Shown here: positions 1 to 64,000 of the stretch, piece after piece
Position numbering within the stretch: the stretch's first letter is position 1
Layout: every line of letters starts with the position of its first letter
Source of the DNA: Bacillota bacterium
GTDB lineage: Bacteria > Bacillota > Proteinivoracia > UBA4975
Direction: 5' to 3'
Length of the DNA stretch: 64,000 bases
Assembly (NCBI GenBank): GCA_050949165.1
Contig: JBMNFF010000001.1
Coordinates: forward strand, 1,059,185-1,123,184
Made by a program: the position numbers and the translations under genes
The notes under the pieces: generated by a model
Told to the model about the DNA's origin: nothing
Database searches by the model: none
Seen by the model: the letters and a program-made list of their open reading frames with translations, nothing else

Positions 1-105
1 ACAAAATCCACTGAATGGTATAAAAAGTTATTTTAGTAAAAGAAAGGGGGACAGCGCAAGCCATCCCTCTTTCCTATAAGCACTTAGTGATTGGCTGACG
101 TACCC

Positions 106-1941
106 CTATTCGCCTTTAGAGATGTCGCAAATCATTTCGGCCCATTGCTTGAACGGGGTGGTGTTGAAGCCTTTAACCTCTTTGCGGTAGATGTCGTAGT
201 ACTGGTTGGAATACAGAGGAATAACAGGTAGCTCGTCGTTAAAGAGCTTCTGGAACTCCAGGAACAATGCGGAGTACTCTTCGGTCTGGGTGGGATCGAG
301 GCTGCGCATCTTGACGGTTACTTCGTCCACTTCGGGAGAACTAAACCGCTCGGTGTTGTAGCCATACCGATCCAGCATATCGCTGTGATAGCTGTAGTAG
401 GGGTCAAAGGCAGCGGAGAAGCCAGTTGCCAGGTTGAAGGAGTGGTACAGCCGCTCGTCCCCCATCATGTAACCATCATAGTAGTGGTCCAGCAACTGAG
501 CAAAGTCGCAACGAGTTACAGACCAGTCGATACCGGCATAGGGGGTATTGGCGAGCAACTGGATTTCGATGTTGTCGGTAACGTTGTTGTCTTCGGTTCC
601 CAGGTGCCGGATAACCAGTCTTTCACCGGCAGCATTGTGGCGATAGTAGCCGGTGTCCGGGCCAGCCTTGGACTTATCGAAGGGAGTCTTGCCGTCAGCT
701 TCGAACTTCCACTCGGTCAGATCCAAGAGTTCGTTGGCCTTGTCGGTGTTGAGGACGAAGTTGGGCAGGGCATCGATTTCGGCCTTGTTGTCCTCGTACA
801 TCCACTGGGCAAGACCGTACATGCCGTTGGTCACGGAGCCATAGCCGCCCAGGACGTTCTTGATGATTTCCTGACGGTCCATCAGGTAAGCGACGGCTTT
901 GCGGACGTTCTTGTCAGCAGCAGGACCGAAGTCACAGTGCCAGAAGATTCCGCCGTAACCGTTACGGGGATAGAAGGTGACATCGGTGGTATCAGCAACC
1001 TTGGCCTTTTCAATCTTTTCGCCTTCGATGACGCCGGTTACGACATCAACGTCGCCGTTGATGACCTGGTCAACGTCGGTGGTCTGGTTGATGTAGCGAA
1101 TGATGATGAACTCGAGCTTGGGCTTGTCGCCCTTCCAGTCGCCCTTAAAGTATTCGTTCTTTTGCAGGGTGACAGCGTTGTTTTCAAAGCTCACAAAGTT
1201 GTAGGGGCCACAGGTAACTGTGGGTGCGTAGCGCTCGATCTGAGCGATCCGCATGGCATTGAAGGCCAGGGTCCACTCGGGATTGTCGCTGACCAGCATT
1301 GCGCCGTTGTCATTAGAATCGATGTCAGCTTCGGGACACCAGCTGTGCATGGGCAGGGGACCGTATGCAACATAGGTTACTTCGAAGAAATAGGGAAGTT
1401 CTTCTGCATCGATGGTCAGAGAGAACTTATAGTCGTCGATGAGCTTGACGCCAGCGAAGCGATCGGCTTCGCCGCTATGGTAGGCGGAATAACCCAGCAA
1501 GCCGTCGCCGGCGGAAGTACCTGCTCCAGCTGCTACCCACTCGTCGGAAGCGGAGAAGAGGATGTTGAAGACGTAGTCCTTGGCGGTAATCGGTGTGCCG
1601 TCATTCCACTTCAGGTCGTTGTGGATTTCGAAGGTATAGGTCTTGTTGCCCGCGCCGTCCACCACAGCGCTATAATCCTTGACGACAGTCGGGTTGATGA
1701 TGAACTCGCCCCCAGGGGTGACTTCGTAGGTGGAATAGTAGCCACCGGTCAAGTCTTTTACCCACTTGTCATAGGAGCTGTTGCCAAAACCGTAGATAAA
1801 GTCTCCGGAAATGGCAGGGCTGCCGATGATCAGCGTGTTTTGAGCGGTGGGGGTCTTCTTGTCGCCGCCTTCTTGGATACAACCAACCAAAGCGGCTGCC
1901 ACCAGAGCTGTCACCAGCACTAGTACCAAAAGCCTTTTCAA
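106..1941 (-). CDS. ABC transporter substrate-binding lipoprotein, family 5 (oligopeptide/nickel type)
   Basis: 611-aa ORF; N-terminal signal peptide with lipobox LVGC; family-5 SBP-like sequence; TTG start preceded by AAGGGAGG. Confidence 0.8.
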   Translation of the reverse strand: MKRLLVLVLVTALVAAALVGCIQEGGDKKTPTAQNTLIIGSPAISGDFIYGFGNSSYDKWVKDLTGGYYSTYEVTPGGEFIINPTVVKDYSAVVDGAGNKTYTFEIHNDLKWNDGTPITAKDYVFNILFSASDEWVAAGAGTSAGDGLLGYSAYHSGEADRFAGVKLIDDYKFSLTIDAEELPYFFEVTYVAYGPLPMHSWCPEADIDSNDNGAMLVSDNPEWTLAFNAMRIAQIERYAPTVTCGPYNFVSFENNAVTLQKNEYFKGDWKGDKPKLEFIIIRYINQTTDVDQVINGDVDVVTGVIEGEKIEKAKVADTTDVTFYPRNGYGGIFWHCDFGPAADKNVRKAVAYLMDRQEIIKNVLGGYGSVTNGMYGLAQWMYEDNKAEIDALPNFVLNTDKANELLDLTEWKFEADGKTPFDKSKAGPDTGYYRHNAAGERLVIRHLGTEDNNVTDNIEIQLLANTPYAGIDWSVTRCDFAQLLDHYYDGYMMGDERLYHSFNLATGFSAAFDPYYSYHSDMLDRYGYNTERFSSPEVDEVTVKMRSLDPTQTEEYSALFLEFQKLFNDELPVIPLYSNQYYDIYRKEVKGFNTTPFKQWAEMICDISKGE

Positions 1942-2477
1942 TTTTGTTTCCTCCCTTTAAAAAATTTTAGTGTAAAACACTATATTTTAGGCGGCAGTAG
2001 CCGCACTAAAACCGAACAAAAAGGTGGCATCATTTCCATTTATCTATATTCTACATGGAAGACAAAATTCCTGCTTTCCAGCGCCAAAAAACGGTCCCAC
2101 CGCTTCCAGATGCCGCCAGAGCTTGTCCAATCAGCTTTGCAAATATTATACTGCAATGAAAACAATAGTCAAGGCTGAGCCAAAGTGCTTTTGAGGATTT
2201 TCAACAATTATACTTTGATACTTTAGCGCAGTCAAGCCTTGACGCATGAACAAAAGTGGATTTTGTTCTCAATTTCCTTGTACAGCCCAGCAAAGTCCGT
2301 GGGGATGGAAACACACCGGTATTCAGTTGTCAAAGAGCTCTATATCGCAACTAAATTCAACAAAGGTCGCCGCCTCTCCTGCCTTGAAACAATCCTGAAA
2401 CATATCGGCAGGCAGGCCGGAGGCCGGATCCAGGCGGGAGAAAATCTTACCGCTGCTTTCCGGCCTCCGCGCTCCAA

Positions 2478-3650
2478 CTAAATCAGTTTCATTTCCCGGC
2501 CGACCCTGCCGAAGACATCCAGGGCAAAGTCCAGGTCTTCCCTGCTGTGGGCAGCCGAGAGCATAACCCTGATCCTCGCCTTGCCGTGGGGAACCAGGGG
2601 GAAGCCGATGCTGGTGGCAAAGATGCCCTCTTCAAACAGGCGCTTGCTGAATTCCGAAGCATCCCGGGCATCGCCGATCATCACCGGGGTGATGGGGGTT
2701 TCGGTGACGCCGGTGTCATAGCCCAGTCCCTGCAGGCCCTCCTTAAAGATCCGGGCGTTTTCCCAAAGCCTTTCCACCAATTCGCCGCTCTCCTGGAGGA
2801 TGCGCACTGCCTCCAGAGTAGCGGCAGTATCGGGCACCGTCAGGGCAGAGCTGAAGGTAAAGGGCCGGGCCTTCTGTTTGATATACTCCACTATTTCGGC
2901 GCTGCCCGCTATGCAGCCGCCCATGACGCCCAGAGCCTTGGAAAATGTGCCAATTTCCACATCCACCTGGCCGTGAAGGCCAAAGTGGTCGACGATGCCG
3001 CGGCCAGAGCGGCCCAGGACGCCTTCGCCGTGGGCATCGTCCACATAGGTCATGGCGCCGTACCTTTTCGCCAGCTCGACCATTTCCGGCAATTTGGCGA
3101 TGTCTCCGTCCATGCTGAAGACGCCGTCGGAGATCACCAGTACCCGTCCCTCCAGGTCCTCCTTAAGGACTCTTTCCAGACCTTCCATATCGTTGTGGGG
3201 ATAGACCTTGATTTGGGCCCTGCTCAAGCGGGCGCCGTCGATGATGCTGGCGTGGTTGAGCTCGTCGCTGACTATGGTATCGCCCTTGCCCACCAGGGCG
3301 GGAATTGCGCAGAGGTTGGCATTAAAACCGGACTGAACCGTCAGGCAAGCCTCCACACCCTTAAATTCCGCCAGTTCCCGCTCCAGCTCTTCGTGGATGG
3401 ACATGGTGCCGGCGATGGTGCGCACGGCGCCTGGCCCTACTCCGTACTTGTCGATGGCGGCCTTGGCTGCCTCCCGGATCCGCTCATGGGCGGCGAAGCC
3501 CAGGTAGTTGTTGGAGCAGAAGTTCAGAACTTTCCTGCCGCCAATCTGCACCCAGGCGCCCTGGGCGCTCTCGATGGTGCGGATGTTTTTGTACAGTCCC
3601 TTTTCCTTCAGTTCCTCCAGTTCCGGCTTGATAAAATCCAAAGTTCCCAT
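2478..3650 (-). CDS. kbl: glycine C-acetyltransferase (2-amino-3-ketobutyrate CoA ligase)
   Basis: 390 aa; alignable by eye to Kbl along whole length ([32 protein letters not shown]). Confidence 0.9.
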
Positions 3651-3668
3651 ACTATCTCCCTTCCCTCT

Positions 3669-4694
3669 TTATGGATATAAGATGATTTTGCCGCTATTGC
3701 CACTGATGGCCAGGGCAAAGGCCTCTTCAAACTCCTCAAATTTAAAGCGATGGGTAATCAGGGGTGTCAAATCCAGCCCTGCCCGGAGCAGGGCCTGCAT
3801 CTGGTACCATGTCTCATACATCCTGCGCCCATTGATGCCGTATACCTTGGCGCCCTTGAAGATAATCCCGTCGGCCAGGTCAATTTCCACCGGTTTTGAC
3901 GGCAATCCCAAGAGGGCGGCCCAACCTCCCTTGCGCAGAGCCCGAAAACCTTCGTTGATGGCCGGGGCCGTCCCCGCCATCTCCAGGAGCACATCCACGC
4001 CCAGGCCCTCGGTCTCTTCCAGAATCCGGGCCACCACATCGTCCCTGCCCACTTTGAAAACCCTGTCCGCCCCCAGCTTGAGGGCCAGATCCAGACGATA
4101 ATCATTGAGGTCGCTGGCATAAACCCTCGTGGCGCCTGCCTTTTTGGCGATGGCCGCCGCCGCTACGCCGATGGGACCGCAACCGGTGATGAGCACCGTC
4201 TTGCCCGTGATGGTGTCGGCCAGGGCGGTGTGCACGGCGTTGCCAAAGGGGTCGTGGATGGCGGCAACCTCGGTGGGAATGTCCTCATCCAACACCCAGA
4301 TGTTGCTGCGGGGCACCCGCACGTACTCGGCAAAGCAGCCGTCGGTATCCACGCCGATGATCTCCACATCCTGGCAGATATGGGCCTGACCGGTGCGGCA
4401 GAAATAACACTTGCCGCAGACAAAATGGCCCTCGGCGCTGACCCGGGTCCCCAGGGCCAGGTCTTCAACCCCTTCCCCCAAGGCCGCCACCTCGCCGCAG
4501 AACTCATGGCCGAAGACCAGGGGAGGCTTTATCCGCCCCGCCGCCCAGGGGTCCCAACTGTAAATATGCACATCTGTGCCGCAGATGGCGGCGGCGGTGA
4601 CCTTTACCAATACCTCTCCGCGCCGGGGTATGGGGACAGGAACCTGCTCCAGTCGAGCGCCCGCCTCCGGGGCATGCTTGACCAGAGCCTTCAT
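3669..4694 (-). CDS. tdh: L-threonine 3-dehydrogenase
   Basis: Zn-dependent ADH fold, MKALVK N-terminus and AAICGTDVHIY motif as in Tdh; start may instead be TTG at 4706 (RBS GAGGAGTGG) or the ORF-track GTG at 4736. Confidence 0.85.
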   Translation of the reverse strand: MKALVKHAPEAGARLEQVPVPIPRRGEVLVKVTAAAICGTDVHIYSWDPWAAGRIKPPLVFGHEFCGEVAALGEGVEDLALGTRVSAEGHFVCGKCYFCRTGQAHICQDVEIIGVDTDGCFAEYVRVPRSNIWVLDEDIPTEVAAIHDPFGNAVHTALADTITGKTVLITGCGPIGVAAAAIAKKAGATRVYASDLNDYRLDLALKLGADRVFKVGRDDVVARILEETEGLGVDVLLEMAGTAPAINEGFRALRKGGWAALLGLPSKPVEIDLADGIIFKGAKVYGINGRRMYETWYQMQALLRAGLDLTPLITHRFKFEEFEEAFALAISGNSGKIILYP

Positions 4695-4800
4695 AGTGTC
4701 AACCAAGGTTACCACTCCTCGAATAAGATTTGTCACCCTATTACTATTGGCTCACTTGGAAGAATACGACAAGAGAAATGTGAATTCCTGCCCAAAGAAA

Positions 4801-4850
4801 GGGGACGGGACTTTTCGTTTCACCGACCTGAAACGAAAAGCCCCGTCCCC
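4801..4850 (-). terminator. GC-rich hairpin (about 21-bp arms, 6-nt loop) between transketolase stop and tdh; probable terminator; GGGGACGG-type palindrome
   Basis: ggggacgggacttttcgtttca / tgaaacgaaaagccccgtcccc inverted repeat 8 nt after the tkt stop, followed by T-rich tract on the minus strand. Confidence 0.6.
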
Positions 4851-4857
4851 GTTGTTT

Positions 4858-5787
4858 CTACTTCTTCAGCTTAAGCCCGGCCTCGATGATCTCCTTGGCC
4901 GTCAGGCCATACTTCTCCAGGAGCTCCCCGGGTTTACCGGATTCTCCGAAGGTATCCCGGACGCCGATGCGCACCAGGGGCGTGGGATGTTCCTCGCCCA
5001 GGACTTCGGCGATGGCGCCGCCCAGACCACCGATGATGCTGTGTTCCTCGGCGGTGACCACCGCCCCGCAGCGCCGGGCATACTTGACAACCGTCTCGGC
5101 ATCCAGGGGCTTGATGGTGTGGACATTGACCACGGCGGCGCTGATTCCCCGATCCGCCAGGTCCGCCGCCGCCTCCAGAGCCTGGTGCACCATGTAGCCG
5201 CAGGCAAAGATGACCAGGTCGTCGCCATCCCGCAGCACCTGCGCTCTGCCCGGCTGGAGCTGGTAATCTTCTCCGTTGACGGTGGGCACCGCTGCCCTGC
5301 CTAAACGCAAGTAGACCGGGCCTTGGTGCTCTGCCGCCCAGCGGGTCATGGCTGCGGCCTCGGGGGCGTCGGCGGGCACCAGCACCGTCAGATTGGGCAA
5401 CGCCCGCATCAGGGCGATGTCCTCGTTCATCTGGTGGGTGGCTCCGTCCTCCCCCACGGTGAGCCCGGCGTGGGTGGCGGCAATCTTGACATTGAGATTG
5501 GGATAGGCTATGGAAGTGCGAATCTGATCATAGCAGCGGCCGGCGGCAAAGATGGCGAAGGTGCTGGCAAAGGGGACTTTGCCCGCGGCTGCCAGGCCGG
5601 CGGCGGCGCCCATCATATCCGCCTCGGCAATGCCGATATTAAAAAAGCGGTGGGGAAACTCTTTGGCAAAGAGGGCAGTCTTGGTAGACCCTGAGAGATC
5701 GGCGTCCAGGACGACGATGCGTTCATCCTCGGCCCCCAGCTGGGCCAGAGCCTTGCCGTAGGCCTCCCTGGTAGCTATCTTGGTCAT
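4858..5787 (-). CDS. transketolase, C-terminal subunit
   Basis: MTKIATREAYG start with GGAGGTGG RBS; transketolase C-terminal/pyrimidine-binding domain motifs; longer ORF-track N-terminus rejected. Confidence 0.9.
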   Translation of the reverse strand: MTKIATREAYGKALAQLGAEDERIVVLDADLSGSTKTALFAKEFPHRFFNIGIAEADMMGAAAGLAAAGKVPFASTFAIFAAGRCYDQIRTSIAYPNLNVKIAATHAGLTVGEDGATHQMNEDIALMRALPNLTVLVPADAPEAAAMTRWAAEHQGPVYLRLGRAAVPTVNGEDYQLQPGRAQVLRDGDDLVIFACGYMVHQALEAAADLADRGISAAVVNVHTIKPLDAETVVKYARRCGAVVTAEEHSIIGGLGGAIAEVLGEEHPTPLVRIGVRDTFGESGKPGELLEKYGLTAKEIIEAGLKLKK

Positions 5788-5788
5788 C

Positions 5789-6622
5789 CTACTCCACCTC
5801 CAATTCTCTAAGGGCCTGTTCGGCCTGTTCCCGGCTGGGTGCGCTGCCGTGCCAGCCCGCCTGATTCTCCATAAAGGACACGCCCTTGCCCTTAATTGTC
5901 CGGGCAATAATTACCGAGGGCTTGCCGGCGGCGGCTTTGGCTGCATCCACTGCAGCGAAGATCTGAGCGAAGTCATGGCCGTCGATTTCCTGCACATGCC
6001 AGCCGAAGGCTTCAAACTTGTCCTTGATGGGCGCCACCTCCATGACGGAGCTGACGGCGCCGTCGATCTGCAAGTTGTTATAGTCGACAAAGGCGATGAC
6101 ATTGTCCAGTTTATAATGGGCCGTGGTCATGGCTGCCTCCCAGACCTGGCCTTCCTGGAGCTCGCCGTCCCCCAAGAGCACGTAGATCCGGCGCTCATCC
6201 TGTCCATCCAGCCTGGCGGCCAGAGCCATGCCGTTGGCCGCGGAAAGCCCTTGTCCCAGGGAGCCGGTGGTCATATCCACGCCAGGGGTGAGCTTGCGGT
6301 CGGGATGCCCTTGGAGCCTGCTGTCAATTTTGCGAAAGGTGAGGAGCTCCTCCTTGGCAAAAAAGCCCCTTTCCGCCAAAGCGGAGTAGTACACCGGCGT
6401 TGCGTGGCCTTTGCTGAGGACGAAAATATCCCGCTCCTGCCAGCGGGGCCGGGTGGGATCCACCTTCATGATTTTGAAGTACAGGGCGGCGAGAATTTCC
6501 ACCGCCGATAGCGACCCGCCGGGATGACCCGACGCCGCTTCGGTTACCATGGAGACGATGTGACGGCGCATGCGCTGGGCAACAGCCTTCAGATTTGCAT
6601 ATCCTTCCACTCTCTTCTTCAC
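5789..6622 (-). CDS. transketolase, N-terminal subunit
   Basis: TPP-binding N-terminal half (GHPGGSLS, GDGELQEG); stop 1 nt before the C-terminal subunit start. Confidence 0.9.
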   Translation of the reverse strand: MKKRVEGYANLKAVAQRMRRHIVSMVTEAASGHPGGSLSAVEILAALYFKIMKVDPTRPRWQERDIFVLSKGHATPVYYSALAERGFFAKEELLTFRKIDSRLQGHPDRKLTPGVDMTTGSLGQGLSAANGMALAARLDGQDERRIYVLLGDGELQEGQVWEAAMTTAHYKLDNVIAFVDYNNLQIDGAVSSVMEVAPIKDKFEAFGWHVQEIDGHDFAQIFAAVDAAKAAAGKPSVIIARTIKGKGVSFMENQAGWHGSAPSREQAEQALRELEVE

Positions 6623-7479
6623 CTCTTTATTATATTTAGCGGTGCAAAGCCCATGCCCTGCACTTCGTGAACCTCGGTGACGATTACGAAGGCGTCGCTG
6701 TCTTGCTCCGCTACCAATGCCTTGAGTTTGGAGATTTCGCTGGCGCTGACCACCACCAGGAGGACTTCCCGCTCCCGGCCGCTCCAGGCGCCGCGACCGT
6801 CCAGAAGAGTCGCTCCCCGCTGGAGCTGCTCCAACACGGCGTTGGCAATGGCATTGCTGGCTTCGCTGATGATAAAGGCCGCCTTGGCCCGCCTGAGCCC
6901 CTGCTGGACCAGGTCGATGACCCAGATGGACACAATCAGGGCGATGAGGGCGTACATGGCCAGCTCGGCGTCAAAGACTATGCCCGCCAGGGCCACCACC
7001 AGAAAATCCACCCCCAGGAGGGACTGGCCGACGGTGAGGCCGGTAAATCTGTGGATTATCTGGGCGGCCAGGGCCGTGCCGCCGGTGGTGCCCTGGGCGC
7101 GAAAGACTATTCCCACCCCGACGCCCAGAGTAATGCCGCCGTAAATGGCTGCCAGCAAGAGATCCTCGGTCACGGGACCATAGCCCTCGGTGAGGGCGAC
7201 AAAGGCCGGCAGCAACAGGGACCCCACCAGGGTATTGATTCCAAACCGGGGCCCCAGGACAAACCAGCCCAGGATAAACAAGGGAATGTTGATGGCCAGC
7301 AAGAGGATGCTGACGGGAATGCCCAAAAGATGGGTCAAGACCACCGCAAGCCCGCCTGCGCCGCCCGGAGCGATCTGGTTGGGCACCAGGAGCAGGTTCA
7401 GGGCCAGGGCCGTCACCAGGCAGCCCAGGGCGATTCCCAAGATATTCTTGAGTCGGAACCCTCGAAACAGAGTCTTCAT
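6619..7479 (-). CDS. YitT-family membrane protein (DUF161/DUF2179-like)
   Basis: polytopic hydrophobic N-terminal domain plus soluble C-terminal domain; family call by eye. Confidence 0.6.
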   Translation of the reverse strand: MKTLFRGFRLKNILGIALGCLVTALALNLLLVPNQIAPGGAGGLAVVLTHLLGIPVSILLLAINIPLFILGWFVLGPRFGINTLVGSLLLPAFVALTEGYGPVTEDLLLAAIYGGITLGVGVGIVFRAQGTTGGTALAAQIIHRFTGLTVGQSLLGVDFLVVALAGIVFDAELAMYALIALIVSIWVIDLVQQGLRRAKAAFIISEASNAIANAVLEQLQRGATLLDGRGAWSGREREVLLVVVSASEISKLKALVAEQDSDAFVIVTEVHEVQGMGFAPLNIIKR

Positions 7480-8222
7480 GCCTTGCTGGCAACAATTATC
7501 ATGCGGCGGCTAGAAGCGGTAAAACTGCCGCCGCCGGTGTCGCCGTAGACCTCCTCTACGGAAAATCTGCTATGCCGGAGCAGGAGCATGATTTCCCGGG
7601 GAAAGAGCAGGCTGACAGCCGACTCTTCCAGGACCTGCTCCAGCAGGACGCCGCCTTTATACTGCTGATAGATGGTGGTCAGGTAACAGCGCTGGTTGAT
7701 GAGATCACAGCGGGAATGGACAGTGCGCAGCAGCTTGACATCGCCATCCAGGTTGACGCTGCGCCCGACGCTGGTCCCGCCCTGGAGCAATTCCAGCCTG
7801 GGCGGGTACAGGTCCAACACTATTTTTCCCCCCAGGACCAGAAGTTTACGCAGATTGGCCAGGCAGCGCAGCTGTTCTTCACTGCTGAGGAGGCGGGCGA
7901 AACTGCCCCGGGCCAACAGAGCCGTGGTAAACTGGCTCTCCCAGGGAAAGTCCTGTATATCTCCCTCGACAAAGTGCAGGCGCTCCCGGCTGCTGGGAGG
8001 GAGCTTGTCCGCCTTGTCCCGGGCAATGTCCAACATATAGGGGGAACTGTCCACCCCCACCACTTCCAGACCGGCTCCCGCCAGGTCCAAAGCCAGGGCG
8101 CCGGTGCCGCACCCCAGGTTCAGCACCGGCCCTCCCGTACTCAGGACAAGACGGCGGAAAAAGGGGATATCTTCCCTGCCGGCAAAGTAATCGCAGTAAA
8201 GAGACGCCTTCTTGCCATACAT
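7476..8222 (-). CDS. class I SAM-dependent methyltransferase
   Basis: VLNLGCGTG and VVGVDSS Rossmann methyltransferase motifs. Confidence 0.7.
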   Translation of the reverse strand: MYGKKASLYCDYFAGREDIPFFRRLVLSTGGPVLNLGCGTGALALDLAGAGLEVVGVDSSPYMLDIARDKADKLPPSSRERLHFVEGDIQDFPWESQFTTALLARGSFARLLSSEEQLRCLANLRKLLVLGGKIVLDLYPPRLELLQGGTSVGRSVNLDGDVKLLRTVHSRCDLINQRCYLTTIYQQYKGGVLLEQVLEESAVSLLFPREIMLLLRHSRFSVEEVYGDTGGGSFTASSRRMIIVASKA

Positions 8223-9336
8223 CTACTGCCCCTCCCCGTAGCCTGCTTGCCAGCGCAGCCAGGCGTCAATAAACACATCCACATCTCCGTCCAGGACGGC
8301 GTTGGCATTGCCCACCTCCACATTGGTCCGGTGGTCTTTGACCAGGCTGTAAGGATGAAACACATAGGAGCGAATTTGGCTGCCCCACCCGATTTCCCGC
8401 TGTTCGCCTCGAATCCTGGCCAATTCTGCCTCCTGCTCCTGGCGCTGGCGGTCGGCCAGCTTGGCCTGGAGAATCTTCATGGCAGCCAGCCGGTTGGCGT
8501 GCTGGGAGCGTTCATTCTGGCAGGAGACAACTATCCCCGTGGGCAGGTGGGTGATCCGCACCGCCGAGTCGGTGGTGTTGACATGCTGCCCCCCGGCGCC
8601 GCTGGACCGGAAGGTATCAATGCGCAGGTCGTCGGGATTGATTTCGATTTCCGAATCCTCACTGACCTCGGGAATGACATCCAGGGAGGCAAAGGAAGTG
8701 TGGCGCCGCCCCGAAGAGTCAAAGGGAGAAATCCGCACCAGGCGGTGGACTCCCTTCTCGGCCTTGAGATGCCCGAAGGCATACTCGCCCTTGATCAGCA
8801 GAGTCACGCTCTTGATTCCCGCCTCTTCATCGGGCAGGTAGTCCAGGATTTCCACCCCGAACTTATGCTTCTCCGCCCAGCGGGTGTACATGCGCATCAG
8901 CATCTCCGTCCAGTCCTGGGACTCCAGGCCCCCGGCCCCGGAATGCAGGGAGATGATGGCGTTGTTGCGGTCATACTTGCCGCCCAGGAGTTGGGTCAGC
9001 TCCAATTGGCTGAGCTCTGCCCGCAGCGCTTCCAAGCCCTGACCGATCTCGGCCGCCAGTTCCGCCTCGTCCTCGGCCAGGGCCAGCTCGGTAAGCTCCG
9101 CCAATTCCTGCCAATCCCCCTGGAGCTTGGTCCAGGCATCGGTAACCCGGCGCAGGGAATTGACCTGGCTGATGACGGCTTGGGCCTGCTGTTGATCATC
9201 CCAAAAGTCGGCCCCGGACATTTTGGCTTCCAGCTTCTCTACTTCCCTGAGCTTGGCGGGGAGGTCAAAGGGAGACCCCCATTTCCTCGATTCTCTTGCC
9301 AAGCTGCTGAAGTTCAGACCTGTATTCGCTTAGCAA
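8223..9336 (-). CDS. prfB: peptide chain release factor 2 (requires programmed +1 frameshift)
   Basis: RF2 core incl. SGAGGQHVN; frame-0 leader [23 protein letters not shown] ends at in-frame TGA within CTT TGA C (9264-9270, minus strand); TTG start at 9336 with GAGG RBS. Confidence 0.9.
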
Positions 9337-9361
9337 AAAAACACCTCGCTTTCCTGAGCAT

Positions 9362-9444
9362 CGCGACAACGGGGACGCTTCTCCCTGTCGCGGTTGTCAT
9401 TCATCGCCGCCGACGCGACAGGGAGAAGCGTCCCCGCTGTCGCG
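9362..9444. repeat. nested palindromic element: two 31-bp arms (CGCGACA..GGGGACGC..TGTCGCG) that are near-perfect reverse complements, 21-bp spacer
   Basis: arms 9362-9392 and 9414-9444 differ at one position from perfect inverted repeat; lies in secA-prfB intergenic region. Confidence 0.75.
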
Positions 9445-9445
9445 C

Positions 9446-11950
9446 CTACTGCCCGCAGCAGCGCTTGTACTTCTTGCCACTGCCGCAGGGGCAGGGATCG
9501 TTGCGACCCACCTTTTTGGCGGCCTGCTTGGGCCCGTGGACTGCGGCGCCGCCGCTGGGCGGAGTGGGATTGGCCACTGCCACTGAACGGCGCACCGGCT
9601 GGCTGACCAGGCGCACCCGCATGATCAAGCGGGCCACTTCTTCTTGGATGCTCTCGGTCATATTGTTAAACATATCGTAGGCTTCGAACTTGTACTCCGT
9701 CAGGGGGTCCTTCTGACCGTAGGCCCTGAGGCCGATGCCCTGACGCAGGTCGTCCATGGCGTCCAGCTGCTCCATCCACTTCCTGTCCACGGTGCGCAGC
9801 ACCACCACCCGCTCCAATTCCCGCATGGCTTCGGAGCCGATGGTCTTCTCGCGGAACTCGTAGAGGGAACGAGCCCTGGCCTCCAGCCACTCCCGGATCT
9901 CGTCGTGGATTTTGCCCTCCAGGTCTTCCACCTTGACGCTGCCCGGGACCAGGACGCTGTTCTCGATATATTCTACCAGCCCCTTGAGGTCGTATTCCTC
10001 GGGGTACACTTCCTTGCTGGCCCAGGTATCCACCGCCCGGGCAATCACTTCGTCCATCATCTTGAGGATCTGCCCCTTGAGGTCTTCGCCCTCCAGGATC
10101 TGGCGGCGCTGCCGATAGATGATGTCCCTCTGTTGGTTGAGGACATCGTCATATTCCAGGACATGCTTGCGGATGTCAAAGTTGCGGGCCTCAACCCGCT
10201 TCTGGGCCGATTCGATGGCCCTGGAAAGCAGGGGATGGTCGATGGGCATAGAGTCGTCCATGCCCAGTTTTTCCAACATGCCCATGTAGCGCTCCGAGCC
10301 GAAGAGGCGCATGAGGTCGTCTTCCAGGGAGATGAAGAATTGAGACGAGCCGGGATCCCCTTGGCGCCCGGAACGCCCCCGGAGCTGGTTGTCGATTCTC
10401 CGGGCCTCATGGCGCTCGGTGCCCAGGATGTGCAGGCCGCCCAGGTCGGCAACCCCTTCCCCCAGGACGATGTCGGTGCCCCGACCCGCCATGTTGGTGG
10501 CGATGGTCACGGCGCCCCTCTGACCGGCCCCGGCCACGATTTCCGCCTCCCGCTCGTGATGCTTGGCGTTGAGGACGCTGTGGGGGACCCCCCGCCGCTT
10601 GAGCATGGCGCTGAGGAGCTCCGACCTCTCGATGGATATGGTCCCCACCAGCACCGGCTGCCCGGTACTGTGACGCCGGACAATCTCATCCACCACAGCC
10701 TTGAACTTGCCTGCCTCGCTGCGATAGACGGCGTCGGGCAAATCCTGGCGGATCATGGGCCGATTGGTGGGAATTACCACCACATCCATGCCGTAGATCT
10801 TGCGGAACTCGTCCTCTTCGGTCTTGGCCGTTCCCGTCATGCCGGCAAGCTTTTTATACATGCGGAAGTAATTTTGCAGGGTAATGCTGGCCAGGGTCTG
10901 GCTCTCCCGCTCTATCTTGACATTTTCCTTGGCCTCGATGGCCTGGTGCAAACCGTTGGAATAGCGGCGCCCAAACATCAGGCGACCGGTAAATTCGTCG
11001 ACGATGATGACCTGGCCATCCTTGACCACATAGTCCCGGTCCCGCTTCATCAGAACGTGGGCCCGCAGGGCCTGGTTGACATGGTGGGAAACTTCCATAT
11101 TTTCAGGGTCATACAGATTCTCGATATTCAAGGCCTGCTCGATTTTGGCCACGCCCTCTTCCGTCAGGGCGACGTTGCGGGCCTTTTCATCAACTATGTA
11201 GTCAACTTCATTGCGGAGCCTCGGCACCAGCCGGGCATAGCGGTAGTACTGGCTGGTATCCTGATCGACGGCGCCGGATATGATCAAGGGGGTCCGGGCC
11301 TCGTCGATGAGGATGCTGTCCACCTCGTCGACGATGGCAAAGTGCAGGGGCCGTTGCACCAGGTTTTCCTTGTACAGCACCATATTGTCCCGCAGGTAGT
11401 CAAAGCCGAATTCATTATTGGTGCCGTAGGTAATATCAGCCAGGTAGGACTGGCGGCGTTGGCCCGGGTCGAGGCCGTGAACAATCAGGCCCACATTCAA
11501 ACCCAGCAGTCTGTAAATCTTGCCCATCCATTCACTGTCCCGGCTGGCCAGATAATCGTTGACAGTGACGACGTGAACGCCCTTGCCCTCCAGGGCGTTG
11601 AGATATGTAGGCATGGTGGCCACCAGGGTCTTGCCTTCACCGGTCTTCATCTCGGCGATGCGGCCCTGGTGGAGGACAATGCCGCCCAGGACCTGGACAT
11701 CGTAGTGGCGCTGGCCCAAAGTCCGCTTGGCCCCTTCCCGGACCAGGGCATAGGCCTCCGGCAAGAGGGCGTCCAGCGTTTCTCCCCGGGCCAGGCGTTC
11801 TTTAAACTCCCCGGTCTTAACCGCCAGGCTGTCGGTATTCAGCTTCTCAAATTCGGGTTCCAGGGCGTTGACTTTCTCCACAATGCGCATCAGCGCCTTG
11901 ATTTCCCGGGCGTCATCCCCGGTCAGCAGCCCCTTGATGAACTTAAACAT
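9446..11950 (-). CDS. secA: preprotein translocase ATPase SecA
   Basis: 845-aa ORF with DEAD-like motor motifs and C-terminal zinc-binding [14 protein letters not shown]; start taken at MFKFIKG. Confidence 0.95.
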
Positions 11951-12076
11951 CCTTCCACCCCATTCACTCAATCCTGTCTCCATGGCTATTCTTCATTCTA
12001 TCATCAAGGCAAATAGGTGGCAACCTGACCCCGCTCATAGCAAAAGGAGGATGCGGTTATCGCTATCCTCCTCTTA

Positions 12077-12487
12077 TTATGCTCCCGAATGGGCTTTGAT
12101 GTGTGCGCCCAGGACTTTGTCTGAACGCCGGATGTGGTTGTTGAGCCAGCCCGCCAGTATCCGGTTGGTAATTACCACGATGTGCACCCCAGGTCCCTCC
12201 TGGGCAAAGCGCTCCTTGACCTCGGTCAGGTTAGCGATGAATTCCTGGTGTTGTCGGCGGTGGCTTTCCATTCCGGGAAATTGGTATTTCTGCATATAGT
12301 CTTCCTCGGTGCCGAAGTGCAGGCGGGCATAGCTGTCCAAGAATGACAGGACTTCGCCAACCGCTTGCGCTCCCCGGCCCTGGTGACATGCCTCGATCAG
12401 CATGTTGATTTGCCGGAACAACTCCATATGCTGGTTGTCGATTTCAGTTACGCCCACCGACAAATCTTCAGTCCACTCAATAGCCAT
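12077..12487 (-). CDS. hemerythrin-like metal-binding protein (bacteriohemerythrin)
   Basis: 136 aa from MAIEWTEDL with GAGGAGGG RBS; His/Glu/Asp hemerythrin motifs (IDNQHMELF, HFGTEEDYM, HRRQH). Confidence 0.8.
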   Translation of the reverse strand: MAIEWTEDLSVGVTEIDNQHMELFRQINMLIEACHQGRGAQAVGEVLSFLDSYARLHFGTEEDYMQKYQFPGMESHRRQHQEFIANLTEVKERFAQEGPGVHIVVITNRILAGWLNNHIRRSDKVLGAHIKAHSGA

Positions 12488-12498
12488 GTTATCCCTCC

Positions 12499-12795
12499 TC
12501 AAGTAAAAAGGCCGATCAGCAGATCGTCGACAATTACCAGGCCGACGCCGACCAGGGCCAGGACCGCGCCTTCTAAACCTACCTTGGCTGGGGAGCAACT
12601 GCGGCTGAACAGCCCCTCTGCGAAACGGGCCCCGATCAGGCCCAGGATGAACCCAGCCTTGAGCAAGTTGAAATTTCCCAGTGCGGAGGCAAGGACGGCG
12701 AAAACCCCGATGACGGCGGCGCCGGCCAGGAGAGAGAGCATGAACCCCCTGGGGGAACAACGGGAAAACTCCTTAAACAAATCAAACCCTCCCAT
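12499..12795 (-). CDS. small hydrophobic membrane protein, unknown function
   Basis: 98-aa ORF with two to three hydrophobic helices immediately upstream of hemerythrin. Confidence 0.4.
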   Translation of the reverse strand: MGGFDLFKEFSRCSPRGFMLSLLAGAAVIGVFAVLASALGNFNLLKAGFILGLIGARFAEGLFSRSCSPAKVGLEGAVLALVGVGLVIVDDLLIGLFT

Positions 12796-13003
12796 ACTTA
12801 TCCTTTGGAGCAGACCTTACCCCGGTACGGGGCAAAGGTCTGTCCGCAGATTCCGCGATTGCTGAGTACTGGGCGGGGACTGGTACATGTGGGACATATG
12901 AGCTGCATGGAAAACATGTTGACGTTTATCGACTGTAGCGGAACCACAATAACTATACCATAATTTTCCGCATTTGCCCCCTTGTTGCCAAAAACTAAGC
13001 TTC

Positions 13004-13020
13004 CTGTAACAGTGTTACAG
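13004..13020. promoter_or_regulatory. perfect 8-1-8 palindrome CTGTAACA-G-TGTTACAG, candidate operator
   Basis: located in intergenic region upstream of the membrane-protein/hemerythrin genes. Confidence 0.35.
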
Positions 13021-13039
13021 CATTGGCAGGCCCAATCGG

Positions 13040-13624
13040 CTAATCTTCATCCCGCAGCAGGCGCTCCGCCTCGGCCAATTCTTCCAGGCTGTTGACATTA
13101 AAGAAGCTCTTCCCCAGTGGATCCCGGGCGGCAATCTGGACCTGGTCCACCACGGCAGGCTCCAGGCGGTCCAGCAAGCGGGCCAGGTGATAGCGCCTTT
13201 CGGCAAACATTTCTTCGATAACCCCGGCGGCCCAGCGGGGATACAGGCCCGGCAGAGGTTGCAGGCGCCCCCAGCGGGCCACGGCTCCGCCCCGGTTTTT
13301 GGCGGCCCACAGCAATTCCACCACTTCCCGGCAGATAAAGGGCATATCGCAGGCGCAGACCAGGACCCAGGGAGAGGAACTGGCCAGGAGGCCGGCATAG
13401 ATGCCCAGGAGAGAGCTGGGTTCATGGCCGGGGGGGTCTGGTATGTACCGAGCCTGCACCCAGGGGCGGGCTTGTCCCGCCACCAGGATGCGCCGGCCAC
13501 CCCAGGCGCCGGCATTGGTCAAGGCATGCTCCAGCAAGGTCTTGCCCGCGAGCTTTATGCCGGCCTTGTCCCTGCCCATGCGCCGGGAGCGGCCACCCGC
13601 CAGAATCACAATGTCAAAATTCAT
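13040..13624 (-). CDS. mobA: molybdenum cofactor guanylyltransferase
   Basis: MNFDIVILAGGRSRRMG N-terminus typical of MobA; start at 13624. Confidence 0.8.
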   Translation of the reverse strand: MNFDIVILAGGRSRRMGRDKAGIKLAGKTLLEHALTNAGAWGGRRILVAGQARPWVQARYIPDPPGHEPSSLLGIYAGLLASSSPWVLVCACDMPFICREVVELLWAAKNRGGAVARWGRLQPLPGLYPRWAAGVIEEMFAERRYHLARLLDRLEPAVVDQVQIAARDPLGKSFFNVNSLEELAEAERLLRDED

Positions 13625-13670
13625 GGAATCACCGCCTTGCCTTGCGCCCCTGCCGCAGGAGCGTCCCAAT

Positions 13671-13859
13671 TTACTCCTGGGGGATTATCAGCGCGGCAAT
13701 AATGTACACCAGAATACCGCTGAAGGCGGTGAATACTGTCAGCAGGACGTAGCCCAGGCGAACCAAAGAGGGGTCCAGACCAAAATAATCAGCCAGGCCG
13801 GCGCACACTCCGGCCAGCATGACATTGCTCCGGGAGCGATACAGGCGCTTTTCAGCCAC
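13671..13859 (-). CDS. PspC-domain membrane protein
   Basis: 62 aa; MLAGVCAGLADYFG PspC signature plus one TM helix. Confidence 0.6.
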   Translation of the reverse strand: MAEKRLYRSRSNVMLAGVCAGLADYFGLDPSLVRLGYVLLTVFTAFSGILVYIIAALIIPQE

Positions 13860-13880
13860 AGGGACAACCTCCTTTGCAAC

Positions 13881-15236
13881 TTATTCCCACTTTCTTCCCA
13901 ACTGCTCTTGAATTTCAATCTTGGCGTCCCTGATCAGAGACTGGGTGCCGACGATGACCACGGCGCCATCCTCCCCGGCACTCTCTACTGCCCGGGGCAG
14001 GGCAGACCCCATGCTATCGGCCACCCCGCTCTGGGAATTGTACTTATTGGCCTCGGCCAGCACGGCATCATCCCCGGGAAAGACCAGGTGCTTGTTGTTG
14101 GCCCGGGTCAGAATCAAGGAACTGGCCAGGGGCGCCAGGGTGCCGATAACGCCCCGCCAATCTTTGTCGGCCGGCACCCCGATTATCATATGCAAGGGCT
14201 TGCCGGTTTGCTGCAGCAATTCCCGCAGGTAACCTGCAGATTGAGCGTTGATGGCCCCGTCCAGGATGATCAGGGGGTCCCCCGGCAGCAGCTCACAGCG
14301 CCCCGGCCAGCGCACGGTGTCCAGACCGGCCTGGAGGAGCTCGTCGCTGCTGTCCGGGACGATCTCCTCGGCCAGGGCCAGGGCCACCCCCGCATTATAG
14401 GCCTGAAACGCCCCGGGCAGCGGCACGGTGAAGATGCCCTGCCGGCGCTGGGACCGGTAGCTGAACTTGCTGCCAGCCAGCCCCGTCTCCAGGACTTCCA
14501 CCTGAAAATCTTCGCCGGCCAATTTCAGGGGCACGCCAAAGCGCCGGCACATGGACTTGAGCAGGTCCACCACTTCCGGGGCCTGGTCATAGCTGACGCA
14601 CAGTTCCTGACCGGATTTGATGACGGCCATTTTATTGGCGGCGATGTCCAGCAGGGTAGGGCCCAAATTGCCCGGATGCTCCAGCATGATGGGGGTCAGG
14701 ACCGACCAGCGGTTGGCCATGACATTGACGTCGTCGGCCAGGGCGCCCCGCCCGCATTCCAGGACGTGAAAATCCGTGCCCTGCTCCCGGAACCACAAGA
14801 GGGCCACCGCCAGCACGGTGCCCACCGGCCCCATATAGTGGTCGGGAGGCATGGACCCGGTAATCTGTTCCACCTGGGGGCGGACCAGCTCGATGAGGCG
14901 GACCAGGTCCGGTTCGGGAATCTTATCCCCGTTGACGCGGATTCTTTCACAGAAGTCCACCAGATGGGGACCGGTGAAGAGGCCGACCCGGCGTCCCGCC
15001 GCCTGGAGCAACCGGGCCAGCATGACGCTGGTGGAGCCCTTGCCCTTGCTGCCGGCGATCAAAACCGACGGGGGCTGACTTCGGCTTAAACCCAGCTCCT
15101 CCAGGAGTTGGCGGCAGTATTCGGGATGCCTTTTGTGAACGTCCAATAAGTTGGGATCTATATGGGGTTGAGCTCTCACATACGACTGATAGATAAATTT
15201 AATTGCCTGGTACGAGTCCAACTGACTACCCCCCAA
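13881..15236 (-). CDS. folC: folylpolyglutamate synthase/dihydrofolate synthase family (Mur ligase fold)
   Basis: AGSKGKGST P-loop and DGAIN motif; start codon uncertain (no ATG near N-terminus, TTG at 15236 lacks clear RBS). Confidence 0.7.
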   Translation of the reverse strand: MGGSQLDSYQAIKFIYQSYVRAQPHIDPNLLDVHKRHPEYCRQLLEELGLSRSQPPSVLIAGSKGKGSTSVMLARLLQAAGRRVGLFTGPHLVDFCERIRVNGDKIPEPDLVRLIELVRPQVEQITGSMPPDHYMGPVGTVLAVALLWFREQGTDFHVLECGRGALADDVNVMANRWSVLTPIMLEHPGNLGPTLLDIAANKMAVIKSGQELCVSYDQAPEVVDLLKSMCRRFGVPLKLAGEDFQVEVLETGLAGSKFSYRSQRRQGIFTVPLPGAFQAYNAGVALALAEEIVPDSSDELLQAGLDTVRWPGRCELLPGDPLIILDGAINAQSAGYLRELLQQTGKPLHMIIGVPADKDWRGVIGTLAPLASSLILTRANNKHLVFPGDDAVLAEANKYNSQSGVADSMGSALPRAVESAGEDGAVVIVGTQSLIRDAKIEIQEQLGRKWE

Positions 15237-15349
15237 ACTGGAAGTCTGAGCCCGGAGTCACAAACTTCTCAATAGAATTCTCGGAACATCTGTCCTTTGC
15301 CTCAATGATAAAACAAAAGGGCCGGTAATACCAGCCCTTTGGCATGATT

Positions 15350-15874
15350 TCAAACCTGCGGCTCGATCAGGCCGTAGTTGCCGTCCTTGCGCCGGTAGAC
15401 GACATTGGCCTGGTTGGACTCGGCATTGGTAAACACGAAGAAGTCGTGTCCCAGCAGGTTCATCTGCAGCACTGCCTCGTCGGGAAGCATGGGCTTGATG
15501 GCAAAGCGCTTGGTCTTGACAATCCTCGGTTCGTCTTCATCCCAGATTCTGCCGTCTTCACCGGCAGCCAAGCCGGTTTGCCTAGCTTTGCGGTTGATTC
15601 TGGTCTTGTATTTGCGGATTTGGCGCTCCAGTTTCTCCACCACCAGGTCGATGGAGGCATACATGTCCGCCGATTCCTCTTCTGCCCTGATCAGCATTCC
15701 GCCATTGAGCAAGAGCATCGCCTCTACCACGTGGGATTCCTTGACCACACTGAGGGTGACCTGAGCTTCGGTGTTGGCATCAAAGTACTTGGCTATCTTC
15801 CCTATTTTCTTTTCCACATGAGCCCTGAGCGCGTCTGTTATTTCGATATTCTTACCCCGAGTAGTAATCCGCAT
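15350..15874 (-). CDS. hpf: ribosome hibernation-promoting factor (long form)
   Basis: MRITTRGKNIEITDALR start with AAAGGAG RBS; HPF N-domain plus C-terminal dimerisation domain. Confidence 0.9.
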   Translation of the reverse strand: MRITTRGKNIEITDALRAHVEKKIGKIAKYFDANTEAQVTLSVVKESHVVEAMLLLNGGMLIRAEEESADMYASIDLVVEKLERQIRKYKTRINRKARQTGLAAGEDGRIWDEDEPRIVKTKRFAIKPMLPDEAVLQMNLLGHDFFVFTNAESNQANVVYRRKDGNYGLIEPQV

Positions 15875-15973
15875 ACAACCAACTCCTTTCAGTGCTGTAC
15901 TATATTTATTCCCCAAATCCCCATGAAATCCTGCCAGTAAAAACTAAAATCCCGCCGAAGCGGGATGGTTAGT

Positions 15974-16171
15974 CTACAGTTTTACAACGTTTGCAGCTTG
16001 CAGGCCCTTGTCACTGTCCACCAAATCAAATTCGACAACGTCGCCTTCGTCAAGGGTTCTGTAACCTTCGCCTTGAATGGCGCTGTAGTGTACAAACACG
16101 TCGTCGCCATCCTCGCGCTGAATGAAACCCCAACCCTTTTTCTGATTAAACCACTTGACCTTTCCTTGCAC
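15974..16171 (-). CDS. cold-shock protein, CspA family
   Basis: 65 aa, GKVKWFN and GFGFI-like RNP motifs; GTG start with GGAGGT RBS. Confidence 0.9.
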
Positions 16172-16482
16172 TAAAACTTACCTCCAAAAATGATGTAGCT
16201 TGTAAAGCTCGATTCATCCTACCATAGTAAAAAGGCCAATGTCAATTTTACCGAAAAAACTGTCAATGAAGTCCGACAGCTGACCTGGTCTTTGCCCCCA
16301 CACTCGCCTGCTGGAGGGTTCGCGCTAACTACTGCCTCTCTCGGTTTTCCCGGCAGGACTTACTTCTAAGCCGCACCATGCTCGGCAGTTGGTTTTTTTT
16401 GCTGCCTTACGTGGGTCGTTTCGCCTGCGACTGGCCTCGACTTTCAACCACAGACCTGTCAGACATCATTAGAGTAACGTAT

Positions 16483-16734
16483 TCTGACCAAAATTGCAAA
16501 AGCAATTTTGGTCAGAATTGGGGACGGTCCTCAGCCCATTACCCCTTCCCACGGCAGGAGGCCCGTCCCATAAATTGCAAAAGCAATTTTGGTCAGAATT
16601 GGGGACGGTCCTCAGCCCATTACCCCTTCCCACGGCAGGAGGCCCGTCCCATAAATTGCAAAAGCAATTTTGGTCAGAATTAGGGACGGTCCTCAGCCCA
16701 TTACCCCTTCCCGCGGCAGGAGGCCCGCTCCCAT
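16483..16734. repeat. three tandem copies of an 81-bp unit, each containing a palindromic spacer and a GGGGACGG..CCGTCCC inverted repeat
   Basis: units at 16491-16571, 16572-16652, 16653-16733 (third copy with 3-4 substitutions); 34-bp palindrome TCTGACCAAAATTGC-AAAA-GCAATTTTGGTCAGA at 16483-16516. Confidence 0.9.
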
Positions 16735-16739
16735 CTCCA

Positions 16740-17390
16740 TCAGGCCGCCAGGGTCAGCACCAACACCCTCCTGGCCCCGGCTCTGATGAGGGCGCCGGCG
16801 CAGGCGTCGGCGGTAGCGCCGGTGGTAAAGACATCGTCCACCAGCCAGATATTTCCCGTCAGGTCTTGTCGGCGGGCATGGATATAATCCTCCAGACCCT
16901 GAAGGCGCTGGTGCCCGCTCAGAAATACCTGGGGCTGCCTGCCCGGCCGCCGGGCCAGAGCCCGGACCAGCGGTGCGCCGACATTCCTGGCCAGTTCCCG
17001 GGCCGTTAAGCCCACGGCGTCAAAATAGCGCCAGTGCTTCCCCGCCGCCGGCGCCGGCGTCACGGCCTGGGGCTTGGGAAAGCCGGCTTCCCCGGCCAGC
17101 CTGGCCAACTCCCGGGCCAGCTCCATCGTTACCCTCCGGTCCCGGGCAAACTTGGCGGCCTGGACCACCTTGCGCCAGGGCCCCAGATAATGGGCCAGGG
17201 AGAGCACCCGGCTATATCTGTGATCCAGGGGGGCGCAGGTGCGCCCCCCGCAGATTCGCCCACAGCGAATACAACCCCTGAGCCCGGTAAACTCCACCTG
17301 GGCCAGACATTGGGAGCAGAGGCCGAACTTCTCCCGGACATTCCGGCGACAATTCAAGCAGAGTGGCGGAAACAGGGCGTCCATCGCCAT
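16740..17390 (-). CDS. comFC: ComF-family protein (phosphoribosyltransferase domain, ComFC-like)
   Basis: N-terminal Cys-rich zinc finger (CLNC...CSQC...CIRCGR) and C-terminal PRTase motif VDDVFTTGAT. Confidence 0.7.
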   Translation of the reverse strand: MAMDALFPPLCLNCRRNVREKFGLCSQCLAQVEFTGLRGCIRCGRICGGRTCAPLDHRYSRVLSLAHYLGPWRKVVQAAKFARDRRVTMELARELARLAGEAGFPKPQAVTPAPAAGKHWRYFDAVGLTARELARNVGAPLVRALARRPGRQPQVFLSGHQRLQGLEDYIHARRQDLTGNIWLVDDVFTTGATADACAGALIRAGARRVLVLTLAA

Positions 17391-17457
17391 CACCCTTCCA
17401 CCTGATCTTTCGGAGGTAATTCTCCACCCGCCGCCGTCAATCCTGCCCCTGGCCAAA

Positions 17458-18330
17458 CTATTCCAGGTAGTCGGAAATCAGGACAAATTCATAGCCCCGG
17501 GCCCTGGCCTCATCGATAAATCGGGGCAGCACCTCCAGGGTAACCTGGGGACCGTCGTGAAAGAGGACGATGCACCCGGGCTTGAGCCCCGAGAGGGCCC
17601 TGTTCAGGACGATTTCCGGATCATCGTACTGCCAGTCCCGGGTGTCCACATTCCAGAGGACCAGCCGATAGCCCAGGGTCTCGGACACCTGGCGGACCTC
17701 TTCATTCCACTCGCCATAGGGTGGCCGCAGATAGGGCTGGGCCACCGCACCTGTGGCTGCCAAGGCCTGGGCGCTGTCGTCCACTTGGGCGATAATCTCC
17801 TCCCGCCCCAGCCCGGTGAGGTGGGGATGAGACCAAGTGTGGTTGGCAATCTCACAACCGGCCTCGACGATGGCCCGGACCAAGGCCGGCCGCTTTTGGG
17901 CATGGGAGCCCAGGAGAAAAAATGTAGCCGGCGCTTCCTTCTCCTCCAGGATGGCCAGCAACTTCCCCAGGGTGGACCTGGGACCATCGTCAAAGGTCAG
18001 GGCAATTACTTTGTCGTCGGTGGGCAGACTGCGGAAGACAACACTCCCCTCCCCGGTCCCTTGACCTTCTGCCTTCGCCTCTTCCTGCATTCCCTCGGCC
18101 GCGGGCAGCCGCCGGGGAGCGGGGATCCTCTCGTGATTCCACTGGGGATGCAAGATCACCATCACATCCCGAAGGCCGGGGGCGGTGCTTTTGGCAGCGG
18201 GCAGAGGTTGTCCGTCGGCCTTGACGGCCCTGCTCTCCATGGCAGCAAGGCCATGGGGATACAATAGCAGACAGACCAAGGCGATATTTGCCAGGAAGAA
18301 ACCCAAGTTAATCAGGAAATTTCTACCCAT
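17458..18330 (-). CDS. polysaccharide deacetylase family protein (NodB domain)
   Basis: TFDDGP and HTWSHP NodB motifs; start MGRNFL with AAAAGGGGGG RBS; N-terminal signal anchor. Confidence 0.8.
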   Translation of the reverse strand: MGRNFLINLGFFLANIALVCLLLYPHGLAAMESRAVKADGQPLPAAKSTAPGLRDVMVILHPQWNHERIPAPRRLPAAEGMQEEAKAEGQGTGEGSVVFRSLPTDDKVIALTFDDGPRSTLGKLLAILEEKEAPATFFLLGSHAQKRPALVRAIVEAGCEIANHTWSHPHLTGLGREEIIAQVDDSAQALAATGAVAQPYLRPPYGEWNEEVRQVSETLGYRLVLWNVDTRDWQYDDPEIVLNRALSGLKPGCIVLFHDGPQVTLEVLPRFIDEARARGYEFVLISDYLE

Positions 18331-18388
18331 AGTACAGCCCCCCTTTTCCATACAATTTATGTGACAGGGGGGCACGGTATGAAAGATA

Positions 18389-18922
18389 TTACTCTTGGGC
18401 CAGGACGGCCCGGATCAAGTCGAGCATTTGGCGCAAGCTTGGATTCCCCTGCCGGGACAGCATCCCTCCGCGCTCCAGCTCCCGCAGGACCAGTTGAGCC
18501 CGGAGCAGGCGATTGCGCAGGCTGGCCACCGAGAGGGCGCATTCCACCACATTGCCTCCCTCTAATTCCACTCTGCTACCCTTGCCCTGGGGGTGAACAG
18601 CCCGGACAGCCAGCAAATTTAGATAACCCGTCCTCTCTCCGCATTTTCCCAGGGCCAGGGGAACCAGAACCATTTCTGAACTCAGGGGAAGGGGCAGGTA
18701 GTTGCGGCCATGGAGCAACCTGCTGCACCGCTGGCGCAGGGCCACCAGGTCCACTGCATAGTGCCGGGCCATGGCTTCCAAAATGGCCCGGTTGCGCCGG
18801 GGGTCGTACACGCGCTTTCCATCCAGCAGGAACAGCTCGCTGACCCGCCCCTGACCCTCCAGGCAGACAGAACGCATGGCGGTTAAGTTGGCGGCAAATA
18901 CAGGTGTGGGTATTTTCTGCAA
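18389..18922 (-). CDS. hypothetical protein
   Basis: 177-aa ORF, TTG start with AAGGAGGG RBS; no motif recognised by eye. Confidence 0.4.
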   Translation of the reverse strand: MQKIPTPVFAANLTAMRSVCLEGQGRVSELFLLDGKRVYDPRRNRAILEAMARHYAVDLVALRQRCSRLLHGRNYLPLPLSSEMVLVPLALGKCGERTGYLNLLAVRAVHPQGKGSRVELEGGNVVECALSVASLRNRLLRAQLVLRELERGGMLSRQGNPSLRQMLDLIRAVLAQE

Positions 18923-19066
18923 GCACTGAACCCTCCTTGCGAATTCCCCCTGCTACAGTATATGGCCGGCCCGGGACATGTTTCTGTGCCAGACTCCCGC
19001 CGGACAAAAGGGCTAGGCAGACATAAAGGGAGCGGGGATTCCTCCCCGCCCCAAAGCTTTGGCCGC

Positions 19067-19306
19067 CTAAAACTCGATAATCGCATCCTCGTCCCTGGAG
19101 ACCACCACCGCCCTGACCTTGCTGACCAGGCCGCCGCCGGAAGTAATCACCACATCGGCAGCCAGGATCTGGTCCATGGCCTGCTCTACTGCCTGGGGGT
19201 CCAGTTCATCCAGGGGATCCGGGATGTTCAAGCTCACCCTGTTCCCCGCCAGGTTCAAAAACACCAATTGCAGGGTTTTGTTCACATGCATCACCTCCCT
19301 CGCCAA
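19067..19306 (-). CDS. small conserved protein (DUF2922-like)
   Basis: 79-aa ORF directly downstream of a DUF1659-like ORF and a sigma factor; family call tentative. Confidence 0.35.
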   Translation of the reverse strand: MAREVMHVNKTLQLVFLNLAGNRVSLNIPDPLDELDPQAVEQAMDQILAADVVITSGGGLVSKVRAVVVSRDEDAIIEF

Positions 19307-19318
19307 AATCTCCCGGCC

Positions 19319-19552
19319 CTAGGCCTGGGCGAGCACGGAATTGTCTATCCGGCGCACCTCTGCCACCGGATATTTCTGCAGGCCGGAAATGGCAGCGGCA
19401 ACCGCCCACAGGGCCTCGTCGCTGCCGTCGGACTTGACATTGGCCAGGGTCCGGGTGCTGTAAATCGGCTGATCCTGTTCGTCCACCCCTACCTGGTAGC
19501 GAACAGACAGGCGCGAGTTAAGCGCAACTCTCTCCACAGGCATACCTGTCAC
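19319..19552 (-). CDS. small conserved protein (DUF1659-like)
   Basis: 77-aa ORF in operon position after sigma factor gene; family call tentative. Confidence 0.35.
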   Translation of the reverse strand: MTGMPVERVALNSRLSVRYQVGVDEQDQPIYSTRTLANVKSDGSDEALWAVAAAISGLQKYPVAEVRRIDNSVLAQA

Positions 19553-19583
19553 CTCCCTTCACTTTACCAGGTGCCGGGAGGGT

Positions 19584-20045
19584 TCAGTTTTTACTACGGG
19601 ACTGGCGCCTGAGGGCTTCCAGACCCCGTTGCTTATGAGTGTGAACGGCGGAGAGGGATAGCCCCAGCTGCCGGGCTATTTCCCTCAGGGGCAAATCGTC
19701 TCGATAGTACATCGCCAGGACCTGCCGCTGGCGTCGGGTCAAACCCGCCACCAGCTCGTCAAACCCGTCCCTTGGCGGTCCGGGCTGGGGCATTTCCTCC
19801 ACCAGGCTGGAAGAGCGCCAGAACAGGGCATCCCGGCGATACCGGCGCAGGACATCTGCCAGGGCCGCCCGCACCCGGCACCGATAAAAGGCGGGACGAG
19901 CCCCCAACTCCGGGCGGTAATCCCTCCGGGCCTTGATAAGCGCCAACCAGGCCTCCTGGGCCAAATCCTCCCCCTCCAGCCCCGGGCCCCGGTAGCGCCT
20001 GACCATGGCCCGGACCAAGGGGGTATACTGACAAAGCTCATCCAT
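19584..20045 (-). CDS. sigma-70 family RNA polymerase sigma factor (short, ECF-like)
   Basis: region 2-like GEDLAQEAWLAL and region 4 HTH LPLREIARQLGLSLSAVHTHKQRGL; ATG with GGGGAGG RBS. Confidence 0.7.
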   Translation of the reverse strand: MDELCQYTPLVRAMVRRYRGPGLEGEDLAQEAWLALIKARRDYRPELGARPAFYRCRVRAALADVLRRYRRDALFWRSSSLVEEMPQPGPPRDGFDELVAGLTRRQRQVLAMYYRDDLPLREIARQLGLSLSAVHTHKQRGLEALRRQSRSKN

Positions 20046-20227
20046 CCTTACTGCCTCCCCGGCCGGCCATATTTTCCCCGGGGAGTTTAAGTTTAAGGGT
20101 CAGGGCCGGGGTGTGCAAAGGGAAGAGCGCGCCCCCAGCAGCCCCCGCCGGCGGCAGGGGCGCGGGAATCGCGCTCTCGCCCGGGGAATAGGCCCTCAGC
20201 CGAAAAAAGGCAAAAAAAATACCGGCC

Positions 20228-20713
20228 TCAACCGGTATTGACATCTGCCCGCCTTGCCATTTGCCCACTGCTGTGTTTGGGAGCCGTTTTCTGAAGGATG
20301 TAGCGGGCCGCCTTCAGGGCTTCTTTTACATGCAGCACCCGCAAATCCAGGATCAGGACGCCTTGGCGAAATTCCTCCAGGACTTCGCCCACTTGAGTCT
20401 CTTCCAGGGTGCGGAGGTGAAGGAAAGAAAATTCCCTGACCAGTCGGCGCAGAATTGCCAGTGTCTGGTCTTGGGAACCCAGGTCGACAACCAGCACCCG
20501 GCCCGGAACTGAATAACCCCCTAAGAAGTAACAGTCCAGGGCCAGCTGGCGGAACAGGCCTTCTACACTATCCTGATTGTTCTTGACCAGGAATAACAAA
20601 CTTACCTGGGGAGGGACAAATCGGAAGGAGAGTAACCAGCGCCAGATTGTCAAAGCCAACTGCCAAAGTCCGAACAGGGCCAGCAGCCAAAGTACGGTAT
20701 CCATGCCCTTCAC
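20228..20713 (-). CDS. hypothetical membrane-anchored protein
   Basis: 161-aa ORF with N-terminal hydrophobic helix; no recognised motif. Confidence 0.3.
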   Translation of the reverse strand: MKGMDTVLWLLALFGLWQLALTIWRWLLSFRFVPPQVSLLFLVKNNQDSVEGLFRQLALDCYFLGGYSVPGRVLVVDLGSQDQTLAILRRLVREFSFLHLRTLEETQVGEVLEEFRQGVLILDLRVLHVKEALKAARYILQKTAPKHSSGQMARRADVNTG

Positions 20714-20886
20714 CCCCGCACTCTATATATATGCGGAGGGAGGAAGAAAGTTGTTTGGGAGGGACAAAAGGAAGCTATCCGGCGCAACCCCCTGGATATC
20801 TCCCCGGGCTCTCCGGCAATGCTCGTCATTCAAGAGCAGCAGGCTGGCGGGGTCAATGTCCTGTATAACCAAATCTAAACTGTTAA

Positions 20887-20908
20887 GGCCCGACCAAATG
20901 GTCGGGCC
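20887..20908 (-). terminator. hairpin downstream of metK
   Basis: ggcccgacc-aaat-ggtcgggcc perfect 9-bp stem 7 nt after metK stop; T-rich tail weak. Confidence 0.45.
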
Positions 20909-20914
20909 CTAATT

Positions 20915-22105
20915 TTATTCTTCCAGTCCTGCCTCCCGGCGCAGCACCTCGGCCTTGTCGGTCTTTTCCCAGGGCAGGTCCAAGTCGGTGCGGCCCATGT
21001 GGCCGTACGCAGCGACCTGCCGGTAGATGGGGCGGCGCAGGTTCATGTCCCGGATGATGCCGCCGGTGCTGAGGTCAAAGTGCTTGGCAATCAGCTCTTC
21101 TATCTTGGCATTGGGCACCTTGCCGGTGCCGAAGGTCTCCACGCTGATGGAAACCGGCTGGGCCACGCCAATGGCATAGGCCAACTGCACTTCGCACTTG
21201 TCGGCCAGGCCGGCGGCCACCACATTCTTGGCAACCCAGCGGGCAGCATAGGCCCCGGAGCGGTCCACCTTGGTGGGGTCCTTGCCCGAGAAGGCGCCGC
21301 CGCCGTGGCGGGAATAGCCGCCGTAAGTATCCACGATGATCTTGCGCCCGGTGAGTCCGGCATCCCCCTGGGGTCCTCCCACCACAAAGCGGCCGGTGGG
21401 GTTTATGTAGTACTTGGTCCCGGCATCCAGGAGGTCGGCGGGGATGGACTTCTTGACCACTTCTTCGATGATCTCCTCCCGCAGCCGCTCCAAGGGAATA
21501 TCCGGCTTGTGCTGGGCCGAAACCACCACGGTGTGGACCCGGGCAGGCTTGCCGTCGATATATTCCACGGTGACCTGGGTCTTGCCGTCGGGACGAAGGT
21601 AAGGGAGAATCCGCTCCTTGCGCACCTCGGCCAGGCGCCGGGCCATGGTATGGGCCAAGGCGATGGGCATGGGCATCAATTCCGGGGTCTCAGCGCAGGC
21701 AAAGCCGAACATCATCCCCTGATCCCCTGCCCCCACCTGCTCGCCGTCTTTCTGCTCCCTGGCCTCCAGGGCTGTATCCACCCCCAGGGCGATGTCCGGG
21801 GACTGCTCGTCGATGGCAGTGAGGACGGCGCAGGTATCCCCGTCAAAGCCGTACTTGGCCCGGGTGTATCCGATTTTGCGCACTGTGTCCCGGACCAGGG
21901 AGGGGATGTCCACATAGCACTCGGTGGTAATCTCTCCCGTCACCAGGACCAGGCCGGTGGTGACCATGGTCTCGGCGGCTACCCGGGCATAGGGGTCGGC
22001 TTCTAGTATCGCATCTAAGATGGCATCGGATATCTGATCGGCGACCTTGTCGGGATGGCCCTCGGTAACTGATTCGGAAGTAAACAAGAACCTGTCAGCT
22101 TTCAA
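20915..22105 (-). CDS. metK: S-adenosylmethionine synthetase
   Basis: [19 protein letters not shown] and other MetK motifs; start moved to TTG at 22105 ([11 protein letters not shown]) preceded by GGAGGTG. Confidence 0.95.
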
Positions 22106-22144
22106 TTCCAACACCTCCACAAATATTCTGCTCAAACTGGCAAC

Positions 22145-22266
22145 AAAAAACCCCTTCAGGTTTGAAAGGGTTCGTCACCCCTCATCTGCGGGAATTGGCA
22201 CCGTGCCCCGTGGCCGGTTGCCGGGTTTCATCGGGCCCGCCCCTCCACCTCTCTCGATAAGAGCTC
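22145..22266 (-). ncRNA. SAM-I (S-box) riboswitch with intrinsic terminator, leader of metK
   Basis: minus-strand sequence CTCTTATCGAGAGAGGTGGAGGGGCGGGCCCGATGAAACCCGGCAACC...GGTGCCAATTCC...GCAGA matches S-box consensus; followed by hairpin and TTTTTT. Confidence 0.85.
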
Positions 22267-22427
22267 TATGCAGTTAGGGTCATTTTATCTGAGCAGGGGA
22301 GAAATGTCAATTGCCCCGCCGCTCTTTCTTCCCGGCACGGATAAATCCGGAAGAATTGTTGTAAAAGTAGGACTGCCCCCCTCCATTGTCGAATACATAT
22401 GCAAAGAAAAATCTGGAGGGAAGGATT

Positions 22428-23369
22428 ATGGACAAGGTGCTAATCGGCATCGACCTGGGCGGGACCAACATCCAGGGAGCCGCCGCCAGCGGCGAGGAAA
22501 TCCTGCGCCGGGGCAAGATCGCCACCCGGGCCGCCCTGGGCCCGGAGACAGTGTTGGCGGATATCGCCGCCCTGGCCCTGGAACTGGCCCAGGGCAAAGA
22601 AATTGCCGCCATAGGCTTGGGCGCCCCCGGGCTCCTGGATTTGGAGCGGGGAATCTGCCTCTTCTCAGGCAATTTGCGCTGGCAAGGAGTTGCCCTCACC
22701 CAGCCCCTTTCCGATGAGCTGGGGGCCCCCGTCTTTCTGGACAATGACGTGCGGGTGGCCGCCCTGGGCGAACTGTCCCAAGGCAAGGCCAAGGGCTGCA
22801 AGGACTTTATCTATCTGACGGTGGGCACCGGCATCGGCTCCGGAATCTTCATCGACGGCCGCCTGCTTCGGGGACCCCGCTGGTCAGCCGGGGAAGTAGG
22901 CCATATGATTCTGGACCCCCAGGGCCCCCACTGCACCTGCGGCAGGCAGGGCTGCCTGGAGGCCCTGGCCTCGGCCACGGCCATAGCCCGGGAAGGGCGC
23001 GCCGCAGCGGCAGCGAACCCCGCCAGCCTCCTCAACACCCTGGCCGGCTCCCCCGAGGAAATCGACGCCGCCAAGGTCTTTGAGGCAGCCTCCGCCGGCG
23101 ACCCGGCCGCAAGCCAGGTGGTGGATACCGCCATGAACTGGCTGGGGATAGGCGTGGCCAACCTCATCAACATCTTCAACCCCCGGCTGGTGGTCATAGG
23201 CGGCGGCGTTTCCCTGGCGGGAGAGCAGCTCCTGGCCCCGGTCCGGGCCCAGGTTCAGCGCTACTGCATGGAGGTGCAAAAGGAAACCGTCACCGTCACC
23301 ACCTCGGCCCTGGACGACAGCGCCGGGGTGGCCGGCGCCCTGGAGCTGGCGCGCCGGCGCCTGGGTTGA
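22428..23369 (+). CDS. ROK-family sugar kinase
   Basis: IGIDLGGTN N-terminus, ROK zinc motif CTCGRQGCLE; ATG with GGAGGGAAGG RBS. Confidence 0.8.
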   Translation: MDKVLIGIDLGGTNIQGAAASGEEILRRGKIATRAALGPETVLADIAALALELAQGKEIAAIGLGAPGLLDLERGICLFSGNLRWQGVALTQPLSDELGAPVFLDNDVRVAALGELSQGKAKGCKDFIYLTVGTGIGSGIFIDGRLLRGPRWSAGEVGHMILDPQGPHCTCGRQGCLEALASATAIAREGRAAAAANPASLLNTLAGSPEEIDAAKVFEAASAGDPAASQVVDTAMNWLGIGVANLINIFNPRLVVIGGGVSLAGEQLLAPVRAQVQRYCMEVQKETVTVTTSALDDSAGVAGALELARRRLG

Positions 23370-23382
23370 GGAGGATAAACCC

Positions 23383-24258
23383 ATGCTCATCAACCCTGCC
23401 CGTCTCTTGGTTAGGGCCAGGGCCCAGGGCCGGGCCCTGGCGGCCTTTAACATCTACAATCTCGAGACCCTCCAGGGAGTGGCCGCCGCCGCAGCCCGGG
23501 CCGGCAGTCCCCTCCTGCTTCAGGCTTCGCCCCGAACGGTGGAATTTGCCGGCGCAGCTTACCTGGTCGCCATGGCCCGGGCCGCCGCCCGCCACTGGCA
23601 GATTCCCGTCGCCCTGCACCTGGATCATGCCAGGGACTTTGATCTGGTTGAGGAATGCCTCAGGGCCGGCTTCACCTCGGTGATGTATGATGGCTCCCGC
23701 CTGCCCCTGCAGGAAAACATCGCCAACACCCGACAGGTGGTGGAACTGGCCGCCCGCTACGGCGCCGCCGTGGAGGGAGAGTTGGGCCAGGTGGGAGGCG
23801 GCGGGTTAAGCCCCGATGACGAACAATACACCGATCCCCAGGAAGCCAGGGAATTTGCCCGGGCCACCGGCGTAGATATGCTGGCGGTGGCGGTGGGAAC
23901 GGCCCACGGCCTCTACCGGGGCGAACCCCATCTGGACTTTGGGCGCCTTGCCGAAATTGCCCGGGAGGTGCCCCTGCCCCTGGTCCTCCACGGCGGCTCC
24001 GGGGTGCCGGCCCCGGCAATTCGCCAGGCCATCGCCCTGGGAATCGCCAAGGTCAATATCGCCACCGAGCTGAAGCTGCCCTTCACCCGCACCCTGGTTC
24101 AGGAGCTGGTCCATCTGGCCGACCGCTCCCCGGAGGAAAGCGATCCCCGCCGGTACATGGCCGCCGCCCGGGAAGCGGTGGAGAAAATCGCCGCCGTCAA
24201 GGTGGCCATGTGTTGGATCCAAACCACCGCAAAGGAGTGCTGCTATGATTCTCAATGA
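23383..24258 (+). CDS. class II ketose-bisphosphate aldolase (tagatose/fructose-bisphosphate aldolase family)
   Basis: LHLDHA and HGGSG metal-binding motifs of class II aldolases. Confidence 0.8.
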   Translation: MLINPARLLVRARAQGRALAAFNIYNLETLQGVAAAAARAGSPLLLQASPRTVEFAGAAYLVAMARAAARHWQIPVALHLDHARDFDLVEECLRAGFTSVMYDGSRLPLQENIANTRQVVELAARYGAAVEGELGQVGGGGLSPDDEQYTDPQEAREFARATGVDMLAVAVGTAHGLYRGEPHLDFGRLAEIAREVPLPLVLHGGSGVPAPAIRQAIALGIAKVNIATELKLPFTRTLVQELVHLADRSPEESDPRRYMAAAREAVEKIAAVKVAMCWIQTTAKECCYDSQ

Positions 24259-25315
24259 CCCCCATGCCCTGCGCCAATTGGACAGCCTGGGTTCTCTGGC
24301 CGCCACCGAAGACTATCCCAGCCAGTTTGCCCTGGGCTTGGAGCTTGCCGCCGACTTCTCCCTGCCCCCCTGCTTTAAGCGGGAGTACCACGAAATCCTG
24401 GTCCTGGGCACCGGCGGCGGCTCCTCCATCGCCGGCGCCCTCCTCACCTCCCTCTTCTTTGACCAGCTGAAGCAGCCGGTAATTATCAACCAGGGATACA
24501 ACATCCCCGCCCATGCCGACAGGGACACCCTGGTCATCGCCCTCTCCCATTCCGGCAACACCGAAGAGATCCTCTCAGCCCTGGGCCAGGCCCGGCGCCG
24601 GGGCTGTCCCGCCCTGGCCATCACCGCCGGCGGCGCCCTGGGGGATATTTGCCGGACCGAGGACATCCCCCACATCATCGTCCCCCGGGACATCGGCCAT
24701 CCCCGGCGGAACCTGGGCTACATAGTGCCGCCCCTGGTCCTGGCCCTGGCCCAACTGGGCCTGGTCCCGGACATCTCCGCCGACATCCGGGAGGCCATTG
24801 CCCTGATGGCGGATCTCAAGAACCAGTACGGCGTCGACACTCCCCTGGAGCAGAACCCGGCCAAGCAGCTGGCCGCCAGGCTCCGGGGTCACATCCCCCT
24901 GATCTACGGTTCCAGCGATTACCTCCAGGCCCCGGCCTGGCGCTGGAAGAACCAGTTCGGCGAGAACGGCAAGCTGATGGCCTTCTACAACCTCATCCCC
25001 CACCTCCACCACGATGAGGCGGTGGGCTGGGATATGGAGCCGGAGTTGCTGCGCCATTTCTTCTTAATCATACTCCGGGATGACCAATTGGACCTTCCCA
25101 AGGTCCAAAAGCGCAAGGAAATCACGGCCCAGATGCTGAGGGAGCGCATGGGGGGGGTAGAAGAAGTCTGGGCCCAGGGCCGGTCCCGCTTTGCCCGCCT
25201 CTTCTCCCTCACCTACCTGGGGGACTTTGTCAGCCTGTATGTGGCGGCAGTCCGGGGCATCGACCCCACCCCCGTGGCGATCATCAACCTCTTTAAGGAG
25301 AAGATGGGCCAGTGA
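24245..25315 (+). CDS. SIS-domain sugar-phosphate isomerase (bifunctional PGI/PMI-like)
   Basis: LGTGGGSSIAG and SHSGNTEE SIS motifs; start overlaps aldolase stop. Confidence 0.7.
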   Translation: MILNDPHALRQLDSLGSLAATEDYPSQFALGLELAADFSLPPCFKREYHEILVLGTGGGSSIAGALLTSLFFDQLKQPVIINQGYNIPAHADRDTLVIALSHSGNTEEILSALGQARRRGCPALAITAGGALGDICRTEDIPHIIVPRDIGHPRRNLGYIVPPLVLALAQLGLVPDISADIREAIALMADLKNQYGVDTPLEQNPAKQLAARLRGHIPLIYGSSDYLQAPAWRWKNQFGENGKLMAFYNLIPHLHHDEAVGWDMEPELLRHFFLIILRDDQLDLPKVQKRKEITAQMLRERMGGVEEVWAQGRSRFARLFSLTYLGDFVSLYVAAVRGIDPTPVAIINLFKEKMGQ

Positions 25316-26241
25316 TCCTCAGCATCTGCCTCAACACTTCTCTGGACACCCGCTACACCGCGCCCGGCTTTAAAAAGGGCGGCATCCACAGCGTGGCCCC
25401 GCCCAGCGTCACCGCCGGGGGCAAGGGCCTCAACCTGGCCCGGGTGGCGGCCCAGTTGGGCGCCTCCGTCACCGCCCTGGGCCTGGTGGGGGAAAGAGAC
25501 CTGGACTTCTTTACCCAAGCCATGGAGGCCGAAGGGGTGAGCCCCCGTTTCACCCCCCTCCCCTCCCCCAGCCGGCGCTGCCTCAACATCATCGACCCCG
25601 ATACCAAGAGCGTCACCGAAATCCTGGAGCAGGGCTACCCCGCCCGGCAGGAACACTTTCAGAGCCTCCTCAGTCAGGTGGAAGCAATGGCCCCCCAGGC
25701 AGCGGTTATCGCTGCCAGCGGCAGCGTTCCCCCGGGGTTGGACCCCGACGTCTATGCCCAACTGGGCGAGCTGGCCCGGCGCCTTGGCAAGCCCTTTGTC
25801 CTGGACGCCCGGGGCCGGCACCTTCAAGAAGGGCTCAAGGGCCGCCCCTTTGCCGTCAAGCCCAACCGAAGGGAACTGGAAACTTGGGCAGGGGCGCCCC
25901 TGGAGACGGATGCGGACATCGCCGCCGCCCTCTTGCGGCTGGCCCAAGCCGGCGTGGCCCTGGCCACCGTCAGCCTGGGGGCGGAGGGCGCCATGGCCGC
26001 CGCCCAGGGCAAGCTCTGGCTGGCCCGCCCGCCCCGGGTAGAGGTCGTAAACCCCGTGGGGGCAGGGGATGCCTTCGCCGCCGGCCTCTGCGTAGCAATA
26101 ACCCGGAATCTCAGCTTGCCCGAAACCCTGGCCCTGGCCGTAGCCAGCGGCGCCGCCAGCGCCATGCATCCCGAGACCGGCCATGTGGACATAATGCGCC
26201 TGGAGCAGCTGCTGCCCCAGGTAGAGATCACCGAAATCTAA
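25312..26241 (+). CDS. PfkB-family sugar-phosphate kinase (1-phosphofructokinase/tagatose-6-phosphate kinase-like)
   Basis: GGKGLN and C-terminal GAGDAF motifs of ribokinase/PfkB family; start overlaps upstream stop. Confidence 0.8.
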   Translation: MILSICLNTSLDTRYTAPGFKKGGIHSVAPPSVTAGGKGLNLARVAAQLGASVTALGLVGERDLDFFTQAMEAEGVSPRFTPLPSPSRRCLNIIDPDTKSVTEILEQGYPARQEHFQSLLSQVEAMAPQAAVIAASGSVPPGLDPDVYAQLGELARRLGKPFVLDARGRHLQEGLKGRPFAVKPNRRELETWAGAPLETDADIAAALLRLAQAGVALATVSLGAEGAMAAAQGKLWLARPPRVEVVNPVGAGDAFAAGLCVAITRNLSLPETLALAVASGAASAMHPETGHVDIMRLEQLLPQVEITEI

Positions 26242-26243
26242 AG

Positions 26244-26315
26244 CGCGACAGCGGGGACGCTACAGATTGTCGCACCCCCGGCGGCCGCGACAGGCCGAAG
26301 CGTCCCAGATGTCGC
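26244..26315. repeat. paired-hairpin element related to 9362-9444 (CGCGACA..GGGGACGC..TGTCGC and CGCGACA..GCGTCCC..TGTCGC)
   Basis: two 30-bp halves at 26244-26273 and 26286-26315 in the PfkB-GH36 intergenic gap. Confidence 0.6.
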
Positions 26316-26333
26316 AGACGGGAGGTTTAGAGA

Positions 26334-28322
26334 ATGCAATTTGGCAAAGCCCGCCTCAGCTTCCGCGACGCAGGGAGGGCAGAGACAGTGACCTTCTCTG
26401 ACCTGAGCTGCAGCCACCCCCGGCTGCAGGTCTCCCCTCACCTGCAAAAACTCCGCCACGGCGCCGTCCTCACCTTGACCCTGACCGCTTCCGAGCCGGT
26501 GGAACTGGAAGAATTCATCCTGGAGGCCCAGCTTCCCAAGGGGAATATGCTCAGCAACGGTTACCAATCCTGGTCCCGAACCAAGCTCTACCGCCCCGAC
26601 CAATATATGGCTCCCCTCTTCGCCCTGGCCCGGCCCCTGCTCAGTCCTTACGGGGATTACTCCCTGATTCGGCGCAGCGGCCGCCGCGGCCATTTCTTTT
26701 CCTGGTCCTGGACAGGCTTTGAGCAGGAGGGCAACTGGTTCTTGCTGGGTTCCGACGCCGAAGACTGGGGATACACCCTCTTTGAGGTCGATGGACGCCA
26801 GGAAAAACTCTATATCCGCCGGGACTGCCAGGGCGAAATAACCTCGTCCTACCCCCTCCTCCAGCTCTACTACGGCTGGGGCGGTGAAGGTGAGGTGTGG
26901 GATGAATATGCCTCCCTGCTGACCCGCCGACGTCCCAACGCCCGGCGCTGCACCGGCTGGACCAGCTGGTACAACTACTATACAAAGATCGACGAGGAGA
27001 TCATCCTGGACAACCTCCGGGCCCTTTCGACCTCGGGGCACCCCTTCCAGATCTTCCAAATCGACGACGGCTGGCAGGAGGCCATCGGCGACTGGCTGGA
27101 TATCAACGCAAAATTCCCCTCGGGCCTGGCCAGCCTCGCCCGGACAATTCGCCAACGGGGTTTCCGCCCCGGCCTGTGGCTTTCCCCCTTCATTTGCGAT
27201 AAAAAATCCCGCCTGTGGCGGGAGAATTACGACTGGGTCCTCAAGGACGAGAAGGGTCGTCCTGTCAAGGCCGGCTGGAACCCCGGCTGGAATGGCTGGT
27301 TCTACGCCCTGGACTTCTATGCCCCGGGCTTTCAGACCTGGCTCAAGGAGGTCTTTGCCACCATCCTGGACCAATGGGGGTTCCAGATGGTCAAGCTGGA
27401 CTTCCTCTATGCCGTGGCCCTGCGCCCCCACCACGGCCGCTGCCGGGGGCGGATCATGGCCGAGGCCATGGAGTTCCTGCACCAAATCTGTGGAGACAAT
27501 TTCATCCTGGGCTGCGGCGTACCCCTGGCCCAATCAGCGGGCCGGGTGGACTTCTGTCGCATCGGCGCCGACGTGGCCCCCTACTGGGAAGACCGATTCC
27601 TGCGGACGATAGGCTACCGGGAGCGGGTCTCCACCCGCAACTCCCTGGCCAGCACCCTGCACCGGCATATGCTGGACAGGCGGTTCTTCCGCAACGATCC
27701 CGATGTCTTCCTCCTCCGGGACGGCGTCCCCAAGGTCAATGAGAACAAGCTCAGCCTCGCCGAGCGCCATACTTTATTCTTCCTCAACAACCTCCTGGGC
27801 GGCCTGGTCTTCCTCTCGGACCATGTGGGGGAGTACACCCCGGAGCAGCAGGCCCAGCTGGCCGAGATGTTCCCCAGCCTGGAAGCAGAAATAACCCGCT
27901 TCCATTACCAGGGGGAACTGTTTGTAATTGAGTTCCAGGTGGAGGAGCGGGAATACGTCGCCCTGGTAAACTTAAGCCCCAAACCCGCTTACCTCGACCT
28001 ACCCCCGGGCCAGTGGTTCCACCCGGAGCTTAAAGTCTGCACCGGCCACCTGGATTTGCAGCCCCACCAGACCCTCTGCCTGGCCAAGGTCAAGCCCCAG
28101 GCCCAGCCCTATGTGCTGGGGAGCAGCGGCCACCTGTACCCCGGCGCCCAGGTAGAATCCTTTACCCGGGAAGGGGATGGCTGGACCCTGACCCTGAAAT
28201 CCTACTCTTCCCCCCACACCCGGGTCTGGATAGCCCTGCCTGAAGGGATGGAAGAACTGGTGGTCAACGGCACCCGCCCAGAAATCATCCACTGGGGACG
28301 GTTCCCAGTGGCGCAAATCTAA
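26334..28322 (+). CDS. glycoside hydrolase, GH36-like (clan GH-D, alpha-galactosidase fold)
   Basis: QIDDGWQ, GLWLSPF and MVKLDF motifs typical of GH36/GH27 catalytic domain; family assignment by eye. Confidence 0.6.
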   Translation: MQFGKARLSFRDAGRAETVTFSDLSCSHPRLQVSPHLQKLRHGAVLTLTLTASEPVELEEFILEAQLPKGNMLSNGYQSWSRTKLYRPDQYMAPLFALARPLLSPYGDYSLIRRSGRRGHFFSWSWTGFEQEGNWFLLGSDAEDWGYTLFEVDGRQEKLYIRRDCQGEITSSYPLLQLYYGWGGEGEVWDEYASLLTRRRPNARRCTGWTSWYNYYTKIDEEIILDNLRALSTSGHPFQIFQIDDGWQEAIGDWLDINAKFPSGLASLARTIRQRGFRPGLWLSPFICDKKSRLWRENYDWVLKDEKGRPVKAGWNPGWNGWFYALDFYAPGFQTWLKEVFATILDQWGFQMVKLDFLYAVALRPHHGRCRGRIMAEAMEFLHQICGDNFILGCGVPLAQSAGRVDFCRIGADVAPYWEDRFLRTIGYRERVSTRNSLASTLHRHMLDRRFFRNDPDVFLLRDGVPKVNENKLSLAERHTLFFLNNLLGGLVFLSDHVGEYTPEQQAQLAEMFPSLEAEITRFHYQGELFVIEFQVEEREYVALVNLSPKPAYLDLPPGQWFHPELKVCTGHLDLQPHQTLCLAKVKPQAQPYVLGSSGHLYPGAQVESFTREGDGWTLTLKSYSSPHTRVWIALPEGMEELVVNGTRPEIIHWGRFPVAQI

Positions 28323-28464
28323 ACCTGCGACAACAGGGATGTTTCAGATCGTCTCAAAATCCATCTCCGCACGCTCCCGGAACCAGGGAGGTAATCGGCT
28401 CTCGAGACGGCGCCCATAACACAACGGAAACAAATTTGAGACAGGTGCACGCGTCCCCGCTGTA

Positions 28465-29118
28465 TCATTGCGAAGGGAAAAAGTGCTGCATTGCCCTATT
28501 TTTATTTTCTTGTGACAGCTTAGTTATTTCATTGGATCGGTGGATATTATTTAATCTATACCTAACCCAAGCCGGAAATATCTCTTTCATGTCCTGGGCA
28601 TACAAAGAGCCGTCCCTGGGAAACTGTTTCCCGATTACCGTAAATCCGCCGTTGGTTAAATCCACTGTAACCAAACAGGGCATGGATGAACCGCTTTCCT
28701 TCACGACTCTTCCCTGTTGGGGAAAATAAATTTCCTCCAGCACCCAGAGGTAAACCTCCACCTTTTCATCTGAAATAAAAGAGTATCCATAGATTCTAAA
28801 GGATGCAAAGCTTTCTGCATTATCCGATTTGGCATGCCCCGCTGTCAAATATTCCTGAATAACTTTGATATTATCCTCAGCAAAGGACATGTTTCTTTGC
28901 TTGCCAAATAAAGTAATCATTTCACTAACGTTTCTACCCTTTTTCGCAACCTTATAGCCTAGGCCGATGTAAATAATTGCTTCATCAGTATCGGAAGTCC
29001 GAATGCTGAATATCGGATTTTTATTAGCCAGAAATCTGTAATAGTCCACTCCGAATAGTATGGTCCACGCAACCAAAATAACCAGACCAAAGAACAACAG
29101 TTTGCGTTTTAGTAACAA
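28465..29118 (-). CDS. hypothetical membrane-anchored protein encoded in an AT-rich insert
   Basis: 217-aa ORF, TTG start with AAGGGG RBS; N-terminal TM helix; local GC clearly below flanks. Confidence 0.5.
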   Translation of the reverse strand: MLLKRKLLFFGLVILVAWTILFGVDYYRFLANKNPIFSIRTSDTDEAIIYIGLGYKVAKKGRNVSEMITLFGKQRNMSFAEDNIKVIQEYLTAGHAKSDNAESFASFRIYGYSFISDEKVEVYLWVLEEIYFPQQGRVVKESGSSMPCLVTVDLTNGGFTVIGKQFPRDGSLYAQDMKEIFPAWVRYRLNNIHRSNEITKLSQENKNRAMQHFFPSQ

Positions 29119-29144
29119 TTATATTTCCCCTTAATCATTAGATA

Positions 29145-29168
29145 TGGCCAAGAAATATTTCTTGGCCA
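29145..29168. promoter_or_regulatory. 24-bp perfect palindrome TGGCCAAGAAATATTTCTTGGCCA upstream of the AT-rich-island gene
   Basis: about 27 nt upstream of the TTG start at 29118; candidate operator or terminator. Confidence 0.4.
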
Positions 29169-29400
29169 CTAGCCTCTATCTTCTAACCCTAGCGTACTTA
29201 GGGATATTGTTCTCCCAGCCGTTTACGGAACTACTTGTCCAAGCATGATAGTTGCTAGTGTGTTGAGCTACCTTATAGTCATAATAAGTTTTCCAGAATA
29301 TTGTACTCCTTATTATTTTATAATTTAACTATATTGCTACTTGATTAACATTTCAAGTATTTATATACAATAAATTTTTGTTTTAAAAGGAGGCATTGAA

Positions 29401-30735
29401 ATGTCCACCCTGGTAAAACCCCGCATGACCACCCGCGATAAGATCACCCTGGCCATCCTGGTCCTGATGTCTGTCTTCCTCTATGCCGACATGAACGCCA
29501 TCACTCCCGTGGTCACCGACATCATGGCCGAGTACGGCATCAGCGAAAGCGACATCGGCCTGGTGGGCTCGGCCTTCACCCTGATTGGCGCCATCGTCAG
29601 CATCGTCTTCGGCTTCCTGGCCGACCGCACTTCCCGCAAATGGCTGCTGGCCTTTGTGGTCCTGGTGGGGGAAATCCCCTGCTTCCTCACCGGCATCAAG
29701 TTCTTCACCCAAACCTATGAGCAGCTTCTCTTCCTGCGGATTTTGACCGGTCTGGGAGTGGGCGGCATCTTCCCCATCACCTTCTCCCTCATCGGCGACT
29801 ACTTCCACGCCCATCACCGCCCCATGGCGACGGCCTTTGTGGGAGCGGCCTGGGGCATCGGCGAAATTGCCGGCAGCATTATCGCTGGCTTCCTGGCCGG
29901 CCCCTACGGCTGGCGCCTGCCCTTCATCGTCGCCGCCGCCCCCAACTTCCTCCTGGTGCCCCTCTTCCTCCTCATCGCCAAGGAACCGGCCCGCGGCGCC
30001 CAGGAAGAGCAAGTCCAGGAACTCATGGCCCAGGGCATCGAGTACAACGAAAAGATCCGCCTCAAAGACCTCAAGTACGTCCTCACCAACAAGACCAATA
30101 TCCTGGGCTACCTCCAGGGAGTCCCCGGCTCTCTGCCCTGGGGCATCCTACCCTTCTACCTCATCGCCTATTACGAGGTTGTCCAGGGCTTCAGCAAGGA
30201 AATGGGCACCACCATCTTCTTCCTCTTCGGCGTTGGCGCCACCATCGGCGGCATCCTGGGGGGTTGGCTGGGCCAGGTTGTTTACAAAAAGGACCCCCGC
30301 TACATGCCCCTGCTGGCCGGCGGCACCGTCCTGGCCGGCATCATCCCTACCATGTTCCTCCTCAACATCTCCTGGCCCACCGACCCCGGACTGGTGGACT
30401 GGCTGCTGCCGGTGGCCTTTGCTATCTTTTCCGGAGCCCTGATCACCATTGCCGGGCCCAATATCAAGTCCATCCTCCTCAATGTCAACCCGCCGGAGCA
30501 CCGGGGTACCGTCTTTGCCCTCCACAATATCTTCGACTCTATCGGCAAGGGCGTGGGCCCCTTCATCGGCGGTCTCCTCATCACCAAAATTGGCTACACC
30601 TTCACCGTGTATTTTTCCGCCCTGATGTGGATCCCCTGCGGCCTCATCTTCCTGGCCATCTACTGGACCATCAGGAAGGACATCGACTATGTCAATCGCT
30701 ACCTGGACGAAAAAGCGGCCAAGCTGGCCGGGTGA
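29401..30735 (+). CDS. MFS transporter
   Basis: 444 aa, 12 predicted TM helices, MFS signature RxxRK-like loop between TM2 and TM3; AAAGGAGG RBS. Confidence 0.85.
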   Translation: MSTLVKPRMTTRDKITLAILVLMSVFLYADMNAITPVVTDIMAEYGISESDIGLVGSAFTLIGAIVSIVFGFLADRTSRKWLLAFVVLVGEIPCFLTGIKFFTQTYEQLLFLRILTGLGVGGIFPITFSLIGDYFHAHHRPMATAFVGAAWGIGEIAGSIIAGFLAGPYGWRLPFIVAAAPNFLLVPLFLLIAKEPARGAQEEQVQELMAQGIEYNEKIRLKDLKYVLTNKTNILGYLQGVPGSLPWGILPFYLIAYYEVVQGFSKEMGTTIFFLFGVGATIGGILGGWLGQVVYKKDPRYMPLLAGGTVLAGIIPTMFLLNISWPTDPGLVDWLLPVAFAIFSGALITIAGPNIKSILLNVNPPEHRGTVFALHNIFDSIGKGVGPFIGGLLITKIGYTFTVYFSALMWIPCGLIFLAIYWTIRKDIDYVNRYLDEKAAKLAG

Positions 30736-30744
30736 GGTGATAGT

Positions 30745-32046
30745 ATGAAGGGTTTTGAGCTGGGACAGGATTTCCTCCTGGGCACCGCCACCGCCGCCCT
30801 CCAGATCGAAGGGGGCGACCGCAAAAACAACTGGTACCGTTGGTGCGAACAGGGCAGAATCAAGGACGGGGCTCACTGCCTCCGGGCCAATGACCATTAC
30901 AACCGGGTGGAAGAAGACATCGCCCTGATGCAGGCCATGCACAACGAAACCTATCGCCTGGGCCTGGAATGGAGCAGAATTGAGCCCGCTCCCGGCCAGT
31001 GGAGCCAGGAAGGCCTGGACCATTACCGCCGGGAGCTGGAACTGCTCCTGGCCGCTGGCATCACTCCCCTGGTCACCCTCCACCACTTCTCCCACCCCCT
31101 CTGGTTCGAGGATATGGGGGGCTGGGAAAATAGCCAATCTCCCGAACTCTTCCGTCGCTTTACCCGCACCGTGGTGGAAAATTTGGGCGACCTGGTCCAG
31201 GATTGGATTACCATCAATGAGCCCAATGTCTACGCCATGGGTAGCTTCCTCACCGGGGAATGGCCCCCGGGCAAGAAGAGCATCCCTGCGTACTTCCGGG
31301 TCCTGAAGAACATGGTCCTGGGCCACATCCTGGCCTATCAGGAAATCCATGCCATCCGCAAGGCCCAGGGCTTCCCGGGTCCCACCCGGGTGGGCGTGGC
31401 CAACCACATCCGGGTCTTCTCCCCCGAGGACAATGCCCTGGCCCGCGGCGCCGCCCGTCGCCTGGACTACCTCTTTCATACCATGGTGGTCCGGGGCATG
31501 GTGGAAGGCAAGCTCTCCTTCCCCCTGGGAACCGGGGGCTACCCCCTGGGTAAGGGGTTCTATATGGACTTCTTTGGCCTCAACTACTATTCCCGGGACA
31601 TCGTGGCCTTCTCCTGGAAAAACCCCGGCATGCTCTTCGCTCAGCTCAGGACCGACCCCACCCTTCCTAAGAACGATCTGGGCTGGGATATCTATCCCGA
31701 GGGCTTGTACAGCATCTGCAAGGAGTATTATCAGCGGTACAAGGTCCCCATCTACATCACCGAAAACGGCATCTGCGACGCCGACGATGATCAGCGCCCA
31801 AGCTACATCTACCGCCACCTGGAGCAGGTGGCCCGGCTCCGCCAAGAGGGGATCCCCGTGGAGCGCTACTACCACTGGACCCTGATGGACAATTTCGAAT
31901 GGGCAGAGGGTGAGAGCGCCCCCTTCGGCCTCATCCACTGCAATTTCGAGACCCAGGAGCGCACCATGCGCGAGAGCGGCCGCTTCTATGGGGAAATCTG
32001 CCGCCGCAAGGCAGTGACCCAGGAGATGATCGAGAAATATCTATAG
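30745..32046 (+). CDS. glycoside hydrolase family 1 (beta-glucosidase/6-phospho-beta-glycosidase family)
   Basis: TINEP (acid/base) and ITENG (nucleophile) GH1 motifs. Confidence 0.85.
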   Translation: MKGFELGQDFLLGTATAALQIEGGDRKNNWYRWCEQGRIKDGAHCLRANDHYNRVEEDIALMQAMHNETYRLGLEWSRIEPAPGQWSQEGLDHYRRELELLLAAGITPLVTLHHFSHPLWFEDMGGWENSQSPELFRRFTRTVVENLGDLVQDWITINEPNVYAMGSFLTGEWPPGKKSIPAYFRVLKNMVLGHILAYQEIHAIRKAQGFPGPTRVGVANHIRVFSPEDNALARGAARRLDYLFHTMVVRGMVEGKLSFPLGTGGYPLGKGFYMDFFGLNYYSRDIVAFSWKNPGMLFAQLRTDPTLPKNDLGWDIYPEGLYSICKEYYQRYKVPIYITENGICDADDDQRPSYIYRHLEQVARLRQEGIPVERYYHWTLMDNFEWAEGESAPFGLIHCNFETQERTMRESGRFYGEICRRKAVTQEMIEKYL

Positions 32047-32236
32047 CACCCAATAAAAAAGGGTTACCGGAAATGACAGGTAACCCTTTCTTAAATTATG
32101 CAAGGCCTTTTAGCCATCCTGACGAAGCCGGGCGGCAAGAGCCGCCCCTGCAACGCCGCCACCCGCAGGTCCAGGGGGAGCAGCCGAACCATGTAATCGC
32201 CCCTCCGACACCGGGTGTGAAGCAAAAGAACCGTCC

Positions 32237-33574
32237 CTATGCTTCCAATGTTACGGTAAAGACCGCCCCCTGGTCATTATGCACCTGGATTTCTCCCCCA
32301 TGCTGCTGGACCACGGCCTGGGCGATGGAGAGGCCGATGCCATGCTTGCCGCCCAGGCCCTTGTAAAAGCGGTCAAAGATATGGGGAAGGTCCTGGTCGC
32401 TGATGCCAGGACCATCGTCGGCCACCCGGGCCACCGCCCGGCCTTGGACAAGGCGGCAGGACAGGGTGATGCGGCTGTCGGCATAGCGGATGGCATTGGC
32501 AATGAGATTGGAAAAGGCCCGGGACAGGCCCTCCTCGTCGCCCACCACCTCCACCGGCTCCGGGTCGAACTCAAAGGTGAGGGATATTCCCCCTTTCTCA
32601 GCCAAAGGGCGCAGGGTCTCGGCGCTGTTGGAGATGACCTCCCGCAGGTCCAACCGCTCCTTCTTTGCCGTGCCCAGGCTGCTGTCCATCCGGGAAAGGT
32701 AGAGCAGACCATCCACCATCTCCCTGAGTCTATCGGCTTCGTCGATGATAACACCGCTGGACTGCTGGCTGTCCAGGATGCCGTGCTGGATGCCCTCGGC
32801 ATTGCTGCGAATGGCCTGGAGGGGGGTGCGCAGTTCGTGGGAGACATTCTGAAAGAAGGTCTTTTGCTCCCGATCATAGCTTTCCAGCTGCTGCGCCGCC
32901 CAGTTCATGCTCTCGGCCAACTCTGCCAGCTCGGCATCCCGGTACTCCGGGCTGCTGGTCCGGAAATCCCCCTGCCCCAGGCGGGTGGCAAAGCGGGTCA
33001 GCTCCCGCACCGGCCGGGCGATGACCCCGGACAGGAAGAAGGCCAGGCCCACCGCCAGCAAGCCCGCCACCGCCATGACCCAGACCAAAGTGGTGTTGAT
33101 ACGGTCGGCAAAGGCAGAGATGGCTGTCATATCGAAGTAAAAGATATAATAGTAATAACTCCCGGGCTGGTTCACCGAGACAAAGTAGTAGTCCCGACCC
33201 GAGGCCCGGAGGTTCATAATCTTGTTACTGTCCAGGTTGACCTTCTCCGCCGCCAGCGCCCTGGCCAGGACGTAGACCTCTTTGAAGTTCTCCAAATAGG
33301 TCAGGCCCAGATCCGGCACCACCAAGTCGTAGTCCCTGGTGACGATGATGAACTGCCCCGACCCCGCCGGGCCCAGGGGCAGGCCGATGGTGCTGCGCCC
33401 GGGCGTTATCCGGAGCACTTCCCCCAGTTGGGCCTGGACGCTGCTCAAGATATAATCCCGAACCAGGTAGTTAAAGGCCACCTGGATCAGGAGAAAGGTC
33501 ACGGCCAGCAGGAGGAGGATGGAGATCAAGATACGGGCGCGGATGCTGATTTTTCCCCGGCTAGCCACGGCCAT
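32237..33574 (-). CDS. two-component sensor histidine kinase
   Basis: two TM helices, HAMP-like linker, H-box SHELRTPL, HATPase domain. Confidence 0.85.
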   Translation of the reverse strand: MAVASRGKISIRARILISILLLLAVTFLLIQVAFNYLVRDYILSSVQAQLGEVLRITPGRSTIGLPLGPAGSGQFIIVTRDYDLVVPDLGLTYLENFKEVYVLARALAAEKVNLDSNKIMNLRASGRDYYFVSVNQPGSYYYYIFYFDMTAISAFADRINTTLVWVMAVAGLLAVGLAFFLSGVIARPVRELTRFATRLGQGDFRTSSPEYRDAELAELAESMNWAAQQLESYDREQKTFFQNVSHELRTPLQAIRSNAEGIQHGILDSQQSSGVIIDEADRLREMVDGLLYLSRMDSSLGTAKKERLDLREVISNSAETLRPLAEKGGISLTFEFDPEPVEVVGDEEGLSRAFSNLIANAIRYADSRITLSCRLVQGRAVARVADDGPGISDQDLPHIFDRFYKGLGGKHGIGLSIAQAVVQQHGGEIQVHNDQGAVFTVTLEA

Positions 33575-34253
33575 CCCGCCTTTTTAAGCGAAAACCGAAA
33601 CCCCACACCGTTTCCACCACAGTGTCGGTATCCTGGATCTTCTTGCGCAGGCGCCGGACGGTGTCGTCGGCGGCCCGGGTCTCCACCGGGCTGTCAAAGC
33701 CCCACACCTTGTTCAGCAGTTCTTCCCGGGATACCGCCCGCTCCTGGTGCTCCACCAGGTAAGCCAGGAGGTTGAATTCATTGGGGGTGAGGTCCAGGGG
33801 TTTGCCCTGGGCGGTGACGGTCTTGGTCCTCTGATCGATGACCAGGTCGGCGAAGGTGAGGACGTCCTGGGCGGACCTCCCGGCCTCGTAGTCGATGCGG
33901 CGGAAGATGGCCTTGACCCTCAGGACCAGGGCCATGGCAGAAAAGGGCTTGGTAAAGTAATCGTCGCTGCCCAGGTTGATGCCCGTGGCATAGTCCAGGT
34001 CGCTGTCCCGGGCAGTGAGCATGATGATGGGAACGGTGCTGATTTTCCGCAGCTCCCGGCAGATCTCGAACCCGCTGCTGCCGGGCATCATGACGTCCAG
34101 AATAACCAGGTCCGCCGGCGCTACCCGGAATGCTTCCAAGAGCGCATCGCCGTCCTCGAAGGCAGTGACCTCATACCCCTCGCTCTCCAGAAAGGCCTTG
34201 ACCACCTCGCGGATATTCTCTTCGTCATCGGCCAGGTAAATTGTCCTCGCCAT
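33561..34253 (-). CDS. OmpR-family response regulator
   Basis: receiver domain (DDEE...D...K) plus winged-helix C-terminal domain; ATG with AGGGGGTG RBS. Confidence 0.85.
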   Translation of the reverse strand: MARTIYLADDEENIREVVKAFLESEGYEVTAFEDGDALLEAFRVAPADLVILDVMMPGSSGFEICRELRKISTVPIIMLTARDSDLDYATGINLGSDDYFTKPFSAMALVLRVKAIFRRIDYEAGRSAQDVLTFADLVIDQRTKTVTAQGKPLDLTPNEFNLLAYLVEHQERAVSREELLNKVWGFDSPVETRAADDTVRRLRKKIQDTDTVVETVWGFGFRLKRRDGRG

Positions 34254-34308
34254 CAGCCGCACCCCCTGCTGAAGTTCTATGACAGTCTACTTCCAGAGTA
34301 TAGCAAAT

Positions 34309-35427
34309 TTACTTCCTCTCTCCCAGGGTGAGCTCCACAGTATGGGTGCCGCCATCCCGGTAGATTTCCACTTCCACGGTATCCCCCACCTTGTGCTCCT
34401 TCAGGATGCCGGTGACATCTTTCAGGGAGCGGACCTTGATTCCGGCCAGGGAGAGGATGATATCATTGGCCTTGATTCCTGCCGCCTCAGCCCCGCTGCC
34501 CTCGACCACTTCATTTACCAGCAGCCCCTGGGGCACATTATTATACAGGGCTGCCATGGGACTGATTTCCGAACAGAAAATTCCCAGAGCGGGACGGCCC
34601 CTGACATAACCGTGCTCAATCAGGTCTTCAACTATGGGCAGGACCAGGTCGATGGGGATGGCGAAGCCGATGCCCTCCACATCGGTGGCGGCGATCTTAA
34701 TGGTGTTGACGCCGATGACCTTGCCCTGGGCGTTGACCAAGGCGCCGCCGCTATTGCCGGGATTGATGGCGGCATCGGTCTGGATCAGACGCTCGGCCAC
34801 ATTTTCCCCCGCCACCTGGCGGTTGATTCCGCTGATGACCCCTGCCGTGACGGATCCTTCCATGCCCAGGGGATTGCCGATGGCCATGGCAAAATCCCCC
34901 ACCCGGACCTCTTCAGAGCTGCCAAACTCCGCCACCGGCAAGTTGTCCAGCTCGATCTTGATTACCGCCAGATCGTTCTGCTCATCGCCGCCCACATAGG
35001 TGGCCTCAGCCGACCGGCCGTCGGCCAGATAGACCTCCAGCTGGGCCTGGTTGTTATTCAGCAATGGTTTGACCACGTGGTAGTTGGTAATAATGTAACC
35101 ATCCCGGGAAGCGATAATCCCCGAGCCCTTGCTGGTCTGTTCCCTGGTTTGAGGCAATCCCAAGGGACTGGAATTGGCAAGTCTGGTAGTGACGGTGATC
35201 CCCACCACCGAGGCCCCGGCTTTCTCGGCGATGTCGGCGGTGCTGAGGCCAGGAGCAGGATAGTCCACGGGGGTCAAGCTGGGTAACTCTTCCCCAACCC
35301 TTTCCAGGCTTTCCATCAACTCCTGGAATCTTGCATCATAGTCTGATTTCACCGCTGCCATTCCCAAACCACCAAAAAGTATCACAGCAATTAAACCCAT
35401 GGTTAAAAATTTATTTGCTCTTGTCAA
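34309..35427 (-). CDS. htrA: HtrA/DegP-family serine protease with PDZ domain
   Basis: N-terminal TM anchor, catalytic triad context (ITNYHVV, NDLAV, GNSGGAL), C-terminal PDZ; TTG start with AAGGGGGATG RBS. Confidence 0.85.
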   Translation of the reverse strand: MTRANKFLTMGLIAVILFGGLGMAAVKSDYDARFQELMESLERVGEELPSLTPVDYPAPGLSTADIAEKAGASVVGITVTTRLANSSPLGLPQTREQTSKGSGIIASRDGYIITNYHVVKPLLNNNQAQLEVYLADGRSAEATYVGGDEQNDLAVIKIELDNLPVAEFGSSEEVRVGDFAMAIGNPLGMEGSVTAGVISGINRQVAGENVAERLIQTDAAINPGNSGGALVNAQGKVIGVNTIKIAATDVEGIGFAIPIDLVLPIVEDLIEHGYVRGRPALGIFCSEISPMAALYNNVPQGLLVNEVVEGSGAEAAGIKANDIILSLAGIKVRSLKDVTGILKEHKVGDTVEVEIYRDGGTHTVELTLGERK

Positions 35428-35546
35428 TCAGCATCCCCCTTTTTTTGATTTCTCCAGTTATAATTTACCTGGGGGGCGACTTGGAAATCACCGCAGCGGG
35501 CAAGCAAAATTGCCGCAAACCTGCGGCAGAAGCATGGGGAAGCATG

Positions 35547-35609
35547 GGGACGGTTCTTTTGCTTCCCCAACAACGCCTTGGAAGGCAAAGGAAGCAAAAG
35601 AACCGTCCC
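35547..35609. repeat. perfect 20-bp inverted repeat GGGACGGTTCTTTTGCTTCC / GGAAGCAAAAGAACCGTCCC (GGGGACGG family) directly upstream of the ATP-grasp RBS
   Basis: arms 35547-35566 and 35590-35609 with 23-nt loop; preceded by tandem 10-bp duplication agcatgggga x2 (35531-35550). Confidence 0.8.
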
Positions 35610-35625
35610 ATTTGGAGGAGTGAGC

Positions 35626-36804
35626 ATGTACAATAACAAAGCCCTGGTCATCGGGGCCAATTACTATATCGGGCTCAGCGCCATCCGCTGCCTGGGCAGC
35701 CAGGGGGTGCCGGTGGCGGCGGTGGACTATTCCCGGGAAAGAGCCTATGCCTTCAAATCCCGCTGGTGTCGGGAGCAGTTGTTGGCGCCCAACTACCGCC
35801 GGCAACCCCAGGCGTTCATCGACTTCCTCCTGGAGTACGGGAAAAGGCAGAGCTCAAAGCCGGTACTGTTTCCCACCGCCGACGCCTATGCAGAAATCCT
35901 GGACCAAAATTATTACGCCCTCCGGGAATACTTCTTGCTGCCCAACCCCCGCCAGGGCTTCTATACTGAGCTCCTGGACAAGAACCGCCTCCATCGGCTG
36001 GGAATCCATCACGGCATGGCGATGCCCGAATCCCTGTCGGTGCGGGATATAGACCGGGTGGAGCGGGAGATTGGCTACCCCTGCCTGCTGAAACCCGTCA
36101 CCTCTCCGGATTTTGTCCGCATCTTCCGGGTCAAGGTCTTGGTGGCCCAGACAAGAGCCCAGTTGGAAGAGGCCATCGCCCTGGCCCAGAAGCACGGCCT
36201 GGAGACAATCATCCAGCGGATAATTCCCGGCTTCGACGATCACATGCACACTTACGACGCCTATGTCGACGGGAAGGGAAATGTTACCCACTGGACCACC
36301 TGCCAGAAAAAGCGCCAGTATCCCATCAATTTCGGGGCTTCGGTATTTACCCAGCAAAAGCACGTCCCCGAGCTGCACCGGCTGGGTTCAGAATTCTTCC
36401 GGCGCATCGGCTACCGGGGCTTTGGCGAAATCGAGTTCAAGTACGATGCAGACAGGAATAAGTACTATATGATTGAAGTCAATGTCCGCCTCAGCAACCT
36501 CAACGCCCTCCTGCACCGGGCCGGCCTCAACTTCCCCTATATCATGTACCGGGACCTCATCGGCGACTCCCTGGCTCCTGAGGCCATCACCTGGGATACC
36601 GGCCTCCACTTCTGGTCGGCCCTGGAGGATGCCTTCGCCCTCCGGGATTACCTGCGCCAGGGCCAGCTCACTCCCGGGCAGGTTGCCAGGTCCCTGCTCA
36701 GCAAAAAGGTCCCTTCAATCTGGGACTGGCGGGACCCCCTGCCGGGCCTGAGCTACGGCGGCCAGCTACTGGGCAAGGTTGGTAGAAAAATATTTCGCCG
36801 CTGA
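35626..36804 (+). CDS. ATP-grasp domain protein (predicted carboxylate-amine ligase)
   Basis: N-terminal Rossmann-like KALVIGANYY, central ATP-grasp motifs (CLLKP, EIEF), ATG with GGAGGAG RBS; ORF-track N-terminal extension rejected. Confidence 0.7.
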   Translation: MYNNKALVIGANYYIGLSAIRCLGSQGVPVAAVDYSRERAYAFKSRWCREQLLAPNYRRQPQAFIDFLLEYGKRQSSKPVLFPTADAYAEILDQNYYALREYFLLPNPRQGFYTELLDKNRLHRLGIHHGMAMPESLSVRDIDRVEREIGYPCLLKPVTSPDFVRIFRVKVLVAQTRAQLEEAIALAQKHGLETIIQRIIPGFDDHMHTYDAYVDGKGNVTHWTTCQKKRQYPINFGASVFTQQKHVPELHRLGSEFFRRIGYRGFGEIEFKYDADRNKYYMIEVNVRLSNLNALLHRAGLNFPYIMYRDLIGDSLAPEAITWDTGLHFWSALEDAFALRDYLRQGQLTPGQVARSLLSKKVPSIWDWRDPLPGLSYGGQLLGKVGRKIFRR

Positions 36805-36830
36805 AAATCACCCACTGAGAACCGTCCCCC

Positions 36831-37874
36831 GTGGACTTACCACTGGTAAAGAAGTATAATTTCAATCTAGCCCAGAGCGTGTTGAAAGCGGGTGATACGG
36901 TGATAAAACTGGAGGGAATCAACAAGACCTTTCGGGTTGCCAAGCGCCAGTCCGGATTTGGCCGGGCGGTAAAGGCGCTCTTCTCCCGGGAATATGAGAC
37001 AATCCATGCCCTCAGCGATGTCAGCTTCTCCATCAAGGACGGAGAAATGGTGGGGTACATAGGCCCCAACGGCGCCGGCAAGAGCACCACTATCAAGATT
37101 ATGTGCGGCATCCTCACCCCCGACAGCGGCAGATGTGAAATCGACGGGCGCACCCCCTGGCGGAACAGAATCGCCCATGTCCGCAACATCGGAGTGGTCT
37201 TTGGCCAGCGCAGTCAGCTATGGTGGGATGTCCCGGTCTGCGACAGTTTTGATCTCATCAAGGATATCTACAAGGTGGAGACAAGGCAGTATCGGCGCAT
37301 CCTGGATGAGCTGATCAGCCTCCTGGACCTGGCCGAGATTCTCAAGACGCCCACCCGCAACCTCAGCCTCGGCCAACGCATGCGCTGCGAACTGGCCGCC
37401 TCCTTGCTCCACAGCCCCAGAATCCTCTTTTTGGACGAGCCCACCATCGGCCTGGATGCCGTATCCAAGCTGGCGGTGCGTCAATTCATCAGGGAACTCA
37501 ACGCCAGGCAGGGAACCACCGTTATCCTGACCACCCATGACATGCAGGATATCGAGGCCTTGACCGAGCGCATTCTCCTCATCGGCAAGGGGAGAATCCT
37601 CCTGGACGGCAGCTTGGACGAGCTTAAGAAGCGCTGGTCAGGACGCAAAACCATAGTCTTCGAGTATAAAGGCCTGACCCCAGCTACCTGTGAAGGTATG
37701 ACCACGGTGGAGGATCGCCCAGGACGGCTGGTAATCGAGCTGGAGCCCGACCTTTGCCCGGTATCCGGGGCCATCGCCCATATTTCCGCCCAGGTGGATA
37801 TCACCGATATTTCGGTTTCCGGCATCAGCGCCGAAGAGATGGTGGCGGGCCTGTACCAGGAGTACCGCATATGA
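36831..37874 (+). CDS. ABC transporter ATP-binding protein
   Basis: Walker A GPNGAGKST, signature LSLGQRMR, Walker B LFLDEPT; start codon uncertain (GTG at 36831, poor RBS). Confidence 0.85.
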   Translation: MDLPLVKKYNFNLAQSVLKAGDTVIKLEGINKTFRVAKRQSGFGRAVKALFSREYETIHALSDVSFSIKDGEMVGYIGPNGAGKSTTIKIMCGILTPDSGRCEIDGRTPWRNRIAHVRNIGVVFGQRSQLWWDVPVCDSFDLIKDIYKVETRQYRRILDELISLLDLAEILKTPTRNLSLGQRMRCELAASLLHSPRILFLDEPTIGLDAVSKLAVRQFIRELNARQGTTVILTTHDMQDIEALTERILLIGKGRILLDGSLDELKKRWSGRKTIVFEYKGLTPATCEGMTTVEDRPGRLVIELEPDLCPVSGAIAHISAQVDITDISVSGISAEEMVAGLYQEYRI

Positions 37875-38674
37875 AAGCATACTTGGCACTTTTCCGCATC
37901 CGCTTTATCAACAGCCTTCAATACCGGGCCGCCGCCCTGGCCGGCATGGCCACCCAGTTTGCCTGGGGCTTCATGGAAATCCTGGCCTTCTCGGCTTTTT
38001 ACCGGGCCAATCCCGCCGCCTTCCCCATGGAATTTTCCCACACCGTCTCGTACATCTGGATGCAGCAGGCCTTCCTGGCCCTGTTCATGGTCTGGTTCTA
38101 TGAAAACGAAATCTTTGCTTCAATTACCAGCGGCGGCATCGCCTATGAACTGGCCCGCCCGGCAGACCTGTACACCCGCTGGTTTTGTCAAGCGGCGGCC
38201 AACCGGCTGGCCAAGGCGGTACTGCGCTTTCTGCCCATCCTGATGGTCGCCCTGCTGCTGCCCCAGCCCTTTCGCCTGTCCCCTCCGCCCAATGCCGGTC
38301 AATTCGCCCTCTTTCTGATCTCTGCCGCCCTCAGCCTGGGCGTGGTGGTGGCCTTTACCATGCTGGTCTACATATCCGCCTTTTATACCCTCTCCGCCAC
38401 CGGCCAGCGCGTTATCTCGGCGGTGCTGGCAGATTTCCTGGCCGGGGCAATCATCCCCCTGCCCTTTTTCCCCGAGCCCTTCAGGAGCATCGCCGAACTG
38501 CTGCCCTTTGCTGCCATGCAAAACATGCCCCTGCGCATCTACAGCGGCAATATCGCTGGCAGCGCCGCCGGATGGGGCATCGGCCTGCAGGTGCTCTGGC
38601 TGGTGGCCCTGATCGGCATCGGCAAGGGAATGATGAACAAGGCTCTGGGCAAAGTCGTGGTACAGGGGGGCTAA
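37871..38674 (+). CDS. ABC-2 family transporter permease
   Basis: six predicted TM helices; ATG overlaps upstream stop (ATGA); follows ABC ATPase. Confidence 0.65.
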   Translation: MKAYLALFRIRFINSLQYRAAALAGMATQFAWGFMEILAFSAFYRANPAAFPMEFSHTVSYIWMQQAFLALFMVWFYENEIFASITSGGIAYELARPADLYTRWFCQAAANRLAKAVLRFLPILMVALLLPQPFRLSPPPNAGQFALFLISAALSLGVVVAFTMLVYISAFYTLSATGQRVISAVLADFLAGAIIPLPFFPEPFRSIAELLPFAAMQNMPLRIYSGNIAGSAAGWGIGLQVLWLVALIGIGKGMMNKALGKVVVQGG

Positions 38675-38675
38675 C

Positions 38676-39452
38676 ATGAGGCTGTATTTGAAGTTTGTCG
38701 CCATGCACATACAGAGTCAGATGCAGTACAAGGCTTCTTTCTTCCTCACGGCCCTGGGCCAGTTCCTGGTCTCCTTTACCGCCCTCCTGGGAATTTGGTT
38801 TATGTTTATCCGGTTCAACGAAGTGGAAGGCTTTAGCTTTCCCGAAGTGCTGCTATGCTCTGCCACCACCCTGATGGCCTTTTCCCTGGCGGAATGCTTT
38901 GGCCGCGGCTTTGACCGCTTCCCCCGGATTATCAGCAATGGCGAGCTGGACAGGATGCTGGTGCGTCCCTGGCCGGTGGTGCCCCAAGTGCTGGCGGCAG
39001 AAATTGACTTTTCCCGCCTGGGCCGCCTAATCCAGGCCGTCCTGGTCTTCAGCTACGCAATCCCCGCCAGCCAGATTCACTGGACCATTGCCAAGATCAT
39101 CACTCTCATCCTGATGATTCTCTGCGGCAGCATCGTCTTTTTCTGCCTCTTCCTGATCTACGCCGCCTTTTCTTTCTTCACCATTGAAGGCCTGGAATTC
39201 ATGAATGTCCTCACCGATGGCGGCCGCGAGTTCGGACGCTATCCCTATTCGGTGTACGGCAATGATGTGCTGCGCTTCCTGACCTACGTCGTCCCCCTGG
39301 CCCTGTTTCAGTACTACCCCCTCCTCTACCTTCTGGACAGAAAAGACAGTATCCTCTACATGCTGGCGCCCCTGCTGGCCCTTCCCTTTGCCATCCCTGC
39401 CTACGCCTTCTGGCGCTACGGGCTCAGCAGGTATAAATCCACGGGTTCATAA
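38676..39452 (+). CDS. ABC-2 family transporter permease (second subunit)
   Basis: 258 aa, multiple TM helices, immediately downstream of first permease. Confidence 0.65.
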   Translation: MRLYLKFVAMHIQSQMQYKASFFLTALGQFLVSFTALLGIWFMFIRFNEVEGFSFPEVLLCSATTLMAFSLAECFGRGFDRFPRIISNGELDRMLVRPWPVVPQVLAAEIDFSRLGRLIQAVLVFSYAIPASQIHWTIAKIITLILMILCGSIVFFCLFLIYAAFSFFTIEGLEFMNVLTDGGREFGRYPYSVYGNDVLRFLTYVVPLALFQYYPLLYLLDRKDSILYMLAPLLALPFAIPAYAFWRYGLSRYKSTGS

Positions 39453-39625
39453 AAGCGGTTGCCCCGTGCATCGTAAGATATGGTGGTGATGTCTTCCTCT
39501 TCTTGAACCTGTATCTGACGATCCAACTCATCATAGGTGTAGCTTACCACCGTCCCGTCGGGGTAGCATGAATACAAAGAAAACCCGGTTACCGTTTTAC
39601 TTAGTAGCCGGGTATAAGTTTTGTC
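39419..39625 (-). pseudogene. RHS/YD-repeat protein fragment (no start codon)
   Basis: minus-strand frame translates to ...YPDGTVVSYTYDELDRQIQ...TTISYDARGNRF... (two YD-repeat units) bounded by stops; lies in AT-rich patch. Confidence 0.5.
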
Positions 39626-39904
39626 TTAAAAGATATTTTTGCATCAGCCAGAGAATGCGCAACCTGCGGTTCTAAACTAGCTCTACTGCCTTAAATGAAT
39701 AGCCGGTAAACCTATTCTTTTCGAAAACATCTTTAAACTGCTCGGACACAAAAAACCTTTGCTTATAATCTTTCAAACGAATAATATCAAACCCTAGAAG
39801 TTTTTCCTTCTGCAATACATATTTGATATTTTACAGATGTTAAGCTGGTAGGACCTGCTGATGGCCAAACAGATTGAGGGAGCTTGTGTAAGCTCCCTCG
39901 TTTC

Positions 39905-41023
39905 TTATTCCGCTAATATCTCTACATTGGCCCGGGGCACGGTGACCCGCTGGCCGGTATCCAGGGTGACCTCCAGGACCCGGACCTTGGCCTCGCTCTC
40001 GATTTTCTGCAACTGCACCGGGAGGGCGCTGACCGCCCCCAGGCGGCCAAACCAGGGGGTGCGGATTACCCGGACCCGGGTCCCTATTTCCAGCCCGGTG
40101 GCGGCGGCCTCTGCCTGGACCGCTGCTCCGCCGGGCCGCGCCACCACCACTTCGGGACGCAGTACCCCGGCCCGAATCTGGGTGGTCCCGTTGATGGAGG
40201 CCGTCTCGCCTGCCAGCTTCTGGAAAAGAGCGAAGGTCTTCTCGGCCATGGGTATTTTGCCGAAGCCCTCGGTGACCACCAGGGAAAGGGGAATGTCCTC
40301 GTGGCCGGTGATGGCCACCCCGATTTCATAGCCCAGGTATTCATGGAGGTCCCGGTCCAGGACGCCGCCGCTGACCAGACCCACCACGCCAACTTCGCCG
40401 GCCCGCTGCAGGGCGTCGGCGGTGACCAGGGCTCCGCCTACCAAGATGCGGCCCCGATCCCCGTCCAGGATCTGCCGGGCAGTGAGGGTATCGGTGGGCT
40501 TTTTCACCGCAATGCGCAGCGTGCCGCAGCCTTCACCGCCGATGCCGAAGATGCCCTGAATCAGGGCGGCGGGGGTCTCCACCACCACCCCTTCCCTGGG
40601 CAGGACCTCGGTGACGGTGCCGGAGATATACGCCTTCACTGCCACCGGCGCCGCCGGTTCCCGAATGGTGACCTGGCCGGTTACGGAGGATATGTGCTCA
40701 ATGGTTCCCGTGGCCGGGGACTGGCACTGCCCCCGAAAAAGGCCGAAGAAAGCAGAATAACGGGCGATTACCTCCCCTTCCCGGACGCTGTCTCCTACGG
40801 ACTTGACCATGACCTCATCAATTTCCGAGGGCTCTATATTCAGCTGGTTGGAGACCGCCACCAAGTGGGGGCGGCCGGGAATAAAGGCCTGGGCCACAAT
40901 TGTTTCCGGCTCTACCCTCATGCCCCGCTCGACCAATACCTCCCCCTTCAGGGGCAGGCGCCTGGCCTTGCGGATAATGGTTCCCTCACTGACTGTCAAG
41001 CCTGGCAAATACGCGTCGCTCAT
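39905..41023 (-). CDS. hypothetical protein, last gene of 7-gene operon
   Basis: 372-aa ORF, start overlaps stop of upstream GlmL-like gene; Gly-rich segments, no recognised family. Confidence 0.5.
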   Translation of the reverse strand: MSDAYLPGLTVSEGTIIRKARRLPLKGEVLVERGMRVEPETIVAQAFIPGRPHLVAVSNQLNIEPSEIDEVMVKSVGDSVREGEVIARYSAFFGLFRGQCQSPATGTIEHISSVTGQVTIREPAAPVAVKAYISGTVTEVLPREGVVVETPAALIQGIFGIGGEGCGTLRIAVKKPTDTLTARQILDGDRGRILVGGALVTADALQRAGEVGVVGLVSGGVLDRDLHEYLGYEIGVAITGHEDIPLSLVVTEGFGKIPMAEKTFALFQKLAGETASINGTTQIRAGVLRPEVVVARPGGAAVQAEAAATGLEIGTRVRVIRTPWFGRLGAVSALPVQLQKIESEAKVRVLEVTLDTGQRVTVPRANVEILAE

Positions 41024-42822
41024 AATTTTCCCCCCACCAGCATCGGGTACATTCCCACCTGCTCATACCATTTGAGCAGCTGGCGCACCCGGGTTTTCTC
41101 GTCTTCCGCCAGGAGCAGGGGCCGCCCCCGGCAGTCCAGGAAGAGTCCGCACGCGCCCCCAGCCAATTTCCGGCGCAAGGTGCGGCCCCGGCCGGCGCCA
41201 ATATTGGCTCCCCCCTGGGGATGAAGCTCCACCTGGAAGGGGCCCTCCCCGGAAATTAGCTGGATTTCTCCCCAAGCCACGTCCACAGCGGCACTGCCTT
41301 TGTCCCACTTGACGGCGCCGCGAATTGCCCGCTCGCCAATTCGGCCCCTGCCTGCGGGCGCCACTACGGTGCCCAGGTAAATGAGGCAGTCCTTCTCGAA
41401 GACCTGGGTGGCTCCCTGGGGATGAATCTCCGAAAGCACACCCAACTGGGGCATCATGAAGATGCTATCCACCGCCAGCCGGGTCACCCCCTGGGGCTGG
41501 AAGGCGTCCACCATCATCATGGCGCTCTGGACCCGGCGCGGGGCGTGGGAAAGGGCGCCGCCGCTGCCCACCAAGAGATCCAGCTCCAGCATGTCGATGA
41601 AGGTTTCCTCGCCGCTGGTCTGTTGGAAGGCATCGCCGATGGAGCGCTGGCGCTGTACTCCCCGGAGCCCCACCGCCAGGGTCTTGTGATGGGCAAAGGC
41701 CAGCCCCAAGGCCTCCCGGGCGATGGCCTGCTCGATTAAGAGGTCCTCCAGGGTGTGGGGAATGGTGGTGGGGCGGATCATCTTGTTGCGGATGCGGTTC
41801 TTCAGCTCCGCCGGGGCGATGCTGAAGGGCAGCCAGCGCAGAATATTGTCTATCCCCGTTTCCACCAGCACATTGCACACGCTGTAACTCATGCCCAAAT
41901 TGGCGCTGACGGTGCGGTTAAAGATCCCCGCAAACATGGAGAACACGTCGGTGGTAGCGCCGCCGATATCCACGCCGATGACATTGATTCCGTTTTCCCT
42001 GGCCACCGTCTGGATAATCTTGCCCACCGCCGCCGGCGTAGGCATGATGGGGGCATGGGTCCAGTCCAGCAGCTTTTTATAGCCCGGGGCCTGGGCCATG
42101 ACATGCTCCATGAAGAGATTGTGGATTTCCTCCCGGGCAGGACCCAGCTCCTCCTTCTCCAGCACCGGCCGGATATTGGGGAGAAAGCGCAGGTCTGTCT
42201 TATCCCGCAGGAGTTCTCCCACCTGGGGTTGGGCATGGGTGTTGCCGCAGTAGATTACCGGCAAATTGTAGCCGCTGCCCAGACGAGGCCGGGGATCCGA
42301 GGCGGCGAGGATTTCCGCTATCTCCACCACATGGGAGACGGTGCCCCCGTCGATGCCCCCCGCCACCAGAACCATGTCGGGGCGGAGCTGGCGGATGCGC
42401 TCGATCTTCTGGTAAGCCAGGCGTCCATCGTCCACGGCAATGGTGTCCATGACGATGGCCCCGGCCCCCAGGGCCGCCCGCTGGGCGCTCTCGGCGGTCA
42501 TCTTCTTGACCACCCCGGCCACCATCATCTGGAGGCCGCCCCCGGCGCTGCTGGTGGCCAGGAACAAGTCCACGCCCCGCTCATCCCGGGCGGGAGTGAT
42601 GATGCCTCGGGAATCCATAAATACGCGTCCCGTCAATTCCTCCACTTCCCGGATGGCATTCCTGACCCCCATGGTCACATCTTCAAAGGGCTTTTCCACC
42701 GTGGTGGGAGCTTCGCCTCGCACCTGCAGACGGTACTCCCCCTGGACCAGTTCAATGAGTATTGCCTTGGTGGTGGTGCTTCCACAGTCCACAGCCAGGA
42801 TTACCTGAACAGGTTTATTCAA
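41020..42822 (-). CDS. GlmL/MutL-family protein (ASKHA-fold ATPase-like), long form
   Basis: motifs shared with glutamate mutase accessory protein GlmL as recalled: DCGSTTTK, SSAGGGLQM, QRAALGAGA, GGIDGG, EPAREEI, IMPTPAAV, VDIGGATTD; about 130-aa C-terminal extension. Confidence 0.7.
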   Translation of the reverse strand: MNKPVQVILAVDCGSTTTKAILIELVQGEYRLQVRGEAPTTVEKPFEDVTMGVRNAIREVEELTGRVFMDSRGIITPARDERGVDLFLATSSAGGGLQMMVAGVVKKMTAESAQRAALGAGAIVMDTIAVDDGRLAYQKIERIRQLRPDMVLVAGGIDGGTVSHVVEIAEILAASDPRPRLGSGYNLPVIYCGNTHAQPQVGELLRDKTDLRFLPNIRPVLEKEELGPAREEIHNLFMEHVMAQAPGYKKLLDWTHAPIMPTPAAVGKIIQTVARENGINVIGVDIGGATTDVFSMFAGIFNRTVSANLGMSYSVCNVLVETGIDNILRWLPFSIAPAELKNRIRNKMIRPTTIPHTLEDLLIEQAIAREALGLAFAHHKTLAVGLRGVQRQRSIGDAFQQTSGEETFIDMLELDLLVGSGGALSHAPRRVQSAMMMVDAFQPQGVTRLAVDSIFMMPQLGVLSEIHPQGATQVFEKDCLIYLGTVVAPAGRGRIGERAIRGAVKWDKGSAAVDVAWGEIQLISGEGPFQVELHPQGGANIGAGRGRTLRRKLAGGACGLFLDCRGRPLLLAEDEKTRVRQLLKWYEQVGMYPMLVGGKL

Positions 42823-42872
42823 ATCTTACCACCTCCCAGAGTTAAGGGCCCGCCGGAGCGGGCCCGTTCAGC

Positions 42873-43502
42873 TTATAGAATCGACAGCCACTCACCCAGC
42901 AGGAAGTAGATCCTGCCTACCAGCAAGGACATTCGGGCCATGACGGTGTTGCCGAAAGACGCTCCGAAGGCGATCATCATCACCCACTTGCCGATGCTGG
43001 CACCGACCTTCAAGGGGCCCTTCTGCTCCCGGGAGAAGTAGAAATAGATTAGAGTCCCCAACACACCCAGGATAAAGAGCAGGGAGTCGATGCCGAACTT
43101 GGACATCACGCCCCAGAGGGGCAGGGCCATGGTGGAGGTAATCTGGCTCATAAAGGAAGCCCCGATTACGCCCCGGATGGCCAGGGCACTGCCGACCCCG
43201 ACGACAAAGCCCAGGGGAATACGACTGATCCACTTCCCCGTCTTTAAGAAGCGGGTGTAGAGGAGCACGCCCAGGACCAGGGGCACGATCATAATCCACT
43301 GGCGGGGCTCACCCTCGGCCGGATTGACGAGCGGATTCCACGCGTTGGTGACTATGGACTGGTAACCATAAAAGATGCCGATCCCCGCCGCTAACCCGAT
43401 AAACAGGTGTTCAGCAGTGCGGTAAAAGGGGTTTTCTCGGAGCAGGTAGCTGAGAATAGCCAAAGTGCAGAGGGCGCCTATCCAAATTCCCAAGGTTTCC
43501 AT
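42873..43502 (-). CDS. polytopic membrane protein, unknown function
   Basis: 209 aa, 5-6 hydrophobic helices. Confidence 0.5.
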   Translation of the reverse strand: METLGIWIGALCTLAILSYLLRENPFYRTAEHLFIGLAAGIGIFYGYQSIVTNAWNPLVNPAEGEPRQWIMIVPLVLGVLLYTRFLKTGKWISRIPLGFVVGVGSALAIRGVIGASFMSQITSTMALPLWGVMSKFGIDSLLFILGVLGTLIYFYFSREQKGPLKVGASIGKWVMMIAFGASFGNTVMARMSLLVGRIYFLLGEWLSIL

Positions 43503-43536
43503 AATTTCACCTCCTTGCAGCTCTTTTCAATCCGGA

Positions 43537-44373
43537 CTAATCCTTCTTCTTCCTGCCCACGGCGACATAGGCGATGTTGCCGATGAGGATCAGGGCAATT
43601 ATCACCAGGTGGGAAATGGACTGGGCATCCATTCCGCCCAGACCCAGCCCCGGCCGGTCCACCAAGACCTCGTACTGAGCGGCGCCGCTCATACCCGCCA
43701 GCAGGCCCACCAGGTCTCCCGACTGGAGATAGGGGAGCATGCCGGGAACGGAAACGGCAGTGACGCCACCGGTGATGGTGACGGGATACTGAGAACCGAT
43801 CTGCTCGATATAGGTCCGAAGACCGGGATCACCGGCAGAAAGGCAGATAATCAAGTCTATGTCCTCGATGGTCTTGATATCCTTCATCATGGGGATGCTG
43901 CCCGTCCGGGTCCGGGTGACGTCCTCGGGGAAGGTGGCGTGGATATCCCGGGCCAGGGAATTGAGGACCACGGCCTGCCCCGGGCGATAGCCCAGGTTGA
44001 CATAGTCTTCGCCGTACACCGCCTCCAGTTCGGGAGCGACGGCATTGTGGACCCTGTCGGCAAAGGTGGCGCCCTGGTTCCATAGGGCCACGGCCACTAA
44101 CTTGTGCTTCTTTTCCAGGATGTGCCTGGTCACGGCTTCGGCCTGAGGCAGGAGCTCCGGAGCGCTGGCGGCATCCCAGTCATAGGACAGCAACACCACC
44201 GAACCGGCGGGCAGCCTATCCACCAGGTCATACACCGCCTGGGTGTTTGCGGTGATGTCAACTGGGAGTCCCAATGGGAAGAGCAGGGGCAGGACGATGG
44301 ACAGGAACAGGAGCAGGTAGATAATCCGCCGGTCGATGGTCTGCAGTTTTTCCAACCACTTCACTGATTTCAC
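43537..44373 (-). CDS. bitopic membrane protein with extracytoplasmic domain, unknown function
   Basis: N-terminal and C-terminal TM helices flanking about 200-aa soluble domain. Confidence 0.5.
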   Translation of the reverse strand: MKSVKWLEKLQTIDRRIIYLLLFLSIVLPLLFPLGLPVDITANTQAVYDLVDRLPAGSVVLLSYDWDAASAPELLPQAEAVTRHILEKKHKLVAVALWNQGATFADRVHNAVAPELEAVYGEDYVNLGYRPGQAVVLNSLARDIHATFPEDVTRTRTGSIPMMKDIKTIEDIDLIICLSAGDPGLRTYIEQIGSQYPVTITGGVTAVSVPGMLPYLQSGDLVGLLAGMSGAAQYEVLVDRPGLGLGGMDAQSISHLVIIALILIGNIAYVAVGRKKKD

Positions 44374-44402
44374 CTCCCTGTATGCATATTAATCCGGGGC
44401 GG

Positions 44403-45032
44403 CTACTGCCCGCCAAAATACGATCTGTCGATGCCAAAGATTACCCGCAGGGCCGTCACTATAGCGCCCAGGGAGGCGCCGATCATGATTCCCCGCATGC
44501 CGGCGGTGGTAAACACCGTCTGCAGCCAGCCCGAGTATTCGGGAAAGCCGCTCCATATTTTCGCTCCCACCGGAGTCGCTCCCAACATCACCACCACGGC
44601 GGAAATCAGGAGCACTGTGGCCTCCTTGGTCCTGATCCGGAAGGCCCTGTACGCAGCCGAAGCGATATAGAAGGCCAACAGGGCAAACATCGTCCCGTTG
44701 AGATGCTCAAAGATATTGCTGAACAGGTACTGGTAAACGGCGTTCTGCTGGGTCCAGATAATGGGGATTACGGCCATGACCACCATAGCCACCAGCAGGA
44801 TCAGGCTGTTCCACCATTCCTTCTTGCGCTTGACAATCCTCTGCACGTGAATCCGCAGGAGATTGGCTGCCCCCAGCAAGAGGGCAAAGGCGGCGATGAC
44901 TATTGCCCATTCCAGGAAGTGACCAACCACATATTCGGAGAGGAAGGGAATCTTGACAAAGTAGTCCAACAAGAACAGGATGCCCGCCACAAAGGTAATG
45001 GCAATTGGAACTTCGCGACGCACTTCTTTCAC
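44403..45032 (-). CDS. polytopic membrane protein, unknown function
   Basis: 209 aa, same length and similar hydropathy pattern as 42873-43502 product. Confidence 0.5.
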   Translation of the reverse strand: MKEVRREVPIAITFVAGILFLLDYFVKIPFLSEYVVGHFLEWAIVIAAFALLLGAANLLRIHVQRIVKRKKEWWNSLILLVAMVVMAVIPIIWTQQNAVYQYLFSNIFEHLNGTMFALLAFYIASAAYRAFRIRTKEATVLLISAVVVMLGATPVGAKIWSGFPEYSGWLQTVFTTAGMRGIMIGASLGAIVTALRVIFGIDRSYFGGQ

Positions 45033-45089
45033 CTCCTCTTCTTCCAGATGTCTGCGGGAACCGCTTTCCCGCAGGGACTTTTCAGCTCA

Positions 45090-45887
45090 TCATGACGAGA
45101 ACTTGACCAGGAAGTCGCAGATTACCGGCCAGTTGAAGGTGGTGGTGATGGTGCCCACCACGATCAGGATGATGGCAGCGATCTTGCCCAGGTCCTGGAC
45201 CTTGATTCCTGCAACCTGCATGGGATCCTGGGAAAGATAGGCGCCGGCGGCAAAGAGCTCTTCTCCAATCAGGCAGTAATCGCAGGCGGCAATGAAGAAG
45301 GGAAGCTGATGGGTATTGGCAGTGCCCGCCACCTGGATGGAGCCCGACACAAAGCCGCCCTCGGCAAAGATCAGGGATTCCGCCCAGAATGCTCCCATCA
45401 TGATGTTGGCGGCCACCTTTTCCCGGGCCATGATCCCCATACATCCGGCGGCATAGGCGAATTGCTCGTCGGACAGGAAGCGGATATTATCGGGGTTATA
45501 GGACTCCGGCTTGCCCTCGGTGAGGTAGCTCTGGCGCACCACCTCCTCGCTGATAGGCAGGACCTCGGGCATCCTGTTGGTGACGATAAGATCGGTGTCG
45601 TACTTGGCCGTCAGCCGGGACACATAGCCCAGGACCGCCAGCCCTGCCAGGGTTTGGGCTGCCGTCTCTTCGCTGAGGGCGGCGATGCCGGGGCTGAAGT
45701 GCACCGGGCGCCCCATCTCGGTGGCCCGGCCTACAGCTTCATCAATGGCCTCCAGACCGCTGATGCGGCGGATAAAGAACTTCTTGCCCTTTTTGGCCTG
45801 CTTGATGGTGATGAGCAGCACCACGGCAATCAGCAGGGCAAACACCAAGAGCGCCAAGCGATTGACCACAAAGATCTCTTCTAACAC
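45090..45887 (-). CDS. membrane protein, unknown function
   Basis: 265 aa with N- and C-terminal hydrophobic helices. Confidence 0.5.
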   Translation of the reverse strand: MLEEIFVVNRLALLVFALLIAVVLLITIKQAKKGKKFFIRRISGLEAIDEAVGRATEMGRPVHFSPGIAALSEETAAQTLAGLAVLGYVSRLTAKYDTDLIVTNRMPEVLPISEEVVRQSYLTEGKPESYNPDNIRFLSDEQFAYAAGCMGIMAREKVAANIMMGAFWAESLIFAEGGFVSGSIQVAGTANTHQLPFFIAACDYCLIGEELFAAGAYLSQDPMQVAGIKVQDLGKIAAIILIVVGTITTTFNWPVICDFLVKFSS

Positions 45888-46174
45888 TGGGTTTTCACCT
45901 CCTTGCCTTTGTTTCTATCCAACTCCTCGAGCCGGGAGATCAGCCTCTCCACCTGCTCCCGGTCGCCGATGAGGTTGGCGAAGTCCTCGGTATTGGCCTC
46001 GCCGAAGATCCAGTCCAGCCCTGGCGCCGCAATCTGGATCAGGGCGCCGCCAACACCAGCCAGGGGCTTGTGCATTTCCAGAAACATTATTGCGGGAATG
46101 GTCAGACCATGGCGGTTGATGCGTTGGGCGATTCTTTCCGTCAGCTGATTCAGGCGTTCTTCCATACAATTCAC
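45881..46174 (-). CDS. small protein with one hydrophobic segment, first gene of operon
   Basis: 97-aa ORF overlapping next gene by 7 nt; start codon uncertain. Confidence 0.4.
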   Translation of the reverse strand: MNCMEERLNQLTERIAQRINRHGLTIPAIMFLEMHKPLAGVGGALIQIAAPGLDWIFGEANTEDFANLIGDREQVERLISRLEELDRNKGKEVKTQC

Positions 46175-46412
46175 CTCATGGGATTACTGGTAAAATATAT
46201 TGAAGAGGTGTGATAAAAATGCCTAATCGAAGAAAACCCCTGGGACAAAGCCAGGGAAAACACCCTTGCCAAGCCCCAGGGGACAAGCAATGCGCGGATA
46301 TTACGATTTAAGCACCCAATCCACCCTTATTTATTATTTTCTTCACATGGTCCACTCCGCCAATATGTGGTATATTACCAGTAATATTTTAAGTCATAGG
46401 GAGTTGCATGAT

Positions 46413-47182
<770 letters not shown>

Positions 47183-47186
<4 letters not shown>

Positions 47187-49036
47187 AAATTCAGGCGCCC
47201 CCTCCCCTGACCCAAGCTCCGCCCCCCCGCGGCTTCTGGCAGGATTTTCGCCTCCTCGCCGCCACCCAGTTGCGCCTGACCTGGAACAAGCTCAGGCATT
47301 GGCCGGCCAAGATCTGGATTCTCATCATCATATCCAGCCTGGGCTTTCTGGGAATGCTGACGGGTTTAGGATTTTTGGCCTTCGGCGCCTTTGCCCAACT
47401 CTCGCCTGACACCGCCCAAGGCTTTTTGTCCCTGCTCTTTATGGTTGGCGTTGCCGCCGAGATGTTCTTCGGCATTACCGCGGCCTTCACCACCCTGTAC
47501 ATGTCCGAGGATCTGGAGTTGCTCTTCGTAGCCCCCATCTCCACCCGGGCGGTATTTGCCGTAAAAACCTTGGTGATAGCCTTCAGCAACCTCCTGGCCA
47601 CCACAGTCTTAATAGTCCTGCCCGGCCTTTTTTACGGCCTGCTCTTCAAGGCCTCCCTGGCCTTTTTCCTCTGGCTGCCGGTGATTGCCCTGGCCCTGCT
47701 GGCCATCGGCACCGCCCTGGCCGAGCTCTTAAACATGGTGGTCATGCGCATCGTCCCGCCCCACCGCAGCAAGGAAGCGGTAGGCGTCATCGGGGCTGTA
47801 TCGGGAATCCTCATCGCCATAGTCTTTCAAATTCCCAACCTGCTCCTGAGCAATCAGGCAAATATAAATCTGGACCAGTGGCTGGCCGCCCAGGAACAGC
47901 TGCTGCATGTCATGAACTACTTCCCCTGGGGGTGGAGCGCCCAGGCCCTGATTGAGGCCAGCGCAGGCCGATACTTGCCTGCCCTGGGCTGGACCCTGTT
48001 GGTCCTGGCCCTGGGAGCGGGAATCTTTACCCTGGCCTTCCTCCTGGTGGAGCGAGGCTTTCGCCGGGGTTGGATCTCCTTGAGCCAGGGTGGTGGTCGC
48101 CGCCGCAAGGACCGGCAAACTAAGGAGGAGCAAACCCAGGCCCGGAAAAGGCGCGGGGAAATCCCCGTCCTTCCCCAAACTCAGCCCTGGCCTCTGACCT
48201 CACCCTGGAACGGGATGTGGGCGGTGGCCAGGAAGGACCTGCTCTACATGAAGCGGGATACCAGGGAATGGTTCGGCTACCTGACCCCTCTCCTGTTGAT
48301 GTTCTTTTTCACCGCCCGGGTCCTCTTCTTTCCCGGGCCTGGCGCCGAGCAGAGCCTGGTTATGGTCCTGATTATGTACACCATCATGTTCAGCGGCAAC
48401 ATTGCCCTGCAATCCTTTGGCAGGGAAGGTGAATCGGACTGGCTCCTGAACAGCGTGCCCCTGGCCGGATGGCCGGTGGTGTGGGGCAAGCTCATAGGCT
48501 CCGTCTTGCCTACCCTGGTCCTGATGGAGGCGCTCCTCACCGGCACCGGCCTGGCCATAGGCCTTCCTCCCAACATCCTGGTGGCCATGGCCGTGGGGGC
48601 AGCCCTGATCTCGGTGGGCTCCAGCGCCATCGGTCTCTACTACTCGGTGAATAACTGCCGCTACAATCCCGACGCCCCCCAGCAGAGAATTGCCCCCGGC
48701 GCCACCCTGCTGATGTACCTGGTCAACCTCCTTTTCATCGGCGTGCTGGCACTTTGCCTGGTCTATACCTTCCCGCCCCAGGGATTGCTGGCCTTTGTCG
48801 GGGAACTGCCGCCGGCGCCCTTTGTCTGGGGATTCCCAGAAACCTTGATCTATTTACTTTTCCTCATCCTGGCTCCCTTGCGCTGGCCGCCTGCGGCGCG
48901 CATAGGCTTAGGCTTGCTCTTCACCTTGTCCCTCTGGCTGGCTGTGTTCTTCAGCTTCATGAAGGCCACCGTCCGGCAAAGCCTTAAGGGCCTAAGGGTA
49001 GAGCTGGTTACAAGCACAGGCAAGAAAAGGAAATAA
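47183..49036 (+). CDS. large polytopic membrane protein, putative ABC exporter permease
   Basis: 617 aa, about 12 TM helices with a basic cytoplasmic loop; GTG start overlaps ATPase stop. Confidence 0.55.
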
Positions 49037-49068
49037 AATAATAAAGACCGCCGCAGCGGTCTTTATTA

Positions 49069-49563
49069 TTATTCAACAATCCTGAAGGCCTTGGCGCCTG
49101 CTCCGCAAATGGGGCACTTGTCCACCGGGGCCAGCTCGATATTGCCGCACACCGTACACAGGTGGAAGGTCAGTTCTTCTTGGGAATCCAGGTTATCCAA
49201 AAGCCTCTGGTAGAGGCCGGCGTGGACCCGCTCGGCTTCCATGGCAAATCTGAAGGAGCGGGCAGCTTCCTTTTCCCCGGCTTCTTCGGCACGCTTGACC
49301 ATGTCGGGGTACATGCTCTCGTATTCATAGGTCTCGCCGGCCACACCTTCCTTGAGGTTCTCGGCGGTGCTCCCAATTCCCTTCATGGCCCGCAGATGAG
49401 AATGGGCATGTATTGTCTCTGCCTCGGCGGCAGCCCGGAACATTTTGGCGGCGTTCTTATACCCCTCCTGCTCCGCCTTGGCAGCAAAAGCCAAGTACTT
49501 GCGGTTTGCCTGGGCCTCTCCGGCAAAGGCCTCCTTTAAGTTCTGCAAAGTCTTCTCATCCAT
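49069..49563 (-). CDS. rubrerythrin (ferritin-like diiron domain plus C-terminal rubredoxin-like CxxC...CxxC)
   Basis: ExxH diiron motifs and CTVCGN...CPICG; start at MDEKTL with AAGGAGG RBS. Confidence 0.85.
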   Translation of the reverse strand: MDEKTLQNLKEAFAGEAQANRKYLAFAAKAEQEGYKNAAKMFRAAAEAETIHAHSHLRAMKGIGSTAENLKEGVAGETYEYESMYPDMVKRAEEAGEKEAARSFRFAMEAERVHAGLYQRLLDNLDSQEELTFHLCTVCGNIELAPVDKCPICGAGAKAFRIVE

Positions 49564-49581
49564 TATTGGCATCCTCCTTAT

Positions 49582-49596
49582 CAGTAATGATTACTG
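49582..49596. promoter_or_regulatory. 7-1-7 palindrome CAGTAAT-G-ATTACTG, Fur/PerR-family-like box
   Basis: perfect dyad immediately upstream of rubrerythrin RBS in divergent promoter region. Confidence 0.45.
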
Positions 49597-49677
49597 CTTA
49601 ACTATACACCATGGGCGCCCTGCTGTCAAGAAAATATCTTGCATGGCGCCGGCCAATTGGCTATGCTCTATTAAGAG

Positions 49678-50364
49678 GTGATTGCCGTGCACAAATGCCC
49701 CTGCAATAACACATGCGCGTCCCGGGTTCCTATCTTCCAGGGGCTCACTCCCCATGAGTTGGGCCGCTTCAACGATATCCTCACCACCAGAGAATATCCC
49801 GATAGCGAGATAATATACACCCAGGACAGTCCAGCCCAGGTTCTCTGTATCGTCAATTCGGGAGCGGTCAAGCTGTTTAAGACCTCTCCCGAAGGCAAGG
49901 AACAGGTCCTGCGCATCCTGAGTCCCGGGGATTTCTTCGGGGAAGCGGTGCTCTTCAGCCAGCAAACCCGGACCAGCTCGGCCCAGGCCCTGGGCCCCAC
50001 CAAGATCTGCCAGTTGGACAAGTCCCAGGCCGAAGAGATCATCCAGCGCCATCCGGAAATCGCCCGCAAGCTCATTGCCGCCCTCAACCTCCGCCTCGCC
50101 CAGGCCGAGGAGCAGATAGAATACCTGGGGACCCGCACCACCCTGCAGCGGGTGGCCCGCCTGGTGGTGGACCTGGCCCGGGAGCAAGGGGACAAAATCG
50201 TCACCCTCCCCCTGAGCCGGGAGGGCCTGGCCAGCCTCACCGGCATGACGGTGGAAAACTTCAGCCGCAAACTCAGCGAGCTCACCGAGCAGGGACTGAT
50301 CACTCCCCAAGGGCGCAGAAAGTTAGTTATAAAGGACTTGGAGAGCTTGGAGAAGCTGACATAA
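49678..50364 (+). CDS. Crp/Fnr-family transcriptional regulator
   Basis: N-terminal Cys cluster (CPCNNTC), cNMP-binding-like fold, C-terminal HTH (REGLASLTGMTVENFSRKL). Confidence 0.8.
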   Translation: MIAVHKCPCNNTCASRVPIFQGLTPHELGRFNDILTTREYPDSEIIYTQDSPAQVLCIVNSGAVKLFKTSPEGKEQVLRILSPGDFFGEAVLFSQQTRTSSAQALGPTKICQLDKSQAEEIIQRHPEIARKLIAALNLRLAQAEEQIEYLGTRTTLQRVARLVVDLAREQGDKIVTLPLSREGLASLTGMTVENFSRKLSELTEQGLITPQGRRKLVIKDLESLEKLT

Positions 50365-50403
50365 AAAAAGAACAGGTCAATCTTCTAAGGATTGGCCTGT
50401 TCT

Positions 50404-51399
50404 TTAATTGCTGAGTTCCGCCCTAAGCTGCAAGACCTCAGATATGGGAAGCTCAGACACTTGCGCCACTTGCTCAGGAGTAAATCCCAGCCGGAGCGCA
50501 TTTCTGGCTGCTAGTCTCTTTGCCTCCAGAATCCCTTCAGCCCTGCCCTCTGCCCTGCCTTCTGCCCTGCCTTCAACCCGGTACTTCTGCCAGGTTTCCT
50601 GCAAGATTCGTTCAAAATTAGTTATCAATGATTTTCCCCCCTTCCTTCTCAAATGGATCAGGACTCGATCACGGTCGTGTTTCTCCATTCCCTTTAAGAG
50701 TACCTTACCTGTCCACCTAGAAAAACGCCGTACATCTTCTTCCGGCATCTGATCCAAGACTGCAGCAAGCTCACCGATTCCAAACAGCACCTCATCCATC
50801 CCTCTGTGTTGCTCCATATAGAAGACACTACCCATCAAATTGCCCAGGGCAAGCAGCTGGCCCTTGCCATATCTATTTACATCAACGAGGATGTATTTAA
50901 AATCTAATGCGTATTTGCTAAAGAACTGAAATCCTGCCTGACATTGGCTAAAGCTTGTCCCCGCCGTCCATTTGCCTTTCCCATTGTATAGCACGCACGG
51001 GACAATAACCGGCAGAGCGAAACTCCCTTTACAGGCAACCTCATTGAACCAATAATTGCGCCAGATTTCCACCATATACATCAATAAACGAAAGGGCATC
51101 ATTTGATCGACGGTAGATTGCAATTCCAGCAAGAGATAGAAGTATACATCTTGCTCGGCCAAACGAAGCCTGTAGATCAGATCGGCCTCTTGGTGCCGAA
51201 AGTCCTGTAGTATAAAGGATTTTGGAATAAGCATTACGTCTTTCGCCTGAATGCCCTTGACCCACTCTGCCTTAACAAAGGTCTGCAAGAATTGCAGAAA
51301 GGTCGACTTATTGGCCAGCAAATACTTGTACCCCGTATCATGCTTATTGCTGGGGACCGCATATTCCTGGTCTGGCTCCCTAACCAAGGCTAAGGACAT
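50404..51399 (-). CDS. Rpn-family (YhgA-like, PD-(D/E)XK) recombination-promoting nuclease / putative transposase
   Basis: N-terminal HDxxYKxL and nuclease core pattern, C-terminal repeat-containing domain (EGRA x3-4 then LGFTPEQVA...LP) as in E. coli Rpn proteins; start moved to MSLALV at 51399. Confidence 0.7.
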   Translation of the reverse strand: MSLALVREPDQEYAVPSNKHDTGYKYLLANKSTFLQFLQTFVKAEWVKGIQAKDVMLIPKSFILQDFRHQEADLIYRLRLAEQDVYFYLLLELQSTVDQMMPFRLLMYMVEIWRNYWFNEVACKGSFALPVIVPCVLYNGKGKWTAGTSFSQCQAGFQFFSKYALDFKYILVDVNRYGKGQLLALGNLMGSVFYMEQHRGMDEVLFGIGELAAVLDQMPEEDVRRFSRWTGKVLLKGMEKHDRDRVLIHLRRKGGKSLITNFERILQETWQKYRVEGRAEGRAEGRAEGILEAKRLAARNALRLGFTPEQVAQVSELPISEVLQLRAELSN

Positions 51400-51524
51400 A
51401 GTAGCCGCCGCCTTAATAATAATGTTAGCACAGTTTCCAATAATATAATATAGGAACACGTGTTCCCTGTCTAGCTTATCTTTTCTCTGATGGTAGCAGA
51501 AATAGAGTCTCCAATTAAGCGGGT

Positions 51525-51773
51525 GGGGCTGTCGCAAAATGAGATATTCGTACATATTCTCCCGAAAATCTCTCCGGGTAGGGGCCGAAAGTATAAAGAA
51601 GGAGCTGTCGCAAAACTAAATCTCCGCGCATATTACCTCAAGAAAATCTCTGTGGGTGGGGGCCAAAAGATCCCCCTATAAAGGTAATCCAATGTAGGGG
51701 CGGGTTTTCCCGCCCGACTCACAAGAATGGCTAATTGGGGAATATGGCGGATTGCCAGTTTTGCGACAGCCCC
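51525..51773. mobile_element. MITE-like element bounded by inverted GGGGCTGTCGCAAAA(T/C) termini, with internal partial duplication
   Basis: left terminus 51525-51541, internal direct copy 51601-51616, inverted right terminus 51758-51773; no ORF. Confidence 0.55.
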
Positions 51774-51779
51774 TTGCTT

Positions 51780-53702
51780 TTACGCCAAGGCCTTTTCTAT
51801 TTCCGCCATGGCCCTTTCCTCCAGGTCGCAGCATTGCCGGACCAAGGCGAGGACCGCCGGAGCCTTGCCAGGGTCAAAGGCCTGGCCCCCGGGCCCGGTA
51901 AAGGGGACCAAGCGGGTTATCTCCTGGTAATTCGCTGCCACCTGGCGGTAGAGGTCAATTGTACCCTCCAGGCCCTTTAGTTCACCGGACCGGGCGGCAA
52001 CATACTCCAGGTATTTGGCGATGCAGGCCTTGGAGTCAGCATAGACGTTGAGATTATAGGCCAGGCCGAAGGGGTCGTAATCTCCCCGTTCCAAAGTGCT
52101 TATGAGATTGGCATAGGCCTTTCTGCCGCAGGCATACCCGGGAGTCGAGTGCTGCTCTTTATTCCACTCCCTCAAGCCGTATTCCAGGGAATCCCGATAG
52201 ATCTTCTCCGGGTCGACCTCCACCCTGCCCTTGAGAATCTGCACAAACAGGTATGGAACCTCGGATATGCCCAGGTTGCCATAGCTCAAGGGATCCGGAT
52301 CTGAGTTGAGGCAATCTTGAACAAACAAAACTTCATCGCCGTCATCATAACCGTCAATCAGGCCAAATTCCAGGAGACCTGTCGGCGCCCAGGTGATCGC
52401 CGGCACCCCCCTGGCTATGGATGCTTTGATCTTTGCCAGGGCATCCTCCTGAATCATATGGAAAGTGTTGAGCCTGGGGTCCCTGAAGACCAGGACTATT
52501 TCGCTGTGCACGCCAATCCTGTCCAGCATGGTGAAATGCTCCATCCCCCAGTCGTACACCGTCACCGAGCTGGGGCAGGCCGTTTCGTGCACGATGAAGT
52601 GAAAGGCCATCCCCGTCATGCCCATGAGTTTATAGATCTCGTCCTGCCACCACTCCACCTTGCGCAAAGCGCCGTCCACGCTGGCGATATATGAGTTCCA
52701 GGTCATTCCCATCTTCGCACCCAGTCGCATTGCCGCATCAGTACCTCCTTTAACAGGTTGTGGCTCCATTATAATCGACGGGGTAGGACATAAAGTGTCG
52801 CACCCCTCAGGCATATTTGCCAAAATCATCTTTTGTAGCCTGGAACAGAAGCGCTGCCGTAACCAGCGGGGTGAAAGAAGGGTAAATTGTTCTACCCCGG
52901 CTATAATTGCCGCCAGAAATTTGCTGGAATTTGTGAATTCCACTCTGTAGACCTGAGGCTCTCCAGAGGGAGATACCCGCAGCCCCGCCTTTCTCAACTG
53001 ATTCTCCCCCTGGGTTTTTACAAGGGCCACATAAGGCCTGCGGTAGTTAAAGTCATCTTTATATTCCTCCGGATCAAACCAGGGAACGATGGTAAACTCC
53101 TCGTCCCGAACCAGGGCGCCTCTTATCCGCTCCAGTTTAAAGATGCGGACCTCCCCGCGGAGTTCACAATACCCGACCACATAATTGCCATCCCCCTGAC
53201 AGAAGAATTTATAGGGGCAGATGATCCTGCGGGATTTTACCCCCGCGGCGCTGACATACTCTATCTCAACTTTATGCCTCGATTGCATGGCTTTGCTGAG
53301 GAGCTTATATGCCCTGACCTCCCGGGGACCGGGATTGATAATTGGTAAATTCCTCTCGCCTTCGCAGTTTCCTTCCCCGCCCAAGCGGGCAAAGAGTTGG
53401 GCCAACTGCCGGGCCTGTCCACCTTCCCTGTTTCGGTAGTGGAAGGCCAGGTAATCCAGGGTGGCCTTTTCTTCTGCCGAAATAAAATTGGCCGGCAGGA
53501 TAAAAGCTCCCCCTCGGTAAAAATACCCGTTGTTCCTGGGACAATATGCAACGGGCGCCCCCAGGGAGTAGCGCAAGTACTCAATATCCCGGGAAGCCTG
53601 GCGGGTAGAAATCTCAAATTCCTCGGCAATAATTCGGCAATTGGGATACCTGCCATGGCGAATCTGCTGGTCAATCCAGAGTATCCTGTGTAAGCTGCTC
53701 AT
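51780..53702 (-). CDS. HTH-WYL domain regulator fused to about 340-aa uncharacterised C-terminal domain
   Basis: N-terminal HTH (NCRIIAEEFEISTRQASRDIEYL), WYL-type beta domain (RRIICPYKFFCQGDGNYVVGYCELRGEVRIFKLERI), continuous 640-aa ORF; ATG with GGGGGTGA RBS. Confidence 0.65.
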   Translation of the reverse strand: MSSLHRILWIDQQIRHGRYPNCRIIAEEFEISTRQASRDIEYLRYSLGAPVAYCPRNNGYFYRGGAFILPANFISAEEKATLDYLAFHYRNREGGQARQLAQLFARLGGEGNCEGERNLPIINPGPREVRAYKLLSKAMQSRHKVEIEYVSAAGVKSRRIICPYKFFCQGDGNYVVGYCELRGEVRIFKLERIRGALVRDEEFTIVPWFDPEEYKDDFNYRRPYVALVKTQGENQLRKAGLRVSPSGEPQVYRVEFTNSSKFLAAIIAGVEQFTLLSPRWLRQRFCSRLQKMILANMPEGCDTLCPTPSIIMEPQPVKGGTDAAMRLGAKMGMTWNSYIASVDGALRKVEWWQDEIYKLMGMTGMAFHFIVHETACPSSVTVYDWGMEHFTMLDRIGVHSEIVLVFRDPRLNTFHMIQEDALAKIKASIARGVPAITWAPTGLLEFGLIDGYDDGDEVLFVQDCLNSDPDPLSYGNLGISEVPYLFVQILKGRVEVDPEKIYRDSLEYGLREWNKEQHSTPGYACGRKAYANLISTLERGDYDPFGLAYNLNVYADSKACIAKYLEYVAARSGELKGLEGTIDLYRQVAANYQEITRLVPFTGPGGQAFDPGKAPAVLALVRQCCDLEERAMAEIEKALA

Positions 53703-53941
53703 GTTTCACCCCCAGGGAAATGATAGACGTCCCTGCACTGTTCTCAGCCTTCTCCTGCCCGGACAAAGGGCCGGCTGCCAAAGAACAGTTCTGCGCGGGC
53801 GCATCCCAACCTCGGCTCCCCGACCGCTTTTTCCCAGTATAGCATCTGAAAAAATAAATTTCTAATTTGATTTTTATCATGTTTTCCCTTTTCTGGCTCC
53901 TCCATAATGAAGACAGAACAAAGGTGAAGGAGTGTTGAAGG

Positions 53942-54178
53942 ATGAAAAAAATTACCTTGTTAGGAGTTGAAGGGTGCCCCACCTGCGCCCGCCTGGATGC
54001 AAAGGTTCAGGAGGCCGTGGCCGCCCTGGCCGCCCCGGTAGAGGTGGAGAAGATCGCCGATCCCGCGAAAATAATGGAAATCAATGCCGGCGGTCTGCCC
54101 GCCGTGCTCGTCGACGGGGAAGTCAAGGCCCTGCGCCGGGTCCCGGAAGTAAAGGAGCTGGTAGAATGGCTGCAGTAA
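53942..54178 (+). CDS. thioredoxin-fold small redox protein (CPTC active-site motif)
   Basis: 78 aa, GCPTC motif near N-terminus typical of glutaredoxin/thioredoxin-like proteins. Confidence 0.6.
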   Translation: MKKITLLGVEGCPTCARLDAKVQEAVAALAAPVEVEKIADPAKIMEINAGGLPAVLVDGEVKALRRVPEVKELVEWLQ

Positions 54179-54399
54179 AGGTAACCGCCCGTCTGGAACA
54201 ACTGTCCTGCCCCAGCTGCGCCGACATGATTGTCAATGTAGTCCGGAAAATCAAGGGCGTAGAGGAAGCGGAAGTACGCTACACCACCAGCAAGCTGCTG
54301 GTCACCTATGACGACGCTGTTGTAGCCTGGGATGAAATAGAAGATACCGTGACCAAGCTGGGTTACGCCGTTACCGGCAAGAGCGAGAGGAGGGATTAG
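54166..54399 (+). CDS. heavy-metal-associated (HMA) domain metallochaperone
   Basis: 77 aa from MAAVKV; CPSC metal-binding motif in ferredoxin-like fold context; AAGGAG RBS. Confidence 0.65.
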   Translation: MAAVKVTARLEQLSCPSCADMIVNVVRKIKGVEEAEVRYTTSKLLVTYDDAVVAWDEIEDTVTKLGYAVTGKSERRD

Positions 54400-54400
54400 C

Positions 54401-56287
54401 ATGGCCGTGGCCACAAACCGCATGCCCAAGCCCACCGGCCTTTGGCTGAGGAAAAATGAAAAGTTCCTGATACTGCTGGTTTCCGGCGCCCTCATCATCC
54501 TGGGCTGGCTGGCGGGATACCTCTCTCCCCAAGCCAGGGCCATCCTCATGGTGGCTGCGGCAATTGTGGCCGGCTACCGCATCGCCCAGACTGCCTGGTA
54601 CGCCCTCCGGGCCCGGGTGGTCAGCATCCAGCTCCTGGTCACCATCGCCGCCGTGGGTGGAGTCCTCATCGGCGACCAGTGGGAAGCCGCCGCCGTCACC
54701 TTCCTCTTTGCCCTGGGCAACTACCTGGAAGCCCGGACCCTGAACAAGACCCGGGATGCCATTCAGCAGCTCATGAGCATGGCCCCGGCCACAGCCGTGG
54801 TCCTCCGGGACGGCCGGGAAGTGGAGGTAGACCCCGATGAAGTTCGGAAGGGAGAGATCGTCCTGGCCCGCTCCGGGACCAAAATCCCCGTAGACGGCAT
54901 CGTCGTCAAGGGCAGCGCCTCGGTCAACCAGGCCGCCATCACCGGCGAGTCGGTGCCGGTGGAGCTCACCCCAGGCGGCCAGGTCTTCAGCAGCACCCTG
55001 GTGGAGGCTGGCTACCTGGAGATCCAAGCCCAGCGCGTGGGCGAGGACACCACCTTCGCCCGCATCCTCCACATGGTGGAAGAAGCCCAGGAGCGCAAGG
55101 CCCCCACCCAGAAGTTCATCGAGAAGTTTGCCCGCTGGTACACCCCTGCCATCATTGGCCTGGCCATTGTCACAGGCCTCGTCACCGGCAACCTGCACAT
55201 GGCTCTGACCCTCTTGGTCATCGGCTGCCCCGGCGCCCTGGTCATCTCCACCCCCATCTCCATGGTGGCCGGCATCGGCAACGCCGCCAAGAACGGCGTC
55301 CTGGTCAAGGGCGGCGAATTCCTGGAAAAGGCCGGCAAAGTCACCCTGGTGGCCTTTGACAAGACCGGCACCCTCACAGTGGGCCGACCCGAGGTCACCG
55401 CCGTCCTGGCCCTGGTGGGCAGCCAAGAAGATCTGCTCCGCCAGGTGGCGGCAGTGGAGAAGGGCTCGGAGCATCACATCGGCCGGGCCATAGTGCGCCG
55501 GGCCGAAAACCTGACCCTGCCCCAGGCCTCAGGCATCGAGGTCTTCCCCGGCGGCGGCATCTCCGGCCGGGTAGAGGCTGAAGAAATCCTGGTGGGCAAT
55601 CCCCGCCTCCTGGCCGAGAGGGGCGTCGGCCTGCCGGAACAGGTCCAGGATTGGATGGCTACCCGGGAGGAGCGGGGCGAAACGGCAGTGCCGGTGGCCG
55701 TCGACGGCCAGGTTCGCGGAGCAATTGCCATCGCCGATACCCTGCGCCCCGAGGCCAGAGAAGCAATCGCCGTCCTGCGCCGGTCCGGCAAAAAGGTGGT
55801 AATGCTGACGGGGGATAATCCCCGCACCGCCGCGACAATTGCCGCCGAACTGGGCCTGGACGACGTCAAGGCCAATCTCCTGCCCCAGGACAAGGTCAAG
55901 GCCATTCAAGACTACCGCCGCCAGGGCCACATGGTGGCCATGGTGGGAGACGGCATCAATGACACCCCCGCCCTGGCCGAGGCAGACCTGGGCGTAGCCA
56001 TGGGAGCTGCCGGCACCGATGCCGCCATCGAGACCGCCGACCTCACCCTGATGAGCGATAACCTCAACCGGCTGGTCCGGGCCCTGCACCTGGGCAAAGC
56101 CACCCTGAGCAATATCCGCCAGAACGTCGCCTTCGCCGTGGCAGTGGTCCTCCTCCTGGTCCTGGGCGTCCTGGGCCAGAAGGTCTTCTTGGCCACAGGT
56201 ATGCTGGCCCACGAAGCCAGCGTCATGCTGGTCATCCTCAACGCCATGCGGCTGCGAGTGTGGAAGCCCAAAAAGAACCCGCGTTAA
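54401..56287 (+). CDS. heavy-metal translocating P1B-type ATPase
   Basis: DKTGTLT phosphorylation motif, GDGINDTPAL, TGES actuator motif; TM6 motif reads CPG rather than CPC; no N-terminal HMA domain. Confidence 0.9.
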   Translation: MAVATNRMPKPTGLWLRKNEKFLILLVSGALIILGWLAGYLSPQARAILMVAAAIVAGYRIAQTAWYALRARVVSIQLLVTIAAVGGVLIGDQWEAAAVTFLFALGNYLEARTLNKTRDAIQQLMSMAPATAVVLRDGREVEVDPDEVRKGEIVLARSGTKIPVDGIVVKGSASVNQAAITGESVPVELTPGGQVFSSTLVEAGYLEIQAQRVGEDTTFARILHMVEEAQERKAPTQKFIEKFARWYTPAIIGLAIVTGLVTGNLHMALTLLVIGCPGALVISTPISMVAGIGNAAKNGVLVKGGEFLEKAGKVTLVAFDKTGTLTVGRPEVTAVLALVGSQEDLLRQVAAVEKGSEHHIGRAIVRRAENLTLPQASGIEVFPGGGISGRVEAEEILVGNPRLLAERGVGLPEQVQDWMATREERGETAVPVAVDGQVRGAIAIADTLRPEAREAIAVLRRSGKKVVMLTGDNPRTAATIAAELGLDDVKANLLPQDKVKAIQDYRRQGHMVAMVGDGINDTPALAEADLGVAMGAAGTDAAIETADLTLMSDNLNRLVRALHLGKATLSNIRQNVAFAVAVVLLLVLGVLGQKVFLATGMLAHEASVMLVILNAMRLRVWKPKKNPR

Positions 56288-56307
56288 GAGCCGCGGGTTC
56301 TTTGCTT
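56273..56307 (+). terminator. intrinsic terminator after P1B-ATPase
   Basis: aagaacccgcg-ttaagagc-cgcgggttctt hairpin followed by TTTGCTT. Confidence 0.7.
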
Positions 56308-56582
56308 ATGGGATAACCCGCTTCCTTCTACATGCTAAGAATAATGACGCCCTGCATGGTGAAAATAGCCTGACGGGTTGACATCCCACCAGCGACGGCA
56401 TGCCAACGGGTAGAGAATGACTATACTCATTCCCGGACCGAACTGCCACCCGCGCCGCTGCGTCACATTTATTGAGCAGAAGCCAGCTGACCTGTTACCC
56501 GTTTGCCAAGCCGATGCATTACCTTGGTAAACCTCTATATAAATATATTAAAATAACTTATTAAAGAAATTAAGGTAAGGGC

Positions 56583-56611
56583 TTGCAAAATAAAATTGAA
56601 CCCTGTATAAT
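56583..56611 (+). promoter_or_regulatory. sigma-70-type promoter TTGCAA-N17-TATAAT with AT-rich upstream tract
   Basis: -35 at 56583-56588, -10 at 56606-56611, AT-rich UP-like region 56530-56580. Confidence 0.6.
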
Positions 56612-56664
56612 TATGGCGGAAGGTAGCGGACATACCAGCGAGACGAAATAAGGAGGTGAATTCC

Positions 56665-56766
56665 ATGAAAGAAACCTTCCCCTATCGCCCCACCGGCCTC
56701 TCCACCGGCAAGGGCAAACCCCCAACCCGTCCCCCCTTTCCCATCCAACTGCTTCCACCCCGGTAA
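56665..56766 (+). CDS. small peptide, 33 aa (MKETFPYRPTGLSTGKGKPPTRPPFPIQLLPPR)
   Basis: ATG 7 nt after AAGGAGGTG; paralogous to next ORF; below ORF-track size cutoff. Confidence 0.5.
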   Translation: MKETFPYRPTGLSTGKGKPPTRPPFPIQLLPPR

Positions 56767-56793
56767 ACCAAAGCCATAAAAGGAGGTAAAACC

Positions 56794-56886
56794 ATGAACA
56801 GAACTTTCCCCTATCTGTCCACCGGCCTTTCCAGCAAGAGGAATCCGGCGCCGCGGCCAGTTAATCTGCCCCCGCGTCACTGCTAA
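56794..56886 (+). CDS. small peptide, 30 aa (MNRTFPYLSTGLSSKRNPAPRPVNLPPRHC)
   Basis: ATG 8 nt after AAAGGAGG; shares TFPY-xx-TGLS and LPPR with preceding ORF. Confidence 0.5.
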   Translation: MNRTFPYLSTGLSSKRNPAPRPVNLPPRHC

Positions 56887-56909
56887 AAACCCACTGGGAG
56901 GTGAATTCA

Positions 56910-56972
56910 ATGAAAAGAAAAGTTGCCGTCCGCATCCGCCACGACGTCGCCTTGCCGGGAAAGATGCGCTGA
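56910..56972 (+). CDS. small basic ORF, 20 aa (MKRKVAVRIRHDVALPGKMR)
   Basis: ATG 6 nt after GGGAGGTG; unrelated in sequence to the two preceding peptides. Confidence 0.3.
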   Translation: MKRKVAVRIRHDVALPGKMR

Positions 56973-57147
56973 TGAAAACACGCGGAAACATGGTTATCGG
57001 CACCGCAAGACACCGCAATACAGGATAAACGGGCTGTTCCCCGGTAAGGGAAGAGCCCGTTTGCGTTATATAAAAAGCGTGGCCTTGTCCCCCCGAGGCG
57101 ATAACAGATATAATTAACACAAGCGATTTTAAGAAGGAGGAAGAAAA

Positions 57148-57873
57148 ATGAAGAATACCGGTCTCGAGTTCCTGGAGCTGACCAAATACCCTCACCTCAG
57201 CGAGTCGGATCAGGAAAAGGACCTGCCCTGCCCCCAGTTGGAGACCCCGGAGAGCGGTGAACAGATAGACCTGCCTGGCCCCGAGAGCATCAGCCTCGCC
57301 GAAATCAGCATTCAGACGGCCATCAACAACCGGCGCAGCCTGCGCAAATTCAGCACCACTCCGCTGAGCATGGAAGAGCTGTCCTGGCTGCTCTGGGCCA
57401 CCCAGGGGGTCAAGGAAAAGCTGTCCCATGCCACCTTGCGCACCGTCCCCTCGGCGGGAGCCCGCCACCCCTTTGATACATACCTGGCAGTGGCCAATGT
57501 CTCCGGCTTGAAGCCCGGCCTCTACCGCTACCTGGCCCTGACCCACAAACTGGTCCTGATCAGGGAAGACAGTCAAATCGGGGAGAAAGTGGCAACTGCC
57601 TGCATCAAGCAGAAGTGGATTGCCAAGGCGGCGGCGACCTTTTTCTGGGCAGCCGTTCCCTACCGCACCACCTGGCGTTACAGCGAGCGGGGCTGGCGCT
57701 ACATCTTCCTGGATGCCGGCCACATCTGCCAGAACCTCTACCTGGCCTGCGAGGCCGTCGCCGCCGGCTGTTGTGCCGTCGACGCCTTCGACGACGACGC
57801 CCTCAACCAACTGCTGGGCCTGGACGGCAAAGAGCGGTTTGTTCTCTATGCCGCGCCTGTGGGCCATAAATAA
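57148..57873 (+). CDS. SagB-type dehydrogenase (nitroreductase-fold FMN enzyme)
   Basis: RRSLRKF, LLWATQG, PSAGARHP, GLYRY, RYSERGWRYIFLDAGHICQNLYLA, LGLDG motifs; ATG with AAGGAGG RBS. Confidence 0.7.
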   Translation: MKNTGLEFLELTKYPHLSESDQEKDLPCPQLETPESGEQIDLPGPESISLAEISIQTAINNRRSLRKFSTTPLSMEELSWLLWATQGVKEKLSHATLRTVPSAGARHPFDTYLAVANVSGLKPGLYRYLALTHKLVLIREDSQIGEKVATACIKQKWIAKAAATFFWAAVPYRTTWRYSERGWRYIFLDAGHICQNLYLACEAVAAGCCAVDAFDDDALNQLLGLDGKERFVLYAAPVGHK

Positions 57874-57876
57874 AAC

Positions 57877-57908
57877 GCAAAAACCTGCGGGTGACCGCAG
57901 GTTTTTGC
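57877..57908. terminator. bidirectional intrinsic terminator
   Basis: gcaaaaacctgcgg-gtga-ccgcaggtttttgc, 14-bp perfect stem flanked by A-run and T-run. Confidence 0.8.
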
Positions 57909-58316
57909 GTGGGTGTTATTTGCGCTTATTTTCCGGATTATGAGTCCGGACCGGGGAAGCTGCCCGCTACAGGGCCCGGTCTGACGATCTCAGTGCATGG
58001 CGCCATTAGAGGCTGTCCGGACTTGATTCCTGTCACCCGAAACCAATCCCGACCCAAGCACCTGGGCTCCCGATCTGCTACGCCACAGCCGCGCATAAGC
58101 TGGCGACACAGCAATACCGGGTAACCCGTCCTCATCACCCCTGCTTCCAAAATAGTTTCATTTACTATGATGCCCTAAAATGGAAAAGAGTTCAACCCCC
58201 GGCAGGATTTTTTTTCTGCTCCCCGTACAATATTATACGCGGAAAACCCATAGTTTTCAGGGGTTGAAGGCCAAATATTTTATTTTTTTCTAAAGCATGA
58301 AGAGTTTAAATGGATA

Positions 58317-58805
58317 TTACCTTCTCTTCAAATACAGGGCCAGGCCTCCGACCACAGCCAATACCGCCAGACCGCCTGCCGCCCAGATGAATGCCCCATT
58401 GGAATTGGAAATAGGCGCCGCCTCAATCGGTTCGGCATCATCCAGCTCTACATCCAGGTCCTCGGCGCCGGACAGGATTGTAAAGATGGGGTTCTCCGCC
58501 TGGGCATCGGCCTCGGCCTGGACCAGCTGCTGATATTCTTCCTCCCCCAGGATGACCTCCCGGGGCACATCGACATGGACGGTAACCGACTGGTCGTCCT
58601 TGACCAGGACGATGTTGAAGACCTCCCGGCCCAGAGCGACAAAATCCTGGACCCAGCTTTCCGAAACCTCGTAGCCGGGATATTCCTCCAGGGCCAGCCC
58701 ATGCAGGCGATTCTGCACCTCTTCGGGCAATATCCGCAAGACGGCGGAGGCTGGGGCGACGGCCAGCACCAGGATAATAGCGGTAAGAACCAACAAGCGT
58801 TTCAT
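58317..58805 (-). CDS. secreted protein with N-terminal signal peptide and C-terminal hydrophobic anchor plus KRR tail
   Basis: start MKRLLVLTAIIL with GAAGGAGG RBS; acidic central region; C-terminus ...GGLAVLAVVGGLALYLKRR. Confidence 0.6.
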   Translation of the reverse strand: MKRLLVLTAIILVLAVAPASAVLRILPEEVQNRLHGLALEEYPGYEVSESWVQDFVALGREVFNIVLVKDDQSVTVHVDVPREVILGEEEYQQLVQAEADAQAENPIFTILSGAEDLDVELDDAEPIEAAPISNSNGAFIWAAGGLAVLAVVGGLALYLKRR

Positions 58806-58875
58806 GTTTTTTCCTCCTTCACGCCAGTTTACAATAGGACGCCGAAGCCGGGCAATTGGTTCATTCATAAAGAAC

Positions 58876-58976
58876 GGGGCTGCCGCAAAATGTCCCCCTG
58901 TCATATTGGAAAGCCCGCCCTGCCGGGAATGTCCCGCAGCGGGCAATATGCAGAGATATCATTTTGCGACAGCCCC
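58876..58976. mobile_element. MITE-like element, second copy (GGGGCTGCCGCAAAATG ... CATTTTGCGACAGCCCC)
   Basis: 17-bp inverted termini at 58876-58892 and 58960-58976; same terminal motif as 51525-51773. Confidence 0.5.
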
Positions 58977-59258
58977 TATATTAACAAGCGCCCTGATGTC
59001 CAGCGATTCGGCAACCTGCCGCGGGTACCGCTATGGCGGCAAGAAATCGCCGAACGGGCGCTTGGTGGCAGGAAATTGTCCTGACTGTTGGGGGAAGGAA
59101 ATAGTGGGGGCAACTCCTGCCTGCTTTATTCTATTACCTGGTTCGCCCCATGGTGCTAGACATTGACCCCAGGCCGCCTGACACCCACGACCCTCCTAAG
59201 GCATAAAAAAACAGAGGTCAGCAACCCGCATCAATTCCGGGCTCCGACCTCCTTGCCT

Positions 59259-60803
59259 CTAACTGATTCGCCTTCTCAGCTTTCCGCTCAAATTGTCCAC
59301 CAACATCACCATGACCACCATACCCAGGAGGAGGAGGCCCACCCGCTCCCAGTTCCGGCCCGAAAGATTCATCATCAGCCAGGTCCCCAACCCGCCGGCG
59401 CCCACGATCCCCAGAATCGTCGCCGTGCGCACATTGGATTCCAGGCGGTAGAGAGAAGCGGAGAGGAAATCCGGCAGCACCCGGGGCAGCACCCCAAAAA
59501 ACCAGACCTGCAACGGCGCCGCTCCCGTGGCCTCGATTGCCTCCCAGCCCCTGCGGTCCAGGGCTTCCACCGCCTCGGTATAGAGCTTGCTGAGGACTCC
59601 GGCGGTATAGATGGTCAGGGCCAGCGCCCCGGCCAGGGCCCCCGGCCCCACCCCCCGGAAGAACATGATGGCCAGCACCACAGAGGGAAAGGTCCGGATT
59701 ACGTTGACCGCCAGTTTATTCAGCATGGGCCATACCTTGCGGCGCCACAGGTTCATGGCTCCCATGAAGGCCGCGGGCACTGCGGCTATGCTCCCCACCA
59801 GGGTGGCGAAGACGGCGATGGCCAGGCTCTCGGCCAGGCCCTGGGCCAAGCGGGGCCAGTAGCCCCAGTCGGGAGAGAGCATCCTCCCCACCATGGCTTG
59901 CCCCTGCCGAATTCCGATGCTGAAGCGCTCCCAGCTGAGGCCCAGGAGGGAAATCCCCCAGACCACGGCGACGGCCACACAAATTGCTCCCAGCCCCAGC
60001 TTCAGCCCCTGCCAGATTCGAAAGGACTTATAGCTGTCAAAGCTGAGGCCGGAAAAGGTCAGTTTCCGCCCCCGCCGGGCCAGCCAGCTCAAGCCGTCGA
60101 TGGCCGCTACCGTGACAAAGAGGATCAGAATTAAGGTGGCAAGGCGGTCATAGCGTAGGAAATTCAGATCCCGCCACAGGAGCTGGCCGATTCCCCCGGC
60201 CCCCACCAGTCCCAGGACGGTGGCCGCCCGCACATTGACCTCCAGGGTGAAGAAGAGCAGGGACCAGGCCTGCCCGGCAATCCGGGGCAGGATGCCGTAG
60301 GTCACCATGGCGCCCCAGCCAGCTCCTACGCCGGTCAGGGCTTCCAGCTGGCGTCCCTCCAAATTCTCGATGTACTCGCTGAGGAGTTTGGCGACAATAT
60401 TGGCGGCGGTGATGGTCAGGGCCATCACCCCGGCGCCCCGGCCAATGCTGAACACCGTCACCAGCAGCGCCGCCCAGACCACGTGGGGGATGGTGCGCAC
60501 CCCCGCCAGCAGCCCGCGCACCCCCCGGTGCAACAGGGGATGGGGGGAGATGTTCCCCGCCCCGATAATGGCCAGGAACAGGCCAATGACCGTGCCCAAC
60601 ACCGCCCCGGCCACCGCCATTTTCAGGGTCTCCACCAGGGTGACCAGAACCTCGGCGGCATAACTCCACTGGGGCGAGGCCATCCTCGCCAGGAGGTTGC
60701 CCATATCCGGCAGGCCCTGCCAGATCTTGACCGGATCCAGGCCCACCTGCCAGGCGCTGATTGCCAAAACCCCAAGGACCAGCAGCCACCTGAGCTTACG
60801 CAT
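59259..60803 (-). CDS. phnE: phosphonate ABC transporter permease (duplicated PhnE-type)
   Basis: two tandem permease domains each with binding-protein-dependent transport signature; start choice among three ATGs uncertain. Confidence 0.8.
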   Translation of the reverse strand: MRKLRWLLVLGVLAISAWQVGLDPVKIWQGLPDMGNLLARMASPQWSYAAEVLVTLVETLKMAVAGAVLGTVIGLFLAIIGAGNISPHPLLHRGVRGLLAGVRTIPHVVWAALLVTVFSIGRGAGVMALTITAANIVAKLLSEYIENLEGRQLEALTGVGAGWGAMVTYGILPRIAGQAWSLLFFTLEVNVRAATVLGLVGAGGIGQLLWRDLNFLRYDRLATLILILFVTVAAIDGLSWLARRGRKLTFSGLSFDSYKSFRIWQGLKLGLGAICVAVAVVWGISLLGLSWERFSIGIRQGQAMVGRMLSPDWGYWPRLAQGLAESLAIAVFATLVGSIAAVPAAFMGAMNLWRRKVWPMLNKLAVNVIRTFPSVVLAIMFFRGVGPGALAGALALTIYTAGVLSKLYTEAVEALDRRGWEAIEATGAAPLQVWFFGVLPRVLPDFLSASLYRLESNVRTATILGIVGAGGLGTWLMMNLSGRNWERVGLLLLGMVVMVMLVDNLSGKLRRRIS

Positions 60804-61554
60804 GGGCCTCTCCCCGGGGAGGACGCCCATAAATCCGGGCAAAGGTCTCCCCGTTCACCTCAGCCACGGGGCCGTCGTAGACAATCCTGCCCTCCCGCAT
60901 GCCCACCAACCGGCGGCCATACTCGGCAGCCAGGCCGATGTCGTGGAGGTTGACGATGACGGTGATCCCCTCCTGTTGGTTGATCCGGCGAAACCAGTCC
61001 ATTATATCCCGGGCGGTGGGGGGGTCCAGGCTGGCCACCGGCTCATCGGCCAGGATGGTATGGGGCTCCTGGGCCAGGGCCCGGGCAATGCTGACCCGCT
61101 GCTTTTGCCCACCGCTGAGGTCACCGGCCCTGTTGAACATCTTGTCCGCCAACCCAACCCGCTCCAAGGCCCCTTGAGCCAGGGCCACGTCGGCGGGGGG
61201 AAAGAACCCCAGCACCGTCTTCCAGGCGGGCAGGTAGCCCAGGCGGCCGGCCAGGACATTGGTCAGCACGGTGGAACGCTCCACCAGGTTGAAATCCTGA
61301 AAGATCAGGCCGATCCCCCGGCGCAACTCCCGCAGTTCCCGCTTCCCCAGGGAAGAGATATCCCGACCCCGGACCACAACCTGGCCGGAGTCGGGCCTGA
61401 CCAAACCGTTTATGGTGCGGAGCAAGGTAGACTTGCCGGCCCCGCTTTCGCCCACAATAACCACGAATTCCCCCGGCTGGATGCTCAGGTTCACATCGCT
61501 CATGGCCTGAACCCCGCCGGGAAAGGTCTTGTTTACTCCATGCAGTTCCAGCAT
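60796..61554 (-). CDS. phnC: phosphonate ABC transporter ATP-binding protein
   Basis: Walker A GESGAGKST, signature LSGGQKQR, Walker B ILADEP; start ATG at 61554 or GTG at 61578. Confidence 0.8.
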   Translation of the reverse strand: MLELHGVNKTFPGGVQAMSDVNLSIQPGEFVVIVGESGAGKSTLLRTINGLVRPDSGQVVVRGRDISSLGKRELRELRRGIGLIFQDFNLVERSTVLTNVLAGRLGYLPAWKTVLGFFPPADVALAQGALERVGLADKMFNRAGDLSGGQKQRVSIARALAQEPHTILADEPVASLDPPTARDIMDWFRRINQQEGITVIVNLHDIGLAAEYGRRLVGMREGRIVYDGPVAEVNGETFARIYGRPPRGEAHA

Positions 61555-61574
61555 CTCCTCACCCCAAATCCGAC

Positions 61575-62443
61575 TCACTCGCCCCGGAGGTCCACATCCA
61601 GGGCTTCGGCGGTATGTCGGACCACGTCATAATCTGCATCGGTGGCCCGGACAAAGCCGTGCATATTGAACATTTCCTTGAGCATGGCCGCTCCCTGGGG
61701 ATCTTCGGCAATGGCCAGGAGGGCGGCGCTGATCCTTTCCGCCAGTTCCTCATCCATATCTCCCCGCACCGTCACAGAAATATTGGGGATTTCCCTGGTG
61801 TAGCCGATGACGGCCACTTCTTCCTTAGCGGTGGGGAAATCTGCCGAATAGCGGTCGCGCACGTCCACAAAGGCCGCCGCCACGTCCACATCGCCGTTGA
61901 GCACCGCCTGCAGGGACTTGTCGTGGCCGCCGGCAAAGACCGAATCGATATCCTTATCGATATCGTAGCCCAGGCCGACCAGGTGGGCGGCGGGATAGAG
62001 ATACCCCGAAGCGGAAGAGGGGTCGACAAAGGCCACCTTCTTGCCCCTGATGTCGCTGAGATCGGCGATACCGCTGTCAACCCGGGCCATGAACTGAGAC
62101 CGGTAGTAGGGCAGATTGTCCTTGCCCAGGGCAGTGAGGATTACCCTGGCGCCGCTCTCGCTATTGGCCAGGACATAGCTGAAGGGAGGAATGAAGCCAA
62201 AGTCCACCTTGCCCGAACCGAGCCCCTCCACCACCGAGACGTAGTTGACGGCGGTAAAGGGCTTGACCTTGATGCCCAGTTCCTCCGAGAGCATTTCGGC
62301 CAGGGGCTCCACCTCTTCGATCAGGGCCTCGGCGTCCTTCATGGGCACAAAACCCATCACCAGCACTTCCTCCTTCTGACCGGAGCATCCGGCCGCTGCC
62401 AGAACTGCCAGCAACACAGCCAGTACCAAAGCGATTCTTTTCA
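61575..62443 (-). CDS. phnD: phosphonate/phosphite ABC transporter substrate-binding lipoprotein
   Basis: signal peptide with lipobox (AAGCSG), PhnD/SsuA-type periplasmic binding fold; ATG with AAGGAAAGGTG RBS. Confidence 0.8.
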
Positions 62444-62592
62444 TCTTTTTCACCTTTCCTTCAATATGTCCTTTACTATCCCGGTAAACCGGGATATAAT
62501 AAATGTATCGATACAATCATTTAGATTGTTCCTACTACCATTATTGCACTGGCTTGACGCGCTGTCAATAAGTTCAAAGGGGGAAAGTGAAA

Positions 62593-64000
62593 TTGTCAGA
62601 CGCCTTAAATAATGTACCCATACACCTCCAGAGAGATTCCCACCAGCCCCTCTATACCCAGATCGTCGCCGCCCTCTCCCAGGCCATAGACTCCGGGGTC
62701 CTGGCCCCGGGCGCCCGCCTCCCCTCCATCCGCGCCCTGGCCCGCCGCCTGGAGGTCAACGTCGTCACCGTGGTCACCGCCTATAAAGAGCTGGAACTGG
62801 GGGGATATATCTGGTCCCGGGTGGGCAGCGGCACCTTTGTCCGCACCGCCCCTCCCGCCGAGACCACCCGGCAGATCTACATCCCCCACCACGGCATCAA
62901 CTTCGCCAGCGCCACCCCTACGCCCGAGATCTTCCCGGCAGACGACTTTAAGCGCCTCCTCAACCAGGTCCTGGACCGGGACGGAGGCCACGCCTTCGGC
63001 TATCAGGAGAGCCAGGGCTGGCCGCCCCTGCGGGAGTCCATGGCCCAGTACCTGGCCAAGAACGGCATCCGGAGCTCGGTGGAAAACATCCACATCATCT
63101 CCGGAGCCCAGCAGGGCATCGACCTGGCCGCCAAGATTCTCGTCAATCAGAACGACACCATTTTCGTGGAAGAGCCCACCTACCACGGGGCCATCGCCTC
63201 CTTTCAATCCCGGGGCGCCAGGATAATCCCCATTCCCTTGGAGAACAACGGCCCCAACCTCAAAATCCTGCGCCATCAGCTGCGCCGGCACCGGCCCAAG
63301 CTCTTCTATGCCATGCCCAATTTCCAAAACCCCACCGGCTACTCCTATTCCAGGCAAAAAAAACAGGCCCTCCTGGACCTGGCCCGGGAACATCAATTTG
63401 CCGTGGTGGAGGACGACTACCTCAGCGAGCTCAGCTTCCAAGGCCCACCAGCTCCCCGCACCCTAAAGGCCATGGACAAGGAGGATCAGGTCGTCTACAT
63501 CAAGAGTTTCTCCAAAATCCTCATGCCCGGCCTGCGCCTGGGCCTGTTGGTGGCCCCGGCACACCTCAATCAAAGCCTGGGCGCCGCAAAACAGTTCTCC
63601 GATATCTCCAGCTCCGGCCTCCTTCAACGCACCCTGGACCTCTATCTCCGGGAAGAGGCCTGGCTGGCCCATTTGGAAAAACTGCGGCGAATTTACTCCG
63701 CCCGTTACCAGCGGGCAGAAGCGGAACTCAGGCGGCACCTGCCCCAACTCCGGTTTACCGCCCCCGGCGGCGGCCTCCACATCTGGCTGCAGCTGCCCCA
63801 GGGCATGAACGGCGATGAGTTGTATCGCCACTGCCTGCGGGAGGAGGTCCTCATCACCCCCGGCAGCTACTTCTCCCCCGGCGGCAGCTATCGCCAGTAC
63901 TTCCGCCTCAGCTATGCCGCCGTCACCCAGGAGGAAATTTCCCGGGGCATCGAGATCATGGGCAAAATCCTCGCCCAGACCGGCGCCCCCCCGACAATTC
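62593..64000 (+). CDS. MocR-family regulator (GntR HTH fused to aminotransferase-like domain), 3' end beyond window
   Basis: N-terminal PLYTQIVAALSQAI...LPSIRALARRLEVNVVTVVTAYKEL GntR HTH followed by class-I aminotransferase-like domain; open to end of window; TTG or GTG (62587) start. Confidence 0.7.
   Translation, partial: MSDALNNVPIHLQRDSHQPLYTQIVAALSQAIDSGVLAPGARLPSIRALARRLEVNVVTVVTAYKELELGGYIWSRVGSGTFVRTAPPAETTRQIYIPHHGINFASATPTPEIFPADDFKRLLNQVLDRDGGHAFGYQESQGWPPLRESMAQYLAKNGIRSSVENIHIISGAQQGIDLAAKILVNQNDTIFVEEPTYHGAIASFQSRGARIIPIPLENNGPNLKILRHQLRRHRPKLFYAMPNFQNPTGYSYSRQKKQALLDLAREHQFAVVEDDYLSELSFQGPPAPRTLKAMDKEDQVVYIKSFSKILMPGLRLGLLVAPAHLNQSLGAAKQFSDISSSGLLQRTLDLYLREEAWLAHLEKLRRIYSARYQRAEAELRRHLPQLRFTAPGGGLHIWLQLPQGMNGDELYRHCLREEVLITPGSYFSPGGSYRQYFRLSYAAVTQEEISRGIEIMGKILAQTGAPPTI

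Follow-up and report, generated by a model that had tools for sequence, protein, structure and literature searches.

A candidate micro-operon for two paralogous Pro-rich peptides and a conserved 20-mer in an uncultured clade of Bacillota

Organization of the micro-operon

The window, meaning the whole stretch of 64,000 nucleotides of Bacillota DNA that was analysed, carries three short ORFs in tandem on the plus strand. ORF1 (56665..56766) encodes a Pro-rich basic peptide of 33 aa, MKETFPYRPTGLSTGKGKPPTRPPFPIQLLPPR, with a pI of 11.1 and a Pro content of 27%, ORF2 (56794..56886) encodes its 30-aa paralog, MNRTFPYLSTGLSSKRNPAPRPVNLPPRHC, and ORF3 (56910..56972) encodes an Arg/Lys-rich peptide of 20 aa, MKRKVAVRIRHDVALPGKMR, with a pI of 12. 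The presence of two tandem paralogous ORFs of 30-33 aa had been put forward by the initial annotation and was borne out with exact coordinates: the alignment of ORF1 with ORF2 contains 17 identical positions, and a 42-nt DNA block is 81% identical between the two copies, which are located 129 nt apart. A degenerate DNA pattern for TFPYxxTGL[S] occurred twice in the window against 0.00 occurrences expected from 100 shuffles. All four LPPR codons differ synonymously between ORF1 and ORF2; LPPR by itself is not special, as translating the GC-rich window in six frames yields the string more than 25 times. The initial annotation was silent on ORF3 and on the promoter-like site and terminator hairpin that flank the three ORFs.

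A sigma-A-type promoter (TTGCAA-17 nt-TATAAT, 56583..56611, plus strand) was predicted from the sequence and from a promoter alignment of three species, comprising that of the window and those of two contigs termed L024 and L027 (see below). The -35 element at the matching position reads TTGCAA in L027 and TTGCAT in L024, and the UP-element-like A/T-rich stretch upstream of it (56530..56582, plus strand) is partly conserved in both. Each ORF has a near-consensus Shine-Dalgarno site on the plus strand ending 6 nt before the ATG, namely AAGGAGGTG for ORF1 (56650..56658), AAGGAGGT for ORF2 (56780..56787) and GGGAGGTG for ORF3 (56896..56903), and all three sites are conserved in L024 and L027 together with the ATG starts. 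The stop-to-start gaps within the operon are 24-27 nt. Downstream of ORF3, an intrinsic terminator (57027..57072, plus strand) was predicted with a 15-bp G+C-rich stem (57027-57041 paired with 57048-57062) followed by a T-rich tail, and the stem sequence is nearly invariant across the three species. Another hairpin overlaps the stop codon of the upstream P-type ATPase gene and looks like the terminator of that gene. Because of its own promoter and terminator, the ATPase hairpin upstream and the nitroreductase promoter downstream, the micro-operon appears to be transcribed independently as a three-cistron RNA of ~450 nt, counted from promoter to terminator, and its signals suggest that it is probably strongly expressed.

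Apart from the terminator, the whole transcript folded no better than shuffled sequence (z = -0.38), and an Rfam search of the operon region returned no family match. Local structure was predicted around ORF3, the Shine-Dalgarno site of which could base-pair with codons 5-8 of this ORF in each of the three species. The segment GTCCGCATCCG inside ORF3 (56922-56942) is invariant even at synonymous sites in the three-species alignment; its predicted pairing partners are the Shine-Dalgarno site of ORF3 and a GCGGA string in the 3'UTR. The helix between ORF3 and the 3'UTR (3'UTR side 56973-57000) shows one compensatory change, in L027. Owing to the invariant synonymous sites and this single compensatory pair, RNA-level functions beside coding are possible, and ORF3 may be constrained as RNA in addition to being constrained as coding sequence.

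Genomic neighbourhood

The micro-operon lies directly behind a metal-efflux operon (53942-56287, plus strand) encoding a thioredoxin-like protein of the MTH895/ArsE type, a stand-alone HMA metallochaperone and a P-type ATPase of 628 aa that itself lacks an N-terminal HMA domain. At the other end of this metal-efflux operon, a 640-aa protein with HTH and WYL domains is encoded on the minus strand (51780-53702), and its C-terminal ~400 residues had no Pfam family match. The 640-aa WYL protein was found at all three loci with the micro-operon and at none of the four related loci without it, a count that ignores phylogeny. This co-occurrence and the constant site downstream of the metal-efflux operon are weak leads to function. 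A metal-binding role, as suggested by the ATPase neighbourhood, was rejected for the peptides, which have no conserved Cys or His.

Downstream of the terminator, a 241-aa nitroreductase (57148-57873, plus strand) is preceded by a promoter-like site recognized from the sequence (57085-57114, plus strand). This protein passes the model of the SagB family peptide dehydrogenase (TIGR03605) with 142.5 bits against a cutoff of 78.4, and its family counts over 7,700 stand-alone members. The SagB family name is misleading here, since the nitroreductase is stand-alone, widespread, has its own promoter and lacks a YcaO partner. In the related contig L013, a nitroreductase of 86% identity is present and the operon is absent; homology with the window starts at 57083, right after the terminator and right before the nitroreductase promoter, which is kept. 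The dehydrogenase is likewise present without the peptides in L016, and in L024 other genes part the nitroreductase from the operon. Judging from sequence comparison with these relatives, the micro-operon is independent of the downstream nitroreductase. The Pfam list contained no YcaO, radical-SAM, lanthionine or peptidase/exporter genes within +/-8 kb of the operon, and Pfam analysis of the L024 and L027 neighbourhoods revealed no YcaO and no conserved exporter.

The gene order of ATPase, operon and nitroreductase is shared by the window and L027. In L024, the operon is located between a HepT fragment and a convergent MACPF gene. Contigs L021/22, L023 and L025/26 carry a minus-strand cluster of three genes (unknown, HTH_26 and membrane protein) and no operon, and in L028/29 the MACPF gene directly follows the ATPase. 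The spacer between the ATPase and the nitroreductase (56288-57147 in the window, with the corresponding sites in L013, L016 and L021-L029) appears as a hot spot of gene turnover, the contents of which in relatives are a HepT fragment, a MACPF/CW_binding_2 protein, a two-component system or the HTH_26 three-gene cluster. Some relatives also carry MazE and Transposase_31 genes upstream of the ATPase operon.

Homolog searches and orthologous operons

Searches by similarity or motif returned no homologs. A profile of the ORF1/ORF2 alignment gave no hits among 1.84 billion representative proteins, a search in which a 35-position profile has low power, and an artificial concatenate of ORF1 and ORF2 gave eight word-sharing candidates among 5.8 billion proteins, none with E <= 10. 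The operon peptides had no match in plasmid and phage collections or in Pfam, NCBIfam, PADLOC and PDB, and a literature text search with the peptide strings found nothing relevant. A related-locus search of genome contigs produced 47 pattern matches, none of which was confirmed. The strict DNA pattern for M-x-x-TFPY-x-x-TGL[S] matched once in genome contigs, with a stop codon directly after the ATG, four times in metagenome contigs, without a Shine-Dalgarno site or a Pro-rich tail, and twice in viral contigs, antisense inside a 358-aa gene; all of these matches are due to chance. The same holds for the five matches to the ORF3 pattern in viral contigs, all of which are inside longer frames.

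Orthologs were found by a synteny walk from the neighbouring P-type ATPase, using contigs with ATPase homologs of 76-86% identity. In two of these contigs, L024 and L027, the ATPase gene is closely followed by the same operon. The L024 locus, with an ATPase 82% identical to that of the window, encodes the ORF1-type peptide MDPCFPYIPQGLSTKKNNPAPRPQLPPHMYLPR (6704-6805), the ORF2-type peptide MRNTYPYIPKGLSTEKSTQAPRPQLELPLRCY (6828-6926) and the ORF3 peptide MKKKIAVRIRHDVSLPGKRR. The L027 locus, with an ATPase of 78% identity, encodes MSKTFPWISFGLSNKKPVPRPVCPPHLFLPR (ORF1-type, 6199-6294), MYRLFPYLPVQSRNITPASRPHLNFPIRSW (ORF2-type, 6320-6412) and MKKESVAVRIRHDVALPGKRR (ORF3). The strict pattern had missed these orthologs because they read CFPYIPQGL, TYPYIPKGL or TFPWISFGL. 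The motif TFPY-xx-TGLS highlighted by the initial annotation holds for both copies in the window, but the exact string is species-specific, and the check proposed there, a search for this motif in short ORFs elsewhere, returned only chance matches. At this locus an exact-motif search fails whereas a synteny-guided search succeeds.

The operon is known from three species, all belonging to one uncultured clade. Further contigs of the window species (L001-L007 and L015), which stem from several metagenomes, are 99.8-100% identical over the operon region and are therefore uninformative on selection. The number of predicted paralogs is variable between species, because L024 alone has an additional upstream ORF0 (6607-6687), MDKEFRQLVTEKVRRPELPPFLTLPH, with its own Shine-Dalgarno site and a family-like tail, L027 has only a start at the same place, and the window species has no ORF0 part. 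The start in L027 (6139-6198) is an ATG with a Shine-Dalgarno site and reads in frame into ORF1 without a stop. ORF1-type copies end with ...LP[P]R-stop, while ORF2-type copies have two further residues after the Arg (HC, CY or SW). By this comparison of the copies, the ORF1/ORF2 duplication predates the separation of the species. The operon-bearing taxa were not monophyletic in a crude neighbour-joining tree of the ATPase, implying losses or transfers. Only two of the nine ORFs in the three species had been annotated by gene callers, none of the nine matches a curated family, and genes of 20-33 codons routinely escape annotation.

Evidence for protein coding

All three ORFs are intact in the three species, with lengths of 33, 33 and 31 aa for ORF1, 30, 32 and 30 aa for ORF2 and 20, 20 and 21 aa for ORF3. 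Nucleotide identity across species is 54-59% in ORF1 and ORF2 and 75-80% in ORF3, which is the best conserved part of the operon with an amino-acid identity of 80-85%. All coding indels in the three-species alignment are multiples of three. The ORF1 and ORF2 orthologs were detected by tblastn with E values of 1e-5 to 1e-9, whereas blastn found nothing in the same part.

Substitutions were counted by codon position in a MAFFT nucleotide alignment made without protein guidance. The fractions of differing sites at positions 1, 2 and 3 were 0.39, 0.33 and 0.62 for ORF1, 0.40, 0.35 and 0.60 for ORF2, and 0.10, 0.13 and 0.48 for ORF3, compared with 0.44, 0.67 and 0.51 for the 5'UTR and 0.48, 0.50 and 0.42 for the 3'UTR. 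An excess at the third position is seen in each ORF but in neither UTR. NG86 estimates of dN/dS from protein-guided alignments, which cover only 20-33 codons each, were 0.08-0.11 for ORF3 and 0.19-0.56 for ORF1 and ORF2, with dS saturated.

The comparison demonstrates that all three species have retained the three ORFs and that these change in the manner of protein-coding sequence; they are very probably real translated genes. The earlier proposal that ORF1 and ORF2 are genuine genes under selection is upheld by the ORFs, starts and Shine-Dalgarno sites kept in two other species and by the codon periodicity. On this comparative basis, ORF1-ORF3 constitute a new small-protein family, so far confined to one uncultured clade. 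Comparative evidence alone reveals protein-level selection on three tiny ORFs moving as one unit, and the operon offers a candidate with defined motifs, promoter and terminator for small-protein work in an uncultured clade.

Properties of the peptides

The family consensus of the Pro-rich peptides is M-x-x-[TCL]-[FY]-P-[YW]-x-x-x-G-L-S-x-x-K..P-x-P-R-P..Φ-P-x-R, and a looser family motif reads M-x-x-x-[FY]-P-[YW]..G-L-S..P-R-P..Φ-P-x-R. Three blocks are conserved in the ORF1-type and ORF2-type peptides, namely [FY]-P-[YW]..G-L-S, P-R-P and Φ-P-x-R. The P-x-R block is conserved and the terminal residues are variable, as the ORF2-type copies end with RHC, RCY or RSW. PP dipeptides occur in ORF1 of all three species and are absent from two ORF2-type copies.

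The ORF1-type and ORF2-type peptides contain 16-27% Pro. The pI values across the peptides are 9.5-12, with the exception of the non-conserved ORF0 of L024 (8.4), and the GRAVY values of -0.2 to -0.9 mark the peptides as hydrophilic. Neither a signal peptide nor a hydrophobic segment was detected in the operon peptides, and comparison with type I toxins and membrane small proteins, including KdpF, MgtR and MgtS, found no hydrophobic transmembrane stretch in the sequences. A Cys/Ser/Thr-rich core is missing as well; in the alignment, the region after the N-terminal block is rich in Pro, Arg and Lys, and the C-terminus is conserved. AlphaFold predicted no secondary structure for ORF1 (pTM 0.14). 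A possible resemblance between ORF3 and the N-terminal part of ribosomal protein S21, and between ORF1 or ORF2 and L34, was unsupported by Pfam and NCBIfam scans.

Comparison with known systems

In layout, the nearest known systems are the leaderless small-ORF operons of Bacillota, including psm-alpha1-4 of S. aureus, aurABCD of aureocin A70, garvicin KS and bacin A1-A4. Like the micro-operon, they carry several paralogous ORFs of 20-35 codons in tandem on one short transcript, with a separate Shine-Dalgarno site for each ORF, lack a leader or signal peptide, and vary in copy number between strains or species. The products of leaderless operons are amphipathic, helical, Lys/Trp-rich and membrane-active peptides accompanied by dedicated ABC exporter and immunity genes. 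In contrast, the micro-operon peptides are hydrophilic and Pro-rich (16-27%) with no predicted helix and no conserved exporter nearby, and are paired with an unrelated, strongly conserved 20-mer. The micro-operon lacks the defining features of leaderless operons, the amphipathic helix and the exporter or immunity gene; among the tandem small-peptide operons known from Bacillota it represents an additional, non-helical and Pro-rich type.

Leader and arrest peptides such as TnaC, SpeFL, MgtL/MgtP and those of the SecM-type RAPP group are similar in that they are 17-35 aa long and have conserved blocks set apart from one another, Pro and Arg close to the C-terminus, a strong Shine-Dalgarno site and a downstream terminator hairpin. 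They control a downstream structural gene, whereas the micro-operon ends at a conserved terminator, its next neighbour differs between species, and the C-terminal residues of its peptides are not invariant.

The likeness to TOMM-type RiPP clusters, which comprise precursors, a SagB dehydrogenase and a YcaO cyclodehydratase, consists of short tandem peptides beside a protein that matches the SagB model. Unlike TOMM clusters, the micro-operon has no YcaO or docking protein and no Cys/Ser/Thr-rich core, and the dehydrogenase is separately transcribed, unlinked in L024 and present without peptides in L013 and L016.

The peptides resemble animal proline-rich antimicrobial peptides (PrAMPs; apidaecin, oncocin, drosocin, Bac7 and Tur1A) in being short, cationic and Pro-rich with P-R-P and aromatic-x-P elements. 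Local alignment scores against PrAMP sequences were not above those of composition-matched shuffles given 63 tests. The other suggestion of the initial annotation, Pro-rich antimicrobial or regulatory peptides, may still apply but gains no support from these scores. Unlike animal PrAMPs, the micro-operon peptides would be made inside the bacterium without an export signal.

Proposed function and alternative explanations

We consider it somewhat probable that, as a whole, the products act in trans as free, disordered cytoplasmic peptides that dock onto a partner via short linear motifs. Their free and disordered state is suggested by the lack of a signal peptide, hydrophobic segment, Cys/Ser/Thr-rich core or predicted fold, and the mode of docking by the three short blocks that are kept. 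The ORF1 and ORF2 peptides would bind a folded protein or an RNA/ribosome partner through these three conserved motifs, and ORF3 would be their obligatory companion. Coupled translation of ORF1 and ORF2 with ORF3 is probable in view of the 24-27 nt gaps and of the ORF3 Shine-Dalgarno site lying in a predicted hairpin.

Alternatively, ORF1 and ORF2 could be cis-acting regulatory ORFs, i.e. Pro-rich sensor or arrest peptides like TnaC, SpeFL and MgtL, which appears unlikely. It is equally unlikely that their translation, depending on EF-P, prolyl-tRNA or a ligand, sets ORF3 translation or transcript stability with the peptides as by-products. Such a role would suit a chain of 30-33 aa that lies wholly within the ribosomal tunnel at termination, the three spaced blocks including a C-terminal Pro-x-Arg, the PP dipeptides of ORF1 in all three species, and the close ORF spacing with a predicted sequestration of the ORF3 Shine-Dalgarno site in a hairpin. 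However, no larger regulated gene lies downstream, given the conserved terminator and the convergent orientation of the following gene in L024, and an attenuation leader is contradicted by the nitroreductase promoter being kept where the operon is absent. Moreover, neither the C-terminal residues nor the stop codons show strict conservation, two ORF2-type copies lack PP, and a series of two or three paralogous sensors would be an unusual arrangement. A role mainly as a regulatory or dual-function RNA, with the ORFs secondary, is very unlikely, and so is its specific form in which C-rich seeds (UUCCCC and CCCGUCC) pair with the Shine-Dalgarno regions of target mRNAs. The short transcript, strong promoter, highly conserved terminator, recurrence of C-rich motifs in all ORFs, some invariant synonymous sites and one compensatory pair in the ORF3/3'UTR helix would agree with it, but codon periodicity is clear in the three ORFs and absent from the UTRs, indels preserve the frame, protein similarity is detectable where blastn fails, and neither the folding relative to shuffled sequence nor Rfam points to a structured RNA.

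Modified (RiPP) or exported precursors, processed by the neighbouring SagB-type dehydrogenase or by enzymes whose genes lie elsewhere, would explain the tandem paralogous short ORFs and the match of the downstream 241-aa protein to TIGR03605, and a variant of the same idea, a multi-peptide leaderless bacteriocin, draws on the layout shared with garvicin KS and bacin A1-A4. Such precursors are distinctly unlikely, as YcaO, radical-SAM, lanthionine and peptidase/exporter genes are missing within +/-8 kb, and the nitroreductase, from a family whose stand-alone members exceed 7,700, has its own promoter conserved in a relative without the operon and is unlinked in L024. In addition, both peptide ends are conserved, Cys, Ser and Thr are scarce, and amphipathic Lys/Trp-rich helices are absent. 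The layout of a recognition sequence plus a variable core, as the initial annotation had read the pair, is accordingly at odds with peptides conserved at both ends and with a neighbourhood in which no maturase is conserved beside the operon and the SagB-type nitroreductase forms a separate transcription unit whose linkage is broken in relatives. That the ORFs are chance products of an intergenic spacer is effectively refuted: GC-rich DNA does give many spurious Pro/Arg-rich ORFs, LPPR is common off-frame and database homologs were not found, but three species, at 54-59% nucleotide identity, retain the ORFs together with their start codons and Shine-Dalgarno sites and show signs of purifying selection.

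Apart from the favoured reading as free docking peptides, a more specific idea, which must be regarded as highly doubtful, is that the products are lineage-specific leaderless Pro-rich peptides acting on the translation machinery, bound in or near the ribosomal exit tunnel. Their action would be in cis, as nascent chains, or in trans, as with animal PrAMPs; they would be co-produced with the Arg-rich 20-mer, and might be controlled together with, or sensed by, the WYL regulator. If true, they would represent a bacterial endogenous counterpart of proline-rich antimicrobial peptides.

Other features of the window

A 26-codon ORF at 58310-58390 on the plus strand, MDITFSSNTGPGLRPQPIPPDRLPPR, has a look-alike arrangement TF..TG.GL..LPPR. 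It overlaps a 209-aa minus-strand gene and has no Shine-Dalgarno site, and was judged to be a chance product of GC-rich off-frame translation. Another ORF of 418 codons (56611-57867, minus strand) runs antisense across the micro-operon and the nitroreductase gene and is spurious, since it is not conserved in relatives, where it is interrupted by 3-6 stops; one gene caller annotated a 151-aa piece of it in L006. Elsewhere in the window, on the minus strand, a full-length raiA RNA motif (16271-16464, Rfam RF03072, 182 bits) and a SAM-I riboswitch (22179-22263, RF00162, 71 bits) were recognized.
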